A stretch of 64,000 nt of DNA, from positions 49,704 to 113,703 of the IMG/VR virus record IMGVR_UViG_3300044730_000313; one strand, 5' to 3'. A program made the translations under genes and the position numbers. The notes beneath the pieces are model-generated. The model worked only from the letters and a program-made list of their open reading frames with translations, made no database searches and was not told where the DNA came from. The DNA comes from a virus. Shown here one piece after another: positions 1 through 64,000 of this stretch; the stretch's first letter is position 1, and each line of letters starts with the position of its first letter.

Positions 1-66
1 TAATATGAATAATTATAATTTCCAAGAGCTATAACGAGTTTTGGTAAATCGCTATAACTGAATCAG

Positions 67-3000
67 TTAGAGATTTTTGAAAGCTTTGACCACTGAGCTA
101 TTTAGGCTCTTCTTTTTGCTCACACTTATTCCTTTTCTCCCACCTCTTTTGTATTGTTCTTCTATCTCCTCCGCTGTAAACATTTGATCATCAAGCTCTT
201 GTTCAGTGATTGGGGCAGGGGCTTGAACTGCAGGTGCTGAAGGAGCTGCTGCTGGAACTTTTCCTTGTGAAACAATTGGAGGTGTGGCAGTAGTACCAGG
301 AGCCATTACTTGGTACTGCTTTCCATCAGGACCAACATACACTGTAGGTATCTGAGGTTGGAAAGGAGCGTTCATATTGATGGTTCTGAAGCGTGGGTCA
401 TAGCGGAAGTTGTACAGATTCTCGTATGTGGCTAACTTCCTGTTTTCCAATTGGTTACGCATGAACTTATCTCCAATAGAACTCAAGGCAGACTGTGTAA
501 TAGCTTTAGTCTTAGACTTGGCAGTTTCTTGTCTTACGTACTGTCTGTCTAGTATTTCTAGGTTTTTCAGACCGAACTCATTCAAGAGGTTTCTATTCTC
601 TCTGTATACAGCATCCTTCATAGCCTGATTAGCTCTGAACTGCTCACCTAGCACCTTTTGGTTAGCTGCATACTTTTGAGCGTTTAGCATAGACTGAGCA
701 GCAGGGTTATATCCCAGCATCCTTTGTTGTGATCTGAAGGCAGCTTCGTTCTCATTCAAAATATCCTGATAGGATATATCATAAGGAACAGACAGCTGAG
801 GTTGGAGTGTTTGAGCCTGTACAGGTTCTAACTGGTTATTAGCCAAGGCATACATCTCACCAATCAATTGTCTTGGATCAAGTTCTTCTGTATCTGTAGG
901 TCTAACGTAAGGAAGCACCTGACCGATTATATCCAATAAGGGATTTCTCTTATAAGGAGTGATGGGAATGACAGATGGACGTGCGGTTGTTTTATCATCT
1001 GTAGTGGTAGCAGTGGTCTTCTTCTCAACATTAAGCTCACCTGAAGCAATACTAGTTGGAGTTTTCTTTGGTAGAGCAGCAATGTATTGTTCAGTGCGAG
1101 GACCAAAGAACATATCTAAGTTGGTGTCAAGAATCTCATCTGTTGAAAGCTTCTTTAGGTCATCTAAAGAATTGATACCCTTTGCTTTAGCTCTTGCTGT
1201 TACAGTGCCAGCATCCAAGATTATTTTCTTAGCAATGTCAGGGAAATACGCATGGTATCTCTTTTGAAGCTCTAATATATATGGATTTTTCTTTCCTGGA
1301 TTCTGAGCATTTGCTGCTTTAGCTTTTTCATACAGCTCCATTATTTGTCTCACCTTTGCCTCTTCAGTGGTGGCAATTGGATAGTCTGATGCATCAGCTA
1401 CATCTGCAGCAATAGTATTTACAACAGGTGCTGCAGCAGCTCTTGTAGACAATGGAACTACCGCTGGAGTTATCACTTCTTCTTCTGTATCAGGAAAATC
1501 TATAGGTGCTGCAACAGGAGCGAACGGAACAGTAGCTTTTGCAGGAGCTGCTGCAGGAGCTGTTTGTTGCATTTGTTGAGCTGTTGCTTTTGGAAGCGAT
1601 GGTACTGACATAGGAATTCCTAAAGGACCAGTTGCTCCTGAGGGAAGCATCATCTTCATTGCGGGAGCCACTTGTCGTGCAGTTCTTGAAACTCCAAGAA
1701 CAGGTGACAATATAGGTCCAAATAATCCTCCAAATTGAGCGTTTTGTTTTATAGCCTTCTTGTCCATCTTCACTTTACCTCTAGCCAAATCATCAGCAAC
1801 CAATCCCATTTCTTCAGCTGTATCATTGATGGCATTCTGCAAGGATGCAGCAGTCATCTTCTTATCTGCAAGCTCTTTGAGTTTTTGATTAGCTCCTAAC
1901 ATAGTGTATTGCAAGGAGTTGAGTGTCATTTTATCTATAGGCGTGCTCACCTCAAAGTCTTCTAACATCTGCGTTGCTTTATCAAGCTTTTTGTTCTGCT
2001 TGTTCTCTTTCTTAGATAGATCAGCCACATAGGTTTTGAACTTCTTACCCTTAGCCTCTTCTCCAAGCATTGGAATATAAGACTTAGGTATCTTGAGATT
2101 ACCAAACACTACAAGGTTAGAATCACCACTTGTGCCATCTTGTAGCTTTACAGCAGGTTCACCTCTTTCCACCTCTACAGGGTTCTCACCATAGGTGATA
2201 CCAATACCAGTGTTTCCTCTTCCATCAGACTCATCGTGGGATTGACCTCTGAACATGATAGTTTCACCACCATCTGGTAGATAGGGATTCTGAGACATTG
2301 TTTCTGCATATCCACCCCAGTGTGTCTGGAGCTCTCCACCCATTTGCATAGCTGGTCTTTCTGTAGACATAGCTCGTGCACTAGGAGGAGTGTAGGCTTT
2401 CAGGTGACCACCAGCTCTGAGCATATCTGCATCATGAGGAGGCTTTAGAAGGTCTTTTACATTGTGCCCTCCAAAGGATACAATCTTCTGTGGTTGCCAT
2501 GTATGACTTACCCATTTGTATGGAGATGTCATTCCACCATCTTCCATGTTAGCACCAAACTGTTGCTGAACACCTATTCCAAAGTTTTGTCCTACAATTT
2601 TGTTTATGTTTTGTCTAGACAAATCTTGTTGATTCTCAATCTTTTTCTCTTGTAGTCTATCAATTGCAGACCCTATGAACCTAGTTGCAAAACCGATGGG
2701 TCCACCAAACAAACTACCAACACTACCAAGCACCTCACTATATCCACCAGTTGTACCTCCTCCAGCAATGTTAGCAAGTTGTTGACCTTGTGAACTTCCC
2801 AAAGCATCCATAAATGCTCCACCACCAGCAGCCTTATGCAGCTTACCACCATGATAGAATTGCTTGTAACGCTCACTATCATTCAAGGGTTCATATCCAA
2901 GATTGTCATAAAGTGTACCAGGAGCATAGGTGTTCATGATTTCTCCACCCCCTACAGATGCTCCAAACTCAGCAAGCACATTTGTACCTACGCCATAAGA

Positions 3001-3720
3001 TGGGAACATTTGTTCTGGTTGAAATGCCATATCTTCTGGTCTAAGATATTGTCTTCTAGGCTCTTGTACAGGTCTACTAGCAGCAGCCTGACCCATTACA
3101 TCCGTTAAAGCAGTTTGCTGTTTTGCTGCTCTATATGCTTCTCTTTGAGCCTTAATGTTTTGAATACCACCAATCACCTGACCAATAACAGGGATACCTT
3201 TTGCTAAGTTAGGCTTCTTTTTAGGGGACGGCATAGCTGGAACATTATAATCAGTTCCCCAGTTAAACTGTTGTTGCTGAAGGTTTTGTGCACTAGGTGT
3301 AAGTTGAGGGCCAGTAGGACCTAGTCCAGGAATCTCATTTCCTACCTGAGATTTTGCAACTTTCTTTCCTTTCTTGGCACCAGCCATTTCTGCAAACTGT
3401 GCCACCTGGCCCATGTCCATTCCACCACCTTGACCACCACCACTCTGAGCTATTTGAGCTGCAGCTTGTTGAATAGCTTCCATTTTAGCACGGTCAGCAC
3501 TGGTCATACCTGTAAACTGGTAATCAAGCTCATCATACATACCACGAACATCAGCAGGCTGATACATAGTGGAGGGTGCTTCACTGGTCATATACGTACC
3601 TATCTGAGCCTTCTTAAGCTCTTTACCATGCTTGGCCATGAATGCTTCTTCTGTAGGAAACTTCTTGTAGAATTCCTTTTCAGACTTAACACCAGCGATC
3701 TTTAGAATGTTCTTTTTCAT
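67..3720 (-). CDS. Large internal virion (cargo/ejection) protein, crAss-like
   Basis: 1217 aa, low complexity (Q/A/G/P-rich), with a GQSHDE..GIGI..VEVERGE segment and repeated Phi-x-x-GG motifs. Lies directly downstream of the muzzle gene, where crAss-like phages encode cargo proteins ahead of the virion RNAP. Confidence 0.65.
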   Translation of the reverse strand: MKKNILKIAGVKSEKEFYKKFPTEEAFMAKHGKELKKAQIGTYMTSEAPSTMYQPADVRGMYDELDYQFTGMTSADRAKMEAIQQAAAQIAQSGGGQGGGMDMGQVAQFAEMAGAKKGKKVAKSQVGNEIPGLGPTGPQLTPSAQNLQQQQFNWGTDYNVPAMPSPKKKPNLAKGIPVIGQVIGGIQNIKAQREAYRAAKQQTALTDVMGQAAASRPVQEPRRQYLRPEDMAFQPEQMFPSYGVGTNVLAEFGASVGGGEIMNTYAPGTLYDNLGYEPLNDSERYKQFYHGGKLHKAAGGGAFMDALGSSQGQQLANIAGGGTTGGYSEVLGSVGSLFGGPIGFATRFIGSAIDRLQEKKIENQQDLSRQNINKIVGQNFGIGVQQQFGANMEDGGMTSPYKWVSHTWQPQKIVSFGGHNVKDLLKPPHDADMLRAGGHLKAYTPPSARAMSTERPAMQMGGELQTHWGGYAETMSQNPYLPDGGETIMFRGQSHDESDGRGNTGIGITYGENPVEVERGEPAVKLQDGTSGDSNLVVFGNLKIPKSYIPMLGEEAKGKKFKTYVADLSKKENKQNKKLDKATQMLEDFEVSTPIDKMTLNSLQYTMLGANQKLKELADKKMTAASLQNAINDTAEEMGLVADDLARGKVKMDKKAIKQNAQFGGLFGPILSPVLGVSRTARQVAPAMKMMLPSGATGPLGIPMSVPSLPKATAQQMQQTAPAAAPAKATVPFAPVAAPIDFPDTEEEVITPAVVPLSTRAAAAPVVNTIAADVADASDYPIATTEEAKVRQIMELYEKAKAANAQNPGKKNPYILELQKRYHAYFPDIAKKIILDAGTVTARAKAKGINSLDDLKKLSTDEILDTNLDMFFGPRTEQYIAALPKKTPTSIASGELNVEKKTTATTTDDKTTARPSVIPITPYKRNPLLDIIGQVLPYVRPTDTEELDPRQLIGEMYALANNQLEPVQAQTLQPQLSVPYDISYQDILNENEAAFRSQQRMLGYNPAAQSMLNAQKYAANQKVLGEQFRANQAMKDAVYRENRNLLNEFGLKNLEILDRQYVRQETAKSKTKAITQSALSSIGDKFMRNQLENRKLATYENLYNFRYDPRFRTINMNAPFQPQIPTVYVGPDGKQYQVMAPGTTATPPIVSQGKVPAAAPSAPAVQAPAPITEQELDDQMFTAEEIEEQYKRGGRKGISVSKKKSLNSSVVKAFKNL

Positions 3721-3721
3721 G

Positions 3722-5263
3722 TTAGTTATATTTATCTAACCATCCACCCTTGGTTGGTTTGTTATAGTTTGTAAAGTTAAGCAATTGATCTAACTTCTTA
3801 AGTGGTTGAGCATCAGCATTGTTTACACTCACACCACCTTTAGCCACAGGATATTCTGTTACATATTCTCCATCAAACTCATAGTCTTCTCCTGGTTCCA
3901 TGTATTGGACATCTCCTGTGTCAGATATTCCGAGGAGGGGTTGATCTACACCCTCCATAGTGATTACATTTGAAGGGATGATGACAGGCCCACCCACGTT
4001 CTCAGGGTTCCAATATCCCATAGGATCTACAGGTATGTCCCCTCCATCTTGTAGGGTGCCTGTAGCAGATGCATAGTCAGCACCCTCCTGGTATGTAGCA
4101 TCTCTAATACCTCCTACAAAAGACTTGAGAGCAGCTTTGCTAGGGAAGTACATAGTCTTCTGCTCATTGTATTTGCCTGTAGGATAGGTAAAGGTGTATT
4201 TAGTTGGCTTGTTTTCAAACTGACTAGCTTTGAGAGGACTAGGCGCATTTGGTACAGGAAGCTCATATCCTAAGTCTATTGCTTCTCTAGGAATAGGGAT
4301 AGGTTTTGCTAGTTTCTTACTTTCAGGAAGAGGAAAAGGTCCAATTGTTCTTGAAGTTTGTTGCTTCTTTACAGGTGGTTGTTTCTTTACAGGTGGTTGA
4401 TACTTAAGACTTTTTCTTACAGGAGGATGATATATTTCTACAGCAGCACTATAAGGAAGAACATTTGTTTCTGTTAAATTTTTATTTTCCTCTAACGCTT
4501 CTGTTAACCCTTTAATTTTTCTAGATGTATCAAAACCAGGATCTCCAACCACTATAACATCTTTAGGCACCTGAGGATATTGGGATGGACCCCAATACTG
4601 TCTAGGAAGAGATTGCTCTGTGTATTTAGGAAGAAATCTTCTTTTTCCTTGATAGTCTCCATGTATAAGATTACTGAATGCACCAACTAGACCAGAGCTG
4701 CTCATTAAAGAAAAGTTACTAAGGTTCTTTTTTACATCAGCTCTAGCTTTAGCAAGATCTTTCTGTCCTCTTATGTAGTTTCTAACGCTATCCTGCCAAC
4801 GTCTGTAATCATTTATATCTGTTGTAATAGCGCTACCATTCTGACTAATAGTCTTAGGTTTGAAGTCTAGTCCAGCTTGGTAGTATTTCATCTCCTGTCC
4901 ATTCTGTGCACTAGCCTTTGTCTTCTTAGCATAGGGACCGTTAGAAGGAGCAGGACTCTGTGTACGTGCGTAGGTGAATCCTACAGCACCAGGGAGAACA
5001 CCACCCATTTGCATTGTTCCACCCCATGCTCCGTTGTAGTTGAATCCAACATCCGTTAGACCTCCCATAGTTCCTTCTATGCCATTCTGTGCTTGGGGAG
5101 CGTCATACTTATCTAACCATCCTCCAGATTCAGCTTTGTAGGGCTTAGCGCCACCAGCAATAGCTCCAAAGAACTTACGTTGTTGTTCTGTCAGGGGATG
5201 CCCATGCACCTCCTTATCGTGAAGGATTTTCCTTGCTTTTGTGGATGTGAGTTTCTTTGCCAT
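3722..5263 (-). CDS. Putative internal virion protein with repeated xQ/KxGG motifs
   Basis: 513 aa, tightly coupled to both neighbours. GGWLDKY occurs twice, plus AQNG/MQMGG/LQDGG/AKGG repeats. Confidence 0.55.
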   Translation of the reverse strand: MAKKLTSTKARKILHDKEVHGHPLTEQQRKFFGAIAGGAKPYKAESGGWLDKYDAPQAQNGIEGTMGGLTDVGFNYNGAWGGTMQMGGVLPGAVGFTYARTQSPAPSNGPYAKKTKASAQNGQEMKYYQAGLDFKPKTISQNGSAITTDINDYRRWQDSVRNYIRGQKDLAKARADVKKNLSNFSLMSSSGLVGAFSNLIHGDYQGKRRFLPKYTEQSLPRQYWGPSQYPQVPKDVIVVGDPGFDTSRKIKGLTEALEENKNLTETNVLPYSAAVEIYHPPVRKSLKYQPPVKKQPPVKKQQTSRTIGPFPLPESKKLAKPIPIPREAIDLGYELPVPNAPSPLKASQFENKPTKYTFTYPTGKYNEQKTMYFPSKAALKSFVGGIRDATYQEGADYASATGTLQDGGDIPVDPMGYWNPENVGGPVIIPSNVITMEGVDQPLLGISDTGDVQYMEPGEDYEFDGEYVTEYPVAKGGVSVNNADAQPLKKLDQLLNFTNYNKPTKGGWLDKYN

Positions 5264-6129
5264 TACTTGTAAGAGATTTGAGATGGTGTAATGATAAACT
5301 GGCTAACTAGATGAGCATCATAGCGGTTGTCCAATATGTGTCTCACCTTCAACTCTTTAGCACGCAGAGGTTCTTTCTTGAAGGATCTCTTGCCATAGTC
5401 CATATTAGCCTGGTTTACCACCTTATCCAAAGATAGGGATTCACATGTACGTATGAATAATGGTTCCTGCTTATGCTTAACCAATGACCAGAATGTGTTA
5501 TACTGGTAGAAGTTGTCACTCTTGGTGAATGTAATTGTCTTACTATCAGTGTTATATATTGGATACTTCAAGTAGTCCTTCAGGTTATTGATTGGTTTGG
5601 GAACCAGCTCAAGCACACCAGAAGACTGCTGACCGTTATACAAAACAGCTTTATTGAACCAAGCATCATCAGTTTCCACCTTACGGTTGTCATCAGACAC
5701 ACCATCTGGATCAGAGAAGTATCTATATGCCTTAGTGTAATCTTGCACACTCTGAAGGATTTCATCTCTGTATTGGTAAGCAAAAGGATACTCAATGATG
5801 TAAGGCTCAATGTTTCCGTAGAAGTAATTGTACACCACTGGGTTCTTCAGGTGCCTCCAGATACAAGCACTATAGGATTGCGTGTAGGTGGCTGCCACCT
5901 GTTCATTAGGTGTCACTTGAGAAATAGGGAAGTTAATAGACTTTTTGCAGCCACCTGTGGATGTAATAGTAATTACACTAGCAGCACTATTCACGCTATA
6001 CACCACTCCATCAATCAGTTGACTCTTGGGTACATCTGTAGCTATTACATTTCCGAGGTTATCAGAAATGGTAAAAGGCCCGCTCCTGGGAGAGGCTTTC
6101 ACTAGCTTTATGAATACGTTTTGAGGCAT
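5263..6129 (-). CDS. C-terminal part of tail muzzle/stabilisation protein, preceded by a small beta-rich 'GPF' domain
   Basis: IWRH..YNYFYG..PYIIEY..FNKAVLYNGQQSSG resembles the C-terminus of crAss-type muzzle proteins. The N-terminal ~70 aa resemble the ORF at 14813-15412. Confidence 0.55.
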   Translation of the reverse strand: MPQNVFIKLVKASPRSGPFTISDNLGNVIATDVPKSQLIDGVVYSVNSAASVITITSTGGCKKSINFPISQVTPNEQVAATYTQSYSACIWRHLKNPVVYNYFYGNIEPYIIEYPFAYQYRDEILQSVQDYTKAYRYFSDPDGVSDDNRKVETDDAWFNKAVLYNGQQSSGVLELVPKPINNLKDYLKYPIYNTDSKTITFTKSDNFYQYNTFWSLVKHKQEPLFIRTCESLSLDKVVNQANMDYGKRSFKKEPLRAKELKVRHILDNRYDAHLVSQFIITPSQISYK

Positions 6130-6139
6130 TTATATCTTT

Positions 6140-9100
6140 TTATAATGGAGCTGTTGTAGTGGTAGTGGTAGTGGATGAACTGCTGGTAGTGGTTGTAGTT
6201 GTTGTACACTCTAAACAATCATCCTCACTTGTACAAGATGTGCCGCACAAAGCAATAATTACTCCTGGATCAGAATAGGGCACTGCTTCAGTGCTAAAGC
6301 ACAAGTTTACAGTGGATGCTGGATTTACAGGAATGAATGATATGCTCTTGCTTCCACATACATACCCAGCTACATTATGAACCTCCTCTGTTGGGTTATG
6401 AATAACATAACACTCACAAGGATATGCAGTTGTAGTGGTTGTGGTGGTGCTAGTGCTAGTTGTTGTTGTAGTGGTGATTTCACAAGCCACTCCCTCCAGA
6501 TCACAGCCTGTATAATCTGTTGTTGTACTAGTTGTTGTGGATGTAGATGTACTTGTTGTGCTGGTACTAGTAGTAGTTGTAGTGTTTGGAATAGGATTAG
6601 CTACAATAGCATCAAAGTCACCACAGCAATCATTTAGTCCTGAATAGAAGAAGTTGTTCTCACCAATATACCAGTTAGGGATGTAGCTATGAAAGCTTAT
6701 CCAGCTCTTGGTATTGAAGTTAAAAGACACTGTCCAGCTCTTGTTACAGAAGTAGTCTGTGTCTGTAAGGAACACTTCTGTCTTGGTTAACTTCTCTGCA
6801 CCACAGCAGTCTACAGGTTTCTCTAAGTAGAACTTCTTATCTACATCATCATATATGATACCTTCCACCTTTGGAACATAGTCAAGCTTGGTGATAATCA
6901 CCCTGTCATACTTGCTATCATATACACCATGCAGTCCTACACCATTAAAGTGATTATCCACATCCACCTTAGGGAAGTAACGTAATATCTCAAATGCCAG
7001 ATGGTCTGTAAAGAACCTATTCATTCCTGAACCAAATCCTGATAAATCAACAGCTTCTGTACCAGTGATGAGGAACACTTGACCACGCTTAGCATCTATA
7101 GTCACTTGTCCTTGTGGTATCTTGAGGAGCATCTTGTTCTGGGTTCCTACATATCCCAAGTCAGTTTCAGCAAAATCAATTGGAGGGGCTCCTCTAAACA
7201 GCGATGGGTTACCAACATATGCTGCCTGAGGGTTGCTAGTATCAATGGTTAACAAGTTGTTGTACATCAACGTCTTGTTCTCAAATCTAGCCAGAATAGC
7301 TCTGTTCTGAATTCCATCTAAAGAGATAAGGTCTCCAAAGTTTTGAGGGAAGTCAAAGTAAGATATGGCTCTGTAAACCAACCAGTTATTCACCCTATTA
7401 TCAGCATCTATGTTTTGAGGATCTGAGTAGATGGTTCTAAACGGATACTGTGTATAACATATTGTCTTCCAATCAAAAGGTAAGTGAGTGAATGTATTCT
7501 CTCTGTTTTGCTTAGAGAAAGTTACATTATAGTAGTAGGTGTTGTCCTGAGCAATAGGGACATAGCTTTCTTGTACCCAGTCATCAGGAATACTTGTACT
7601 TACATGTGGCCAGAAGTCACCCTCTCTGTTGTTAAAAGCTTGACGTAGATCTACGTTATAAGAACTCTCACAGTAGAAATAAGGAATACCATAAGCAAAC
7701 TGATACATCTTACCATCGTAGAATGTTCTACCAGCACTTGTAATTGGAGTTTGCTCATTAGGACAATCAAGATTATTTGCCTTAATTGAGAAGAAGTTTG
7801 TTAATACAGCTGTCTCAATTGACGCATCTACAAGGATGGAACGTGCTGAGTGCCAGTATTCTGGGTAGGCCACATTACCAATCTCATCATAGAATATATC
7901 ACTATCATCAGGAGCATTCACCCTGTTATCAATAAAGAAGGGCAGTTTGGTCTTGAAAGCAAACTTGCTGATGAACGTATCACCACCAAAGAACGTAGCT
8001 GTAGTAGTTGTTGCAGGAGTGATATCCACTTGAAATCCTGTATCCACTGTATCATAAGAGTATATCTGTCCATACTGATTGACAAATATGTTCTTAAGAG
8101 ATCCGTAATAAGAGACAACACTTATGTATTCATCCTTAGCAGGAACAGGACAATTGTCTAGACTTCCATCAACACCCGCCTCACTAAGAGTCATTCTAGA
8201 CCTATCGTTTACAGTGCCTGATATAGTGGGGGTTTGATTAGGGAATGGTAGAGGAGATCTAGGACCACCTGTATATGTTTCTTTAGTCTTTAGATATACA
8301 GAACTCTCTCTGTTCCAGTTGTTTATATCCTTGTTATCATTAACACCCTGTACACCAGGAATCAGGTATTGTTTGAGATCAAGCTCACGTTGCTTTATTC
8401 CCAATCCATTAGCAATTGAATTACTATAGTCATAGCTAGCAATTGAGTTGTAGGAATAAGCGTAGTTTTGTCTGGTGATACCATTTATATAGATGGTGAG
8501 GTAGGCTTGATAGGCAGCAAACAGAGCGCTAGCGTTGTATGCACCAGTGGTGATGAGTGCTATTTGATTAGCGCTATCTAATGCATCCTGTTGAGCCTCA
8601 AGACTTACTAGTCTATACATGGCGTTATCTCTCACTTGTGTAAAGTGAGCTCTACCAGCACCAAATATTACATTCTCTAGTTTTAGTACACCACCTAAGA
8701 ACGGTTGTCCAAAGGATGTTTCAGGAGAGTTAAATACATGTCTGTACTTTGCACCCTCCTCATCAAACGCATTTAGTTGAGCTGGAGCACACAGATCATA
8801 TCCAATTTCGTCTACTAATTCAATACTATAACCACCATCACCACTTGCATAAGTGGGAGGACTAAGAGAGGGTATAGTTCTAACACCACCAAACGTAGAT
8901 CCATCTACTGTCCAGGTGCTTTGTTCTAAAGCTGCTTGAGGAGCATTACAACATCCGTTGCTCGGATTCTGAGCACAATATTCTGCCCAGTTAGCATATC
9001 CTACAGGAGGAAGTAATATAGATCCCGTAAGTGCATCTATTCCACAAGATATTCCTCCAGGAACAGGTGGATAATAATTAAATGTGGCAAGATCACCAGG

Positions 9101-11194
9101 TGCCACTGTAATTTTATACCAACTGTACGTGTTAGATATAATTGATCCTTGCGCTCCTCCACCAAATATAGGAGAGGGAAAACTTAACGCGCAAAGATTA
9201 AATGATGTATTCAGAGGAAAATCACCACTAACACCAATTGTTTTTGTAACAGCTTCTCCTGAATAACAATCAATATACTTTATAGTGCCAGGCTGTGTTG
9301 CATATACAGTGAACTGTCTACATACAGAGGACGTACTTCTAGAAGCAAGAGGAATTGTGAAAGCATTGCTTTTCTCTAACAAGAACGGGTCTTGTCTTAA
9401 ATCGTTGTAAGGATAGTTGGGGAAGTAATACTCTTGACCTTCGCGCTCATACTTACCCACATTTCTAAGTATACCCTTAGCTACAATGGATTTGTTTGTG
9501 CTTCTGTCACCACGGATAATCTTGAATCCAGCTATCTGACTCTTTTGTTCAGCTGTAAGATTGGAAGAGTTGATAAGAGACTGTACCTGTTGTACGTCTA
9601 TTTTAACACCTAGTGGGAATATAGCGTCCTTTTGGATAGCCATAGAGTCTTGGCCTGCGAAGATGGCAGACTCAAATATGGGACTCACCAGGACATCTGG
9701 AAACTTATGGTGTCTAATGGGTTGACCAGCCAAGTCTCCCCATAGTTCTTCATTGCAAGGATATTCTTCTGTGGACTCCCAATAAGAAAACTCACCAAAC
9801 TGGTAGGGTCCTTTGTACTCTGTTGCTGGAGAATAGCCAGGAGAGAACCCTGTCACTACAGCTGTATTATATATCTTCCAATAGGGGCTAGTTCCTGTTA
9901 CAGGATCTGGATCACCTATAAAGTCATCATTTGTAGGAGAAACAGGAGATAGGTCTAACACATTTGCAATTCTACCAGGAATGTGGAAACCGTCAGTTTG
10001 CTTACCGTTAGTGAGCAAGAACACTATCTCAAAAGCATACACCTCATCCCTTAGATATCCTCTAAGGTTGGTGGCATTGAATGCATCAGCATAGGTTTCT
10101 GTATTAGGGATACGATAGGTTTCCCACTGCAGAGCGATACCGTTAGCTATCTTCTGGTAATTAATTCTTTCTACAGAAGTGAGTTGGTCCCACACCAGAA
10201 TATCACGTACAGCTGTTATATCTTGAGCAATCTCGTAATATGGAAACTTCTCAAGTATGTCATTAATTGTCAGACGAACATTGGTTTTGTTCTGACCTGT
10301 GTAAGTAATCACCTGACTAGGACCATCAATAAAATAGGTGCCTATCAACTCAACGGAGGTAATGGCATTTACAGTTTTAATAACTGCTACATTAAAATAA
10401 TCGTACAGTCCTGTATTATCTAAGTTGCTGACAGTGAGCTCAATAGATTTACCCACCTGATAATTAAAATTAACAGTGGTGATACTGGGGTCAGCAATAG
10501 GAGTGGGATTGGTAACAGAGTAGTAGGAAGTGAAAGGGTTTCCAGCAGGATCGGAATACTGAATAGCAAACTGATATGTACCTGCTTGAAGGTCACCCCC
10601 TGTGGTTATTCTAGTGACATCCAGCTGAGGAATAACAAAATCAGGCTGGACATTTAACCCGTTGCAATCTATCTCATTGCTGTACACAGGGTCGCACGCA
10701 GGTGTACCTCCTATGAGAACATAGGGTAGGTTTTCTGGGTTGAGATCAATATATCTACGAGGATTGATTCCATCTGTCCAGTACACCTCTGTTGTGCACT
10801 CTGTAATTCTGTGGACAGCCTTATGGATGGGATGATTAATGTTGAAATTGAGACAAGGAGCACTTACATAGGTGCGATAGATACAGTCGTTATTATCCAT
10901 GTAGCCAATCTCAGAAGCACCTGTTTCTGGGTTGGTGATAAAGAATACATGTTTACTTCTCTCTTGGATGAAATGGGTACCTATTAATACAAAGCCAGGA
11001 GGGAACGTAACACAAAGTTCGTTCCCTGGCTCATTCTGATAGTTTACAGAATTAGCATCAAAGTTTTCTACAGCAGCATTCAGCGCATACGTTAGCTTAC
11101 CCTTAGGAATCTGGTTGAGGGTCTGATCGAGGTTTAAGCCAGTGGTAGCGTTATTATACTCCTGTCTGATATTGCCTTGTTCTTGCTCAGCCAT
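6140..11194 (-). CDS. Tail muzzle / tail stabilisation protein (P22 gp10-like, crAss-type) with Cys-rich inserts and Thr-rich C-terminus
   Basis: 1684 aa with N-terminal GLNLD..YALNA..QNEPGN, YWTDGINPRRYIDL, G.YQFAIQY and C-terminal WISFHSYIP. Follows the tail tubular gene, as in crAss-like synteny. Confidence 0.75.
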   Translation of the reverse strand: MAEQEQGNIRQEYNNATTGLNLDQTLNQIPKGKLTYALNAAVENFDANSVNYQNEPGNELCVTFPPGFVLIGTHFIQERSKHVFFITNPETGASEIGYMDNNDCIYRTYVSAPCLNFNINHPIHKAVHRITECTTEVYWTDGINPRRYIDLNPENLPYVLIGGTPACDPVYSNEIDCNGLNVQPDFVIPQLDVTRITTGGDLQAGTYQFAIQYSDPAGNPFTSYYSVTNPTPIADPSITTVNFNYQVGKSIELTVSNLDNTGLYDYFNVAVIKTVNAITSVELIGTYFIDGPSQVITYTGQNKTNVRLTINDILEKFPYYEIAQDITAVRDILVWDQLTSVERINYQKIANGIALQWETYRIPNTETYADAFNATNLRGYLRDEVYAFEIVFLLTNGKQTDGFHIPGRIANVLDLSPVSPTNDDFIGDPDPVTGTSPYWKIYNTAVVTGFSPGYSPATEYKGPYQFGEFSYWESTEEYPCNEELWGDLAGQPIRHHKFPDVLVSPIFESAIFAGQDSMAIQKDAIFPLGVKIDVQQVQSLINSSNLTAEQKSQIAGFKIIRGDRSTNKSIVAKGILRNVGKYEREGQEYYFPNYPYNDLRQDPFLLEKSNAFTIPLASRSTSSVCRQFTVYATQPGTIKYIDCYSGEAVTKTIGVSGDFPLNTSFNLCALSFPSPIFGGGAQGSIISNTYSWYKITVAPGDLATFNYYPPVPGGISCGIDALTGSILLPPVGYANWAEYCAQNPSNGCCNAPQAALEQSTWTVDGSTFGGVRTIPSLSPPTYASGDGGYSIELVDEIGYDLCAPAQLNAFDEEGAKYRHVFNSPETSFGQPFLGGVLKLENVIFGAGRAHFTQVRDNAMYRLVSLEAQQDALDSANQIALITTGAYNASALFAAYQAYLTIYINGITRQNYAYSYNSIASYDYSNSIANGLGIKQRELDLKQYLIPGVQGVNDNKDINNWNRESSVYLKTKETYTGGPRSPLPFPNQTPTISGTVNDRSRMTLSEAGVDGSLDNCPVPAKDEYISVVSYYGSLKNIFVNQYGQIYSYDTVDTGFQVDITPATTTTATFFGGDTFISKFAFKTKLPFFIDNRVNAPDDSDIFYDEIGNVAYPEYWHSARSILVDASIETAVLTNFFSIKANNLDCPNEQTPITSAGRTFYDGKMYQFAYGIPYFYCESSYNVDLRQAFNNREGDFWPHVSTSIPDDWVQESYVPIAQDNTYYYNVTFSKQNRENTFTHLPFDWKTICYTQYPFRTIYSDPQNIDADNRVNNWLVYRAISYFDFPQNFGDLISLDGIQNRAILARFENKTLMYNNLLTIDTSNPQAAYVGNPSLFRGAPPIDFAETDLGYVGTQNKMLLKIPQGQVTIDAKRGQVFLITGTEAVDLSGFGSGMNRFFTDHLAFEILRYFPKVDVDNHFNGVGLHGVYDSKYDRVIITKLDYVPKVEGIIYDDVDKKFYLEKPVDCCGAEKLTKTEVFLTDTDYFCNKSWTVSFNFNTKSWISFHSYIPNWYIGENNFFYSGLNDCCGDFDAIVANPIPNTTTTTSTSTTSTSTSTTTSTTTDYTGCDLEGVACEITTTTTTSTSTTTTTTTAYPCECYVIHNPTEEVHNVAGYVCGSKSISFIPVNPASTVNLCFSTEAVPYSDPGVIIALCGTSCTSEDDCLECTTTTTTTSSSSTTTTTTTAPL

Positions 11195-11199
11195 TGGTA

Positions 11200-12174
11200 T
11201 TAGTTATTGCGTCTCCAACCATACATTCCACCAACACGATTGGGTAGTTCGTACATATTAAATCTATTCAAGTCATTTTTAATCCTACGCTGCTTAGCCC
11301 AAGGATCTTGCTTCTTAATCTCAATATCAGCCATGATAAATGCTTCTTCAGATTGCTGCTTGTAATATGCGAGCTTCTGTTGGAGCTGGTTAAAGGTTTC
11401 ATCATTGGTCTGGTTGGTGAGGGTTTCCATCATTTTAAACTTGATGAAAGCCTCAATATATTCCCTGATACGGAAGTTGTTGGGAATCAGTTGATTACCA
11501 CCAGCGTCATACTCTGTGGCATAGAAAATCAGGTGTACAATACCATTACGGAAGTTGGTGACAAACTTGTTATCCCTAATGTCAAATGAATCATACCCAG
11601 CAGAACCAGGGGTAAACTCACGAAGAGGGGGTGCCTCTTGATAGAACTCCCAGTTGTTTGTGTATTCCACACCGCAGTTCTTTTGTGCAGAGATGTTACC
11701 AGGCTTGAGTAGATATTCCCTACGATATAGCACAGGAGCTTGGTTGTTTGTTTTGTATACTGTCTGAATAATCTCAGGCATACAAGACCCATCACATCCT
11801 ACATTACCACAACAAGGACTGGGAATAGGACAGTCTGTAACAATTGGACTCACCTGTATAGTGGTGGCTGTAGCAGCCTGGGAATAGAATGAGTTGGCTG
11901 TCTGATAGGGAAAGCCATTAATAGCTGTACAAAGCCACGCTTCACGAACAGCATAAAAGTTATCTGGGAGCCTAGCTTCATAGTCACAGATGTTTAACAC
12001 TTCCTCTTGAATAACATACGTTGCTCTACCCAACTTCAATAGACACTTGTCTAGGTAAGTGGGGAACATGAGGTCATCGATAGCCCCTGTATCGAAATAG
12101 CTTTTAAACTCTTCCTTTACAGTGGAATAGATAATCTCAGGAGAGATGAAGTTATATTTGTAGTAGTATGACAT
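11200..12174 (-). CDS. Tail tubular / ring protein (P22 gp4-like, crAss-type)
   Basis: 324 aa, located between the IHF-like gene and the muzzle. Contains a Cys-rich insert CPIPSPCCGNVGCDGSC. Confidence 0.6.
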   Translation of the reverse strand: MSYYYKYNFISPEIIYSTVKEEFKSYFDTGAIDDLMFPTYLDKCLLKLGRATYVIQEEVLNICDYEARLPDNFYAVREAWLCTAINGFPYQTANSFYSQAATATTIQVSPIVTDCPIPSPCCGNVGCDGSCMPEIIQTVYKTNNQAPVLYRREYLLKPGNISAQKNCGVEYTNNWEFYQEAPPLREFTPGSAGYDSFDIRDNKFVTNFRNGIVHLIFYATEYDAGGNQLIPNNFRIREYIEAFIKFKMMETLTNQTNDETFNQLQQKLAYYKQQSEEAFIMADIEIKKQDPWAKQRRIKNDLNRFNMYELPNRVGGMYGWRRNN

Positions 12175-12179
12175 CTAGT

Positions 12180-12656
12180 TTACTTTTTCCATTCGTGATA
12201 AATATGTTGATATCTGTTGTCGGTTTTTATGTAGTGAGACAACAATCTGGATGTTGTTCTGGAGGGTTTGAAATACCACAGTGCTGAGTGTCTGAATCTA
12301 GCTGTATCTTTGAACCACACCCACCCAAAGAAATAACCCTCTGTATGGAAGTTGAAATTGTAGATACGCTTGCCCTTCTCTTTGGTCTTTTTCCAGTCTA
12401 TAGGGAGATTGACAAACTCTTTACCATCCACCCCCTTCATCTTTCTACGCTTCTTTTTGTTTATGGAGAATTCACCAAACCCATAAGGAAGTCTTGCTCT
12501 CTCACCTGTCTCTAGGATGTACTCTTTGAAAGCATCGTTATAGGTGTAAACGATGTTTCTCCACTCGTCAAATGTTAATTTAACCGATGGATTTTTCTTA
12601 CAGAAATGATTGTAGTTTTCTTTACTGGCGCTTCTCCAGTCTATTTTTACTCGCAT
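12180..12656 (-). CDS. IHF/HU-like DNA-binding protein
   Basis: Basic 158 aa with ARLPYGFGEFSINKKK (HU/IHF GFG motif) and IDWKKT; conserved position in the crAss tail block. Confidence 0.65.
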   Translation of the reverse strand: MRVKIDWRSASKENYNHFCKKNPSVKLTFDEWRNIVYTYNDAFKEYILETGERARLPYGFGEFSINKKKRRKMKGVDGKEFVNLPIDWKKTKEKGKRIYNFNFHTEGYFFGWVWFKDTARFRHSALWYFKPSRTTSRLLSHYIKTDNRYQHIYHEWKK

Positions 12657-13384
12657 TATCTAGTGTTTGGAACGTTGGGCGCTTGACCATCAACTCCATC
12701 ACTTGTAATGTCTGTCTTCAATTTGAAGTAGGTGGATAGTAACTTCTGGGAAGTTAACTCTAGCACTTGCTTCTCTAGGTAACCAGGAACAGGGGACTCT
12801 TTGTCAAGAGGATTCTTGCAGAGCTCTTCTGTTGTATATTCTGGGCTACCACAGCCACACTCTGGGAACATAATGGAATTAGGAACATCCTCCTCGAACA
12901 AAGCAACAAGTCTGATGGCTTTCAGAAGGGGGTTATTCACATACAGATATCCATTAGTAATCCAGTAGTATTCTTCCTTCTTGATGATAGGAAGCTTAAG
13001 CAAGTTAATATATCTATTGATGGTTATTTCTTTTAGCTTCTTTCCCTGACCACTCATTGCATTAATTGAGTATACACCCTGGATAACATACTGATAGTTA
13101 CCCTCTGTGATGCGGGGAAGCTTGAACTTAGTTCTAGCTACAGAACAAGGATCAGAATATTCACAACATTCAGAAATAGGAACTTCCACCATCTCCAAAC
13201 AGGGAATGGTCGTGAACACTGTATCAGTAGCCCAAAGCTTCCTCAGATTAGTCTCACGTTTGATAAGGAGGAAGGCATTGTTCTTAATCTCAGACATGAC
13301 AGCCCTATCCGTGATCAAGTTGTCTGTAGACAGCAACTTATGCATAGAGCGCACATCTGAAACTAATTTCCTAAAAGTTGACAT
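12656..13384 (-). CDS. Tail ring/adaptor protein (crAss-type)
   Basis: 242 aa with CLEMVEV..ECC motif and YYWITNGYLYV; tail-block synteny. Confidence 0.5.
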   Translation of the reverse strand: MSTFRKLVSDVRSMHKLLSTDNLITDRAVMSEIKNNAFLLIKRETNLRKLWATDTVFTTIPCLEMVEVPISECCEYSDPCSVARTKFKLPRITEGNYQYVIQGVYSINAMSGQGKKLKEITINRYINLLKLPIIKKEEYYWITNGYLYVNNPLLKAIRLVALFEEDVPNSIMFPECGCGSPEYTTEELCKNPLDKESPVPGYLEKQVLELTSQKLLSTYFKLKTDITSDGVDGQAPNVPNTR

Positions 13385-14634
13385 TATAAATACTGTTTGA
13401 ATATGTTTGTTATTCCATAATCAAAGTCTATGAGGAATCCAGTCACTTCACCTTTAGCTATTGTGTAGCCATTCTTATCATCCCAACCACTCTTGGCTGT
13501 AGAGAAAGCAGGAAGCTGGAAGAACTTAATACCGTTAAAATCCAAGCTCACCTCGTGGTGTTTATCTCCTGTGAAGATGTAGAAGTTATCATGGTCAGAC
13601 CATGCTTCTTTATATTCCATAGGAAATAGACCAGCTAGTTTGGCAGGTTTCAAAGCATCCCCATGATTGAACATCATGGCTGAGCTTCCGTAGCTAACAT
13701 ACTTCCTATATCTAGGAGAGATGTCAAAGGACACACGGTTTTCATTTCTGAAATAGATTTCTAACCAGCTAGCCAAGTGCCATCCTACAAACTCATCGTG
13801 GTTACCAGCTACAAATATCACCTCCACATCACCACCTCTTTGAAGAAGTAGGTTTATTACATTCACCTCATGATCACATATTGCCTGAAAAGCAGTGTGA
13901 TAGGAAAGGATGTTCTGCTGAGGTGTACCCTTTGTAGTGGTGTTTGTGAACTCACTGTTGAATTCGTCAGACCCAATTATGTATTTAATTTCTGTAACGT
14001 TGTTAGAAAGAATGGCTTGGTTAAGAATTGTTTCCACTTTTTGAATATAGGTGGCAAATCTTTCCAAAATATCATTGTTTCCTTCTATATCTAGCTTGTT
14101 CAGGTGGGAGTCCTGTTTATTAATTACCAAACAAGCATTTGCTTTAGACAGCTCAAATCTAGGACCAATTATCTCAGGAGATACTGGTTGGTAGGTCTCT
14201 AAAAACGAAATGAACGAGTCTTGGAAAACTTGTTCATTCTTCTTCTTACCCAACCAGGCTTTCACCTGGTAATAAGGGTGTTCAACATTTCCCCAGTAGT
14301 TTTGGACGTATTTAGTTATCTCCCACTTGTCCGTATCAATCTTACACTTTTCAATCAGGTCCTCTAAACTCTTAATCTCTTCCTTGGTGTTTACCACTAT
14401 CTCACCTGTCCCTTTCTGCACATCCTCAATAAACCTAACAATTGTGTCTTCTAGCTCTCCAATATAGTTTCCAATCTCTGCCTCATTTTCCACAGTTTCT
14501 ACGTTTCTGAGTTCTCGCATCAACGTATCCACCTCATCCTCTGTAATGTTTAGTTTCTCTGCATAGAACTTCTTGCTCTTTTTCCAGTGTAGCATTTGCT
14601 CCATCTGGTGCAGAAGGGATTGATTTTCAGGCAT
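13384..14634 (-). CDS. Calcineurin-like metallophosphoesterase with N-terminal HTH-like region
   Basis: Motifs QDSH, GSDEFN, GNHD, HGD and GDKHH. Confidence 0.75.
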   Translation of the reverse strand: MPENQSLLHQMEQMLHWKKSKKFYAEKLNITEDEVDTLMRELRNVETVENEAEIGNYIGELEDTIVRFIEDVQKGTGEIVVNTKEEIKSLEDLIEKCKIDTDKWEITKYVQNYWGNVEHPYYQVKAWLGKKKNEQVFQDSFISFLETYQPVSPEIIGPRFELSKANACLVINKQDSHLNKLDIEGNNDILERFATYIQKVETILNQAILSNNVTEIKYIIGSDEFNSEFTNTTTKGTPQQNILSYHTAFQAICDHEVNVINLLLQRGGDVEVIFVAGNHDEFVGWHLASWLEIYFRNENRVSFDISPRYRKYVSYGSSAMMFNHGDALKPAKLAGLFPMEYKEAWSDHDNFYIFTGDKHHEVSLDFNGIKFFQLPAFSTAKSGWDDKNGYTIAKGEVTGFLIDFDYGITNIFKQYL

Positions 14635-14662
14635 TTATGATTTAGTTTAGTTAAAATTGCCA

Positions 14663-14694
14663 TAAAGGTACGAAACTTTTTGATATTTTCCAAA
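14663..14694 (-). promoter_or_regulatory. Bacteroidota sigma-A-type promoter
   Basis: TTTG-N20-TACCTTTA on the minus strand, about 30 nt upstream of the phosphoesterase ATG. Confidence 0.6.
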
Positions 14695-14742
14695 TTATTT
14701 TAACCACTTAGGTTAGTGTGGATAACCAAGTTAGTTATAAAT

Positions 14743-14774
14743 AAAAAACTCCCAGGGGTAGAAACCCCCAGGAG
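14743..14774 (-). terminator. Intrinsic terminator
   Basis: CTCC-GGGGT/ACCCC-GGAG stem followed by U6 on the minus strand. Confidence 0.6.
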
Positions 14775-14812
14775 AAAGCCCTGAAAACCAACAAACAGGG
14801 TTTTTTAATACA

Positions 14813-15412
14813 TTATAGTCCGCAAGGTCCTGTAGGCGTTATGCTTCCACTTCCTCCAGTTTGAACAACTGTTCCAGTTTCTGCACATATAAATATACCG
14901 CCTGCTCCTACAGTTTGTGTAAAGGGTTCACCAGCACATGATAACCATTCTATACTAATAGAGGGGGTACCAACCACATTATATTCTGTACAGTTTAAAG
15001 GAGTCTCTGTGGTTGTAGTTGTTGTAGTGGGTGGAACCTCTGTAGTGGTGCTGGTTGTTGTAGTGGATGATGTACTTGTTGTTGTAGTGGTGCTACTACT
15101 AGTAGATGTAGTGGTAGACGTACTAGATGTAGTGCTAGTGGTGCTAGTGGTACTAGATGTGCTGGACGTAGTGGTAGTGGTTGTACACTCCTTATCAATT
15201 ACAATATCTATAAAGTTGGTACACAGAGGATTAGCAGACATCACTCTTATAATAGTGGTGCCATTGGGAACTAATGTGCTAGTGTAGCCAGCCAGAAGAG
15301 CTGCTTTACTCACCCCTGTTTCAAATGCTGATACAAACCCATCAACATCTGAGTAGAGGTTGAATGGGCCTGTATCAGTTCCAGCTGTCGTTAATGTTAT
15401 TGTTACAATCAC
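14813..15412 (-). CDS. Virion decoration/fibre-associated protein: GPF domain + Thr/Ser tract + Cys module (199 aa)
   Basis: The true start is most likely GTG at 15412, overlapping the upstream TGA (GTGA). The track's His/Asn-rich N-terminus is an off-frame read of the upstream Thr codons. Contains an S/T tract of about 60 residues. Confidence 0.65.
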   Translation of the reverse strand: MIVTITLTTAGTDTGPFNLYSDVDGFVSAFETGVSKAALLAGYTSTLVPNGTTIIRVMSANPLCTNFIDIVIDKECTTTTTTSSTSSTTSTTSTTSSTSTTTSTSSSTTTTTSTSSTTTTSTTTEVPPTTTTTTTETPLNCTEYNVVGTPSISIEWLSCAGEPFTQTVGAGGIFICAETGTVVQTGGSGSITPTGPCGL

Positions 15413-15969
15413 AATAGTGTAGTGGTTGTTGTGGTGGTTGGCAGTAGAGTGGTAGTGGTAGTTGTTGTTGTGGGACAAGCTCCTATATTAGCAGAAGATA
15501 CTCCTGGTAAAGGAGGAACTACCAATGTACCTGTACAAGCACAAACATAAATAGTACTAAAGCTACTCACTACAGCAGTTCTATAAGCACCACCACAAGC
15601 ATAGTAATTAATGTTTACGGGAGTGATAGTGTTGTTAGTGATGGAGTAGAAATTACAAGAAGGACAAAGAATTGTTGTTGTACTGGTGGTAGTTGAACTT
15701 GTAGATGTAGAAGTGGTAGTTGTGCAACAGATACCTAAAGCAGTTGACAAACTATCAATCTGATCTTGTAGGTCACAAATCTTTTCATCTACCTTCTGAA
15801 GAGCTACTGATAGGTTATTGCATGTAGCAATTCCTGTACAAGAAAGATTGGGACCACTGTACACAACTGATTGACTACCAATAGGTTGTGCTGAGCAGGG
15901 ATCGTTTCCTCCACAAGGGGTTACTATGGGCTCTGGCGTACAACAAGGGTTCTGAGGAACGTAATACAT
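15409..15969 (-). CDS. Cys-rich fibre-like virion protein with Thr tracts
   Basis: VVYSGPNLSCTGI..LSVALQKVD is paralogous to the N-terminus of the 373-aa fibre; two poly-Thr tracts. Confidence 0.6.
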   Translation of the reverse strand: MYYVPQNPCCTPEPIVTPCGGNDPCSAQPIGSQSVVYSGPNLSCTGIATCNNLSVALQKVDEKICDLQDQIDSLSTALGICCTTTTSTSTSSTTTSTTTILCPSCNFYSITNNTITPVNINYYACGGAYRTAVVSSFSTIYVCACTGTLVVPPLPGVSSANIGACPTTTTTTTTLLPTTTTTTTLL

Positions 15970-15989
15970 TATATGATGATTTTAAGCTA

Positions 15990-17111
15990 TTAAGGAATAT
16001 ACATGATGTAGTAACAACCAAGACCAGGTTGGAAATTAGAGTGAGCTAATCCTCCTCCTGTAGAAGAAATTGCTTTATCAATAATGGTGATGCCAGTTGT
16101 TTTAGAGTTAGTGATTCCAATATCAGCAGTTCCCGCTGCACCAGCTAAAGAGTAACTAGTGTTACCTCCGTAGGTTGCAGTTTGAGCTAAAGGAGTAGTT
16201 GGTGTAAGAGTTACCTGACCACCAGAAAGCGTTGTAAAATGCGTGTGTCCAGGATCACTAATTTTAGGATCTGTCGTATGTGTGTGAGCAGGAATTTGAG
16301 CAGTGGTGAGTATCACTGTGTTAGAACCAGCTGTTCCTAGTAATGTATAAGTAGGATTTCCAGCAATCGTAGGATCAACAGCAGGATTTAGGGGTCCTCC
16401 AGCCATGCCTGTTGTAGCACCAACTGGCACACGTCCTCTTTTATCAGGGGTGCCATTTAAACCATTACAAAGATAGATTTTATCCCATGCTCCAAGACCT
16501 TTACCAGTGTTGTCAAAATTACCAGGTATTGTACCATAGTATTCAACAACAGTGAAAGGCACCATTCTATCCTTGTAGGAAGTAGGAGGAGCAGGTGGTG
16601 TACAAGCTGCCACTAATGCACAGAGCTCTGATTTCTTTACATAGTTGGTTTGAACATCTAATACAAATGCGTTGAAGTCAACAATGTGTGCACAAAGCTT
16701 TGTAATCACTGCCTGAAGGATGGCATGTGTTCCAGAGGTTGATGTTACGCCTGTAAGACATCCAATTGTATAGGGTCCTTCTAGAGCAACAAATTTGTTT
16801 TCTACAACAACTAGTCTTGCATCAAGCTCACATACAGCTTTAATAATAGCACTAATTACATTAGGAAGTGAGAGGTCCTGACACTCTACTAGGTTTTTAT
16901 TTACGATGTTACATATAATGGTGGGGTTAATCTCAAGGATAATCCCTGTACCGTTAAGCGTAGATGTGAGAAACTCAATCAGTGCTTGCTCTACATAAGA
17001 TAGAGAGTCACCATTTTTGATTCCCAGAATGGGAACATCTATTCCTGTATATCTAACGCATTGATCTGATACAATCTCTGCGCATCCGTTAAAACAATTA
17101 GAACAAGACAT
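15990..17111 (-). CDS. Tail fibre protein with collar-like domain and His-rich tip
   Basis: LCNGLNGTPDKRGRVPVG (tail collar-like), LTTAQIPAHTH, DPGHTH and GGGLAHSNFQP..YYIM (T4 gp12/gp10-type C-terminal motifs). Confidence 0.75.
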   Translation of the reverse strand: MSCSNCFNGCAEIVSDQCVRYTGIDVPILGIKNGDSLSYVEQALIEFLTSTLNGTGIILEINPTIICNIVNKNLVECQDLSLPNVISAIIKAVCELDARLVVVENKFVALEGPYTIGCLTGVTSTSGTHAILQAVITKLCAHIVDFNAFVLDVQTNYVKKSELCALVAACTPPAPPTSYKDRMVPFTVVEYYGTIPGNFDNTGKGLGAWDKIYLCNGLNGTPDKRGRVPVGATTGMAGGPLNPAVDPTIAGNPTYTLLGTAGSNTVILTTAQIPAHTHTTDPKISDPGHTHFTTLSGGQVTLTPTTPLAQTATYGGNTSYSLAGAAGTADIGITNSKTTGITIIDKAISSTGGGLAHSNFQPGLGCYYIMYIP

Positions 17112-17378
17112 TTATTTAGATTTTAGAATTTTAACTCTGCTTGCAATCATGTTTACAGTGAATGCAGCGGCATAATTTGGATTACAAAGTTTGTAAACAA
17201 GTATTCTCCTGTAGTTGAGCAAGTCTAACATTGCTCCTCCAGGTATAGGTTGGTTCAGAATGTAAACAATATTGTTGTATAGATTACCTGCTAGATTGGC
17301 TAGCTTACAATCTATTTCAGCAATAAGTGCTGGAATACTAGCACATTCTGGACAATGCGTAAGCCTTGGTGATAACAT
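17112..17378 (-). CDS. Small tail hub-like protein
   Basis: 88 aa, CxxC, helical; lies between the hub-like and fibre genes. Confidence 0.45.
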   Translation of the reverse strand: MLSPRLTHCPECASIPALIAEIDCKLANLAGNLYNNIVYILNQPIPGGAMLDLLNYRRILVYKLCNPNYAAAFTVNMIASRVKILKSK

Positions 17379-17490
17379 TTGTTATAATTTTTCGTCCTTG
17401 TTTAGTAGCTGCATTACACAGTCCACAAAGACCGTTTATCAATTGACACCCACATCCAACGTTAGCTCCGCAGTTTCTGCACTTAGCCAT
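17338..17490 (-). CDS. Cys-rich 50-aa peptide (missed by ORF track)
   Basis: MAKCRNCGANVGCGCQLINGLCGLCNAATKQGRKIITNVITKAYALSRMC; the ATG lies 1 nt after the upstream stop. Confidence 0.6.
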   Translation of the reverse strand: MAKCRNCGANVGCGCQLINGLCGLCNAATKQGRKIITNVITKAYALSRMC

Positions 17491-17491
17491 A

Positions 17492-18055
17492 TTAGTAGAA
17501 GTTTATTACGTAGTTATTTCCAGAACATCCACAATTGTTTTTGAGGAAGTTATTAAGCATCATGTCAGCTTGATTGTACAACTTCATAGCTTCATCTACA
17601 GCACAGTTGTTAGCAGCAGCTATAGAACCCTGTATAAAGAAATAGATGGTAGTGAGATCCACCTTTGCTTGTGTTTTGATTGCTCTATCACATTCCATCA
17701 TATCAAGCTTCATGAACGCATTGTCAAACTTCTCCTGTAGCTTTTCCACACGCATAATAGACTTCTCTACAAAGTTGATGTATGCAGGGGCTACAGAATA
17801 CCTCAAACGATAAACCCCGTCAGGTAGTGGTTGGTCCACTCCTACAGGGCTCAGTCCTAGGTTTGATGTTGTGAATACATTAAAGTCGTTAACACTGAAC
17901 GGTTTAACTACCACTCCAAAACCAGGAACATTAATCTCAATCGTTGCTCCAGAAACAACAGGTGGGTCCGTGGGATATACAGACGCATCAGCAACTCCTA
18001 GTGTTTGTACATTGTATGTAGGAATCACCAATATGTCTAGTTTCAAGTCTGCCAT
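17492..18055 (-). CDS. Tail hub-like virion protein
   Basis: 187 aa with ADASVY, LPDGVY.L.YSVAP and C-terminal CGC; follows the auxiliary capsid gene as in crAss-like phages. Confidence 0.5.
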   Translation of the reverse strand: MADLKLDILVIPTYNVQTLGVADASVYPTDPPVVSGATIEINVPGFGVVVKPFSVNDFNVFTTSNLGLSPVGVDQPLPDGVYRLRYSVAPAYINFVEKSIMRVEKLQEKFDNAFMKLDMMECDRAIKTQAKVDLTTIYFFIQGSIAAANNCAVDEAMKLYNQADMMLNNFLKNNCGCSGNNYVINFY

Positions 18056-18070
18056 GTTGTTTTAAATAAA

Positions 18071-18113
18071 TAAGCCAGAGGATCTGAGTTTTAATCCTCT
18101 CACCTCTGGCTTA
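18071..18113 (-). terminator. Stem-loop (terminator or mRNA stabiliser)
   Basis: TAAGCCAGAGG/CCTCTGGCTTA 11-bp inverted repeat followed by a U-rich run on the minus strand. Confidence 0.5.
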
Positions 18114-18147
18114 GGTTAATATAAATGTTTATATCTCTACCCTACTA

Positions 18148-19338
18148 TTATGGGATTCTGGTTGTCGTACTAGTAGTAGTGGTAGTTGGGGTGGCAGTGG
18201 TAGTAGATGTAGTGGTGATACAAGAGTTATCAGCAGTTACAGTACCAAGACCAGCCTCAAGAACATCCTCAATCAATCCACCAATAGGGTTAGCAGAACC
18301 ATTAGTTTGAGTTTGAGGAGTAGCAATGATTACAGTGCTATCTTCCATGATGTAGTCACCCCACTGGTAAGCAGACTTGTTATACTCGTTGAACTTGATG
18401 TAATAAGTATCGTAGGTAGTACCATCAGATACCCAGCTCTCGAAGTTCTCGTTATAACCATTCATTCTGTAGAGGTGCTTCAAATATCCAGCTTGATAGC
18501 TGTAGAAGTTCTTCTCCAGTTGAGCAATCTCAGCAGAAGTACCAACAGCGTAAGAAGAACGCTGAATGATTACAGGAACTGCTGAAATGTTACAAGCATC
18601 AGCTACGATGAAGTCAGCTGTGGTTGCAGGTCCATTGATAATGAACGTACGGAACCACATGCGGTCATACTCGAAAGGAAATGCTGCCACATCACAAGGC
18701 TGGCCATATTTGGTAAGAGGCTTACCAGTGATACGGAGAACAGCGTTTTGGTTGTTACCAATTCTCTGGAACTCATAGAAGTCAGAGAATGTGATGTTGT
18801 CAGGATTGTTTCCAGGAGCTTGCAACAAGAAATGATAGATGATGTCATCAATCAAAGCAGGTACATCAACAATATCACAAGGATCACCACCACACTCGCA
18901 ACAAGGAGCTTGTACGGTTACTGAACGAGTGAAACCATTGAAATACAGGGTATCCAGGTAGCTAGAGTGAGCACGCAGAGTTACGGTGATAACATCACCA
19001 CACTGTACGTTCCACTGTCCAACTTCTGTAATTTGAGTTACAGGTGTAGGACATCCAACCACTTTGTACCACTCAGTTACGTTGCTGTTGCAACCAGATC
19101 CTGAAGGACAACCTTTAATCTTATCAGAACGCTTAGAGCCTTGCAGATAAGTATTAGTACGGCCCTGCGCAATATAGAAATAGGGAGCAGCGGCAATATT
19201 GCCAACTGTGGCAAGGGTGTAGTCATTTCTGAAGATACCCACTTGACCAGCGCTCAAGTTTTGCGTAGATCCAGAGCTAGGGAGCGCAGTTTGCCCTACT
19301 GGTACTACGAAGAGCGTAGTTAATGAAAAATCAGCCAT
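18148..19338 (-). CDS. Auxiliary capsid (cement-like) protein with C-terminal Thr tail
   Basis: 396 aa, beta-rich, with strong-expression codon bias like the MCP. Third gene after the MCP. Ends CITTTSTTTATPTTTTTSTTTRIP. Confidence 0.55.
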   Translation of the reverse strand: MADFSLTTLFVVPVGQTALPSSGSTQNLSAGQVGIFRNDYTLATVGNIAAAPYFYIAQGRTNTYLQGSKRSDKIKGCPSGSGCNSNVTEWYKVVGCPTPVTQITEVGQWNVQCGDVITVTLRAHSSYLDTLYFNGFTRSVTVQAPCCECGGDPCDIVDVPALIDDIIYHFLLQAPGNNPDNITFSDFYEFQRIGNNQNAVLRITGKPLTKYGQPCDVAAFPFEYDRMWFRTFIINGPATTADFIVADACNISAVPVIIQRSSYAVGTSAEIAQLEKNFYSYQAGYLKHLYRMNGYNENFESWVSDGTTYDTYYIKFNEYNKSAYQWGDYIMEDSTVIIATPQTQTNGSANPIGGLIEDVLEAGLGTVTADNSCITTTSTTTATPTTTTTSTTTRIP

Positions 19339-19366
19339 TTTGTTTTATTTTAGGTGATTAAAAAAT

Positions 19367-20098
19367 CTATTCGTTTGTTTGAATTCTGTATATCGAGTTT
19401 TGTACAGCAGATTGATTCTCAGTGTACATTGCAAGGTTTTGTACTGTTAAGTCTAACAGTTCATCCTCCAGATATAGTTCAAGTTCGCAGTCTTGATCAA
19501 ATGATGGTTGGCCATCTAGCATTACATATCCTGTCTTATTAATATATACAGGGTAACGCATATAGGACATATATATCTTACTTGGAGTGAAGGTACCATC
19601 TGTGAAGATGGATATTTCATCTGTCGAAAGGAAGTTGAAAGTCTCTTGATATTCAAAAGAAGGCTTGTAGTGAGTGTTATTCAGGATGAACTGAAGGTCA
19701 CCGTGTTTAGCCAAGTCTCTGTTAATCCAGATTTTTCTGTCCTTACACACCCCTTTGTCAGCCAGTACATATGCATCAATATAGAACATATACTTTGGAA
19801 CAAGGAGATGTATATTAGCAAACCATTGATTTAGTTCAGCGTTCTTAAGAGTGAGATCAAGAGGTTGGTGGTTATAAGTGACCACTAAGCTTTGGAGGTC
19901 CTCGTAACGCTTCTTAAAAGCGTCAAGTCCCATCCCACTCACTACACTAAAACCATCAACCTTTTGTTTTATCAGCTTAATCTGGGCCTCATTGAGAGCC
20001 AGAATTTTATCTTCTAAGTTTATCTGCTGGTGTATGTTGGTCGATAGTTTATTTAGTTTTTGGTCAATCTTGTATAATAAACTATCTACTGGTATCAT
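19367..20098 (-). CDS. Head-tail ring protein (crAss 'gene 74'-like)
   Basis: 243 aa with LNEAQ..EDLQSLV and YMRYP..DCEL..DELLDLTV; synteny. Confidence 0.55.
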   Translation of the reverse strand: MIPVDSLLYKIDQKLNKLSTNIHQQINLEDKILALNEAQIKLIKQKVDGFSVVSGMGLDAFKKRYEDLQSLVVTYNHQPLDLTLKNAELNQWFANIHLLVPKYMFYIDAYVLADKGVCKDRKIWINRDLAKHGDLQFILNNTHYKPSFEYQETFNFLSTDEISIFTDGTFTPSKIYMSYMRYPVYINKTGYVMLDGQPSFDQDCELELYLEDELLDLTVQNLAMYTENQSAVQNSIYRIQTNE

Positions 20099-21063
20099 AC
20101 TGCAGCTAATTTCTTAGATTTCAGCTTACCTTCGAGAGTGAGGAGCAAGTCCTGATTATCATCGTCAGCAAGCAATTTAATTAAATCATCTTCGTCCTTA
20201 GCTACTTCAAACTCACCCTCATAAATTTTACCATTTGGTCTTGCCCTATAGATTGAATGTGTGAGAGCTTGTTTCACTAAGTCTTTGATATGGAGTAAGT
20301 TATCCTTCATATCTGCGAAGCGTGTGAACACTTCGACAGGATTTAACCCTTGATACTTACCGTTCTTAAACTCGGTTTGTTTGAGGACATTGTCTACAAG
20401 GTTGTAAACAGCTTCCTCCTTAGTATCATCAGTTACAGGTAATCCCAACAAGCGTGCCACTTTTCTTTTTCTCTCAGGAGTCATAGTGTCAAATTTGACA
20501 ATAGCCTTGTTGATAAGTTGCTTCTTCTTGAACATCACTGCGTTTTCAATATCCTCATCAGCCACATAAAACTGTGTATCTGCAGGATATTCACCACGCT
20601 CCCAAGCTTGATAAGAGCTTGCAATTGTGGGGTGAACACGCAACCAAGAGAAGGCTATTTCCTGAAGAGGAATAGAAAGATCAAAGAAGTTGTCTCCATC
20701 AAGCAGCTTTACAGGCTGAACGTGCAAAGTGTCATTTGTAGATGTGGACATTCCATAGTTCCAGAAACTAGAACGAGGACCTAGATCAACATCACCAAGA
20801 GCAGCTTGTAGCTTGTCTCTAAGTGCTGTTACACGCTCAGTCTCCATTTCTCTCTCTAGAGGATCAGAGATTCTGCGTATGTAAGCAGCATCAGGATCAA
20901 TACCTGTGCGATACTTACCATCAAGTTCTTTGTAAGGATACTTAAACACCCCTGTTCCAGGGATGCGTGTAAGTCCTCTTAAAGAAAGGCCACCTTGCAT
21001 TGTTTGAAGTTGAGAGTTGTTATACTCCTTCTTAAGTGTTGAGATTTTACCTAACTTACCCAT
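20095..21063 (-). CDS. Conserved capsid-block protein (crAss 'gene 75'-like)
   Basis: 322 aa immediately downstream of the MCP. Confidence 0.5.
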   Translation of the reverse strand: MGKLGKISTLKKEYNNSQLQTMQGGLSLRGLTRIPGTGVFKYPYKELDGKYRTGIDPDAAYIRRISDPLEREMETERVTALRDKLQAALGDVDLGPRSSFWNYGMSTSTNDTLHVQPVKLLDGDNFFDLSIPLQEIAFSWLRVHPTIASSYQAWERGEYPADTQFYVADEDIENAVMFKKKQLINKAIVKFDTMTPERKRKVARLLGLPVTDDTKEEAVYNLVDNVLKQTEFKNGKYQGLNPVEVFTRFADMKDNLLHIKDLVKQALTHSIYRARPNGKIYEGEFEVAKDEDDLIKLLADDDNQDLLLTLEGKLKSKKLAAV

Positions 21064-21159
21064 ATGTAGTTTATTTATTTGGTTTATTTGCAGAGATGTG
21101 AGGTATGAACCTCATGGCAATTGGGAATTTCCCAATCCCCATCTCTGTAGTTTGAGAAG

Positions 21160-21185
21160 GCTCCCCCACCCTGAAAGTGGGGGGC
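21160..21185 (-). terminator. GC-rich hairpin after major capsid gene
   Basis: CCCCCAC/GTGGGGG stem, about 45 nt after the MCP stop. Confidence 0.45.
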
Positions 21186-21230
21186 ATTCCTTCTCGGTAG
21201 GTTATAAGAACAGCCTAAGCTGTAGTCTTA

Positions 21231-22784
21231 TTAGAATTGTGGGATTTCTTCAATCAACACTGTACGAGACAGGTCTTCAATGAATACATCACAACGATCC
21301 TTCATCCAGATTTCGTATCCTGGGAATTTGTTCGCAGAGCTCATACCCTGAGACTTAGCAAAGCCTAAGTGGTGGCGAGTTCCATCGATATATCCCCAAG
21401 TCATAGAAGGAGCACCCTTCATACGCACCTCACGGATGTTATTAACCATAGAGCCATCAGACATAGGACTTACGTCAAACACCATGAATACAGGGGTTGA
21501 CTTCTTGTTCTGTCCAAACTCCAGGTTAGTTTGAGGAAGGTCAAGTTCTTTCAGGTGAATCAGTTCAACACGACCAGTCTCACGAGTTACCATTGCATCG
21601 AATGCAAAGTTGTAAGTGATGTGTTGTCCTTCTCCTTGCATGTAACGGTTTCCGCTATCAGCCATGAAGGTAAGACCGCTGTTCAAAGCGTCTGTCTTCA
21701 AAGCTTGCTGGAACACGTCAAAACCTGCTTCGTTAGTGTACATTTTAACACGACGGTCTTTAACATCCACACGACGATAGAACAGGTCACCAAACACAGA
21801 ACGAATCAGGTTGGCAGTAAATTCACCACGGTTGTATTGAACCAGGTTACCGTTGTTACGCATGCGGTGGTAAACACCAGCAGAAGTACGCTTAAGTTCT
21901 TGCTTAGATCCGTTGGTCTTTACAGTACCAGGACGAGACCAAATCATACGCTTAACTTTCAACTCAAGCATAGACTTACGCATCCAGAACTCAATAAATG
22001 GCTCCCACTTAACATCGTTACGAGTTAAGGGAAGTTGGTTACGACGCTGAGGTGCATATACAAGGATATCCAAAGGACGTCCTGCAGAGTCACGCATCAT
22101 TTTGTCATCAGCCCACTCAGTGATTTTGTGCTCGAAACCATATGCAGAACCCAAAGATTCAAACATAGTGATTTGCTCACCCAAACGAGGAAGACCTAAC
22201 AAATCTTGATCGAACTCACCAATTGCAGCATCAACCAACTCAAGCTCGATACCTACCTGCAAAAAGGTGGGGCTTACGAAATCTACAGTTGGGTTGTCTG
22301 TAACCAAAGTGAAGGTGTACAAGAATCCCATGTTCCAAGGAACGGGGTCCTTGATAACATAGAAACGAGGACCATACTGACGTGTACCAACAGAAATGAT
22401 AGCGTTCTTAGAGAACTCATTTGTGTCAATTACGAGTTGGAACTCTTGACCATCGATACCAGGCTTGCTCAACTCAAGAGTTGAGTTAGGTACATCGATG
22501 ATTTTGGGGAATTTGTAGGGAACAGCTACTTGCCATTTCCAAGCATCGCTATTATTATCAATGTAATAAGGCGTGCTTTTGTTGATCATGTCAAGAAAGT
22601 CATTGCTGTACAGAGAGCTCTGTGTATAGAGGCTGATGATCTTCTTGTCGTAATCAGCAGGCTCAGTTGAGTGAAAGCTCTCCAGGTGGTTAGCGTCAGT
22701 TAGCTTACCTACAGCACGCTTGTCCATAGAAGCGACACGAGCATACGTGAAGCCAGTTAGACCTGGGATTGTTTGAATTGCCAT
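21231..22784 (-). CDS. Major capsid protein (crAss-like, HK97 fold)
   Basis: 517 aa with N-terminal LTDANHL and strong codon bias (CGT/AAC/TTC); sits after the portal and scaffold-like genes. Confidence 0.85.
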   Translation of the reverse strand: MAIQTIPGLTGFTYARVASMDKRAVGKLTDANHLESFHSTEPADYDKKIISLYTQSSLYSNDFLDMINKSTPYYIDNNSDAWKWQVAVPYKFPKIIDVPNSTLELSKPGIDGQEFQLVIDTNEFSKNAIISVGTRQYGPRFYVIKDPVPWNMGFLYTFTLVTDNPTVDFVSPTFLQVGIELELVDAAIGEFDQDLLGLPRLGEQITMFESLGSAYGFEHKITEWADDKMMRDSAGRPLDILVYAPQRRNQLPLTRNDVKWEPFIEFWMRKSMLELKVKRMIWSRPGTVKTNGSKQELKRTSAGVYHRMRNNGNLVQYNRGEFTANLIRSVFGDLFYRRVDVKDRRVKMYTNEAGFDVFQQALKTDALNSGLTFMADSGNRYMQGEGQHITYNFAFDAMVTRETGRVELIHLKELDLPQTNLEFGQNKKSTPVFMVFDVSPMSDGSMVNNIREVRMKGAPSMTWGYIDGTRHHLGFAKSQGMSSANKFPGYEIWMKDRCDVFIEDLSRTVLIEEIPQF

Positions 22785-22812
22785 TTTTTATCCTTTTGTG
22801 TTTATGAAAAAA

Positions 22813-24105
22813 TTATAAAAACCATGAATTTTGTTTAGAAGGCTGAGAGCTACTGCCAGTTCCTGACTTAACTTTAGTCACTTGTCTAGCTACTTCCCCA
22901 AACAGTTCGTTTGATTTCTTAGAAACGCCTGTTCTTTGGATGGTAGATAGTGTAGGATCTTTTTCTAAGATCTTCAGTAGCAGTGCAACCTTCACTTTAG
23001 TTGCATGGTTTTCAGGTCTTTTCAACTCTAAGATGGTACGATCAAAATCTGTGAGAGTTTCTCCTGATGCTGTTTTATACTTATCTACCAGCAGGAAGTC
23101 TTGTAGTTCGTTTGCCAACTTAGGGTTGATGGGTATCCCGTCAAACTCCTTGGATTTCAGCTTATCCTGAAGGACTTGCTGAACGTTATTAATATACTGA
23201 TTCTTGACAGCTTGTTTCTGTTGTAGCTCTTGCTCAGCCTTTTGCTCCATTTGGGCAAGTTTCTGGGCTTCCTTCTTAACAAGCACTTTGTGGTGCTTTG
23301 TTGCTACGCTTTCCAGATCGCCATAGTTTTTAAGCCTTTCCACCTCTGTATTGATGTCATCAGGCTCAAACCCTTGATCAGATAGAGCTTGCTTAATTAC
23401 TGTCACTTGATTATTCTCCTGTGACAAGTCCATATCAGCGAAGCTCACAACATTGTTATATGCACCAAAGTATTCCTTTGGATTAACACCTTTTACGAAT
23501 ATAGCATCGAACGCTTGTTGATAGTCTTCACCAAATTGACCAATGAAGTTCTGTACCATTTCAACAGCCCCTTTCTTCTTCTCATTCTGGAATCTTTCCA
23601 GAAACTCTTCAGGAGTAGAGATGTTCACTTCTTCTTCATCTTCATCCTGTGAGAAAACACCTAGTTTGAAAAGGTCGCGAGACAGAGCTGTGAATTGACT
23701 CACTTGCTCATCCACTTCTGTATTTTCATCAGAGTTAGCTTCTTCTGTTGCAGCAGGTTTAGCTTCTGCAGCAGGAGCTTTCTTTTTAACTGGTTGAGGA
23801 TCAGCTTCTTGTGCTTCTTCCTCATCCCCAGCGTTGTCTCCCAGGAAGCTAGAAATCAGGTCTTGACCTGAAAGTTCTTTACCATCTTCTTTGGGAACAA
23901 CCTCTTTACCTTTTGGAACATCAGGTTTTGTATCTGGTGTAGGGGGTGTAGCCTCTTTTACAATCTCCTGAAGTTGATCAGGACTGCTTGTAGAGGTTTC
24001 AGGAGACAGAAGATCATTCAAAAGTTCTGCTCCACCAGGTCCCATCTCCATAGTGTTCTCAATACTAAAGTTGCCAAATGATGGCGTCTCAAGGTTCTCA
24101 GCCAT
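22813..24105 (-). CDS. Acidic scaffold-like protein (crAss 'gene 77'-like)
   Basis: 430 aa with an acidic disordered N-terminus and coiled-coil C-terminus, directly upstream of the MCP. Confidence 0.6.
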   Translation of the reverse strand: MAENLETPSFGNFSIENTMEMGPGGAELLNDLLSPETSTSSPDQLQEIVKEATPPTPDTKPDVPKGKEVVPKEDGKELSGQDLISSFLGDNAGDEEEAQEADPQPVKKKAPAAEAKPAATEEANSDENTEVDEQVSQFTALSRDLFKLGVFSQDEDEEEVNISTPEEFLERFQNEKKKGAVEMVQNFIGQFGEDYQQAFDAIFVKGVNPKEYFGAYNNVVSFADMDLSQENNQVTVIKQALSDQGFEPDDINTEVERLKNYGDLESVATKHHKVLVKKEAQKLAQMEQKAEQELQQKQAVKNQYINNVQQVLQDKLKSKEFDGIPINPKLANELQDFLLVDKYKTASGETLTDFDRTILELKRPENHATKVKVALLLKILEKDPTLSTIQRTGVSKKSNELFGEVARQVTKVKSGTGSSSQPSKQNSWFL

Positions 24106-24136
24106 ATGTAGTTGTTTTTGATTGGTTTATGAAAAG

Positions 24137-24167
24137 TAAAAGTATATAATACCTATTGAATAACAAA
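24137..24167 (-). promoter_or_regulatory. Possible Bacteroidota promoter for scaffold/MCP
   Basis: TTTG-N19-TACTTTTA on the minus strand. Confidence 0.4.
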
Positions 24168-24234
24168 GAGTTAGATGGCTATATAGGCTGTTTTCGTAGA
24201 TAATATAGCATTAATGTAATTCACTCTAACCAAA

Positions 24235-24504
24235 TTACTTTAACTCCACCCATCTGAAACCCAGTTTCCATAGGAATCTGGCTGTCTTGGAGGACTCTTT
24301 ACTCACCTTTGTCTCGCTCCAATCAGGGTGTTTTAGGTGGAAATGCTCATGCAAGGCGGTGAGTAAATACCTATACCCACTCAATCTTACGTCTAATTCT
24401 ATCTTATTCTTATCATCCCAAGCCAATCCATGAGCCTTTTCTCTACCTAATTTACGGTGTTCAACTTTGTGTGGGTTTGTTATTTCCATATTGACTTGCC
24501 TCAA
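24235..24504 (-). CDS. Small HExxH zinc metallopeptidase-like protein
   Basis: IELDVRL...TALHEHFH...WSE; the start may be the internal Met (MEITNP). Confidence 0.55.
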   Translation of the reverse strand: MRQVNMEITNPHKVEHRKLGREKAHGLAWDDKNKIELDVRLSGYRYLLTALHEHFHLKHPDWSETKVSKESSKTARFLWKLGFRWVELK

Positions 24505-24700
24505 ATATCTCTTTAAGAGCTTGATAAGTAATGAGTAATGACATCCTCTTTATCTTTTCCACCATCTCAGCTTCATCCTCAGACAGCAAAACAGTGTCCA
24601 TATCCTCAACAACACCCATTGCCTGTATGCAGGCTGTGATGTCTTCATGAGGGGTGGGGTCAAATTCTAGAGTGTCATCTAATATCTCGTTGATATCCAT
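24461..24700 (-). CDS. Hypothetical acidic protein
   Basis: 79 aa ORF coupled to the portal stop. Confidence 0.55.
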   Translation of the reverse strand: MDINEILDDTLEFDPTPHEDITACIQAMGVVEDMDTVLLSEDEAEMVEKIKRMSLLITYQALKEIFEASQYGNNKPTQS

Positions 24701-27294
24701 TATTCTTTCTTAGGTTTCTTTGCTCTTCCTTTTGCGTTCTCTTTAGCTATGGCCAAATCATTTTTCTGATTCTCACGAGCCACTTGCAGTTTCTCCCTTT
24801 CGAGAGCAAGCTTTTCAGCAGCCAGTCTGTTCTTTGTACCAATGTCTGCCATCTTTATTTGGTAATCCTTATCTGTTCTTTCTCTTTCTGCAGCTAACTT
24901 ACTGACTTCCAACACATCAGGAACTCCTGACTCATCTACATCAGAGAGCCCCATACCCATGGATTTAGCTTCAGCATTAATCAGGGCAATCTCTTTCTTG
25001 TTGATACGGTCAAGCTCGTTCTGGTAGTTTTCGTTAGCAATGTCTTGTTCCTTCTGTATTTGAGCTTGTTGAATCTGGGCTTGAGCAATCTGACCTTGTT
25101 GTTCAACTTGTTGTTGCTGGATTTGCAACTGTTGTTCTTGCATAGCCTGTTGTCTGTCACGCAAGTCTTTGAACACTTTCTTCATAGCTCTCATAGACTT
25201 GGTGCTGTACAGCTCAATCACATCATATAGAGATCCACCATTCTGCATCAAAGGTTGGGCCAATTGACGAAGCTCATTGAACATTTGTGTATCCTCAGGA
25301 CGATTTGTCAAGAACACCTTTAGGTCACGAAACTTAAGGTCTGATCCATTAACAGAAACAAAAGCTGATTCACCCTCGTTAGTAATATAGCTGAGTGTGG
25401 ATTGAGGCTTCTTACTTTCTACATACAGAGCTGCATCAATGATTGCTTGATAGAGCTGACCCATTACATATTCGTGTGCTATAAACAGAGGTTCTGTCTG
25501 AGCATAAGATTGTTGTACAGCCGTGTTTACACCTGTAGCAGATTCACTAGCTGTAATAGATCCCATACGTTGTCTACTCATCCCTACGAGTTCCCAACAC
25601 TCATTCTTAAGCTGTTGGGCTAATGTATAACGAGATTGGATTTCCTGTGTTCTGGTGAGGTCAATATCTCTAAACTGGTTGAAGCTAGATGGACTCTTCA
25701 GGTTCTCAGGAGAGTCATCAATAAACACAACACCACGGTTGCGTGCTTCCATTTCCCAGATGTCTAATGCATCTTGACCATCACCATCCTTTGGAACAGG
25801 GATGTGCCTGATGGATGTCAAATACACCTTACCCACTTCCTTCTCTAGTAACTTATAAAGCTGGTTCATACATACATTGTACAACACTTGGAAAGGCTTC
25901 ATTAAATCAACCAGAGATTTAGCTTCTGTATTCTTCACCTCAAAGGTGATACCAATAATAGGGCAGTAGTTAAGAAGCTTAAATGGTTTAACATGATATA
26001 TGTCTGGACCAATCTTTGTTCCCTGATACCATTGATTAATCCATCCCCATTCTAGTGATTGTTGTGTAGGAACAGTGCCACTTTTATAATTTTCATCTAC
26101 GAGAACAGATTGTTCGTTACCAAGTTCATCTAAATAAATGAGTTTACCAATCTTCTTCTTGCTCATCCAATAACAACGAACAACAACATATTTATATCCA
26201 AATGAACTAACGTTTGATGTTAGCCCTAAGAAGTCTTTTAGTCCATCACTATTCTCCTTCATTTCTGATTCAATAATCATACGCGTTTGAAGGACCAGTG
26301 GGTCAAATGTATCGTATGTTACTGAGTCAATACCAGGCACCACATTTGGATTGCCCAAATTAGACTCACGTACATTGATAAGTCCATAGTCTTGAAGTGA
26401 GCTCCTAAGGTGATCAATTTCTTCTTTAGTGAGGTCAGGAATACTTTCAATGATTTCTGAAAGCTCCATAACTTGCACTGTACCAGCGGCATAAGCCCCC
26501 TGAGCTCTACCTGTAGGATCAGAGATATACTTACGATCAGGAGTTGTAAGAAACCAAGTGTTCTTAGGGTTAGCCACCTCAACATTAAATCCAAGCTTTG
26601 AGTTGTCTTCATATATGTGATAGAATTCTCTTCCAGAAATCAACATGTCACGAAATGCATCTTCACTCTTTTCCTTCATGTTGAATTCAGCTTTCTGACA
26701 AGTGAGTACGTGGTTAGCCCACTTCTCAGCCACAGAGGTGTAACTGTCTAACACCTCTTTCACTTCATCCATTGTCATTTGCTGCACCTCATCATCAGAA
26801 AGCTCTTGACCATTTATAGCAGCATTTGCTAGGATTTGTTGTCTAGCTCTTCCAATCACGTATTGCTGAAGGATTTCTGTTTTGAACTCGAGCTCTTCAG
26901 ACTTACTATCATCATCAAATGCTTTCACCCTGAATGTATCAGGGCGTTTACTTATTTCACCCACTAGTTCATTAACAGGGGTGGTGATGATGGAATACAT
27001 CTTTACATATGCAGGAAGTTGAAGGTCAGCTGTAAGTACATCTGTAAAGCTTCTCACCTGTGGTTCTTGATAGAAGTCTTCCATCCTCAGGATGCCCTTC
27101 ATTAGGTCATAGTTCTTTACAAACGTGTCACGGTTCTTTACAAACTCAGCATAAGCCTTGTTTGCAAAGTAGTCCATAGTGTTCTTTATCCAGCTTTCGT
27201 CCTGCTTTTCCTTGTCCGTTTTAAACTGGTCAGGAAATATGTTAAGATAGGCATACCTAATGGTAGCATCTTTCGTATATCTAATAATTGCCAT
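24700..27294 (-). CDS. Portal protein
   Basis: 864 aa with YSIITTPVNELVGE, SLVDLMKPFQVLYN, LVGMSRQRMG and a long Q-rich coiled-coil C-terminus; directly follows the terminase. Confidence 0.85.
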   Translation of the reverse strand: MAIIRYTKDATIRYAYLNIFPDQFKTDKEKQDESWIKNTMDYFANKAYAEFVKNRDTFVKNYDLMKGILRMEDFYQEPQVRSFTDVLTADLQLPAYVKMYSIITTPVNELVGEISKRPDTFRVKAFDDDSKSEELEFKTEILQQYVIGRARQQILANAAINGQELSDDEVQQMTMDEVKEVLDSYTSVAEKWANHVLTCQKAEFNMKEKSEDAFRDMLISGREFYHIYEDNSKLGFNVEVANPKNTWFLTTPDRKYISDPTGRAQGAYAAGTVQVMELSEIIESIPDLTKEEIDHLRSSLQDYGLINVRESNLGNPNVVPGIDSVTYDTFDPLVLQTRMIIESEMKENSDGLKDFLGLTSNVSSFGYKYVVVRCYWMSKKKIGKLIYLDELGNEQSVLVDENYKSGTVPTQQSLEWGWINQWYQGTKIGPDIYHVKPFKLLNYCPIIGITFEVKNTEAKSLVDLMKPFQVLYNVCMNQLYKLLEKEVGKVYLTSIRHIPVPKDGDGQDALDIWEMEARNRGVVFIDDSPENLKSPSSFNQFRDIDLTRTQEIQSRYTLAQQLKNECWELVGMSRQRMGSITASESATGVNTAVQQSYAQTEPLFIAHEYVMGQLYQAIIDAALYVESKKPQSTLSYITNEGESAFVSVNGSDLKFRDLKVFLTNRPEDTQMFNELRQLAQPLMQNGGSLYDVIELYSTKSMRAMKKVFKDLRDRQQAMQEQQLQIQQQQVEQQGQIAQAQIQQAQIQKEQDIANENYQNELDRINKKEIALINAEAKSMGMGLSDVDESGVPDVLEVSKLAAERERTDKDYQIKMADIGTKNRLAAEKLALEREKLQVARENQKNDLAIAKENAKGRAKKPKKE

Positions 27295-29318
27295 TATGAG
27301 AACAATTTACTTTTTTTTCTTGGGAATAATCCTCTTGATTCTGTGAATAGCTGGTTTTTCTTATTTGGTCTAAAGAATGCTTTTAATCTGTCATCTCCTG
27401 ACCCACCCACCTTTCCAAGTATGGGGTCCATTTTAAGAGCCTGTGCAATAGCTAGCTCTGCAGCCACAATACGGTCAAAGTTACCCTGATCGTTATACTG
27501 AATTATCTCTTCCAGCAGAACAGGATCAAATATCTTAGACACACCTGTCACCTCTTTAATAATGTCACCATCTTCATTCTTTTCCTGATATACAACAGCC
27601 TCCATATACTTCTTGAGACAGTTGTGCAGATAGTCTCTTATCTTATCTGCTGAGCGGTGCACTCCATACTCACGTTTGACGGTAGTACCAGGCACCACTT
27701 CTTTCAACCATTCAGGTTGTTTCTCAAGGTAGTGTGCATCTCCTTTAGCTTTCATATATTCTATAAAGGAGATGTCATCATTTTCACACAGTGTTCGTGC
27801 GTTATAATACTTGATTAGAAGTCTAGCCTGTTCTTCCCAGGTTTCCTTCTTATCAGGTCTTGCACAATACGAAGCTACGAACATATCTTGGTATTTCTCA
27901 CCAGTGATGTCGTGCATTCTCTTATAAATATATACAGACCCCAAAGATGTAGAATAGGCAGCTTGTCCTTGTCTATAAGGGTCAACTCCTGCTACATAGA
28001 GTCCGTATGGTGGGTTTTCTAAAGGAAACTCATATATCACTACAGGGGCATCCTTTAAATCACTGCTTTTCAGAGGGAAGTTGGTAATGGGTTGTTTATC
28101 TGTAAACTCATGACTAATCTTCTCTCCATCATGGAACAATATAACAGGGGTGCCTGTACGTTCTTGACCAATAAGTCTAGCTTTCTGACGTTTAGCTGCT
28201 TCTATGTCAAATATGTTGGTGTCCTCATTTAGGAAGATGTCATCCACCTCAAGTGGGTAGTACATCTTCTCTTTTAGGTAGGCCACTCTATCTCCAGCCT
28301 TTTTAAGGCGTTCTAAATTACCCTCTGTAATTTCTTTAGCCTTATCCTCATTGCTCACCAGCATCCTTACATTATGTAGGTCGCTGTCCTTGGGCTGATC
28401 TAGGAATGCTCCAAGTGTACTTTCTTCCTTAGCCTCCATTCGATATTTATACGAAATAAACAGGCCATGAATACGTTTCTCATCCTTCTCATTGTTATAC
28501 GTAAGGAAGTTAAAGTTGTCTACATCAAACATGAGGCTCTTGGCATCCATGAATCGCTTCATGTCACCACCAGTCCCAGTAAGAATTGGAGAGCACCCCC
28601 ATCCATAAGGAGTTGTAAAACCTGGCACAGCTGCCTGAAATCCTCGGAGAAAATTACCCTTACCAATCTCATCTATAATTAATTTACGGGGTTTGGTACC
28701 AGCAATAGCTTCCTCATTGTTACCCTCATCCAGGTTACGGATGAGAATCTGAGAGAAGGGTATACGTTCTCCTGATTTGGTCTTAATACCTAGGGTGACT
28801 TGGTTTTTCCAGTTATCCTCAACCCTTTGCCATCTCCATGCTTCAGGCAAAAAGTTAAGGCCCTTGTCCAGCTTATCCGTGATCAGCTTTATATCGGGGG
28901 CATTCAACCCAGCGATCACATTCTGGGAATTCTCATCAAATGTAGCGCCCCACCCTATGTAAGAAGCCTCGAGTACAGACTTGGCAAAACGTCGAATTCC
29001 TAGTATCACTAGTCCTTTCTTGTCTTGTTGAGCCCTCTCTATTTCGTTTGTCACAATCCACTCATTATCACGAAGGAGTGGGTTGGCATATTTCTGTGAT
29101 ATTCTACCACGTTCATCAATAACATCCACCTCTGTGTGCCATATGTTTAGGTGCCAGTAGAGGAAAGGGTTGATAAACACCCCGTTCATCATAGCACCGT
29201 TTAAGCATATATTCCTATGGAAGTCAAAAAAGGGTTTGTATTCTGCAGACTCACGGTCAGGAATACGCCCCTGGTTTATATACCAGTCTTTGTAATCTAT
29301 GCTTTGTATGTCACTCAT
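27294..29318 (-). CDS. terL: Terminase large subunit
   Basis: GIRRFAKS (Walker A variant), IIDEIG (Walker B), TGTGG, nuclease motifs AGVDPY and GNFDRIVA. Confidence 0.85.
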   Translation of the reverse strand: MSDIQSIDYKDWYINQGRIPDRESAEYKPFFDFHRNICLNGAMMNGVFINPFLYWHLNIWHTEVDVIDERGRISQKYANPLLRDNEWIVTNEIERAQQDKKGLVILGIRRFAKSVLEASYIGWGATFDENSQNVIAGLNAPDIKLITDKLDKGLNFLPEAWRWQRVEDNWKNQVTLGIKTKSGERIPFSQILIRNLDEGNNEEAIAGTKPRKLIIDEIGKGNFLRGFQAAVPGFTTPYGWGCSPILTGTGGDMKRFMDAKSLMFDVDNFNFLTYNNEKDEKRIHGLFISYKYRMEAKEESTLGAFLDQPKDSDLHNVRMLVSNEDKAKEITEGNLERLKKAGDRVAYLKEKMYYPLEVDDIFLNEDTNIFDIEAAKRQKARLIGQERTGTPVILFHDGEKISHEFTDKQPITNFPLKSSDLKDAPVVIYEFPLENPPYGLYVAGVDPYRQGQAAYSTSLGSVYIYKRMHDITGEKYQDMFVASYCARPDKKETWEEQARLLIKYYNARTLCENDDISFIEYMKAKGDAHYLEKQPEWLKEVVPGTTVKREYGVHRSADKIRDYLHNCLKKYMEAVVYQEKNEDGDIIKEVTGVSKIFDPVLLEEIIQYNDQGNFDRIVAAELAIAQALKMDPILGKVGGSGDDRLKAFFRPNKKNQLFTESRGLFPRKKSKLFS

Positions 29319-29650
29319 CGTCTGCTTCTAAGAAAGTCTTCAGCCATTGAGCTCAACTCTCCGTTACCTCTCACCTCCACCTTAGCTTCTTCTTTCTCAC
29401 GCAGTTTTTCTACAACCTCCAGAAGAGCAAGGTAGTTTTTCATCGTTTCTTGGATGAACTTACCCTGTGCCTCAATGGAGGCAATCACCATGGGTATCAT
29501 TCCTCCTTTAGACGTTGGTTTCCACTCTACACGGTCTTTTAGTTCGTGCAGAGGATTAGCATCCACATAAGCCTTCCAGCTTCGTAGTTGCTGCTCAGCC
29601 CAATCGAGCTCAGCATTTATGTATGTAGTTTTCTTAATAGTCTTCGCCAT
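29315..29650 (-). CDS. Hypothetical protein, possible terminase small subunit
   Basis: 111 aa, helical, overlaps the terL start; the assignment is positional only. Confidence 0.4.
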   Translation of the reverse strand: MAKTIKKTTYINAELDWAEQQLRSWKAYVDANPLHELKDRVEWKPTSKGGMIPMVIASIEAQGKFIQETMKNYLALLEVVEKLREKEEAKVEVRGNGELSSMAEDFLRSRR

Positions 29651-29915
29651 CTTGCTCTTTTAAAATGTCATCCAGATTCATGCCATCTTTTATAATCTGG
29701 TCAAGTTCACTGTCATCTGTATGAGGAACATCTAGCTCTAGCTGTGACTTATACTTGTCTAGAGCAAAAAGTATCTCTTTATCTGTCAGCCCCCATATAT
29801 CTCCATACTCATCTAGCGCTGTGGCTAGGTGTCTACCCATATTATAATTGGGATAGGCAGTGTGTAGTTGTTGGAGAAGTGTGAGTATCTGACTATAATA
29901 ACTTGCCTTTCTCAT
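29634..29915 (-). CDS. Hypothetical protein
   Basis: 93 aa, in operon. Confidence 0.55.
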   Translation of the reverse strand: MRKASYYSQILTLLQQLHTAYPNYNMGRHLATALDEYGDIWGLTDKEILFALDKYKSQLELDVPHTDDSELDQIIKDGMNLDDILKEQDGEDY

Positions 29916-29919
29916 CAGC

Positions 29920-30102
29920 TTATTTTACTATCAAGCCAGCGCTTGCAGCAGATAGCCTATCTAATCCTGGTGAAACAACACTCTTGATTAGTTTAGCTAT
30001 TTCTTCATTAGCTAGCGTTTTTACATCATCTGAAATACCTGGTGTGGCAACTAGAGCTCCTAGTTTTTCAATAACCACCCATGCTTCTACTACTGGATTC
30101 AT
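29920..30102 (-). CDS. Hypothetical protein
   Basis: 60 aa, coupled to neighbours. Confidence 0.5.
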   Translation of the reverse strand: MNPVVEAWVVIEKLGALVATPGISDDVKTLANEEIAKLIKSVVSPGLDRLSAASAGLIVK

Positions 30103-30356
30103 ATTAATTGGTTTAAATCTTCGTCATCAAGTTTTTTAGAAGGGTCAATTTCCACCTCTACGTCAAAGTTAATATCCTCTTTATCACCCTTGGTGTAATA
30201 GTCTTCCTTGATAGCAATTCCTATATTATCTTGCAGCTCGTCAGGAACTCCTATAATATCCACAAAATCAGCGCCTTTATTCCAAGCGTCTGTAAGCACC
30301 TCAATGAATAGCTTCAGAGGTATCTTCTTAAGGGTGATTTCTTGTCTATTTTCCAT
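30099..30356 (-). CDS. Hypothetical acidic protein
   Basis: 85 aa, coupled to neighbours. Confidence 0.55.
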   Translation of the reverse strand: MENRQEITLKKIPLKLFIEVLTDAWNKGADFVDIIGVPDELQDNIGIAIKEDYYTKGDKEDINFDVEVEIDPSKKLDDEDLNQLI

Positions 30357-30636
30357 TGCTTTTCATTTCTTCTTCCTGGTCTGGTGTAACCAACGCTATC
30401 CACTTTTCTAATGGACAGGCACATGAGAGGCATTTGGTTTTAGCAGACAGGGTGCACCCACAATGTGTACAATGTGCATCTGGTCTGACGCTTTTATAAT
30501 TCTTTCTGTTTCTGGAGTGGTATTCACACCCCTCACAGATGGTCAACCTTTGTTCACTCGTCTCTTTTATCGTGCTCCTCAACTTTTTGGGCGGCAGCAG
30601 GTTGTTCCTCCACCCCTCGTAAATCTGGGAAATCAT
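30346..30636 (-). CDS. Cys-rich zinc-binding protein (DUF6171-like)
   Basis: RLTICEGC..CTHCGC.L.AKT.C...CP..KW pattern. Confidence 0.6.
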   Translation of the reverse strand: MISQIYEGWRNNLLPPKKLRSTIKETSEQRLTICEGCEYHSRNRKNYKSVRPDAHCTHCGCTLSAKTKCLSCACPLEKWIALVTPDQEEEMKSNGK

Positions 30637-31012
30637 ATGTCTTTGGTTTTAAGTCTCTTATGTTATCCAGCGCTGTTTGCAGCTTTAATCCAGCTGCCCT
30701 TCTTTTGGCTTCTGGCAATGTTTCGTCCACCGCCTTCTTCTCAAACAGGGCCTTTTGGCTTAAGTATTTCTGCATGGTTTTCACTGCCTTCCCATCATTA
30801 AAAAAGAACTTCCCAAACCCACTGATTTCCAAGCTCTTGTGTTGATGTGTAGCCTCGTTAGCGCTTTGGAACTGGTGATTGACAACAGCCTCAATGGTTT
30901 TTTCACTAATCATAAGCTTTACAGCCATCTTCCTAATCAGATAGTCTTTGACAGACAGACTAATAGGCTTATCCGTGAACAAGTCTGATTTCAAGGGTGA
31001 TGTCATTGTCAA
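30554..31012 (-). CDS. HU/IHF-like DNA-binding protein (start uncertain, probably near 30982)
   Basis: IEAVVNHQF..SLEISGFGKF HU-like motif. Confidence 0.6.
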   Translation of the reverse strand: MTMTSPLKSDLFTDKPISLSVKDYLIRKMAVKLMISEKTIEAVVNHQFQSANEATHQHKSLEISGFGKFFFNDGKAVKTMQKYLSQKALFEKKAVDETLPEAKRRAAGLKLQTALDNIRDLKPKTYDFPDLRGVEEQPAAAQKVEEHDKRDE

Positions 31013-31316
31013 AGTTTAATGTGATGCGTGGATTCACCTTCACCTTTGTCCCATCCTTCACCAACACCCCCAGTTTTTTAAGCCTAGAAATGATGTTATT
31101 TATGGAGGCATTGGTGGTGCCATATCTCTCACAGAAGTCCTTGCGTATATTGGCATAAGAGATGTTGCCCCTTACAGCAGCAAAGGCTAAGAGCTGTAAT
31201 TCCCTTTGTGTCAGCTTTAAATCGTTCACAGCAGACAGAATGGTGTAATACCTCTCAGCTAGAAGGACATTATCCCCTTCTTGTTTCCTTAGCTTCTGTA
31301 ATACAATGTTCTTCAT
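30969..31316 (-). CDS. Winged-HTH DNA-binding protein
   Basis: LTQRELQLL..TTNASINNIISRLKKLGVLVKDG; first gene of the leftward arm. Confidence 0.6.
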   Translation of the reverse strand: MKNIVLQKLRKQEGDNVLLAERYYTILSAVNDLKLTQRELQLLAFAAVRGNISYANIRKDFCERYGTTNASINNIISRLKKLGVLVKDGTKVKVNPRITLNFDNDITLEIRLVHG

Positions 31317-31330
31317 AGATTTAGTTAGTA

Positions 31331-31362
31331 CAAAGATAGGAACTATTTATAACATGGTCAAA
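31331..31362 (-). promoter_or_regulatory. Bacteroidota sigma-A promoter (leftward P1)
   Basis: Consensus TTTG-N20-TATCTTTG, 14 nt upstream of the ATG at 31316. Confidence 0.75.
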
Positions 31363-31479
31363 TACAATCTTTTATGCTATTGCTATATTATGTCTTATTT
31401 CCCTTATTCCCGTCTACCAGAAGCCATAAAAAAGCTTTATATCTAAAGGATGTATAGAATAATAACCCGCCCTCCACCC

Positions 31480-31512
31480 CAAAGTTACAACATCCTTCAG
31501 ATAGGTTCCAAA
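31480..31512 (-). promoter_or_regulatory. Bacteroidota sigma-A promoter (leftward P2)
   Basis: TTTG-N21-TAACTTTG. Confidence 0.6.
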
Positions 31513-31584
31513 TTTATTTTTTGCACACGGTAGTGAAAAACGCTACCTAGCGCAAAATTTTAGTCAACCTATCCCTTGACAAAC

Positions 31585-31752
31585 ACTCCCCTATAGTAAA
31601 GCTCTAGCTTGACATTCCCCCCTACCAGGTTCCACGTGAAACAGATCCCCCCTGTTTTTTACCCCCTGGAAAAACCCCCCTATCCGTGAGGGGGGAGCTT
31701 ACTCCACACCAAGGACCGGGGGGCAATGTGCGCGGTGGGAGCCACCCCCCGT
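31585..31752. repeat. Cluster of C-runs and G-runs (putative origin/packaging/terminus region)
   Basis: Repeated C4-C6 runs followed by G6-G7 runs in an otherwise AT-rich genome, at the strand-switch point. Confidence 0.45.
31628..31643. promoter_or_regulatory. parS-like palindrome
   Basis: GGTTCCACGTGAAACA, a 15/16 match to the chromosomal parS sequence TGTTCCACGTGAAACA. Confidence 0.65.
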
Positions 31753-31798
31753 GTAATTCGTTAACAAGGAGCCACCTTGTAAAAAACTGTCGAATTTT

Positions 31799-32245
31799 AT
31801 GTCACAAGAACTGCGTGTTAAATCAGGTGTTTGGTCAGCAAAAGGCAACTTCACAGCTCGTACAGCTTATGGCCAAACTTTCTTCGTCCACAGAAACCAA
31901 ATGACCGAGTTGGGTTATGAGAACAAACAGGACGAAAGTGGGAAATGGTCTAATCCTACAGTTAAGTTCCCATTCTATGCTGTCGTAGACACAAGCATGA
32001 TTGGTCAGCTTGACAAGGATGGCAATCCTGCGGTTGGAGAAGATGGCAAGCCTGTCCAAGTTGCTCGCATCAACGCACTCTCAGTGTTCAAAGACCTCGA
32101 TGAGTTGAAAGCTTGTGCAATCGAAGAGCGTACTATTGGTTCAGACATCGAACTTGCAGTACAGCAGCACATTCGCAGCAAGGCTAGCACAGCTGGTCTC
32201 AGCGAGCAGGCTATCAGCAGCATTCTTGCTAACTCACTCGTGTAA
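31799..32245 (+). CDS. Hypothetical early protein (148 aa)
   Basis: First rightward gene, with strong codon bias and its own terminator. Confidence 0.7.
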   Translation: MSQELRVKSGVWSAKGNFTARTAYGQTFFVHRNQMTELGYENKQDESGKWSNPTVKFPFYAVVDTSMIGQLDKDGNPAVGEDGKPVQVARINALSVFKDLDELKACAIEERTIGSDIELAVQQHIRSKASTAGLSEQAISSILANSLV

Positions 32246-32253
32246 TGATTTAC

Positions 32254-32289
32254 GAAAGTGTCCTCAATCAGGGGACACTTTCTTTTATT
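32254..32289 (+). terminator. Intrinsic terminator
   Basis: GAAAGTGTCCTC-AATCA-GGGGACACTTTC followed by a T-run. Confidence 0.75.
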
Positions 32290-32520
32290 CATTATATATA
32301 TGGGTGGGTAAACATGAAATGTTGATTGGGTGGGACTATAATCGATGCACAATGTATTGATTTTGTGTGAGTTAGAGAGTGGCTGTGTAACCCATTGCAC
32401 CTTTTAGGGGGTAAAACCAGACATTGCTAATATGCATGTCTACAAAGAATATATATAGCATTAACCTAGCTAGCATATACATGGGAGAAATTTATTGTCA
32501 CATTCTATGTATGTTAACAA

Positions 32521-32642
32521 ACCAGCCACTGTATAGTCTACGGGCTAGGTGTGGAGACAGTTGAGTGTAATGGAAACTATTACTATCTATCGCCATTATG
32601 CAATATAACCAGAATGATAGTGGGCAGCCTGGGAAGACAGGC
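32521..32642 (+). ncRNA. Candidate structured RNA (class not identified)
   Basis: CCACT/AGTGG closing stem, cUACGg tetraloop hairpin, GTAATG-GAAA hairpin and terminal GCCTG-GGAAGA-CAGGC hairpin in an ORF-free region. Confidence 0.45.
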
Positions 32643-32795
32643 ATTAATGCACCATCCTAGCTTCCCAAGGGCTAGCGGTTGTAATATCCAATTGGAGGTA
32701 AAGATGCGAGTAGGACAATGCTGCCTTTAACCCAGCGAGCCCTCGATTTCAAGAACGCCAGTTCTTGTATTACAACTGAGTGCAGAGGGATATGT
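32640..32795 (+). ncRNA. Twister ribozyme (type P1-like) with large P5 insertion
   Basis: UAA + P2 UGCA/UGCA + GAGGG; P4 CUAGC/GCUAG with loop UUCCCAAGG; pseudoknots CC:GG and CCC:GGG; 11-bp P5 CGGUUGUAAUA/UAUUACAACUG. Confidence 0.7.
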
Positions 32796-32900
32796 ATAGG
32801 TGTTCATCTGTTCTACTTCATAGAATAGAGGCTTTTTGGTGATGCAAAACCATATATTTTTATCTAAATCCTTATTAATCAATCATTTAAACTAATTAAC

Positions 32901-33110
32901 ATGAAGTATTTGTTAAAGCTACTGTTCATGACAGTGGCATTCCTTGTTGTAGCACCAGGTGTATTGTTATATTGCCTGTGGCACCTTGATCTCAGCACAT
33001 TTAGAATCATGTGGTTTGATCAGAAAATGATCATTAGAGAGCCTATGTACAAATTGTTTAACATTAAAATTATGGGTTATGGCACTAAGCCTCAATCATT
33101 CAGAGCATGA
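32901..33110 (+). CDS. Small membrane protein
   Basis: N-terminal hydrophobic helix; AT-rich leader. Confidence 0.5.
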   Translation: MKYLLKLLFMTVAFLVVAPGVLLYCLWHLDLSTFRIMWFDQKMIIREPMYKLFNIKIMGYGTKPQSFRA

Positions 33111-33261
33111 TGAAGCACTCATCACCTATCCTTTGCCATTAGCTCAGGATGGGGACAAGAAACTGTGGATTATTAATAGCTGTCAAATATGGGCCTTAAA
33201 CTATGAATCAGCTCTTGAGCTGGCTTATATGGCACAATCAGCATATGAAGAGTTTTCATAA
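33079..33261 (+). CDS. Hypothetical protein
   Basis: 60 aa, followed by a terminator. Confidence 0.5.
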   Translation: MALSLNHSEHDEALITYPLPLAQDGDKKLWIINSCQIWALNYESALELAYMAQSAYEEFS

Positions 33262-33277
33262 AAGCAAGCAATCGTAC

Positions 33278-33312
33278 GGGCCTGCATTTCTATGCTGGGC
33301 CCTTTATTTTTT
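33278..33312 (+). terminator. Intrinsic terminator
   Basis: GGGCCTGCAT/ATGCTGGGCCC followed by a T-run. Confidence 0.6.
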
Positions 33313-33332
33313 AACTAATTCAATCAACAAAC

Positions 33333-33482
33333 ATGGAAAAGATAGCAAAAATAGTTGTACTAATGATTGTCCTTCTGGCAGTAATTGGTGGTCTCATGTC
33401 TTGTGCAACCAATGGATATGGGTGCAAAGGCAGAGCTAAAGAGCCTACAGGCACTGTTGGTAAGAGATGGAAAGCAATGTAA
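33333..33482 (+). CDS. Small lipoprotein (49 aa, missed by ORF track)
   Basis: MEKIAKIVVLMIVLLAVIGGLMS-C: signal peptide II with lipobox; flanked by terminators. Confidence 0.65.
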   Translation: MEKIAKIVVLMIVLLAVIGGLMSCATNGYGCKGRAKEPTGTVGKRWKAM

Positions 33483-33513
33483 GATTTGACGAGTTGGGTT
33501 ACTAAGGATGAAA

Positions 33514-33546
33514 GGACAGCCTTGAAATACAGGCTGTTCCTTTTTT
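33514..33546 (+). terminator. Intrinsic terminator
   Basis: GGACAGCCT/AGGCTGTTC followed by T6. Confidence 0.65.
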
Positions 33547-33703
33547 AACATGTCGTAAAAAGGACAAAAATACACCATAAAGTGCTTTTTATGACACATT
33601 TATATGCAACACCATCCATTTTACTGCATTTCTGCATTATTATATGCATTCTAATGCACTTTATCGCTCACTTGAACTAATTTTATCGCTTAAAATACTC
33701 ATT

Positions 33704-33988
33704 ATGGAACCTTTAAATCCAAGAGAAAGGGCTTTTATTGTCCTTCTAGCATTATGTTTAGTTTTTTTATATCAACAAGTGAACAGTGTACAACCGCTTA
33801 AACAAGCTGCTGCAGACTGTCAAACAAAACTTGATGTACAAACAAAAAGAGCTGACTCATTGGAGGTTGAGTTGTTTCCTTTAGAGACACAGCTTGGCAG
33901 ATATGAGATGGCTTTTACTATAATGGCAAGACGATATCCTAAATGTGCTGATATATACAGCATGATAATATCGGAGGAAACAGAATGA
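33704..33988 (+). CDS. Membrane-anchored coiled-coil protein
   Basis: Start reassigned to MEPLNP; TM helix followed by coiled coil. Confidence 0.55.
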   Translation: MEPLNPRERAFIVLLALCLVFLYQQVNSVQPLKQAAADCQTKLDVQTKRADSLEVELFPLETQLGRYEMAFTIMARRYPKCADIYSMIISEETE

Positions 33989-34053
33989 TAGCTAATCTTA
34001 AACGCTACGCCATGCGTAGAATAAACCTAAAGTGGTCAGATTCGACCACTTTA

Positions 34054-34392
34054 AAAACAAATAATATGGCACAACAAACAGCAGTTAATTGGTTATTGTC
34101 TGAATTGCAGATAAGACTTTTGAAAATCAAATCAGAACCTGATGGGATTGTAAGAGAAAAAATGATAAATAGTTTTCTCATTGATGCAGAACAAGCCGAA
34201 GCAATGGAGGAGGAACAGATAGTAGAGTCTTGGCATAATGGATATGCTAATCAATCTCCTATGATAGACGAAGCTAATTGTGGACAGACATACTATAACG
34301 AAACATATGGAGGGATGTCAGGGAAGTTCTGACACCACAACTTCCCCCACCAAATAACACACAAAACAAATAATATGGCACAACAAACAGCA
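34054..34392 (+). repeat. 30-bp direct repeat (34054-34083 and 34363-34392)
   Basis: AAAACAAATAATATGGCACAACAAACAGCA, exact in both copies. Confidence 0.9.
34066..34332 (+). CDS. Small early protein, MAQQTA..YYNETY family copy 1
   Basis: Start reassigned to ATG 34066, which shares its leader with the paralogue. Confidence 0.65.
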   Translation: MAQQTAVNWLLSELQIRLLKIKSEPDGIVREKMINSFLIDAEQAEAMEEEQIVESWHNGYANQSPMIDEANCGQTYYNETYGGMSGKF

Positions 34393-34608
34393 ATGCAGAC
34401 ATTTATTGCTTGGGGTGACGAGATGTTACTAAAGCACCCACAAAAGATTTTATCTTTCGGAGAAGCAATAGATAAAGCTGTTGAGTTATTACAAATGGAG
34501 AAGGAGCATATAGTTGAAGCATTCTATGAAGGAATGAAAACAAACCCATTTGACCCTAATAGAGGTAGAGGAACAATGTATTACAACGAAACCTATAAAA
34601 AACAGTAA
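34375..34608 (+). CDS. Small early protein, MAQQTA..YYNETY family copy 2
   Basis: Paralogue of the previous gene (MEKEHIVEA vs MEEEQIVES). Confidence 0.65.
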   Translation: MAQQTAMQTFIAWGDEMLLKHPQKILSFGEAIDKAVELLQMEKEHIVEAFYEGMKTNPFDPNRGRGTMYYNETYKKQ

Positions 34609-34609
34609 T

Positions 34610-34828
34610 ATGGTAGGAACAATCTTCAGAAAACACGTAGAAAGACATGAAATGGGCACTGCTGGTAAGTCTATGTATCAAGACTGGAAGGTGGTGGCTG
34701 ATTTGGGTAATGATATCTACAGCTGTGTACGCGTAGATAATACACAAGATCCAATGGGTGCAGCTAGTCCTCAAAAGCGTACATTTAGAGGGTCTGACAT
34801 TCAAAAACACCTCAAAAACAAGCAGTGA
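34610..34828 (+). CDS. Hypothetical protein
   Basis: Start reassigned to MVGTIF, 1 nt after the upstream stop. Confidence 0.55.
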   Translation: MVGTIFRKHVERHEMGTAGKSMYQDWKVVADLGNDIYSCVRVDNTQDPMGAASPQKRTFRGSDIQKHLKNKQ

Positions 34829-34829
34829 T

Positions 34830-35348
34830 ATGTATTTCACCGTCGAACTTGTGCTTAAGAGTTATATGCCTAGGCAATTAGAGCCTGGAATGTGGTTTAT
34901 CACTAAACTCAATCCTGGCACTAGAAAAGAATACACAGAAATATGGGCGCTTGACAAAACTCCTTTAGAACCCCTAGAAGAATTTATCACCAAAAATGGT
35001 GCACCAGTCGAGCCCTATATCATCTATGATGAACAAGTGCTAGCTGAACCACATGAAATAGGGTGGTGGGATGATGGTCCACAGTTTGAAGAGCTTAGAG
35101 ATATAGAGCTCAAAGACATCAACCTCATTCTAGAAGAATACGACGGGTATATTGATATCATGATTGACGATTGGGATTTTGCTCATGAGGATGAGGCTAA
35201 TCCTGTTCTCAATGCTGATCCTATTACTAAAATTGAAAAGGTCACGCTATGCATTCCAGGTCTTTATGATGAGGAGGAAGAAGATGATGAGGATGATCCA
35301 GATGGAGACTGGGATGATATGGATGATGACACATGGAAAGAAGATTAA
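34830..35348 (+). CDS. Hypothetical protein with very acidic C-terminus
   Basis: Start reassigned to MYFTVE; D/E-rich tail. Confidence 0.65.
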   Translation: MYFTVELVLKSYMPRQLEPGMWFITKLNPGTRKEYTEIWALDKTPLEPLEEFITKNGAPVEPYIIYDEQVLAEPHEIGWWDDGPQFEELRDIELKDINLILEEYDGYIDIMIDDWDFAHEDEANPVLNADPITKIEKVTLCIPGLYDEEEEDDEDDPDGDWDDMDDDTWKED

Positions 35349-35349
35349 A

Positions 35350-35529
35350 ATGAAAACACTCATGAAACTAATCAAAGAATTCATCTTTGGCAGGCGTGCA
35401 GATGCTGTCTGTCAGATTAAACCAGGCTTTAAAACCACCTATCCACCTAACCAGCCAGATGAATGGGCTTGGAAACAGGAGTTTAAGGTGGGTATGATGT
35501 GTGGTAAAAAAGCAATCTATTTAAACTAA
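35350..35529 (+). CDS. Hypothetical protein
   Basis: Start reassigned to MKTLMK. Confidence 0.5.
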   Translation: MKTLMKLIKEFIFGRRADAVCQIKPGFKTTYPPNQPDEWAWKQEFKVGMMCGKKAIYLN

Positions 35530-35535
35530 TAGTCT

Positions 35536-36111
35536 ATGGGAATGGATGTACATGGTATTGCTCCTCAAACAGTTGGGGACAAACCTGAGAGACCAGAAAA
35601 CTGGGACTCTCTAACAGAATATGAACGTAGTATGTATTACAATGAACTAAATAGCTGGGAAGCTCACAATCCTGGTGTTTATTTCAGAGCTAGTGGATGG
35701 GCTTGGATACCTATTCACGCTATATGTGACTTTGCTATATACATTGCAAAGCTTCCTTTTAATACTAAAGGATGGGGAGAAAACAATGGATATGGTCTAA
35801 AGACACAGCAAGAGTGTGATGACCTAGCTAATGCTATTGAGCTCTATCTAGAGCTTAATAACGCTAATATGCATGATATGGATGACAGAATGTATCTGTG
35901 TCTTGGTTCATGGACCACTGCAAATAGTCGTTTCATGCCTAAAGAACTTGAGGATGAGCTTAATGAAGTGTATCCTCGAGGCACAATCCTATACAATGGT
36001 GTTGTTACAAAGGATGGCACATTAGCTTATTCAGCACACAGTTGTCCTCTCTATCACATACAAAACTTTGTCACATTCCTTCGCAAATGTGGAGGATTTG
36101 AAATCTTGTAA
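35536..36111 (+). CDS. Conserved phage protein of unknown function
   Basis: MGMDVHG..GVYFRA..W.W.PI..NFVTFLRKCGGFEI pattern. Confidence 0.65.
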   Translation: MGMDVHGIAPQTVGDKPERPENWDSLTEYERSMYYNELNSWEAHNPGVYFRASGWAWIPIHAICDFAIYIAKLPFNTKGWGENNGYGLKTQQECDDLANAIELYLELNNANMHDMDDRMYLCLGSWTTANSRFMPKELEDELNEVYPRGTILYNGVVTKDGTLAYSAHSCPLYHIQNFVTFLRKCGGFEIL

Positions 36112-36142
36112 CCAATTAAATCACAAATAAAAATCAAAGCAC

Positions 36143-36433
36143 ATGTCAAGAAAATCAATGTTCACAGATGAACAAATCAAGCAAATGAAGCAAGAAATCC
36201 GTACAGGAGAACCTATTGTAATGTTGGCAGAAAAACTTGCTCCAAGGTACAATGTATCAGAGAATAGCATGCGTATAAAGCTGTACAGCTTAGCTAGACG
36301 CACGTACAAGATTGCAGAATGGACTGGTCCAAAGCAACGTAGAAGAAGAATAGATAACACTCTTACAGTTCCCACACAGGTGACAGGTAAGAAAGTGGTT
36401 ATGTATGATGATCACATCCGTATTTATTTCTAA
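36143..36433 (+). CDS. Small HTH-like protein
   Basis: FTDEQIKQMK..IVMLAEKLA..VSENSMR. Confidence 0.55.
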   Translation: MSRKSMFTDEQIKQMKQEIRTGEPIVMLAEKLAPRYNVSENSMRIKLYSLARRTYKIAEWTGPKQRRRRIDNTLTVPTQVTGKKVVMYDDHIRIYF

Positions 36434-36453
36434 ACATGTAAATACACATCCTT

Positions 36454-36666
36454 ATGCCTACACTCGTCTATCGCTCTGCCTGGAGCACAGTAACACCCTT
36501 AGTTTATTGTGATGGTTCTCATGATGCAGCTGTTAATGAATTCATTGACAGACTTATGAAAGCCAAGCTACGTACAACAAGATTGGTTCTTGATAACAAC
36601 AAGATGTATTACAAACCTAGTAACCAATACAAAAGATTTGTTGTTCGTATGCGAAAAATTAAGTAG
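36454..36666 (+). CDS. Hypothetical protein
   Basis: 70 aa, followed by a terminator. Confidence 0.5.
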   Translation: MPTLVYRSAWSTVTPLVYCDGSHDAAVNEFIDRLMKAKLRTTRLVLDNNKMYYKPSNQYKRFVVRMRKIK

Positions 36667-36677
36667 ATTTGGGCTAC

Positions 36678-36713
36678 GGTTCCTATCCTCATTTAAGAGG
36701 GTAGGAACCTTTT
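36678..36713 (+). terminator. Intrinsic terminator
   Basis: GGTTCCTATCCTC/GAGGGTAGGAACC followed by TTTT. Confidence 0.7.
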
Positions 36714-36726
36714 AAATCCAAACTAT

Positions 36727-36957
36727 ATGGCAAAAGACAAATGCGTACTATGTGGCGCTGAAACTCCATATGATGAGAGTTTGCACATAGATTATAGACA
36801 TGGGTATATTGAAGGAGCTGGACAGCTCTGTAAAGCATGCTATGATAGGGGAACCAAACGAACGCACATTCTTATTCCTGCGGACGTTATCTATAATACC
36901 CCGAATGATCAAGAACTAGGCAACAAGGTGAGAACTATTTACAATCAAAGCATTTAA
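36727..36957 (+). CDS. Small Zn-finger protein
   Basis: CVLC...YIEGAGQLCKAC. Confidence 0.6.
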   Translation: MAKDKCVLCGAETPYDESLHIDYRHGYIEGAGQLCKACYDRGTKRTHILIPADVIYNTPNDQELGNKVRTIYNQSI

Positions 36958-36958
36958 A

Positions 36959-37222
36959 ATGGCAACTAAAAAATCAGTGGTAAAAGAAACAGCTCGTTTA
37001 ACTATCATATGTGATTCAAATCAAGAATCTACAGTGAAAATCAAAGGAGACATACATACTCTTACAGCAGCACTTGCTTCTCTAATGGCACATGAAGATG
37101 AAGATAATGTGTTTCGTGAGATGATGGCGTTAGCTATTCGTGTTGTTTTAGATGAAGACAAACAAAAGAAGAAGAAGAAATCTGCAACTAAAAAGAAAGC
37201 AGCTCCTAAAAAGAAGAAATGA
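36959..37222 (+). CDS. Hypothetical protein with histone-like Lys-rich tail
   Basis: KKKKKSATKKKAAPKKKK C-terminus. Confidence 0.6.
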   Translation: MATKKSVVKETARLTIICDSNQESTVKIKGDIHTLTAALASLMAHEDEDNVFREMMALAIRVVLDEDKQKKKKKSATKKKAAPKKKK

Positions 37223-39177
37223 TGAATGTAATCATTTATGATATCGAAACCTTAAAAGAATATTTTCTAGTGGTGTGTCTTATTCCTCAAGAACCATATA
37301 GGGTTTTTAAGGTGAATCAAGAAGACAACAATCTGGATGCGTTTATCAACTTCACAGAGAAACACAGAGACTATTATTGGGTGGGTTATAACAATCTACG
37401 CTTCGATAGTCAGGTGGTAGAGTGGGTGATACGCAACAATGAGTATTGGCATGAACTTTCCAATTTGGAAATAGCTGCTAAGATTCATCAAAAGGCTGCT
37501 GATGTCATACATGACGCTAATTTCGATGTGTTTCCTGAATTTAGGGAGTATGAGCTCAGCCTTAAACAGATTGATCTATTCAAGATACACCACTTTGACA
37601 ACAAGAATAGACGTGTGAGTCTGAAGAGGCTTGAGTTTGAGATGGACCTAGAGAACATTGAAGAGATGCCCATTCATCATGACACTGTAGGGATGACTAG
37701 AGATGATATCATCCTTACGACAGAATACTGTCTCAATGATGTGTGGGCTACCTATCAGTTCTACAAGGTGACCATTGGTGATACGGACCATCCTTTGTAT
37801 AAAGGTGACAATAGAATACAGCTCAGACAGGACATACAAGAAGAATTCAACATCCCTTGTCTTAACTATTCTGATAGTAAGATTGGAGATGAGATGATTA
37901 AAAAGTATTACTGTGAACAGAAGGGTATAGACTATCGTGATCTGCCTAAAAAGGGTAAGTTTGAGAAGAAAACCCATGTAAAGAACTGTATCGCAGACTA
38001 TGTAAAGTTCCAAACGCTCGAGCTGCAAGAGTTCCTATCACGCATTAGGAAGATGAGTTTGGGTATGCAGGATGATTTCAAAGAGGAACTACACTTCTAT
38101 GGTAATGTGTATTCCTTTATGAAGGGTGGTTTGCATACAGAGAACAGTCCCAAGATCTTTGAAGCTGATGAGGAGCACGAGATTATTGACTGGGATGTAT
38201 CCAGCTATTATCCAGCCATTATCATCAACAATGATCGCTATCCAAGACATTTGGGTAAAGAATTCCTTCAGGGCTATAAGACAATGTTTGAGAAGAGGTT
38301 GGAACTCAAGCCTTTAGCTAAGAAGGACAAGAAAATCAAGGGTATTGTAGGGGCTCTAAAGCTTGCTGTAAACTCTGTTTATGGTAAGAGCTCTGACATA
38401 CAGTCCTGGATTTATGATAGACAGCTCACTATGTTCACCACTATAACGGGTGAGCTTAGCCTAATGATGCTCATAGAAGCTTATGAACTAGCTGGTATTA
38501 ACGTAATAAGTGCAAACACTGATGGTGTCACTATTAGGATTAAAAAGAATCTAATAGACAAAATGCACGAGATAAACAGCTGGTGGAGTGAGCTAACACA
38601 ATATGAGCTCGAGAGGGCTGACTATCAAAAGATTATATTTTCCACGGTAAATGACTATCTTGCGATAAAAACAGATGGTGAAATCAAGAAGAAAGGCGAT
38701 TTCCTCACTGATTTTGAGCTACATAAGAACAAGTCAGCGCGCATTGTACCAATGGCTCTCGAACAATATTTTGTTCGTAATATACCTGTTGATACTACTA
38801 TTCGCAGTCATAGTGTTATCTTTGACTTCTGTCTCAGACAGAAAGCTTCCAAAGACTTCCACTACGAAGGAATAGATAGGTCCACGGGTGTTAAGACTGT
38901 GTACAATAAGCTGATTCGTTATTACATCTCCAACACTGGAGAAAAGCTCCTGAAAATCAAGAATGAGGACTCTACAAGTGGTGCTGCAGCTGTTTCCCAA
39001 GTGGAAGCTGGTGAGTGGCTGGCCACTGTATGCAATAAACTTGATAAAAACCATCCTCTGGACAACATCAATTATGCCTATTACATTGAGCGTGCTGAGA
39101 AGCTCATTAGGAAGATTGAAACAGAGGGTAAAGCCCGCAATGTAGTTGTAAATCCTAATCAGTTAAGTTTGTTCTGA
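37219..39177 (+). CDS. polB: Family B DNA polymerase with 3'-5' exonuclease
   Basis: YDIET, GYNNLRFD, YCLND (Exo I-III); DWDVSSYYP, KLAVNSVYGK, SANTDG. Confidence 0.9.
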   Translation: MMNVIIYDIETLKEYFLVVCLIPQEPYRVFKVNQEDNNLDAFINFTEKHRDYYWVGYNNLRFDSQVVEWVIRNNEYWHELSNLEIAAKIHQKAADVIHDANFDVFPEFREYELSLKQIDLFKIHHFDNKNRRVSLKRLEFEMDLENIEEMPIHHDTVGMTRDDIILTTEYCLNDVWATYQFYKVTIGDTDHPLYKGDNRIQLRQDIQEEFNIPCLNYSDSKIGDEMIKKYYCEQKGIDYRDLPKKGKFEKKTHVKNCIADYVKFQTLELQEFLSRIRKMSLGMQDDFKEELHFYGNVYSFMKGGLHTENSPKIFEADEEHEIIDWDVSSYYPAIIINNDRYPRHLGKEFLQGYKTMFEKRLELKPLAKKDKKIKGIVGALKLAVNSVYGKSSDIQSWIYDRQLTMFTTITGELSLMMLIEAYELAGINVISANTDGVTIRIKKNLIDKMHEINSWWSELTQYELERADYQKIIFSTVNDYLAIKTDGEIKKKGDFLTDFELHKNKSARIVPMALEQYFVRNIPVDTTIRSHSVIFDFCLRQKASKDFHYEGIDRSTGVKTVYNKLIRYYISNTGEKLLKIKNEDSTSGAAAVSQVEAGEWLATVCNKLDKNHPLDNINYAYYIERAEKLIRKIETEGKARNVVVNPNQLSLF

Positions 39178-39437
39178 TGGCACATAAGAAACAAAGACCA
39201 CTATCTAGTGATCATCCTAAGCTAAAGATACTAGCTGAGTTGGAAGAGACTAAAGGACAGGGTGCAAAGTTTCCTGATTACAATCCTCCTCCTAAAAGAA
39301 AGACAGAAATGAGGAAGGATGAAAGAAAAGCATATAAACTTCTCAAGGAAAGGGAACAGAAGAGAAACACTCCAATAGCAAAATCATTTGTTGGTTGGGA
39401 GTATAAAGATAGATATGCACACAGAAAAACAGAATAG
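39177..39437 (+). CDS. Hypothetical basic protein
   Basis: 86 aa, coupled to the polB stop. Confidence 0.5.
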   Translation: MAHKKQRPLSSDHPKLKILAELEETKGQGAKFPDYNPPPKRKTEMRKDERKAYKLLKEREQKRNTPIAKSFVGWEYKDRYAHRKTE

Positions 39438-39438
39438 C

Positions 39439-39870
39439 ATGAACATTAAGAAAGGAGACAAGTTCAAGGATTACATAGGAACTCCTTGCTTCATTAGCTA
39501 TATCAAGGGAGACATCATAAAGCTGTCATTCATAGAAGAGCGTCCACACATGGAGACCTGGGATAAGAAAGAGTTTCTAGCTGAGATTAGCAAGAACAGA
39601 TTCTTTCCACAACCCAAGGTGACTATCAATAGAACAAACATCTCAGAACATCTAGTTGAGTATCAACTCAATATGATAGGCAAAACAGTAGAACAAGCTC
39701 GTGAGTTGGAAGATTGGTATCACCAGTGGACCATGACTACAAAACAGTTTGAACTATTTAAAGCATACGCCATTCCTTTGTTACGTAAGGTATTTAAATT
39801 TAACAAACGAGCTGCGGAGAATACATTTGACTGGTTTAATCTAGGCTATGGTCTTCGCATAAAAGACTAA
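39439..39870 (+). CDS. Hypothetical protein
   Basis: Start reassigned to MNIKKG; ends FDWFNLGYGLRIKD. Confidence 0.6.
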   Translation: MNIKKGDKFKDYIGTPCFISYIKGDIIKLSFIEERPHMETWDKKEFLAEISKNRFFPQPKVTINRTNISEHLVEYQLNMIGKTVEQARELEDWYHQWTMTTKQFELFKAYAIPLLRKVFKFNKRAAENTFDWFNLGYGLRIKD

Positions 39871-39875
39871 CACCC

Positions 39876-40043
39876 ATGTTCTGGATAATTTTAATTGTAG
39901 GCCTCACATTTGCAGGCATAATAGCATATGAGCTTTATCGAGCTCCTAATATAGAGGATGATGATAGTTCTATATATGACCCAACCACTACATGTTGGGA
40001 TGATGATGATGAAAACAAAAATCACACAGAAGGTCACTTTTAA
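39876..40043 (+). CDS. Small single-pass membrane protein (55 aa, missed by ORF track)
   Basis: MFWIILIVGLTFAGIIAYELYRAP plus an acidic tail; fills the gap between neighbours. Confidence 0.55.
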   Translation: MFWIILIVGLTFAGIIAYELYRAPNIEDDDSSIYDPTTTCWDDDDENKNHTEGHF

Positions 40044-40052
40044 AACAATTTT

Positions 40053-40610
40053 ATGGGAGCACAACAATTCACCGTTATCAGCAGAGGTATGTCTGCTAAA
40101 GAAGCATATGAAAGAGCTGTGGCTGAAGCTGATGACTATCACGGTCATCAAGAAGGCTATTCTGGAGCAATTAACGCTACACCAGGATTTAGTGATGCCA
40201 CTGCTAAGTATTTGGCTAGCAAACTTCCTAGGTATAACTTCATAGAAGAGCGCCTAGACAAACTTACTAAGTTCCAAGGTGCTGAGTGTATTTGTATTAA
40301 GAAACCTAAGCCTAATACTAACAGGATTAAGACACAAGTGGAGCACATTGTTGAAGCTGGCACAAAGAAATGGGTGCTATTGTATTGTGTCTATGAAGCC
40401 TGGAGCGATAAGTTTATAGCCTCTTTTGAGAAAAAAGGAGAAGCTGTAGCTAGAGCTCGTCAGCATACAGAGAACACAAAAGCAGAGACACATGTAAGAA
40501 TAGAGAAGAAGCTTCACAAAGGAATACCACTAACAGCTAAAATCACCTACAAAAAAGCAAAAGATGAAGCAGAAGGAGAATGGGAATTCTACGGTTGGGC
40601 AAGCTGCTGA
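40053..40610 (+). CDS. Conserved phage protein of unknown function
   Basis: MGAQQF..GHQEGYSGAI..WEFYGWASC. Confidence 0.65.
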   Translation: MGAQQFTVISRGMSAKEAYERAVAEADDYHGHQEGYSGAINATPGFSDATAKYLASKLPRYNFIEERLDKLTKFQGAECICIKKPKPNTNRIKTQVEHIVEAGTKKWVLLYCVYEAWSDKFIASFEKKGEAVARARQHTENTKAETHVRIEKKLHKGIPLTAKITYKKAKDEAEGEWEFYGWASC

Positions 40611-40848
40611 TTATCTCTACCATTTGACAGATGAGACAGGAGAGGTTTATTACAACTACATAATTATATGTGGAGAACCTTGGCCACACAGAGAGGTGAG
40701 AAAACATCACGCTGCTTTGTACACTTATGGAGAGATGCTTGTAGCAAAAGCTTATTTTTCTAGAAGGAAAATAAGAACATTTGAGAAAATGATTATGAAA
40801 CCTGGATACAGAAAGAAAACAAATGACAAACCAACAAAAATTTCCTGA
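40564..40848 (+). CDS. Hypothetical protein (start uncertain)
   Basis: Fills a gap in the operon. Confidence 0.35.
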   Translation: MKQKENGNSTVGQAADYLYHLTDETGEVYYNYIIICGEPWPHREVRKHHAALYTYGEMLVAKAYFSRRKIRTFEKMIMKPGYRKKTNDKPTKIS

Positions 40849-41020
40849 GGACTTTGAGCGGGAAGCACTGAAAGATTCTGTATATTTGCTGGAAGAACAA
40901 CAAAGAATAATGCAGGAGATCAATGAAGAAGAAAATCGCCTGCCTGCAAAGATTACACTTCTTACACCACTCCCTGAACCCAAGCAAGATGAATCTCAAG
41001 TTAACACCCTACCATTTTGA
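40823..41020 (+). CDS. Hypothetical protein
   Basis: 65 aa, in operon. Confidence 0.5.
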   Translation: MTNQQKFPEDFEREALKDSVYLLEEQQRIMQEINEEENRLPAKITLLTPLPEPKQDESQVNTLPF

Positions 41021-41615
41021 AGAGCTGATTAAAAAGAGTTATTCTCTCGATCTAATTTTCTTACTAAAGCTGATTGAGGAGCAACATGACATCACACCTC
41101 TCTGTGAAGGGAGTGTAAAGATTGCTGCGCTTCGTCAGACTTTAGTGAGAAAAGGTCTCATTACAGAGGCAGAAGAGAAACTAACTACCATTGGTCAAGA
41201 GCTCATTAAGTTTATTGACACCAAAGAACCAAAGAAGATTGTAAAGAAGAAGCCTGCAACCACAGAGTTTGAAGAGTGGTGGAAAGCATATCCAGGCACA
41301 GATACCTTCAAGCATAATGGTAAGAGTTTTACAGGTGCAAGAAGCTTGAGACAAAACAAGGATGAATGCAGACTGAAGTTTGATAAGATTCTTCTTGAGG
41401 GTGAGTATACAGCAGCTGAGATGATAGAAGCACTAAAGTTTGACGTGTTACAGAAGAAAGAAAGTTCTGTGAAGAGTGGGACCAATAGGCTCACTTACAT
41501 GCAAAACAGTCTCACCTATCTGAATCAGCGTAGCTATGAACCATTTATTGAACTAATTAAAGACGGTGTTAAAATTGAACAAGCACCTAAAATTGTAGGA
41601 GGAACCGATATATGA
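40989..41615 (+). CDS. Replication initiator/replisome organiser-like protein
   Basis: wHTH-like N-terminus, FEEWWKAYP and YMQNSLTYLNQRSYE motifs; upstream of DnaB. Start reassigned to MNLKLT. Confidence 0.6.
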   Translation: MNLKLTPYHFEELIKKSYSLDLIFLLKLIEEQHDITPLCEGSVKIAALRQTLVRKGLITEAEEKLTTIGQELIKFIDTKEPKKIVKKKPATTEFEEWWKAYPGTDTFKHNGKSFTGARSLRQNKDECRLKFDKILLEGEYTAAEMIEALKFDVLQKKESSVKSGTNRLTYMQNSLTYLNQRSYEPFIELIKDGVKIEQAPKIVGGTDI

Positions 41616-41998
41616 ATACAGTAGTAAAACAAATCGTTAGTTGGGCAGACAAAACAGATATGAAAACTATACCTGTTGGCATGCTGAAAGATTGGGTGTT
41701 AGAAATGGAACAACTAGAGGAAGAAGAAAAAGAGTCTCATGAAGCAGAAAATGACTATCTGCCAGATGTTGCGGTATTAAAACTTGTTTATTCTTATCTA
41801 ACTGACCAAGTAGATCCTCAGCCAAGTTTAGATTTAAAAGACATATCTCATTTAAAACCTGAAGATCTTATTAATTATGAAATCCCTTCAGAATTAATTA
41901 CTTATCAGGAGTATACACCTGCTCACATGAAGAAAATGATGGGCATGTTATCTAGAATTATAATTAGAATGGAAGATAAACGTATAGACACTGTATGA
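41612..41998 (+). CDS. Hypothetical protein
   Basis: 128 aa with ATGA overlaps on both sides. Confidence 0.55.
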   Translation: MNTVVKQIVSWADKTDMKTIPVGMLKDWVLEMEQLEEEEKESHEAENDYLPDVAVLKLVYSYLTDQVDPQPSLDLKDISHLKPEDLINYEIPSELITYQEYTPAHMKKMMGMLSRIIIRMEDKRIDTV

Positions 41999-43056
41999 GC
42001 TTTGATCAACTAAAACAGGAGGTGCAGCTAGGCCTTGATGGCAGAAATGGAGGTATTCCTATGGGCTTTGATAGGCTTAATAGGTATATTGGCATCCGTA
42101 AGAGCATGTACTTTCTAGTGGGTGGTTTGACAGGCTCTGGTAAGACATCCTTCATAGATGATGCATTCGTGCTCAATCCTTTTGACTGGTATATCAGTCA
42201 GAAAGACCCAAAACTCAAGCTACGTATCATATATCGTTCAATGGAGCGATCTAGAACGTATAAACTAGCAAAATGGGTTGGCAGGAAGATATTTCTAGAC
42301 CATGGTGTCATCATCCCTGTTCCTAAGCTATTGGGCTGGACAGAGAAGATGAATCATGATGAGCATGATTTGTTCCTGATGTATGAAGACTACATGAATA
42401 GGATGGATGATGTTATCACCATCATTGATGGACCAGAGAATCCTGTAGGTATAGCCAAGGAACTAAAGGCGCATGCTCTTAAGAACGGGCGCATTGAGCA
42501 AGTGGATGAGTTTAATAAGCGCTATTTCCCTAACAATGAAAGTGAAATAACCATTGTTGTTATTGATCACATAGGCCTACTAAAGACCACTAAGGACCAA
42601 ACCACTAAAAAGCAAGCTATAGATAAAATGTCAGATGAGCTCAGATTTGCTCGTGACTTTTATGGATATACACCTGTTGTAGTGAGTCAGTTCAATCGTG
42701 ACATTAGTAATCCTATAAGAATAAAGAACGGTGATGTAGAGCCTCAGCTCGAGGATTTTGCAGAATCATCTAGCACCCAAAATGACTCAGATATTGTGCT
42801 AGCACTATTTGATCCTATTCGCTACAAGGTGGCTGACCCTAGTGGTTATGACCTAGAGAAGCTTAAGGATGAATTCGGTGCTAAGTATTTCAGGAGTCTT
42901 AGGCTAATAAAGAATAGCTATGGCGAAGATGATGTAAGAATAGGCCTAGGTTTTATGGGCCAAATAGGTATGTTCAAAGAACTGCCCAGGCGTAAGGATA
43001 TGACAGATGCTGATTATGAGTCAGTGGTGAACAAGTCCTTTTTTCTAAACAAATAA
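41995..43056 (+). CDS. dnaB: DnaB-like replicative helicase (SF4)
   Basis: GIPMGFDRLN, GLTGSGKT, SME, VVIDHIGLL, VSQFNR, DSDIVLAL, IKNSYG. Confidence 0.85.
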   Translation: MSFDQLKQEVQLGLDGRNGGIPMGFDRLNRYIGIRKSMYFLVGGLTGSGKTSFIDDAFVLNPFDWYISQKDPKLKLRIIYRSMERSRTYKLAKWVGRKIFLDHGVIIPVPKLLGWTEKMNHDEHDLFLMYEDYMNRMDDVITIIDGPENPVGIAKELKAHALKNGRIEQVDEFNKRYFPNNESEITIVVIDHIGLLKTTKDQTTKKQAIDKMSDELRFARDFYGYTPVVVSQFNRDISNPIRIKNGDVEPQLEDFAESSSTQNDSDIVLALFDPIRYKVADPSGYDLEKLKDEFGAKYFRSLRLIKNSYGEDDVRIGLGFMGQIGMFKELPRRKDMTDADYESVVNKSFFLNK

Positions 43057-43062
43057 TAACAT

Positions 43063-43233
43063 ATGAGTATTAAATTATTTAGCACAGCTCCCACGGAAGG
43101 TGATGTGTTTTGGCAAGTTGTGCTATTTCCAACAATCACTGTCCTAAGGAACCGTGAGTTTGATGGAGCATATTATGCAGTGAGCGTTGAATGGCTATTT
43201 TGGTCTGTAACAACTATTTTAAATGACAATTAG
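43063..43233 (+). CDS. Hypothetical protein (56 aa, missed by ORF track)
   Basis: MSIKLFSTAPTEGDVFWQVVLFPTITV..EWLFWS; fills the gap. Confidence 0.5.
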   Translation: MSIKLFSTAPTEGDVFWQVVLFPTITVLRNREFDGAYYAVSVEWLFWSVTTILNDN

Positions 43234-44299
43234 AGATCAGAGACAACAGGAGTTTGCTAACATTTGGATAAACAGCGGTAAACATGGTATACTTAATCTG
43301 TGCCCTAGATTTGGCAAGATTTACACCACCATCAATATAATTGAGAAGCTGAAGCCAAAGAGCATTCTTATTGCCTATCCAGACAACAAAATCAAGGACT
43401 CTTGGAAGACAGACTTTGAAAAGCGTGGGTTTGATGACAGTGGTGTTACATACACTACGCACCTGAGCCTGAAGAAGTACACAGAGAATCTGTATGATCT
43501 TGTAGTGCTCGATGAGATACACCTGCTGTCTGAGGCTCAAATAGAGGCTGCTGCAGAGCTCCTAGAGATAAACATCAATGTCCTGGGGCTCACAGGCACT
43601 ATAACTAGCTGGACAGAGCGTACACTAGCAGAAGAGCTTGATTTGTCTGTTGTAGCCACCTATTCAATAGAGAAGGCTATAGAGGAAGGGGTAATTGTGG
43701 ATTATGAAATCACGGTGGTCCGTGTTCCTCTAGATAACAAACGTAAGAATAACTATAAGGGTAAGTTGCGCACTGAGAAGGCACAGTTTGATGCATATGG
43801 ATATGTAATAAACAGCCTAGAAGCGCAGGGCAAATCCACCATGTTTCTTAGACTCGCAAGGATGCGTGTTATCCAGAACAGTATAGCTAAGATGGAAAAG
43901 ACTAGAGAACTACTCAAAAAGCATAAGGATGAACGAGTATTAGTGTTCTGTGGTGTCACCAAGATAGCTGACCAACTGGGCATCCCGTCCTATCATAGCA
44001 AGAAGGAAGAGAAAAAGATATTTGATGATTTTGTGAGTGGTAAGGGTAATCATTTAGCTGTTGTAAAGATTGGTAATACAGGAGTGACATACAAACCACT
44101 CAACCGCGTGATTATCAATTATTTTGACAGCAATGCAGAAAACCTGGCTCAGAAGATCAACAGATGTATGGCTATGGAGTACAACAATCCCGAGAAGAAA
44201 GCACAGATATACATCGTGTGTTCTAATGAGGATGTTGAAGCAAAGTGGCTCAAAAAAGCGCTAGAATTCTTTGAAAAAAGCAAGATAAAATTTGTTTAA
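43223..44299 (+). CDS. Superfamily 2 helicase-like protein
   Basis: Q-motif RDQRQQE, motif I CPRFGKI, DEIH, GLTGT, RVLVFC, QKINR. Confidence 0.75.
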   Translation: MTIRDQRQQEFANIWINSGKHGILNLCPRFGKIYTTINIIEKLKPKSILIAYPDNKIKDSWKTDFEKRGFDDSGVTYTTHLSLKKYTENLYDLVVLDEIHLLSEAQIEAAAELLEININVLGLTGTITSWTERTLAEELDLSVVATYSIEKAIEEGVIVDYEITVVRVPLDNKRKNNYKGKLRTEKAQFDAYGYVINSLEAQGKSTMFLRLARMRVIQNSIAKMEKTRELLKKHKDERVLVFCGVTKIADQLGIPSYHSKKEEKKIFDDFVSGKGNHLAVVKIGNTGVTYKPLNRVIINYFDSNAENLAQKINRCMAMEYNNPEKKAQIYIVCSNEDVEAKWLKKALEFFEKSKIKFV

Positions 44300-44322
44300 T
44301 TGAAAGGAATTTCTTATCTTTA
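44291..44322 (+). promoter_or_regulatory. Bacteroidota-type promoter
   Basis: TTTG-N20-TATCTTTA. Confidence 0.55.
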
Positions 44323-44355
44323 TAGCTATTAAATCACAATAAACCCTTAAAGCAC

Positions 44356-45027
44356 ATGGCAAGTAAATTAATCGGAATTGTAGGTCAAACAGGCACAGGA
44401 AAATCCACAGCTATTAAACACCTAGATCCAAAAGAAACGTACATCATCAATGTAGCAAAGAAAGAACTCCCGTTCAAAGGCTCAGAGAAACTGTACAACA
44501 CAGAGAACAAGAATTACAAGGAGGTGGATGATGCAAACGAAATTACACGTTTGCTCAGGACCATCTCAGACAAAGCTCCTCACATCAAGAATATCGTTAT
44601 TGAGGACAGCAATTACATCATGGGATTCAACATTGTATCTAAGGCCACAGAAGTGGGCTACACCAAGTTTAGCTTGATGGCAAAAGATATGGTGGACCTA
44701 TTCAGAGAGTCCCGCAAGCTTCGTGAAGACATTACAGTGTTCTACCTCACTCATCCCGAGACTATTGAGGATGGTGGTGATATTGTAGGATATAAGATTA
44801 AGACCGCTGGTAAGCTGATTGACAATCAGGTGTTACTAGAAGGACTTATGACTGTGTGTCTATACACGTATGTTGATGAGAATAAAGATGGCACAGCTAG
44901 CTATCATTTCATCACCAACAGGTTTAAAAAGATGCCTGCAAAGAGCCCAGATGGTATGTTTGCAGAGGTTAAAATCCCTAACAACTTACAGTTGGTAGTG
45001 GACAGAGTAAAAGAGTATTATAATTAA
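44356..45027 (+). CDS. AAA ATPase, Sak4-like recombination protein
   Basis: GQTGTGKST, IVIEDS, LTHPE, KIKTAGK, AKSPDGMF; adjacent to the SSB-like gene. Confidence 0.75.
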   Translation: MASKLIGIVGQTGTGKSTAIKHLDPKETYIINVAKKELPFKGSEKLYNTENKNYKEVDDANEITRLLRTISDKAPHIKNIVIEDSNYIMGFNIVSKATEVGYTKFSLMAKDMVDLFRESRKLREDITVFYLTHPETIEDGGDIVGYKIKTAGKLIDNQVLLEGLMTVCLYTYVDENKDGTASYHFITNRFKKMPAKSPDGMFAEVKIPNNLQLVVDRVKEYYN

Positions 45028-45050
45028 ATCACAAATAAAAACAAAGCACA

Positions 45051-45914
45051 ATGGCAATTCAAGGAGACAAAAGAGAAAGACAAGCATTACCTGAGGTGAG
45101 CAAAAAGGTGGGATTGTTTGAAGCACGTGTAGTGGCTATCAATCCTACAACAGAAGAGTTCAAAGAAGTGTTAAACATTGAACTTCCTGAGGACAGCAAA
45201 GCAACTGAGTATCTAGGTACAAGCAGAGATGGTAACACCTTCCTGCGTATAGATATCTGGTTGCAAGAAGTCAAAAAGGGAGATAAGTTCAAAGTGACAT
45301 TCTTCCTAGAGAACAAAGAGCGTGAGAACAAAGATGGCAGCAAAAAGCAGTATATCGATAATATTGGTAGATGTGCTTGGGCTGATGATCCAAACAATCT
45401 CGCTGACTGGTTTACAAAGCGTGACTATCGCGTAGCGTTTGTAGGTGAAGAAGAACTCTATGGTTTTATGCGTACATGGTTAGAGCTTGATTATTCACAA
45501 CCTAAGGCAGACTTATCGTTAGAGTGGAAGAAGCTTATGAAAGGAAACGTTAAGGAGCTTAAAGAACAAGTGAATGGTGCTTATTGCACAAATGTAGCAG
45601 CTCTTGCCACCATCACCGTTAAGCAGAAAGATGGTGAGAACAAAGAATATCAGAGCATTTACAATAAAGCATTCCTGCCTGCCTATTATCTGAAGAACTT
45701 CCGTCTTATCGATTACAATGATCCCACAGTACAAAGTGGTTTGCGTGGTAAGAAGTCTAAGGACCTCAAGCCTCACGAGCGCTTTGTGGTGAACGTTACA
45801 GGAGAGTATGGTTGTAAAGACTATTACACTCTGCGTGACTTACAGGAGTATAACCCAGATGACAATCTGGTAGCTTCTGATAAGGCACTCTCTGATGACG
45901 GTAGTGATTTCTAA
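45051..45914 (+). CDS. Single-stranded DNA-binding protein (phage type)
   Basis: 287 aa with VVAINPT and acidic-aromatic C-terminus DDGSDF; follows the Sak4-like gene. Confidence 0.6.
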   Translation: MAIQGDKRERQALPEVSKKVGLFEARVVAINPTTEEFKEVLNIELPEDSKATEYLGTSRDGNTFLRIDIWLQEVKKGDKFKVTFFLENKERENKDGSKKQYIDNIGRCAWADDPNNLADWFTKRDYRVAFVGEEELYGFMRTWLELDYSQPKADLSLEWKKLMKGNVKELKEQVNGAYCTNVAALATITVKQKDGENKEYQSIYNKAFLPAYYLKNFRLIDYNDPTVQSGLRGKKSKDLKPHERFVVNVTGEYGCKDYYTLRDLQEYNPDDNLVASDKALSDDGSDF

Positions 45915-45931
45915 TTTCCATTCCCCTTCAC

Positions 45932-45969
45932 AGCCCTCATCAGAGCAATCTGGTGGGGGCTTTATTTTT
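45932..45969 (+). terminator. Intrinsic terminator
   Basis: AGCCCTCATCAGA-GCAA-TCTGGTGGGGGCT followed by a T-run. Confidence 0.75.
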
Positions 45970-45974
45970 ATTCT

Positions 45975-46355
45975 ATGATAGCAATTCCTGTTAGCGTAGG
46001 TGAGCTGATTGATAAATACACCATCCTACAAATCAAACGTTCTAAGGTGAGTGCTGATAAGCTTGCAAAGGTGCAGCATGAGATGGGTGCCCTTTTACCT
46101 TTAGTGGGACCATTTATTGGCATTGATACAATTGCCAGGCTCTACGAAGATTTAATAGGGGTAAACACTCAGCTTTGGGATGTGGAAGATAAAATTAGGA
46201 GATTGGAAAAGGATAAGAGTTTTGGTGATGAGTTTGTAGGACTTTCTAGAGCTGTCTATCATCTAAACGATGAACGGTTTGCTATCAAGAATAAAATTAA
46301 CATGCTTACAGATTCAGACATCCAAGAAGTAAAACAGTATATTGACTACAAATGA
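45975..46355 (+). CDS. DUF6165-like protein
   Basis: IPVSVGELIDKYTILQIK..LWDVEDKIR..F..LSRAVY.LND.R..IK.KIN. Confidence 0.65.
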   Translation: MIAIPVSVGELIDKYTILQIKRSKVSADKLAKVQHEMGALLPLVGPFIGIDTIARLYEDLIGVNTQLWDVEDKIRRLEKDKSFGDEFVGLSRAVYHLNDERFAIKNKINMLTDSDIQEVKQYIDYK

Positions 46356-47362
46356 TTACAGGAGAAAGAAGGATTAGACTCACTCCTCAAGCTGTTCTTC
46401 AGAAGATTTCAGAGTATGACATATTTAGGTTCTACATGCCTGAAAAAGGCTGGAAGATTAATCAGGCTACATTCTCTCCATTTAGGCAGGAGAACAATCC
46501 ATCCTTCCTGATAGGTAATAGGAAGGGGTTTCTATCATTTATAGACTTTGCTGATACCAGCAAGCGTGGTGACTGCTTTACATTCGTAAAGATGCTCCAC
46601 AACCTATCCACAATGGATGATGTCCTGAGGATGATAGATAGAGACTTTGGACTGGGATTTCTACCTAGTACAGCCACAGGTGATTACAAAGTAATTACCA
46701 AGGCATATAAGCAGCCCGAAGAGGTGGGTAAGCGCTATTCCCTGATTCAGGTGGTTACGCGTAAGTTCACGCAGGAAGAGCTAGCTTATTGGAACGAATA
46801 TCACCAGAGCCTGGATGATCTAAGAGCTAACAATGTCTATGCTATCAAGAAGCTCTATCTGAACAAACAGCTGTTTCCTTTGAAGGATACAGAACTAAGG
46901 TTTGGTTACTATTATGATGGGTGCTGGAAGATCTACCGTCCGTTTGCTGATAAGAAAAGCAAATGGGTGCCTAACAATGTCCCTATTACAACAATGGATG
47001 GCAAAGAGGATATATCCAATTGCAAGATAGCCTTTATCAACAAGTCCAAGAAGGACTATATGGTGATGAAAAAAGTGTTCCCTTGCTGTTGTGCTGTCCA
47101 AAATGAGGGACTAGGATGTTTCTCTGATGGGAATGTAGAATTCTTAAAAGCTAACTCTGATAGACAAATCCTAAGCTTTGATAGCGATGAGACGGGTGTA
47201 CACAACTCTAAGCAGATTACAGAACTGTTTAACTTTGAGTATATTAACGTCCCACGTAAGTATCTATCTGAAGGAATAAAGGATTGGGCTGACCTAGTAA
47301 AAGCCTATGGGTATTATCCCGTAGAAAACTATTTAAGACAAAAAGGATTACACGATTTTTAA
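46352..47362 (+). CDS. DNA primase (DnaG/TOPRIM-type, crAss-like)
   Basis: SPFRQENNPSF, DF..GDCF.FV, KIYRP, SFDSDETG, KDWAD. Confidence 0.75.
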   Translation: MITGERRIRLTPQAVLQKISEYDIFRFYMPEKGWKINQATFSPFRQENNPSFLIGNRKGFLSFIDFADTSKRGDCFTFVKMLHNLSTMDDVLRMIDRDFGLGFLPSTATGDYKVITKAYKQPEEVGKRYSLIQVVTRKFTQEELAYWNEYHQSLDDLRANNVYAIKKLYLNKQLFPLKDTELRFGYYYDGCWKIYRPFADKKSKWVPNNVPITTMDGKEDISNCKIAFINKSKKDYMVMKKVFPCCCAVQNEGLGCFSDGNVEFLKANSDRQILSFDSDETGVHNSKQITELFNFEYINVPRKYLSEGIKDWADLVKAYGYYPVENYLRQKGLHDF

Positions 47363-47372
47363 AACAAACAAC

Positions 47373-48161
47373 ATGGAAAACAAAACTTCCTACGTATCAG
47401 CAAGAAGTATTTTGACACAGGCATCTGTGCCTGTAGAAACCAGGACTTACAAGCCTGTAACACATCAACAACTCATGGATCTCACCCTGGAAAGCATACA
47501 ACAAGCAGGGTTTGAACTGGGTGATGAGACTTACACAGCAGCTAAGAATGGTAATGTAGCAAACGGTAGATATACCATTACCAATGTAGCAGATAGCGAA
47601 ATGCAGCTACAAATTGGTTGGCAGAACAGCTATGACAAGAGCCTCAGCCTAAAGTTTGCTATCGGTACACGCATCTTCATTTGCCAAAATGGTTGTGTAT
47701 CAGGAGATTACGGTGCTTTTAGAAAGAAGCATCAAGGGGAAATACAGACATTCACTCCTGCAGCCATCACTGAGTATATCAAAAGAGCAGGTGAAGCCTT
47801 CCAGAAAATGCAACAAGAGCGTGAGAGAATGAAAACCATTGAGCTCACTAAGCGCACAACAGCTGAGCTAATTGGTAGAATGATTATTGAGGAGAACGTT
47901 ATTGAAAGCACACAGCTCAACATCATTCGCAGAGAGATAGAAGCTCCATCTTTTGACTATGGTGCACCTAACAGCATGTGGGAACTCTATCAGCACACCA
48001 CGTATGCTATGAAGGAAGTGCATCCAAGTCTTTGGATGAGAAACCACATTAACGCACACTCGTTCTTTGTTAATGCATCTGGTATAATTGTATCTCCTAC
48101 ACAGATTAGTGTAGAGGTGCCTGAACCAGGAGCCTTAGAACAATTAGAAATGCAATTTTAA
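47373..48161 (+). CDS. DUF932-like protein
   Basis: TYKPVTH, GWQNSYDKS, RIFICQNG, SMWELYQ. Confidence 0.7.
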   Translation: MENKTSYVSARSILTQASVPVETRTYKPVTHQQLMDLTLESIQQAGFELGDETYTAAKNGNVANGRYTITNVADSEMQLQIGWQNSYDKSLSLKFAIGTRIFICQNGCVSGDYGAFRKKHQGEIQTFTPAAITEYIKRAGEAFQKMQQERERMKTIELTKRTTAELIGRMIIEENVIESTQLNIIRREIEAPSFDYGAPNSMWELYQHTTYAMKEVHPSLWMRNHINAHSFFVNASGIIVSPTQISVEVPEPGALEQLEMQF

Positions 48162-48162
48162 T

Positions 48163-48873
48163 ATGAATTGGGAGAAATTCGCAGACCAGTTTGACGAAAG
48201 CTGGCACATCAAAATGAAACCATTCATTGAGAGTGAAGCTTGTGACACTATCTATGAGTTTCTCAAAAAGGAAGCAAAGAGGGGCAAGAAGATTGCCCCT
48301 CTCTCTTCTAACGTTTTTAGAGCGTTTAGAGAAACTAAGTTTACAGACATCAAGGCTATTATGGTGGGCATGTGTCCCTATCATACGTTCAAGAATGGAG
48401 AACCTGTAGCAGACGGTTTGCTAATGGGTTGCTCCACAACAGGATATCCACAGCCTTCATTAGATAAGTTTTACGATGCTTTGGAGAAAGAGTTCCACGA
48501 TGGGCTCAATCTCAAAATGAATAAGAATCCAGATGTTAGCTATTTGGCTAACCAAGGAATTCTAATGCTTAACGCAGCTCTCACTGTAGAGGCTAATAAA
48601 GCAGGCTCACATAATGCCATTTGGGAACCATTCATGAAATATCTATTCGAGAATGTGTTAGATACAATAGGCGCTCCAATCATCTTCCTTGGGAAAGATG
48701 CAGCTAAATATGAGCGCTATGTAGCCCCTTTTACATGGACATTCACAGTATCACACCCCGCCAGCGCATCATACAAGAATACTGACTGGGATACAGAGGG
48801 TGTGTTTAAGAAAGTGAGCCAGATAGTTAAACAAAACAACAATCTAGACATTAACTGGCTAGATGTAAACTAA
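48163..48873 (+). CDS. ung: Uracil-DNA glycosylase family 1 (atypical active site)
   Basis: VFRAF, GMCPYH (for GQDPYH), QGILMLNAALTV, GSH..W..F, LGKDA, SHPAS. Confidence 0.8.
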   Translation: MNWEKFADQFDESWHIKMKPFIESEACDTIYEFLKKEAKRGKKIAPLSSNVFRAFRETKFTDIKAIMVGMCPYHTFKNGEPVADGLLMGCSTTGYPQPSLDKFYDALEKEFHDGLNLKMNKNPDVSYLANQGILMLNAALTVEANKAGSHNAIWEPFMKYLFENVLDTIGAPIIFLGKDAAKYERYVAPFTWTFTVSHPASASYKNTDWDTEGVFKKVSQIVKQNNNLDINWLDVN

Positions 48874-48884
48874 ATCAATTATTT

Positions 48885-49196
48885 ATGGAAATGACAGTAG
48901 ATGATCTCCAATTAGGAGATGAGTTCCTCTATTCTGTACAGGGAACTATTGCCAGGGCTAAGGTGATTAGACCCGTAGTGCCTAAAAAGGTACAACCCAC
49001 ACACATAGTAGGTAAGACATTTTACAAGTCTGTTAAATGTAAGGTGGCTGTAAAAGAAACATCTTACACTACAAACTGGGGTGGAAAAACACGCACATGG
49101 ACCAAAAAAGAATACAATGCTTCAGACAATTACACAGTTGAGAAGTTTGTAGACCTTAATTACAGAAACGTTTGGTTAATTAAAAGAGAAGACTAA
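48885..49196 (+). CDS. Hypothetical protein
   Basis: 103 aa, in operon. Confidence 0.55.
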   Translation: MEMTVDDLQLGDEFLYSVQGTIARAKVIRPVVPKKVQPTHIVGKTFYKSVKCKVAVKETSYTTNWGGKTRTWTKKEYNASDNYTVEKFVDLNYRNVWLIKRED

Positions 49197-49591
49197 TGAA
49201 ACCTTTAAAAGTTGGAGAAAACCTCACCCTAAATATGGGTGATTTTATTGTGATTGCCTCAGGTGGTAATTTAGATTATGGATGGTATTGTGGACAGAAT
49301 AGATATGGGTCCACGCTTCATTATTACAGTATATGGGCTCCTGGAAGTGCTTTGGAAGACTATGAGCAGTATGAAAAAGGAGAACCAATACGATCATGGG
49401 TAGCTGAGAGGTTTAAAAGAGCAGGCGGATTTACCTCTAAATGCTTTTACAAGAACTTCCTTAACAGTTGGTATGAAGGTAGAATACTAAAGCCAGGTAA
49501 TCCAGATGAGCTATTTACACATCCAGAGCAACTAGAAAGATACAACAAATCTAAAGAAGCACTAATCAGAATTAAATTCCTACAACCATGA
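49196..49591 (+). CDS. Hypothetical protein
   Basis: 131 aa, coupled to neighbours. Confidence 0.55.
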   Translation: MKPLKVGENLTLNMGDFIVIASGGNLDYGWYCGQNRYGSTLHYYSIWAPGSALEDYEQYEKGEPIRSWVAERFKRAGGFTSKCFYKNFLNSWYEGRILKPGNPDELFTHPEQLERYNKSKEALIRIKFLQP

Positions 49592-51915
49592 TTTTAGAAA
49601 AACAGAAAGAATCAATGGTTCACCAAGAGGGTGAATCACAAGAATCGATTGGAATGTCCCTTGACCTAGACTCAGCACAGATTTTGATGCAGATGTTGAG
49701 TAAGAACTTGTATTCAGATGATATTGGTTCTACTATCAGGGAGTGTGCATCTAATGCACTAGATTCTCACCGCAGGGCTGGTGTTGATAAGCCTATTGTG
49801 GTGTCTCTATCTATCAACAAAGAGGATAATTATGAGTTCTCCGTGGAGGACTTTGGTACAGGACTAGATGCTGAAGACGTAAAGAATATTATCAGCAAGT
49901 ATGGTAAGTCTACCAAGCGTAACAGCGCTACAGAACTAGGTATGATGGGGCTAGGTTTCAAAGCTCCGCTAGCGTACACATCCAGTTTCTATTTTGTCTG
50001 TCGTAAGGATGGAATGGAACGTAAGTATATGATGTACGAGGGTGAGGATGTCAATACTATTGACCTTCTTTATGAAGCACCCACAGATCAACCTAATGGT
50101 GTCAAGGTGATTGTACCTCTTAAACCCTATGACAAGCACACCTTTATTCGTAAGATTAAAGAGCAGCTTGCATATTTTGAGAGCGTTTACTTTGATGTAC
50201 CAGAAATACATAATGACTTTGTAATTACACGCCATGAATTCTTCCAATTTTCGGAACTTGCTAGTAATAATTATCTGCATATCTGTCTGGATAATGTCTA
50301 TTATCCTATTGACTTTGATAAACTGGGCATCGATTCGATTTATCTTCCAGTGGCTCTTAGATTTAGTTTGACAGATGGTATATTTCCCACTCCTAACAGG
50401 GAATCCATCCGATATACACAAGAGGCCAAGGCTGTGATTCTCAAGCGTTTACAACAAGCTTCTAACTATTTCATTGAGAAATACAATGAGACGGTGAAGG
50501 AAACTGCAGATTTGAAGACTATCATTGACTATTTTGATAGTGATAATCGCTATCTAAAGATGGGTAAGTCTAGTTGGAACGTAAATCCTCTGTCTAAGTT
50601 TGCTACAATAGACATTGCAGCTCCTAAACTCAAGGGTATCAATCTACTTGATATGCAACAGTTGGTGAGACTGCAGGAGTATATGCTTGGTGAGTATGAT
50701 GCTAAGTTCTATGTGAATGGTAAAACCATGAGGGAAGCTAAACGCTATTATGGAGCAACATCTATCAAAAAGCTCAGCCACACAGTGTATGTATATGAAG
50801 GAGATAAGATTTCTGGACTCAAGAAAGACTATCTGAAAAGCATACAGCCTGACAAGTATACAGACAGTCTGATTGTAAGAAAATCTAGGAGTTTTCCCTT
50901 ACGCAGCAAGAATGGTAGAGGTGATTATGACAATTATTACACTATGCTCAAGCTGGGTAAGCATCCAAAGAGTGAGTGGAGACAAAGGATTCAGGAGTTT
51001 CAATCCATCATAAATGGCTATACCAGCCAATTTGTGAACATTGATACTATGGATGTGCCACAAAGCTTTATTGATGCTAGGAAGAAACAGCGTATCACCA
51101 CTGGTCAAATCAAGGGTACAGGTGCTGCTAGTGGTCCCCGTAGAGTGAAGCTAAAAGGCGAGATGATATGTAAGCAAGCTACAGAACTAGAGCGCTGGGT
51201 AGATAACAAGAACTGTAAGTGGGTTAGTAAGACCTATGATATGGCTAAGTTCCACCAGAATCCGTTTCTCCTCATCTATGGTAAGCAGGAGGATATGGAT
51301 AAGATGGATAAGTGGTTCAGGCCTACAAGAAGTCTTAAGATTGAACTAGCAGTTCTTAGTGAGCGTGAAATCAAGCTCGTAGAGAAGATAGAATTACATA
51401 ACCTAATGTCATTTAGTAAATTTATGGAAGGAAAGAATAAAAAGTTCCAACGGATAGCAACAGCATGCTTTATTGATAAGCTTACAGATGATTACAAATA
51501 TGTATTCCGTAATGTAGAAGCACTTCGACCTATTTCTACAGATCTGCATGACAAAGTGGTAAGTCTTGCTAATTATAGAAATGTTAATTTCAGAAGCCTG
51601 AATGATGACATAAGAGACACCATTATAGAACATGCAAAAGAGAATAAAGCATTTGATCTATCTATGTATTCCACTGTTGTAGAAATAGAGACTATTTGCA
51701 AGAAGCTTCCGTTCCTAGATGCAATGATGAGCAACATTCGTTATTATGGAGATGTGGATGATGATAAACCACTACTCACAGCTCTCAAGGATCTATTCAA
51801 ATACCACAAGCATAGAATAGATTGGAAGAACTACAGAATACGCTTCAATGAAGATCTCCCTTTGGAGGACACGCTAACAACGGAAACTGTTGAACAATTG
51901 GTACAACAAGATTAA
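49588..51915 (+). CDS. rIIA: rIIA-like protein (GHKL/HSP90-like ATPase N-terminus)
   Basis: LYSD..IRECASNALDSH, EDFGTGL, YGKSTKR..GMMGLGFKAPLAY, TPNRESIRY; followed by a rIIB-like gene. Confidence 0.8.
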   Translation: MILEKQKESMVHQEGESQESIGMSLDLDSAQILMQMLSKNLYSDDIGSTIRECASNALDSHRRAGVDKPIVVSLSINKEDNYEFSVEDFGTGLDAEDVKNIISKYGKSTKRNSATELGMMGLGFKAPLAYTSSFYFVCRKDGMERKYMMYEGEDVNTIDLLYEAPTDQPNGVKVIVPLKPYDKHTFIRKIKEQLAYFESVYFDVPEIHNDFVITRHEFFQFSELASNNYLHICLDNVYYPIDFDKLGIDSIYLPVALRFSLTDGIFPTPNRESIRYTQEAKAVILKRLQQASNYFIEKYNETVKETADLKTIIDYFDSDNRYLKMGKSSWNVNPLSKFATIDIAAPKLKGINLLDMQQLVRLQEYMLGEYDAKFYVNGKTMREAKRYYGATSIKKLSHTVYVYEGDKISGLKKDYLKSIQPDKYTDSLIVRKSRSFPLRSKNGRGDYDNYYTMLKLGKHPKSEWRQRIQEFQSIINGYTSQFVNIDTMDVPQSFIDARKKQRITTGQIKGTGAASGPRRVKLKGEMICKQATELERWVDNKNCKWVSKTYDMAKFHQNPFLLIYGKQEDMDKMDKWFRPTRSLKIELAVLSEREIKLVEKIELHNLMSFSKFMEGKNKKFQRIATACFIDKLTDDYKYVFRNVEALRPISTDLHDKVVSLANYRNVNFRSLNDDIRDTIIEHAKENKAFDLSMYSTVVEIETICKKLPFLDAMMSNIRYYGDVDDDKPLLTALKDLFKYHKHRIDWKNYRIRFNEDLPLEDTLTTETVEQLVQQD

Positions 51916-51919
51916 ACAA

Positions 51920-51946
51920 AAAAGGGGGACTAAAACTCCCCCTTTT
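51920..51946. terminator. Hairpin between rIIA and rIIB
   Basis: AAAAGGGGGA/TCCCCCTTTT. Confidence 0.5.
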
Positions 51947-51970
51947 ATTAAACTTTTAAAAAACAATCAA

Positions 51971-53509
51971 ATGAGTATTTTCAGCCTAAACTGGTTCAAA
52001 TCAAGAAAACAACAAGAGATCGATGATCTCAAGCATGACATCAAAGTAAAGGAGTTACAAAGACAACTAGAGAGACTAGATGGTCCTCCAGTTCCTGTAT
52101 TACCACAAAACGTAACTGTATCTTCTAATTATGTGCCCTACAGTTCAATAGTTAATCAGCTGTCTAAGCCTTACAAGAATATCAAATTGGTGAATGACAT
52201 GCTCACTATTGTTCTGAATGACGGGTCTATTATCAGTAAGCCTGGTGCTACTAACGATGACTTTATATATGCTCGTAATGCATCCACAGAGCAACAACTA
52301 CTCAACCTGGTTGCTAATCAGGAGATTGTAGCAGAAAGAAGGAAGGAAGAAGCAGAGCTAGCTAGAACAAGGGCTCTTAGACAAGGTATTGAACAGCTTA
52401 CACAACTAGATGACTTTGAACTAAAAGGTGGTTCTGTCTATCTAACAGGTATTGACCGTTCTCTGCCACAATTATTGGTAGAAGAGTTTGTTGTTATTGC
52501 ATCTAGAAATAAATTCAATCGCTATGCACTAGCTAATGATGAGGAGTTTCAGTCTCTGAAGCGCTTCTTTATGTGGTGCTGTCTGAACCCTCGTGCAGAG
52601 GTGGCAGACAAGCTGTACAACTTCCTGAAGAAGAACGCGTTCAAGATTACCAAGCAGGGCTTCTTTGCAGCGCTCAGAAACGTTGTAACACTACATGGTT
52701 CTCCAGAGCTTGTACAGTTTATATCTAATGCCTACATCAAGGTGAAGGCTGTATGGAAGAAGAGTCCAGACCAATATGAGGTGTACCTTAAGGATGGTGT
52801 TTATTCTTTCATCCATATAGATGATACATACACTACAGAGCTTGTAGATTGTGACTGTCATGATATGGATGAGGATGGTGAGGAGTATTGGTATAGTGGA
52901 AACTGTGATGACTGTGATGAAAACGATCAAAGAGAAGAAACAGTGAAGAGAACTGATCTAGGTGAACTTATTGGTAATCTGACAGAGCTCTATCTGGACC
53001 TGCCTAATAGAAGCGAGAACAGATTTACAGATGCTCACACAAAAACTTTTGACATTCGTGTAGGTAGACCTGTAAACATGGACCCAAAGCTATGTCGTTG
53101 GAATACAGACGATTGTGGTGCTGAGGGTTTACACTTCACTTCTGATGAGATTCACTATGTAGGATGTGGTGACCAGTCTGTGTTAGTCCTCATTAACCCA
53201 ATGAAGGTGGTGGGTATTGGCGAATCCAAGGGCAGATGCTGGGAATATCTTCCTATCATGACTGTTCCTACTGAAGAAGCAACATCTATTTTGCATGATC
53301 TGGACTTTGACACACTGCAGCTTGATGATAGCTATGCTGTTCGTGAGCTAGAGGGTCTGACAGAAAAGGTGAAAGATGGCTTTGTAGCAGAGAGCAAGAA
53401 GCATCAGTTCAACATGCCTCACATATCCACAAGAGACATCGAGAACATCGTTGCATCTTTGGATGAGATGAAGAACGAGATTAGCAAGCGCATCGTTGCT
53501 CTTGATTAA
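51971..53509 (+). CDS. rIIB: rIIB-like protein
   Basis: LNP..LYNFL..KITKQGFF..RNV, TDAHT..G..VNM..C..GLH, VLINP..VV..KGRC.EY; start reassigned to MSIFSL. Confidence 0.75.
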   Translation: MSIFSLNWFKSRKQQEIDDLKHDIKVKELQRQLERLDGPPVPVLPQNVTVSSNYVPYSSIVNQLSKPYKNIKLVNDMLTIVLNDGSIISKPGATNDDFIYARNASTEQQLLNLVANQEIVAERRKEEAELARTRALRQGIEQLTQLDDFELKGGSVYLTGIDRSLPQLLVEEFVVIASRNKFNRYALANDEEFQSLKRFFMWCCLNPRAEVADKLYNFLKKNAFKITKQGFFAALRNVVTLHGSPELVQFISNAYIKVKAVWKKSPDQYEVYLKDGVYSFIHIDDTYTTELVDCDCHDMDEDGEEYWYSGNCDDCDENDQREETVKRTDLGELIGNLTELYLDLPNRSENRFTDAHTKTFDIRVGRPVNMDPKLCRWNTDDCGAEGLHFTSDEIHYVGCGDQSVLVLINPMKVVGIGESKGRCWEYLPIMTVPTEEATSILHDLDFDTLQLDDSYAVRELEGLTEKVKDGFVAESKKHQFNMPHISTRDIENIVASLDEMKNEISKRIVALD

Positions 53510-53513
53510 TAAA

Positions 53514-53545
53514 TTTGGGGGTGTAACATTTATTTCTTATATTTG
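53514..53545 (+). promoter_or_regulatory. Bacteroidota sigma-A promoter embedded in an inverted repeat
   Basis: TTTG-N20-TATATTTG. Confidence 0.7.
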
Positions 53546-53569
53546 TTACACTCCCCTATTTATAACTAT

Positions 53570-53974
53570 ATGACAATCAAGAAGAAACGAAAGCCTAGGA
53601 AACCTAGGGTGGAGAGACCAAGGAATGCTGGCACAATGACTGAATCAGCATTCTGGTCCTTTATTCGCAGTGCTCTTAGGCAGAAGAGCAGATGGTGGAA
53701 ACCTATATTGCAATGCAAACTGGAAGCCCGTAGAGCCTACAAAGGTCCTAATAAGAGGCAGAAATTTGAATACCAATGCAAACAATGCGAGAAATGGTTC
53801 CAAGAAAAGAAAATCAATGTTGATCACATTCATCCAGCAGGCAGTCTCAACTGTGCAGCAGACCTCCCAGGATTTGTAGAACGCTTGTTCTGTGAAAAGG
53901 AGAATCTGCAGGTGCTGTGTGAGAAATGTCATGATGAAAAAACTAAACAAGAAAAACTATGTCAGAAGAAGTAA
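53570..53974 (+). CDS. HNH endonuclease
   Basis: CKQC..VDHIHP..NLQVLCEKCHDEKT; start reassigned to MTIKKK. Confidence 0.8.
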   Translation: MTIKKKRKPRKPRVERPRNAGTMTESAFWSFIRSALRQKSRWWKPILQCKLEARRAYKGPNKRQKFEYQCKQCEKWFQEKKINVDHIHPAGSLNCAADLPGFVERLFCEKENLQVLCEKCHDEKTKQEKLCQKK

Positions 53975-54240
53975 ACCAGATTATCATTAACAGAGAACCC
54001 TCTTTTACAGAGGTGTGGCATGAAGGCTATATAGAATCCAAAGGAGAACGCCATTACTTTTGGCTTATTGATCCTCAAGGTGTAGACCCAAGAGGTAATG
54101 AATATGCACCAGAGGTGAGATGGTTCTTTGCCCGTGTACCCAGAGAGGTGAGGGTGATGTACAATTCTATTATTGAAGCTTTTAAACAAACACAGAAAGA
54201 TGATAGTGCAGACAGTGCACGAGATCCTAAATCCCTTTGA
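53959..54240 (+). CDS. Hypothetical protein
   Basis: 93 aa, in operon. Confidence 0.55.
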   Translation: MSEEVNQIIINREPSFTEVWHEGYIESKGERHYFWLIDPQGVDPRGNEYAPEVRWFFARVPREVRVMYNSIIEAFKQTQKDDSADSARDPKSL

Positions 54241-54427
54241 TGTAGAAGTGCGAGAGCTGGGGTATGGAGTGGCTTTGTTTCTTATAACAGGAAGCATACA
54301 TTCCAACCCCCAGTTCATCGTACGTTTCTATCACACAGGGGAACTTAGAACCGTGGACCAAAATGACCTGCGTGTATATGGTAATCCAACAGCAGGTGAA
54401 TCTTTAAAACCAAAAGACAATGATTAA
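54200..54427 (+). CDS. Hypothetical protein
   Basis: Start reassigned to MIVQTV. Confidence 0.5.
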   Translation: MIVQTVHEILNPFDVEVRELGYGVALFLITGSIHSNPQFIVRFYHTGELRTVDQNDLRVYGNPTAGESLKPKDND

Positions 54428-63946: not shown

Positions 63947-64000
63947 TTAGTAGCAACCTCCTCTGCATTTACCACCCAATTTCATCATCTTAGCTCCGCC
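63947..64000 (-). CDS. 3' end of a gene running in from beyond the window
   Basis: ..GGAKMMKLGGKCRGGCY*, carrying the MKxGG motif. Confidence 0.45.
   Translation of the reverse strand, partial: GGAKMMKLGGKCRGGCY

What the first reader, a model, noticed from the sequence alone, without database searches (positions are those of the whole stretch)
32640..32795. Twister-like self-cleaving ribozyme carrying a ~100-nt extra domain in the early region
Seen: GGCAU-UAA-UGCA-CC-AUC-CUAGC-UUCCCAAGG-GCUAG-[P5]-AG-UGCA-GAGGG-AU. Known: twister ribozymes have U^AA before P2, a P4 loop of form UNNNAAGC, GAGNN after P2', and two pseudoknots. Both pseudoknots can form here. Loop CCC pairs with GGG (32787-89), and the usual GC:GC T1 pairing is replaced by a compensatory CC:GG. 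Unusual points are a 9-nt L4, a weak P1, and an 11-bp P5 (32676-86/32768-78) enclosing about 80 nt with its own hairpins (GGTAAAG/CTTTAACC, CAAGAAC-GCCA-GTTCTTG). Inference: the early transcript cleaves itself at U32645/A32646, and the insert may be a nested functional RNA or an allosteric switch.
Basis: partly seen in the sequence, partly recalled or inferred. Interest (0 to 1): 0.85.

Follow-up and report, generated by a model that had tools for sequence, protein, structure and literature searches.

The report
Phage twister ribozyme, big P5 arm
This 150-base stretch ahead of a phage's early genes is very probably a real self-cutting "twister" RNA from a large phage-only subfamily that the standard RNA catalogue misses, but its 80-base extra arm is a fast-changing add-on, not a conserved switch.

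Summary
Window 32645-32791 (+) has every twister core element in order: U^AA, 4-bp P2, CC, 5-bp P4, loop UUCCCAAGG, 11-bp P5 round an 81-nt insert, AG, P2', GAGGG.

No Rfam twister model hits it, or natural short-P5 relatives. But more than 110 IMG/VR phage contigs carry the same core. A model built from 60 of them, window excluded, scores it 88.7 bits (E 2e-23).

Across 113 copies, compensatory changes occur in P4 (5/5 pairs), P5 (10/11), P2 (2/4) and pseudoknot T1 (3/3). The CC:GG version of T2 occurs only as a matched pair. P1 is weak family-wide and 2-4 bp here; published work shows P1 is dispensable. A P0 hairpin (32628-32643) lies 2 nt upstream.

Best reading: a type-P1 twister (P0 and P5 present, no P3) that cuts at U32645/A32646. 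This would detach the leader and leave a 5'-OH, ribozyme-capped early RNA.

The "allosteric switch / nested RNA" idea is not supported: inserts share no motif (94 clusters among 110) and are swapped whole between near-identical loci.

This scan has already found the family on other phage DNA. It is a new variant of a known kind. Cleavage itself is untested.

The parts
32628..32643 (+). P0 hairpin (GCCUG-GGAAGA-CAGGC), 2 nt upstream of the cleavage-site U
   Evidence: Fold of the upstream 40 nt gives -11.2 kcal/mol. An upstream hairpin with MFE <= -6 occurs in 56% of family members against 35% of control segments. P0 is a known optional twister stem (PMC5408937, PMC6154101).
32641..32644 (+). 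P1 5' strand. It is weak: AU pairs with 32790-91, or GCAU pairs with AUGU at 32792-95 across a 2-nt bulge
   Evidence: Family-wide, P1 is only 64-69% paired but covaries.
32645..32647 (+). U^AA: predicted scissile bond between U32645 and A32646
   Evidence: Invariant in 82 of 82 and 113 of 113 aligned copies. It matches UAA of the Rfam Twister-P5 consensus. A at the cleavage site is the proposed general acid (PMC5408937).
32648..32651 (+). P2 5' strand UGCA
   Evidence: It pairs with 32781-84. Relatives carry the compensatory variants UGUA/UACA and UGCG/CGCA.
32652..32653 (+). CC, the 5' strand of pseudoknot T2 (pairs with GG at 32669-70). C32652 also covaries with G32780
   Evidence: Matched CC..GG: 114 of 127 hits are full twisters. 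Mismatched CC..GC gives 0 of 31 and GC..GG gives 0 of 7. C to U at position 52 always comes with G to A at position 80 (6 of 6).
32657..32675 (+). P4 (CUAGC/GCUAG) with loop L4 UUCCCAAGG
   Evidence: All 5 pairs covary and 99-100% of cells are paired. The loop matches UCcCAAGC of the Rfam consensus.
32664..32666 (+). CCC, the 5' strand of pseudoknot T1
   Evidence: It pairs with GGG at 32787-89. Relatives carry UCC:GGA, CAC:GUG and CCA:UGG.
32676..32686 (+). P5 5' strand (base of the arm)
   Evidence: 11 bp with 32768-78. 10 of 11 pairs covary, yet the sequence CAGUUGUAAUA is strongly preferred.
32687..32767 (+). Lineage-specific 81-nt insert in P5, folding as several small hairpins
   Evidence: Unique: 0 other IMG/VR contigs and a singleton cluster. 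MFE z-score +0.18. No antisense target in its own genome.
32768..32778 (+). P5 3' strand
32779..32784 (+). Junction AG, then P2 3' strand UGCA
32785..32789 (+). GAGGG. G32785 is the equivalent of the catalytic guanine, and GGG is the T1 3' strand
   Evidence: GCAGAGGG is identical to the Rfam consensus GCAGAGgG. G45 and A7 of the rice twister are the catalytic residues (PMC5408937).
32790..32795 (+). P1 3' strand region
32792..32883 (+). Conserved 92-nt tail between the ribozyme and the first ORF
   Evidence: 95-98% identical in L006, L007 and L124, while the insert and upstream flank are unrelated. Function not resolved.
32901..33110 (+). First downstream ORF (69 aa, hydrophobic N-terminus), same strand
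   Evidence: Similar small ORFs follow the ribozyme in L008 and L021. No Pfam hit.

Best explanation
Window 32645-32791 (+) encodes a twister-class self-cleaving ribozyme of type P1. Its architecture is P0-P1(weak)-P2-T2-P4/L4-P5-P2'-T1, with no P3.

Once RNA polymerase has made the 3' strand (32781-89), the double pseudoknot can form. CCC of L4 pairs with GGG of GAGGG (T1), and CC pairs with the GG that ends L4 (T2). This places G32785 and A32646 at the scissile phosphate, and the RNA should cut itself between U32645 and A32646.

The expected products are two. One is an upstream leader ending in the P0 hairpin plus AUU with a 2',3'-cyclic phosphate. The other is a downstream early RNA that starts with a 5'-OH at A32646 and carries the folded ribozyme as a 5' cap-like structure ahead of the small-ORF and replication arm.

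The 81-nt insert sits at the tip of an 11-bp P5 helix, away from the core. It is a tolerated, rapidly replaced expansion rather than a regulator.

What is shown: the sequence and fold are conserved and covary in more than 110 phage contigs. What is inferred: cleavage itself, co-transcriptional timing, and the role in transcript processing or stabilisation.
For: - **Core.** It is identical to the Rfam twister consensus at UAAUGC, UCCCAAG and GCAGAGGG.
- **Bridge to Rfam.** A natural type-P5 permuted copy with the same P4/L4 19-mer aligns end to end to RF02684 (21.7 bits, E 0.014), next to a 49-bit copy.
- **Family model.** The model built without the window scores it 88.7 bits, E 1.7e-23, and finds 117 hits in 100 phage loci.
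- **Covariation.** In 113 copies 92.9% of cells are paired, against 29-48% for slid controls. Double changes occur in P4 (5/5), P5 (10/11), P2 (2/4) and T1 (3/3).
- **T2.** CC:GG hits are real twisters in 114 of 127 cases. Mismatched combinations are real in 0 of 38.
- **Context.** Copies are intergenic and co-oriented with the downstream gene, often 30-50 nt before its start codon.
- **P1.** It is dispensable for cleavage (PMC5408937).
- **Products.** Twisters yield a 2',3'-cyclic phosphate and a 5'-OH (PMC8782182).
Against: - No Rfam twister model reaches even E 10 on the window or on natural short-P5 relatives.
- P1 here is only 2-4 bp.
- L4 has one extra U, or a U.G closing pair, compared with the consensus.
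- Within the family C32652 covaries with G32780 (6 of 6). T2 may therefore compete with a fifth P2 pair.
- A conserved 92-nt tail lies between the ribozyme and the ORF. It could hold a promoter or terminator, in which case the ribozyme is not in that ORF's 5' UTR.
- No cleavage or transcript data exist.
Confidence: 0.78

Rival explanations
1. Allosteric ribozyme or riboswitch. The P5 insert would be a ligand- or protein-sensing domain that turns cleavage on or off, or a nested functional RNA.
For: The family's inserts are on average more structured than shuffles (mean z -1.27, p 3e-15). Within small insert clusters the hairpins covary. The window insert contains CCCUC, which could pair with GAGGG.
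Against: There are 94 unrelated insert clusters among 110 copies, and no motif is shared by more than about 10% of them. CCCUC occurs in 1 of 101 inserts against 1.0 expected. The window insert has z +0.18 and is unique. Near-identical loci carry unrelated inserts: core 100% and tail 97% identical against 53% for the insert, with a random mean of 46%. Some members have only a 3-20-nt P5 loop.
Confidence: 0.04
2. Scaffold for swappable 'cargo' RNAs. The conserved P5 base would present lineage-specific arms (decoys, protein-binding or small regulatory RNAs). Self-cleavage would only serve to release a stable, 5'-OH, structured RNA early in infection.
For: The P5 base sequence is conserved far more than pairing requires, while P4 varies freely. 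Arms are exchanged as whole units. A few arm types recur in unrelated contigs. P5-like domains occur without a twister core downstream of the ribozyme in L043 and L046. Tandem copies exist in several loci.
Against: No target complementarity was found in the window's own genome (best match 11 nt, E above 1). The window arm is not notably stable. There is only one copy in this genome and no second cleavage site to release it. Many copies sit 30-50 nt before a start codon, like a 5' UTR element.
Confidence: 0.12
3. Inactive relic. The sequence would descend from a twister but no longer cut, and would persist as neutral structure or as a short-homology recombination site between phage modules.
For: Decayed copies lacking the UAAUGCACC...P4 5' part exist in relatives (L037:8439, L070:1556, L024:2428, L012:7439). 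P1 is nearly absent here. Flanks are mosaic around the core.
Against: The window copy keeps every invariant position of 113 copies. All P2, P4, P5, T1 and T2 pairs are intact. It scores in the middle of the family range (88.7 bits; range 59-109).
Confidence: 0.06

Closest known systems
Twister self-cleaving ribozyme, type P1 (Roth et al. 2014 as reviewed in PMC5408937 and PMC6154101; Rfam RF03160, clan CL00120; for example rice Osa-1-4)
   Same: U^A cleavage-site dinucleotide followed by A. A 4-bp P2. P4 with an L4 loop UCCCAAG. GAGGG with the catalytic G. Double pseudoknot T1 and T2. Termini in P1. Optional P0 and P5 stems.
   Different: T2 is CC:GG instead of the conserved GC:GC. L4 has an extra U or a U.G closure. 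P3 is absent, whereas it is present in 78% of annotated twisters. P5 is always present, against 1% of annotated twisters (PMC6154101), and carries 3 to about 290 nt of hypervariable sequence. P1 is weak. Distribution is restricted to uncultured crAss-related phages. RF03160 does not detect it.
Type-P5 twister ribozymes (Rfam RF02684), found here in phage contig L005/L003
   Same: Same core motifs. One L005 copy (2586-2641) has exactly the window's P4/L4 19-mer and aligns full length to RF02684. These copies are also phage-borne and intergenic.
   Different: They are circularly permuted (open at P5, P1 closed by a loop) and about 56 nt long with no arm. They mostly use AC:GU for T2. There are at least 13 copies in 12 kb, against a single copy in this genome.
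Bacterial and phage hammerhead and twister ribozymes proposed to process polycistronic mRNAs (PMC6765202)
   Same: Intergenic, co-oriented with the genes and associated with phage genes. The proposed role is transcript processing that changes stability or translation.
   Different: That role is itself unproven. Here the ribozyme sits at the head of the early arm, behind a leader, rather than between every pair of genes.

Membership tests
Twister ribozyme class (clan CL00120) | Scissile U-A step followed by A, directly 5' of P2 | tested here: met
   U32645-A32646-A32647. Invariant in 113 of 113 relatives. Matches UAA of the RF02684 consensus.
Twister ribozyme class (clan CL00120) | Four-base-pair P2 enclosing the rest of the core | tested here: met
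   UGCA 32648-51 pairs with UGCA 32781-84. Two pairs show compensatory changes in relatives and 99.8% of cells are paired.
Twister ribozyme class (clan CL00120) | P4 hairpin with conserved loop L4 (UCCCAAGC in the consensus) | tested here: met
   P4 5/5 pairs covary. The loop is U-UCCCAAG-G: 7 of 8 consensus letters, with the last C changed to G.
Twister ribozyme class (clan CL00120) | Pseudoknot T1 (L4 CCC with GGG of GAGGG) | tested here: met
   32664-66 with 32787-89. All three pairs have double changes in relatives (UCC:GGA, CAC:GUG, CCA:UGG). 99.7% of cells are paired.
Twister ribozyme class (clan CL00120) | Pseudoknot T2 (dinucleotide after P2 with the last two L4 letters; conserved GC:GC) | tested here: inconclusive
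   CC:GG is complementary. Matched pairs are real twisters and mismatched combinations never are (114 of 127 against 0 of 38). L005 copies use AC:GU. Within the family, however, only C-G to U.G is seen, and C32652 covaries with G32780 instead (6 of 6).
Twister ribozyme class (clan CL00120) | Conserved catalytic guanine (first G of GAGGG) and the A-G step next to P2 | tested here: met
   GCAGAGGG at 32782-89 is identical to the consensus. Correspondence to G45 of the rice ribozyme follows PMC5408937.
Twister ribozyme class (clan CL00120) | Stem P1 closing the motif | tested here: inconclusive
   2 bp (AU/AU), or 4 bp with a 2-nt bulge, in the window. Family P1 is 64-69% paired with covariation. 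P1 is dispensable for cleavage (PMC5408937).
Twister ribozyme class (clan CL00120) | Score at or above the gathering threshold of an Rfam twister model | tested here: not met
   No hit at E <= 10 for the window or for natural short-P5 relatives. The permuted sibling L005:2586-2641 reaches 21.7 bits against a gathering score of 37.6.
Twister ribozyme class (clan CL00120) | Site-specific Mg2+-dependent self-cleavage giving a 2',3'-cyclic phosphate and a 5'-OH | not testable with these tools
   Needs an in vitro transcription and cleavage assay, or RNA-end mapping.
   88.7 bits, E 1.7e-23, model positions 1-129 of 129. The window was excluded from the training alignment.
Allosteric ribozyme or riboswitch (ligand-sensing domain fused to a ribozyme, as in glmS or engineered aptazymes) | Sensor domain conserved in sequence and structure across members | tested here: not met
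   94 insert clusters among 110 copies, no shared motif, and whole-arm replacement between near-identical loci.

The most novel reading that the evidence does not exclude
The conserved P5 base (CAGUUGUAAUA/UAUUACAACUG) of this phage twister subfamily is a docking platform, and the hypervariable arms are exchangeable functional cargo. On this reading crAss-related phages use one self-processing scaffold to launch many different small structured RNAs (decoys, protein sponges, regulators) at the start of infection. Arms would be swapped by recombination within the conserved ribozyme halves.
Probability: 0.12. Interest if true: 0.8.

Novelty: new variant of a known kind. Interest (0 to 1): 0.55.

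Why it matters
Twister ribozymes are among the fastest natural self-cleavers, but their biology is largely unknown. This element belongs to a subfamily of well over a hundred copies confined to uncultured crAss-related phages. Rfam 15 does not detect the subfamily, so routine annotation misses it.

The family gives natural compensatory evidence for both pseudoknots. It also shows how much extra RNA the P5 position can carry, which is useful for ribozyme engineering. Finally, it offers a defined, testable case of ribozyme-made 5' ends at the head of a phage early transcription unit. In some relatives the ribozyme sits directly behind GOLLD RNAs or terminator hairpins.

No paper in the held library links twisters to crAss-like phages.

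Tried and rejected
- **Rfam.** Gathering and E-value scans of the window, and single-family searches with RF03160 and RF02684, found nothing. Natural short-P5 relatives served as proxy and gave no RF03160 hit.
- **GenBank phages.** Only chance matches of about 20 nt.
- **Upstream ncRNA.** Tested whether 32291-32644 is a structured RNA, as GOLLD is in L008 and L049. There is no Rfam hit and the fold z-score is -0.69. Rejected for this window.
- **Insert as antisense or guide.** Best complementarity in the window's own genome is 11 nt, E above 1. Rejected.
- **Insert as mini-ORF.** GGAGG is followed by ATG and 8 codons. This is not conserved in any relative and downstream genes lack Shine-Dalgarno sequences. 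Rejected as chance.
- **CCCUC in the insert as a competitor for GAGGG.** Found in 1 of 101 inserts, as chance predicts. Rejected.
- **Prokaryote genomes.** 80 pattern hits, of which only 3 are real elements, all in MAG contigs. So the element is not a host feature.
- **Sigma-70 promoter scan.** Gives only weak generic hits. The transcription start remains unknown.

Full report
**Observation.**
- The order is GGCAU, U32645-A-A, UGCA, CC, AUC, CUAGC, UUCCCAAGG and GCUAG.
- An 11-bp helix (32676-86 with 32768-78) follows, enclosing 81 nt.
- The element ends with AG, UGCA, GAGGG and AU.
- The minimum-energy fold forms P4, P5 and the hairpins inside the insert.
- The element lies on the + strand in a 1.6-kb hub.
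- On one side is the minus-strand structural module (terminase 27294-29318, portal, capsid). On the other is the plus-strand arm of small ORFs and replication genes (DNA polymerase 37219-39177).
- Upstream on the same strand are a 148-aa ORF (31799-32245) and a strong intrinsic terminator (32254-32290). Then come 355 nt with no detectable RNA family or excess structure.
- The next ORF starts at 32901.
- The record is a 113.7-kb, 98% complete IMG/VR virus.
- Its terminase is 25-41% identical to those of Leptolyngbya, Cellulophaga, Flavobacterium, Azobacteroides and Bacteroides crAss-type phages.

**Catalogue searches fail.**
- Rfam 15 gives nothing for the window at gathering or at E <= 10.
- Single-family searches with twister-P1 (RF03160) and Twister-P5 (RF02684) over the whole genome also give nothing.

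**Relatives.** The 19-mer covering P4 and L4 occurs in 9 IMG/VR contigs.
- In 114 of 127 occurrences GCAGAGGG follows 26-180 nt downstream. This gives the same type-P1 layout with a P5 helix around a variable insert.
- Contig L005/L003 instead carries at least 13 canonical Type-P5 twisters that pass Rfam's threshold (45-57 bits).
- One further L005 copy (2586-2641) has the window's exact P4/L4 19-mer in circularly permuted form. It aligns end to end to RF02684 at 21.7 bits, E 0.014.
- The Rfam consensus printed there is cGCAGAGgG...UAAUGCgGCAaga-CGG-UCcCAAGC-CCG. The window matches all of its upper-case blocks.

**Formal tests.** A covariance model was built from 60 relatives without the window (A3, R1).
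- It scores window 32637-32798 at 88.7 bits, E 1.7e-23. This is full length and the only hit in the window.
- The same model finds 117 hits in 100 loci.
- On a MAFFT alignment of 82 copies, 90.8% of cells pair, against 32-45% when partners are slid.
- On the model-fitted alignment of 113 copies, 92.9% pair against 29-48%.

| Helix | Pairs with compensatory double changes | Variants seen |
|---|---|---|
| P4 | 5 of 5 | many |
| P5 | 10 of 11 | many |
| P2 | 2 of 4 | UGUA/UACA, UGCG/CGCA |
| T1 | 3 of 3 | UCC:GGA, CAC:GUG, CCA:UGG |

These variants are listed. The model-fitted alignment leans towards the structure, but the MAFFT alignment and the raw sequences show the same thing.

**P1 and P0.** P1 is only 64-69% paired family-wide. 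In the window it is AU/AU, or GCAU/AUGU across a bulge. Published work shows P1 is dispensable for cleavage (PMC5408937).

**Pseudoknot T2.** The consensus GC:GC is CC:GG here, which is one G-C pair flipped to C-G.
- Among IMG/VR hits, the matched CC..GG combination is nearly always a full twister (114 of 127).
- The mismatched combinations CC..GC (31 hits) and GC..GG (7 hits) are never twisters.
- L005 copies use AC:GU.
- Within the family the only change is C32652 to U, which gives U.G. It always comes with G32780 to A (6 of 6).
- So C32652 may also pair with G32780 as a fifth P2 pair, or form a triple. I leave T2 as supported across subfamilies but unresolved in detail.

**Optional stems.**
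- A hairpin ends 0-6 nt before the cleavage site in most members.
- An upstream hairpin with MFE <= -6 kcal/mol occurs in 56% of members against 35% of controls (p 0.009).
- In the window this hairpin is 32628-43.
- It corresponds to the optional P0 of the literature.
- The reviews give P0, P3 and P5 in 21%, 78% and 1% of annotated twisters (PMC6154101).
- This subfamily therefore has the rare no-P3, always-P5 layout.

**The insert.** Arms range from 3 to about 290 nt.
- 110 unique copies give 94 sequence clusters, and the window's arm is a singleton.
- No k-mer is shared by more than about 10% of arms. The best is a GUAA-tetraloop hairpin.
- Arms are on average more stable than shuffles (mean z -1.27), but the window's arm is not (z +0.18).
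- The window and L006 are 100% identical in the 5' core and 97% in the 95-nt tail. Their arms are only 53% identical, at the random level of 46%.
- So arms are replaced as units.
- The arm's 25-mer occurs nowhere else in IMG/VR, and it has no antisense target in its own genome.
- The allosteric or nested-RNA idea therefore lacks support.
- What does stand out is that the proximal P5 base is conserved in sequence far beyond what pairing needs. That keeps a "scaffold with cargo" reading alive at low probability.

**Distribution and context.**
- Of 80 pattern hits in 596 Gb of prokaryote genomes, only 3 are real elements. They lie in Sediminibacterium, Phycisphaerales and Saccharibacteria MAG contigs.
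- No GenBank phage has the element.
- Copies are intergenic and co-oriented with the next gene.
- About a quarter lie 30-54 nt before a start codon, with an A/U-rich leader lacking a Shine-Dalgarno sequence.
- In several relatives the P0 position is an intrinsic-terminator-like hairpin whose U-tract forms P1.
- In L049 and L008 a GOLLD-like RNA (E 1e-25 and 8e-22, below gathering) ends 9-10 nt before the cleavage site.
- The ribozyme therefore marks boundaries between RNA units.
- In this window a 92-nt tail (32792-32883) is 95-98% conserved in L006, L007 and L124. It may hold its own signals, so the link between the cut and the 69-aa ORF is inferred.

**Mechanism.** By analogy with solved twisters (PMC5408937), T1 and T2 fold L4 onto the P1-P2 junction.
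- G32785 and A32646 then act at the scissile phosphate.
- Cleavage gives a 2',3'-cyclic phosphate and a 5'-OH (PMC8782182).
- The likely biological effect is to detach the leader and leave an early RNA with a structured 5'-OH end.
- A role for bacterial twisters in mRNA processing has been proposed but not proven (PMC6765202).

**Prior knowledge and earlier notes.** The held literature has no paper linking twisters to crAss-like phages. Earlier agents of this scan reported the same subfamily on other phage DNA. I reached the same reading before consulting them and tested it independently here. Their notes supplied the two review papers.

**Verdict.** This is a genuine member, by fold, of the twister class. 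It belongs to an uncatalogued phage subfamily. Cleavage and function remain untested, and the switch idea is rejected.

Noticed in passing
L005:2500-12000 (same contig as L003): An 89-kb phage contig carries at least 13 Rfam-grade Type-P5 twisters (45-57 bits) within 12 kb, roughly one per intergenic gap.
   Followed up: partly
L049:4367-4761 and L008:8928-9323: GOLLD-like RNAs (RF02032; 100.8 and 88.6 bits, E 1e-25 and 8e-22, below the gathering score of 150) end 9-10 nt before a twister cleavage site. The ribozyme would therefore trim the GOLLD 3' end.
   Followed up: partly
window 32652 and 32780: Within the family, C to U at the first T2 position is always accompanied by G to A at the nucleotide just 5' of P2' (6 of 6). 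This suggests a fifth P2 pair or a base triple competing with T2.
   Followed up: partly
L037:8439-8576, L070:1556-1676, L024:2428-2586, L012:7439-7638: Four loci hold copies with the same kind of 5' deletion: UAAUCAG(C)UCCCAAGG, with the P2 5' strand and P4 5' strand lost. The P5 arm and GCAGAGGG are intact. They are either decayed or a non-cleaving variant.
   Followed up: no
L043 and L046, within about 90 nt downstream of their twisters: P5-like domains (AGUUGUAA...UUACAGCU/UUAUAACU around a variable insert) occur without any twister core.
   Followed up: no
window 32792-32883: A 92-nt block after the ribozyme is 95-98% identical in L006, L007 and L124. A 27-nt piece of it (32865-32891) recurs two or three times in L002, L004 and L006. 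It is possibly an early promoter or leader motif.
   Followed up: partly
window 31600-31760: An unusual run-rich stretch (several C6-8 and G6 runs) includes a G/C hairpin with a T-run on the minus strand (31695-31675), at the divergence point of the two gene arms.
   Followed up: no
L023:69-403 (minus strand): A tmRNA gene (100 bits, E 3e-38) lies on a viral contig that also carries a short-P5 twister.
   Followed up: no
window 31799-32290: A 148-aa ORF with no Pfam or PHROG match is followed by a strong intrinsic terminator (12-bp stem, T-run). It forms a separate short + strand unit upstream of the ribozyme.
   Followed up: partly

What the first reader, a model, noticed from the sequence alone, without database searches (positions are those of the whole stretch)
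32521..32645. Second structured RNA abutting the ribozyme: candidate ribozyme-matured phage ncRNA
Seen: AGCCACU..GUGUGG..AGUGGGCA with CCACU/AGUGG pairing, a cUACGg (UNCG) tetraloop hairpin at 32534-47, a GUAAUG-GAAA hairpin, and a terminal GCCUG-GGAAGA-CAGGC hairpin ending 3 nt before the predicted twister cut. That hairpin shares nucleotides with the twister P1 strand. The region lies in about 650 bp without a credible ORF, just after a strong terminator. Inference: the twister defines the 3' end of this RNA (cyclic phosphate) and frees a 5'-OH mRNA, analogous to HDV-like ribozymes that trim phage tRNAs. I cannot name the RNA class.
Basis: partly seen in the sequence, partly recalled or inferred. 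Interest (0 to 1): 0.7.

Follow-up and report, generated by a model that had tools for sequence, protein, structure and literature searches.

The report
Variable leader RNA before phage twister
This stretch is a poorly conserved, gene-free filler between a promoter-like motif and a self-cutting twister ribozyme in a lake crAss-like phage. Only its first hairpins recur in two related phages, so it is more likely a dispensable leader fragment than a new class of RNA.

Summary
As a whole the stretch folds no better than shuffled sequence (z -1.1), and Rfam, ARAGORN and ORF checks name nothing.

The neighbouring ribozyme looks real. I found 31 distinct copies in viral contigs with compensatory changes in P2, P4 and P5. 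A minimal copy aligns end to end with Rfam twister-P1 below threshold (20 bits, E 0.02).

The finding lies in a 180-nt lineage-specific insert (32466-32645) in a variable slot. One relative has nothing there. Others carry a small ORF plus terminator, a tRNA-like RNA, or an unrelated filler.

Only 32466-32556 has homologues. These are two hairpins, one with the UACG tetraloop. They occur in three contigs from two other phage lineages (two of those copies identical). The hairpins keep pairing through 4 compensatory changes, but they lie 500-700 nt downstream of the twister and end in a true terminator.

The terminal hairpin fits a recurrent hairpin just upstream of these twisters (10 of 31 copies), which is P0-like or terminator-like.

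Ribozyme-defined 3' ends are plausible. A conserved second RNA is not supported. This scan has reported hairpin-plus-twister modules in other phages before.

The parts
32254..32282 (+). Intrinsic terminator of the upstream 148-aa gene (31799-32245)
   Evidence: 12-bp stem with 6 GC pairs, followed by a U run. Conserved in relatives.
32283..32465 (+). Conserved non-coding block A. It ends in the promoter-like motif TATAGCATTAA (32454-32464).
   Evidence: Aligned in 9 related loci (A5; blastn). The motif recurs after terminators and 15-40 nt before start codons in many related loci.
32466..32645 (+). Lineage-specific 180-nt ORF-free insert in a variable slot. It is flanked by the direct repeat GCATTAA (32459-65 and 32639-45). 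The finding (32521-32645) is its 3' two thirds.
   Evidence: L005 has ATATAGCATTAA|TGCACC contiguous. L001/2, L006 and L020 hold an ORF plus terminator, L101 a tRNA-like RNA, and L075 an unrelated filler. Single copy in the 113.7-kb genome.
32477..32512 (+). Hairpin H1: 10-bp AU-rich stem with a 16-nt loop.
   Evidence: Predicted in the window and in L041. Kept in the 3-sequence consensus with one compensatory pair, but the register is ambiguous.
32526..32554 (+). Hairpin H2: outer stem CCAC:GUGG enclosing UAGUC-UACG-GGCUA (32534-47, a UNCG-type tetraloop).
   Evidence: Homologous in L041:9196-9225 and in L101. The inner stem changes A:U/G:C to G:C/A:U to G:C/G.U with an invariant UACG loop.
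32567..32583 (+). Window-specific hairpin GUAAUGG-AAA-CUAUUAC
   Evidence: It lies in a 37-nt stretch absent from L041 and L101 (A3). No homologue was found anywhere.
32627..32642 (+). Terminal hairpin GCCUG-GGAAGA-CAGGC, 2 nt before U(-1). Best read as the twister's upstream (P0-like or terminator-derived) hairpin.
   Evidence: dG -8.0 kcal/mol. Equivalent hairpins end 1-12 nt before U(-1) in 10 of 31 distinct twister copies, mostly with a U tail. P0 is listed as an optional twister stem in PMC5408937.
32645..32789 (+). Divergent type-P1 twister-like ribozyme: U|AA, P2 UGCA(C), P4 CUAGC-UUCCCAAGG-GCUAG, long P5 with a 79-nt interior, then GUGCA-GAGGG. Predicted cut between 32645 and 32646.
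   Evidence: 31 distinct copies with compensatory changes in P2, P4 and P5. The minimal copy L076 aligns full length to Rfam RF03160 at 20.2 bits, E 0.023. The window copy itself has no Rfam hit.
32790..32883 (+). Conserved block C downstream of the ribozyme, leading to the next ORF (32901-33110)
   Evidence: 88-98% identical in L050, L006, L001/2, L020 and L018; 76% in L005.

Best explanation
The stretch 32521-32645 is the 3' part of a 180-nt lineage-specific, non-coding leader or spacer (32466-32645). It sits in a recombination-prone cassette slot of the phage's early arm, between a promoter-like motif (TATAGCATTAA) and a divergent type-P1 twister ribozyme.

It is a mosaic of three pieces:
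1. A two-hairpin element (32466-32556) also present in two related phage lineages.
2. A window-specific hairpin.
3. A terminal hairpin equivalent to the hairpin that commonly precedes these twisters (P0-like or terminator-like).

When the region is transcribed, the twister cuts after U32645. This releases the leader as a fragment of roughly 180-190 nt ending in a hairpin plus AUU with a 2',3'-cyclic phosphate. The ribozyme, block C and the downstream mRNA are left with a 5'-OH.

The conserved job belongs to the ribozyme, which separates transcripts and remodels their ends. The leader itself is probably dispensable.

Shown: the anatomy, the lack of conservation, and the covariation in the twister and in H2.
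Inferred: transcription from the motif, self-cleavage, and the nature of the ends.
For: - Slot variability: nothing (L005), ORF plus terminator (L001/2, L006, L020), tRNA-like (L101), unrelated filler (L075), all between the same conserved blocks.
- The fold is no better than shuffles.
- Homologues exist for 32464-32560 only, at a different position in the same early region, and they end in a real terminator.
- H2 is kept by compensatory changes. Overall 95.5% of cells are paired and 4 pairs changed on both sides, matched by 18 of 500 shuffles. Slid controls give 0-1.
- Twister family: P2 position 3 is C:G in 22 copies and U:A in 9. P4 varies CUAGC/UCAGC/CCAGC with matching partners. P5 varies CAGA..UCUG versus CAGU..ACUG.
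- Sub-threshold full-length Rfam twister-P1 alignment.
- A hairpin abuts the cut in 10 of 31 copies.
- The TATAGCATTA motif recurs before genes.
- P0, P3 and P5 are optional twister stems, and a P1 with only two Watson-Crick pairs is known from env22 (PMC5408937).
Against: - H1 and H2 are kept with compensatory changes across about 30% sequence divergence, which hints at some RNA-level function.
- In L101 the slot upstream of the twister holds a tRNA-like RNA, so ribozyme-trimmed functional RNAs do occur in this phage group.
- Neither the promoter role of TATAGCATTAA nor self-cleavage has been tested.
- The window twister itself scores nothing in Rfam and has a P1 of only 2 bp.
- With an upstream terminator at 32254-82 and no mapped start site, the 5' end of the fragment is unknown.
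Confidence: 0.55

Rival explanations
1. One reading: 32521-32645 (or 32466-32645) is a discrete functional small ncRNA. Its 3' end is matured by the twister and it acts in trans.
For: - The twister cuts at its 5' edge, which suits 3'-end definition.
- A terminal hairpin would protect the 3' end.
- H2 covaries.
- L101 has a tRNA-like RNA in the same slot.
- Abundant early non-coding RNAs are reported for the crAss-like phage phi14:2 (bioRxiv 10.1101/2020.03.07.982082).
Against: - Absent from the nearest relatives, one of which has an empty slot.
- Only half of it has homologues, and those are not ribozyme-adjacent.
- z-scores of about -1.
- Three viral pattern scans and one metagenome pattern scan, plus nhmmer and a CM search over the fetched loci, found no more copies.
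Confidence: 0.15
2. The H1-H2 element (32466-32556) is a cis-regulatory leader, either riboswitch-like or protein-binding. In L041 and L101 it controls the terminator that follows it, ahead of a small membrane-protein gene. In the window the terminator is replaced by the hairpin and twister.
For: - In L041 and L101 the homology starts exactly at the element and runs through the terminator into the downstream ORF, while the upstream ORFs differ.
- The layout of element, terminator, then gene is the classic attenuator layout.
- The L041 element folds with z = -2.26.
- The UACG loop is invariant.
Against: - Only three copies, two of them nearly identical.
- The downstream ORFs of the window and of L101 are unrelated.
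- No antiterminator alternative was demonstrated.
- No Rfam family matches.
Confidence: 0.12
3. The insert acts at the DNA level, or is a decayed cassette remnant with a 27-aa micro-ORF (32481-32564) whose ATG lies 16 nt after the promoter-like motif.
For: - In relatives the same motif is followed 15-40 nt later by the start codon of a small ORF.
- The palindrome CTAGCTAG opens the element.
- The 7-bp direct repeat GCATTAA flanks the insert.
Against: - The reading frame is not conserved between the window and L041 across the homologous part (read directly from the sequences shown).
- No PHROG or Pfam match.
- Compensatory changes in H2 point to RNA pairing rather than to coding or a plain DNA site.
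Confidence: 0.1

Closest known systems
Type-P1 twister self-cleaving ribozyme with optional P0 and P5 stems (Rfam RF03160; Roth et al. 2014 and the refined consensus, as reviewed in PMC5408937)
   Same: U|AA cleavage context, a 4-5 bp P2, a P4 with a UCCCAAG-type loop, and GAGGG after P2'. Both pseudoknots are possible, P5 is optional, and a hairpin lies just 5' of the cut. The terminal hairpin of the finding fits the optional upstream stem.
   Different: The family is not recognised by Rfam at gathering score. The L2/L4 pseudoknot is CC:GG instead of GC:GC. P1 is 0-7 bp (2 bp here) and P5 carries 4-145 nt. That P0 lies 5' of P1 is from my own memory of the refined consensus; the review text read here says only that P0 is optional.
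Hairpin-plus-twister modules between phage genes reported earlier by this scan (e1-5778428, e1-5872474, e1-5797260, e1-5771566, e1-5997251)
   Same: Uncultured, often freshwater, crAss-related phages. The twister sits just after a hairpin or terminator in the early arm, sometimes trimming the tail of a non-coding RNA.
   Different: Here the RNA upstream is short, mostly unconserved and absent from the nearest relatives. Those notes are AI notes on other DNA and I did not re-test them.
HDV-like 'theta' ribozymes next to tRNAs in gut crAss-like phages
   Same: A small self-cleaving ribozyme placed so that it defines an end of a neighbouring structured RNA in a Crassvirales-type phage.
   Different: A different ribozyme class. 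The partner here is not a tRNA (ARAGORN negative) and is not conserved.
Abundant early long non-coding RNAs of Cellulophaga phage phi14:2 (bioRxiv 10.1101/2020.03.07.982082)
   Same: A long ORF-free stretch near the start of the rightward early arm of a crAss-like phage of an aquatic Bacteroidota-type host.
   Different: No sequence similarity. Part of the phi14:2 region scores as tmRNA-like (46 bits) and no twister motif was found there.

Membership tests
Twister ribozyme, type P1 (RF03160) | Score at or above the Rfam gathering threshold (67.2 bits) | tested here: not met
   No hit for the window copy. The minimal relative L076 scores 20.2 bits, E 0.023, over the full-length model.
Twister ribozyme, type P1 (RF03160) | N|A cleavage dinucleotide adjoining P1, followed by a 4-bp P2 whose 3' strand is followed by GAGGG-type L1 nucleotides | tested here: met
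   UAA-UGCA(C) ... (G)UGCA-GAGGG is present in all 31 copies. P2 covaries: C:G in 22 copies and U:A in 9 at position 3.
Twister ribozyme, type P1 (RF03160) | P4 hairpin whose loop L4 can form pseudoknots T1 (with L1) and T2 (with the L2 dinucleotide) | tested here: inconclusive
   The P4 stem covaries. In L4 (UUCCCAAGG), CCC can pair with the GGG of GAGGG and GG with the L2 CC. These pairs are invariant within the family, so the only covariation is against the canonical GC:GC.
Twister ribozyme, type P1 (RF03160) | P1 helix closing the motif | tested here: inconclusive
   0-7 bp across copies and 2 bp in the window (read directly). The env22 twister also has only two Watson-Crick P1 pairs (PMC5408937).
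Twister ribozyme, type P1 (RF03160) | Site-specific self-cleavage | not testable with these tools
   Needs an in-vitro transcription and cleavage assay.
Optional twister stem P0 (reading for the hairpin at 32627-42) | A hairpin immediately 5' of the P1 5' strand that recurs among family members | tested here: met
   Hairpins with dG <= -8 end 1-12 nt before U(-1) in 10 of 31 distinct copies. Their sequences are unrelated and most look like intrinsic terminators, so P0-like and terminator-derived cannot be told apart.
   Absent from L001/2, L005, L006 and L020. Only 32464-32560 recurs, elsewhere in the locus of L041 and L101.
   H2 and H1 have 4 pairs changed on both sides among 3 sequences, matched by 18 of 500 shuffles. 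There are no data for the GUAAUGG hairpin, the terminal hairpin or the CCACU/AGUGG helix.
   z = -1.12 and -1.06.
tRNA / tmRNA | Cloverleaf or tRNA-like domain detected | tested here: not met
   ARAGORN finds none in the window, and Rfam finds none.

The most novel reading that the evidence does not exclude
The roughly 95-nt H1-H2 element (CUAGCUAGCA, an AU-rich hairpin, UUAACAA, then CCAC[stem-UACG-stem]GUGG; window 32466-32556) is a new small regulatory RNA motif of lake crAss-like phages. It would be either a leader that governs the structure following it or a small RNA. In this phage a twister, instead of a terminator, would make its 3' end.
Probability: 0.12. Interest if true: 0.5.

Novelty: new member of a known kind. 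Interest (0 to 1): 0.25.

Why it matters
If the leader were a functional RNA, it would be a second kind of phage RNA, beside tRNAs, whose end is set by a self-cleaving ribozyme. As it stands, its main value is as a natural experiment. The same twister is kept with nothing, an ORF, a tRNA-like RNA or unrelated fillers upstream. This suggests the ribozyme's conserved role is to cut the early transcript and reset RNA ends, not to serve one particular partner. That helps frame the open question of what phage twisters are for, and it predicts exact RNA ends that can be tested.

Tried and rejected
- Rfam: whole window at gathering score. E-value mode on 32200-32950, on the L005 copy and on L101. Twister models RF03160, RF03154 and RF02684 against the whole phage genome. 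Nothing for the finding region.
- tRNA/tmRNA: ARAGORN on the window and on 34 loci. Nothing adjacent to the finding.
- Coding: ORFs of 20-59 aa in or over the region have no PHROG or Pfam support.
- GenBank phages: blastn of the intergenic region found no match.
- Paralogues in the phage's own genome: none.
- Pattern scans for more copies of the H2 and CTAGCTAG element: three of IMG/VR and one of metagenome contigs. These gave only L041 plus chance hits in GC-rich coding DNA.
- Searching by the linked downstream protein of L101 returned only the same contigs.
- A CM (R1) and nhmmer over the fetched loci added only L101 = L021.
- Expression: no RNA holder listed among public runs. Laying contigs from four lake/bloom runs showed only that a diverged relative lacks cover over 32432-32768. 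That is not usable as evidence.
- phi14:2 early intergenic region: no similarity and no twister motif.
- The 6-nt complementarity GGCAGC (32623-28) / GCUGCC (32722-27) was judged to be within chance.
- A resemblance between the terminal hairpin and the common terminator GAGCCUGUAACAGGGCUC (shared AGCCUG..CAGG) was noted, but the stem registers differ, so it is given little weight.

Full report
**Context.** The window is part of a 113.7-kb virus record from lake-water metagenomes. Its portal, terminase and DNA polymerase match crAss-like phage families, with the portal about 26% identical to gut crAss-like phages. Genes run leftward up to about 31316 and rightward from 31799. The finding lies in the first long gap of the rightward, replication-side arm. 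That gap comes after a 148-aa gene (31799-32245) and its terminator (32254-82), and before a small ORF at 32901.

**Checking the observation.**
- UAGUC-UACG-GGCUA at 32534-47.
- GUAAUGG-AAA-CUAUUAC at 32567-83.
- GCCUG-GGAAGA-CAGGC at 32627-42, followed by AUU|AA.

The ensemble is not unusual. The MFE z-score is -1.12 for 32521-32645 and -1.06 for 32466-32645, with 24 and 30 of 200 shuffles folding as well. The long-range CCACU/AGUGG helix competes with a local CCAC:GUGG stem, and the local stem is the one kept in homologues. Rfam finds nothing at gathering score in the window and nothing relevant in relaxed mode. ARAGORN finds no tRNA. The small ORFs have no family support.

**The neighbouring ribozyme.** The interpretation rests on the twister, so I tested it. 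A 15-nt core pattern fetched many viral contigs. Filtering gave 31 distinct copies of this motif:

UAA-UGCAC-C-linker-P4(stem, UUCCCAAGG, stem)-P5(stem, 4-145 nt, stem)-A-GUGCA-GAGGG

Compensatory changes are plain:
- P2 position 3 is C:G in 22 copies and U:A in 9.
- P2 position 5 is C:G in 27 copies and U:A in 2.
- P4 varies CUAGC/UCAGC/CCAGC with matching partners.
- P5 varies CAGA..UCUG versus CAGU..ACUG.

The 58-nt minimal copy in L076 aligns over the whole Rfam twister-P1 model at 20.2 bits, E 0.023. That is far below the gathering score of 67.2. The window copy, with its 79-nt P5 interior, is invisible to Rfam. Against the published consensus (three essential stems P1, P2, P4; optional P0, P3, P5; T2 made by a conserved GC in L2; PMC5408937), this family has CC:GG in place of GC:GC and a very weak P1. 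I rate it a genuine but divergent twister. Cleavage itself is inferred, not shown.

**What occupies the place of the finding in relatives.** Seven loci were fetched through the upstream 148-aa protein, and others through the twister pattern. All share the same frame: terminator, a conserved block A ending in ATATAGCATTAA, a slot, the twister, then a conserved block C. The slot content differs:
- L005 has ATATAGCATTAA|TGCACC with nothing in between.
- L001/L002, L006 and L020 have a small ORF followed by the terminator GAGCCUGUAACAGGGCUC plus U run, directly abutting UAAUGCACC.
- L101, whose upstream protein is 40% identical, has a tRNA-like RNA: a 7-bp acceptor stem and a T arm. ARAGORN does not call it.
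- L075 has an unrelated ORF-free filler of about 215 nt, ending in a hairpin 1 nt before the cut.
- The window has 180 nt (32466-32645) bounded by the direct repeat GCATTAA.

The region of the finding is therefore lineage-specific, and the ribozyme is retained without it.

**Homologues of the insert.** Blastn and then nhmmer found homology only for 32464-32560. The matches are L041:9130-9232 (69% identity) and L101:2593-2696 (= L021). Three pattern scans of IMG/VR, one of metagenome contigs, a search through the linked downstream protein, and a covariance model over 40 loci added nothing.

In L041 and L101 the element lies 500-700 nt downstream of the twister. It starts at the stop codon of an ORF that differs between the two phages. 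It ends in a true intrinsic terminator and is linked to the small membrane-protein gene that follows.

The shared part is CUAGCUAGCA, an AU-rich hairpin (H1, window 32477-32512), UUAACAA, and H2 (CCAC, the UACG hairpin, GUGG; 32526-54). In the three sequences:
- 95.5% of cells pair.
- Four pairs change on both sides, two of them in the UACG hairpin.
- 18 of 500 shuffles reach this, and slid controls give 0-1.

With three sequences, two of them nearly identical, this is a positive hint and not proof. The register of H1 is ambiguous because of AU repeats. The GUAAUGG hairpin sits in 37 nt that L041 and L101 lack.

**The terminal hairpin.** Among the 31 distinct twisters, 10 have a hairpin of dG <= -8 kcal/mol ending 1-12 nt before U(-1). 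Most have a U-rich tail like an intrinsic terminator, and a few more have long-loop hairpins. The window hairpin (dG -8.0, 2 nt before U(-1)) belongs to this pattern. It is best read as part of the ribozyme module: the optional upstream stem called P0 in the twister literature, or a terminator-derived hairpin. Earlier notes of this scan use the same reading for other phages (e1-5778428). In the canonical register the window's P1 is only two A-U pairs and does not overlap the hairpin.

**Likely mechanism.** The motif (C)ATAA/ACA-TATAGCA(T/A)TA recurs after terminators and 15-40 nt before start codons, in both orientations, across the related loci. I therefore take it as a promoter or start-region signal. 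This is an inference. A transcript starting near 32460-32470, or reading through from the upstream gene, would contain the leader, the twister, block C and the downstream genes. Twister cleavage after U32645 would release the leader with a hairpin-AUU 2',3'-cyclic-phosphate end and leave the downstream RNA with a 5'-OH. The upstream content is interchangeable or absent, while the ribozyme and block C are conserved. The selected function is therefore more likely transcript separation and end remodelling than maturation of this particular RNA. I give this reading 0.55.

The rivals are:
- A functional trans-acting small RNA (0.15).
- A cis-regulatory H1-H2 leader (0.12).
- A micro-ORF or DNA-level remnant (0.10).

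**Comparison and novelty.** Twisters in phages, with hairpins just upstream and sometimes trimming neighbouring RNAs, are already described in the literature on the class. This scan has also noted them repeatedly on other DNA. The abundant early non-coding RNAs of phi14:2 are a positional analogue only; there is no similarity. The finding is thus a new member of a known arrangement. It contains a small, rare, possibly structured motif (H1-H2) of unknown role. No expression data could be obtained.

Noticed in passing
window 32283-32465: Block A is a non-coding block conserved in 9 related phage loci. It reads TATATATA, then GGGUGGG, a covarying hairpin (AACAU/AUGUU, AAUGAU/AUCAUU, CAAC/GUUG, AAAC/GUUU), GGGUGGG, then GUUAGAGAG..UGUGU.ACCCAU, and ends in ATATAGCATTAA. 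The four G3 tracts could form a G-quadruplex with a hairpin loop, or the block could be promoter or operator DNA.
   Followed up: partly
window 32454-32464 (+), 24204-24214 (+), about 31378-31387 (-); many related loci: The motif (C)ATAA/ACA-TATAGCA(T/A)TA recurs after terminators and 15-40 nt before start codons in both orientations. It may be a phage promoter or start signal unlike the usual Bacteroidota -7/-33 elements.
   Followed up: partly
window 24106-24699: A 594-nt ORF-poor gap lies between the minus-strand portal gene and the next gene. It is 88% identical in L020:1809-2402. It carries a plus-strand TATAGCATTAA motif pointing against the surrounding genes, so it may be an antisense or non-coding transcript.
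   Followed up: partly
L101:1736-1840 and L101:~2085-2225: Two tRNA-like modules (a 7-bp acceptor stem plus a GGUUCGAnUCC T arm, with atypical or expanded middle parts) flank the twister in a related phage. ARAGORN does not call them, and Rfam sees only the T arm.
   Followed up: partly
L124 (Cellulophaga phage phi14:2, NC_021806) 4031-4502: This stretch scores 46 bits on the Rfam tmRNA model (gathering score 47, E 2.6e-16). It lies inside the long early intergenic region that Drobysheva et al. report as an abundant non-coding RNA of unknown function.
   Followed up: no
L075 reverse strand, about 1375-1590 (reverse-complement numbering): Another ORF-free filler of about 215 nt lies between a terminator and the twister. 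It ends in the hairpin CAUACUAG-UGGGGAAGGCAG-CUAGUAUG, 1 nt before the cut. It is not homologous to the window's filler, although the loop resembles GGGAAGACAG.
   Followed up: partly
window 32686-32775: The window twister's P5 carries a 79-nt interior with no homologue in the other copies. P5 interiors range from 4 to 145 nt across the family.
   Followed up: no
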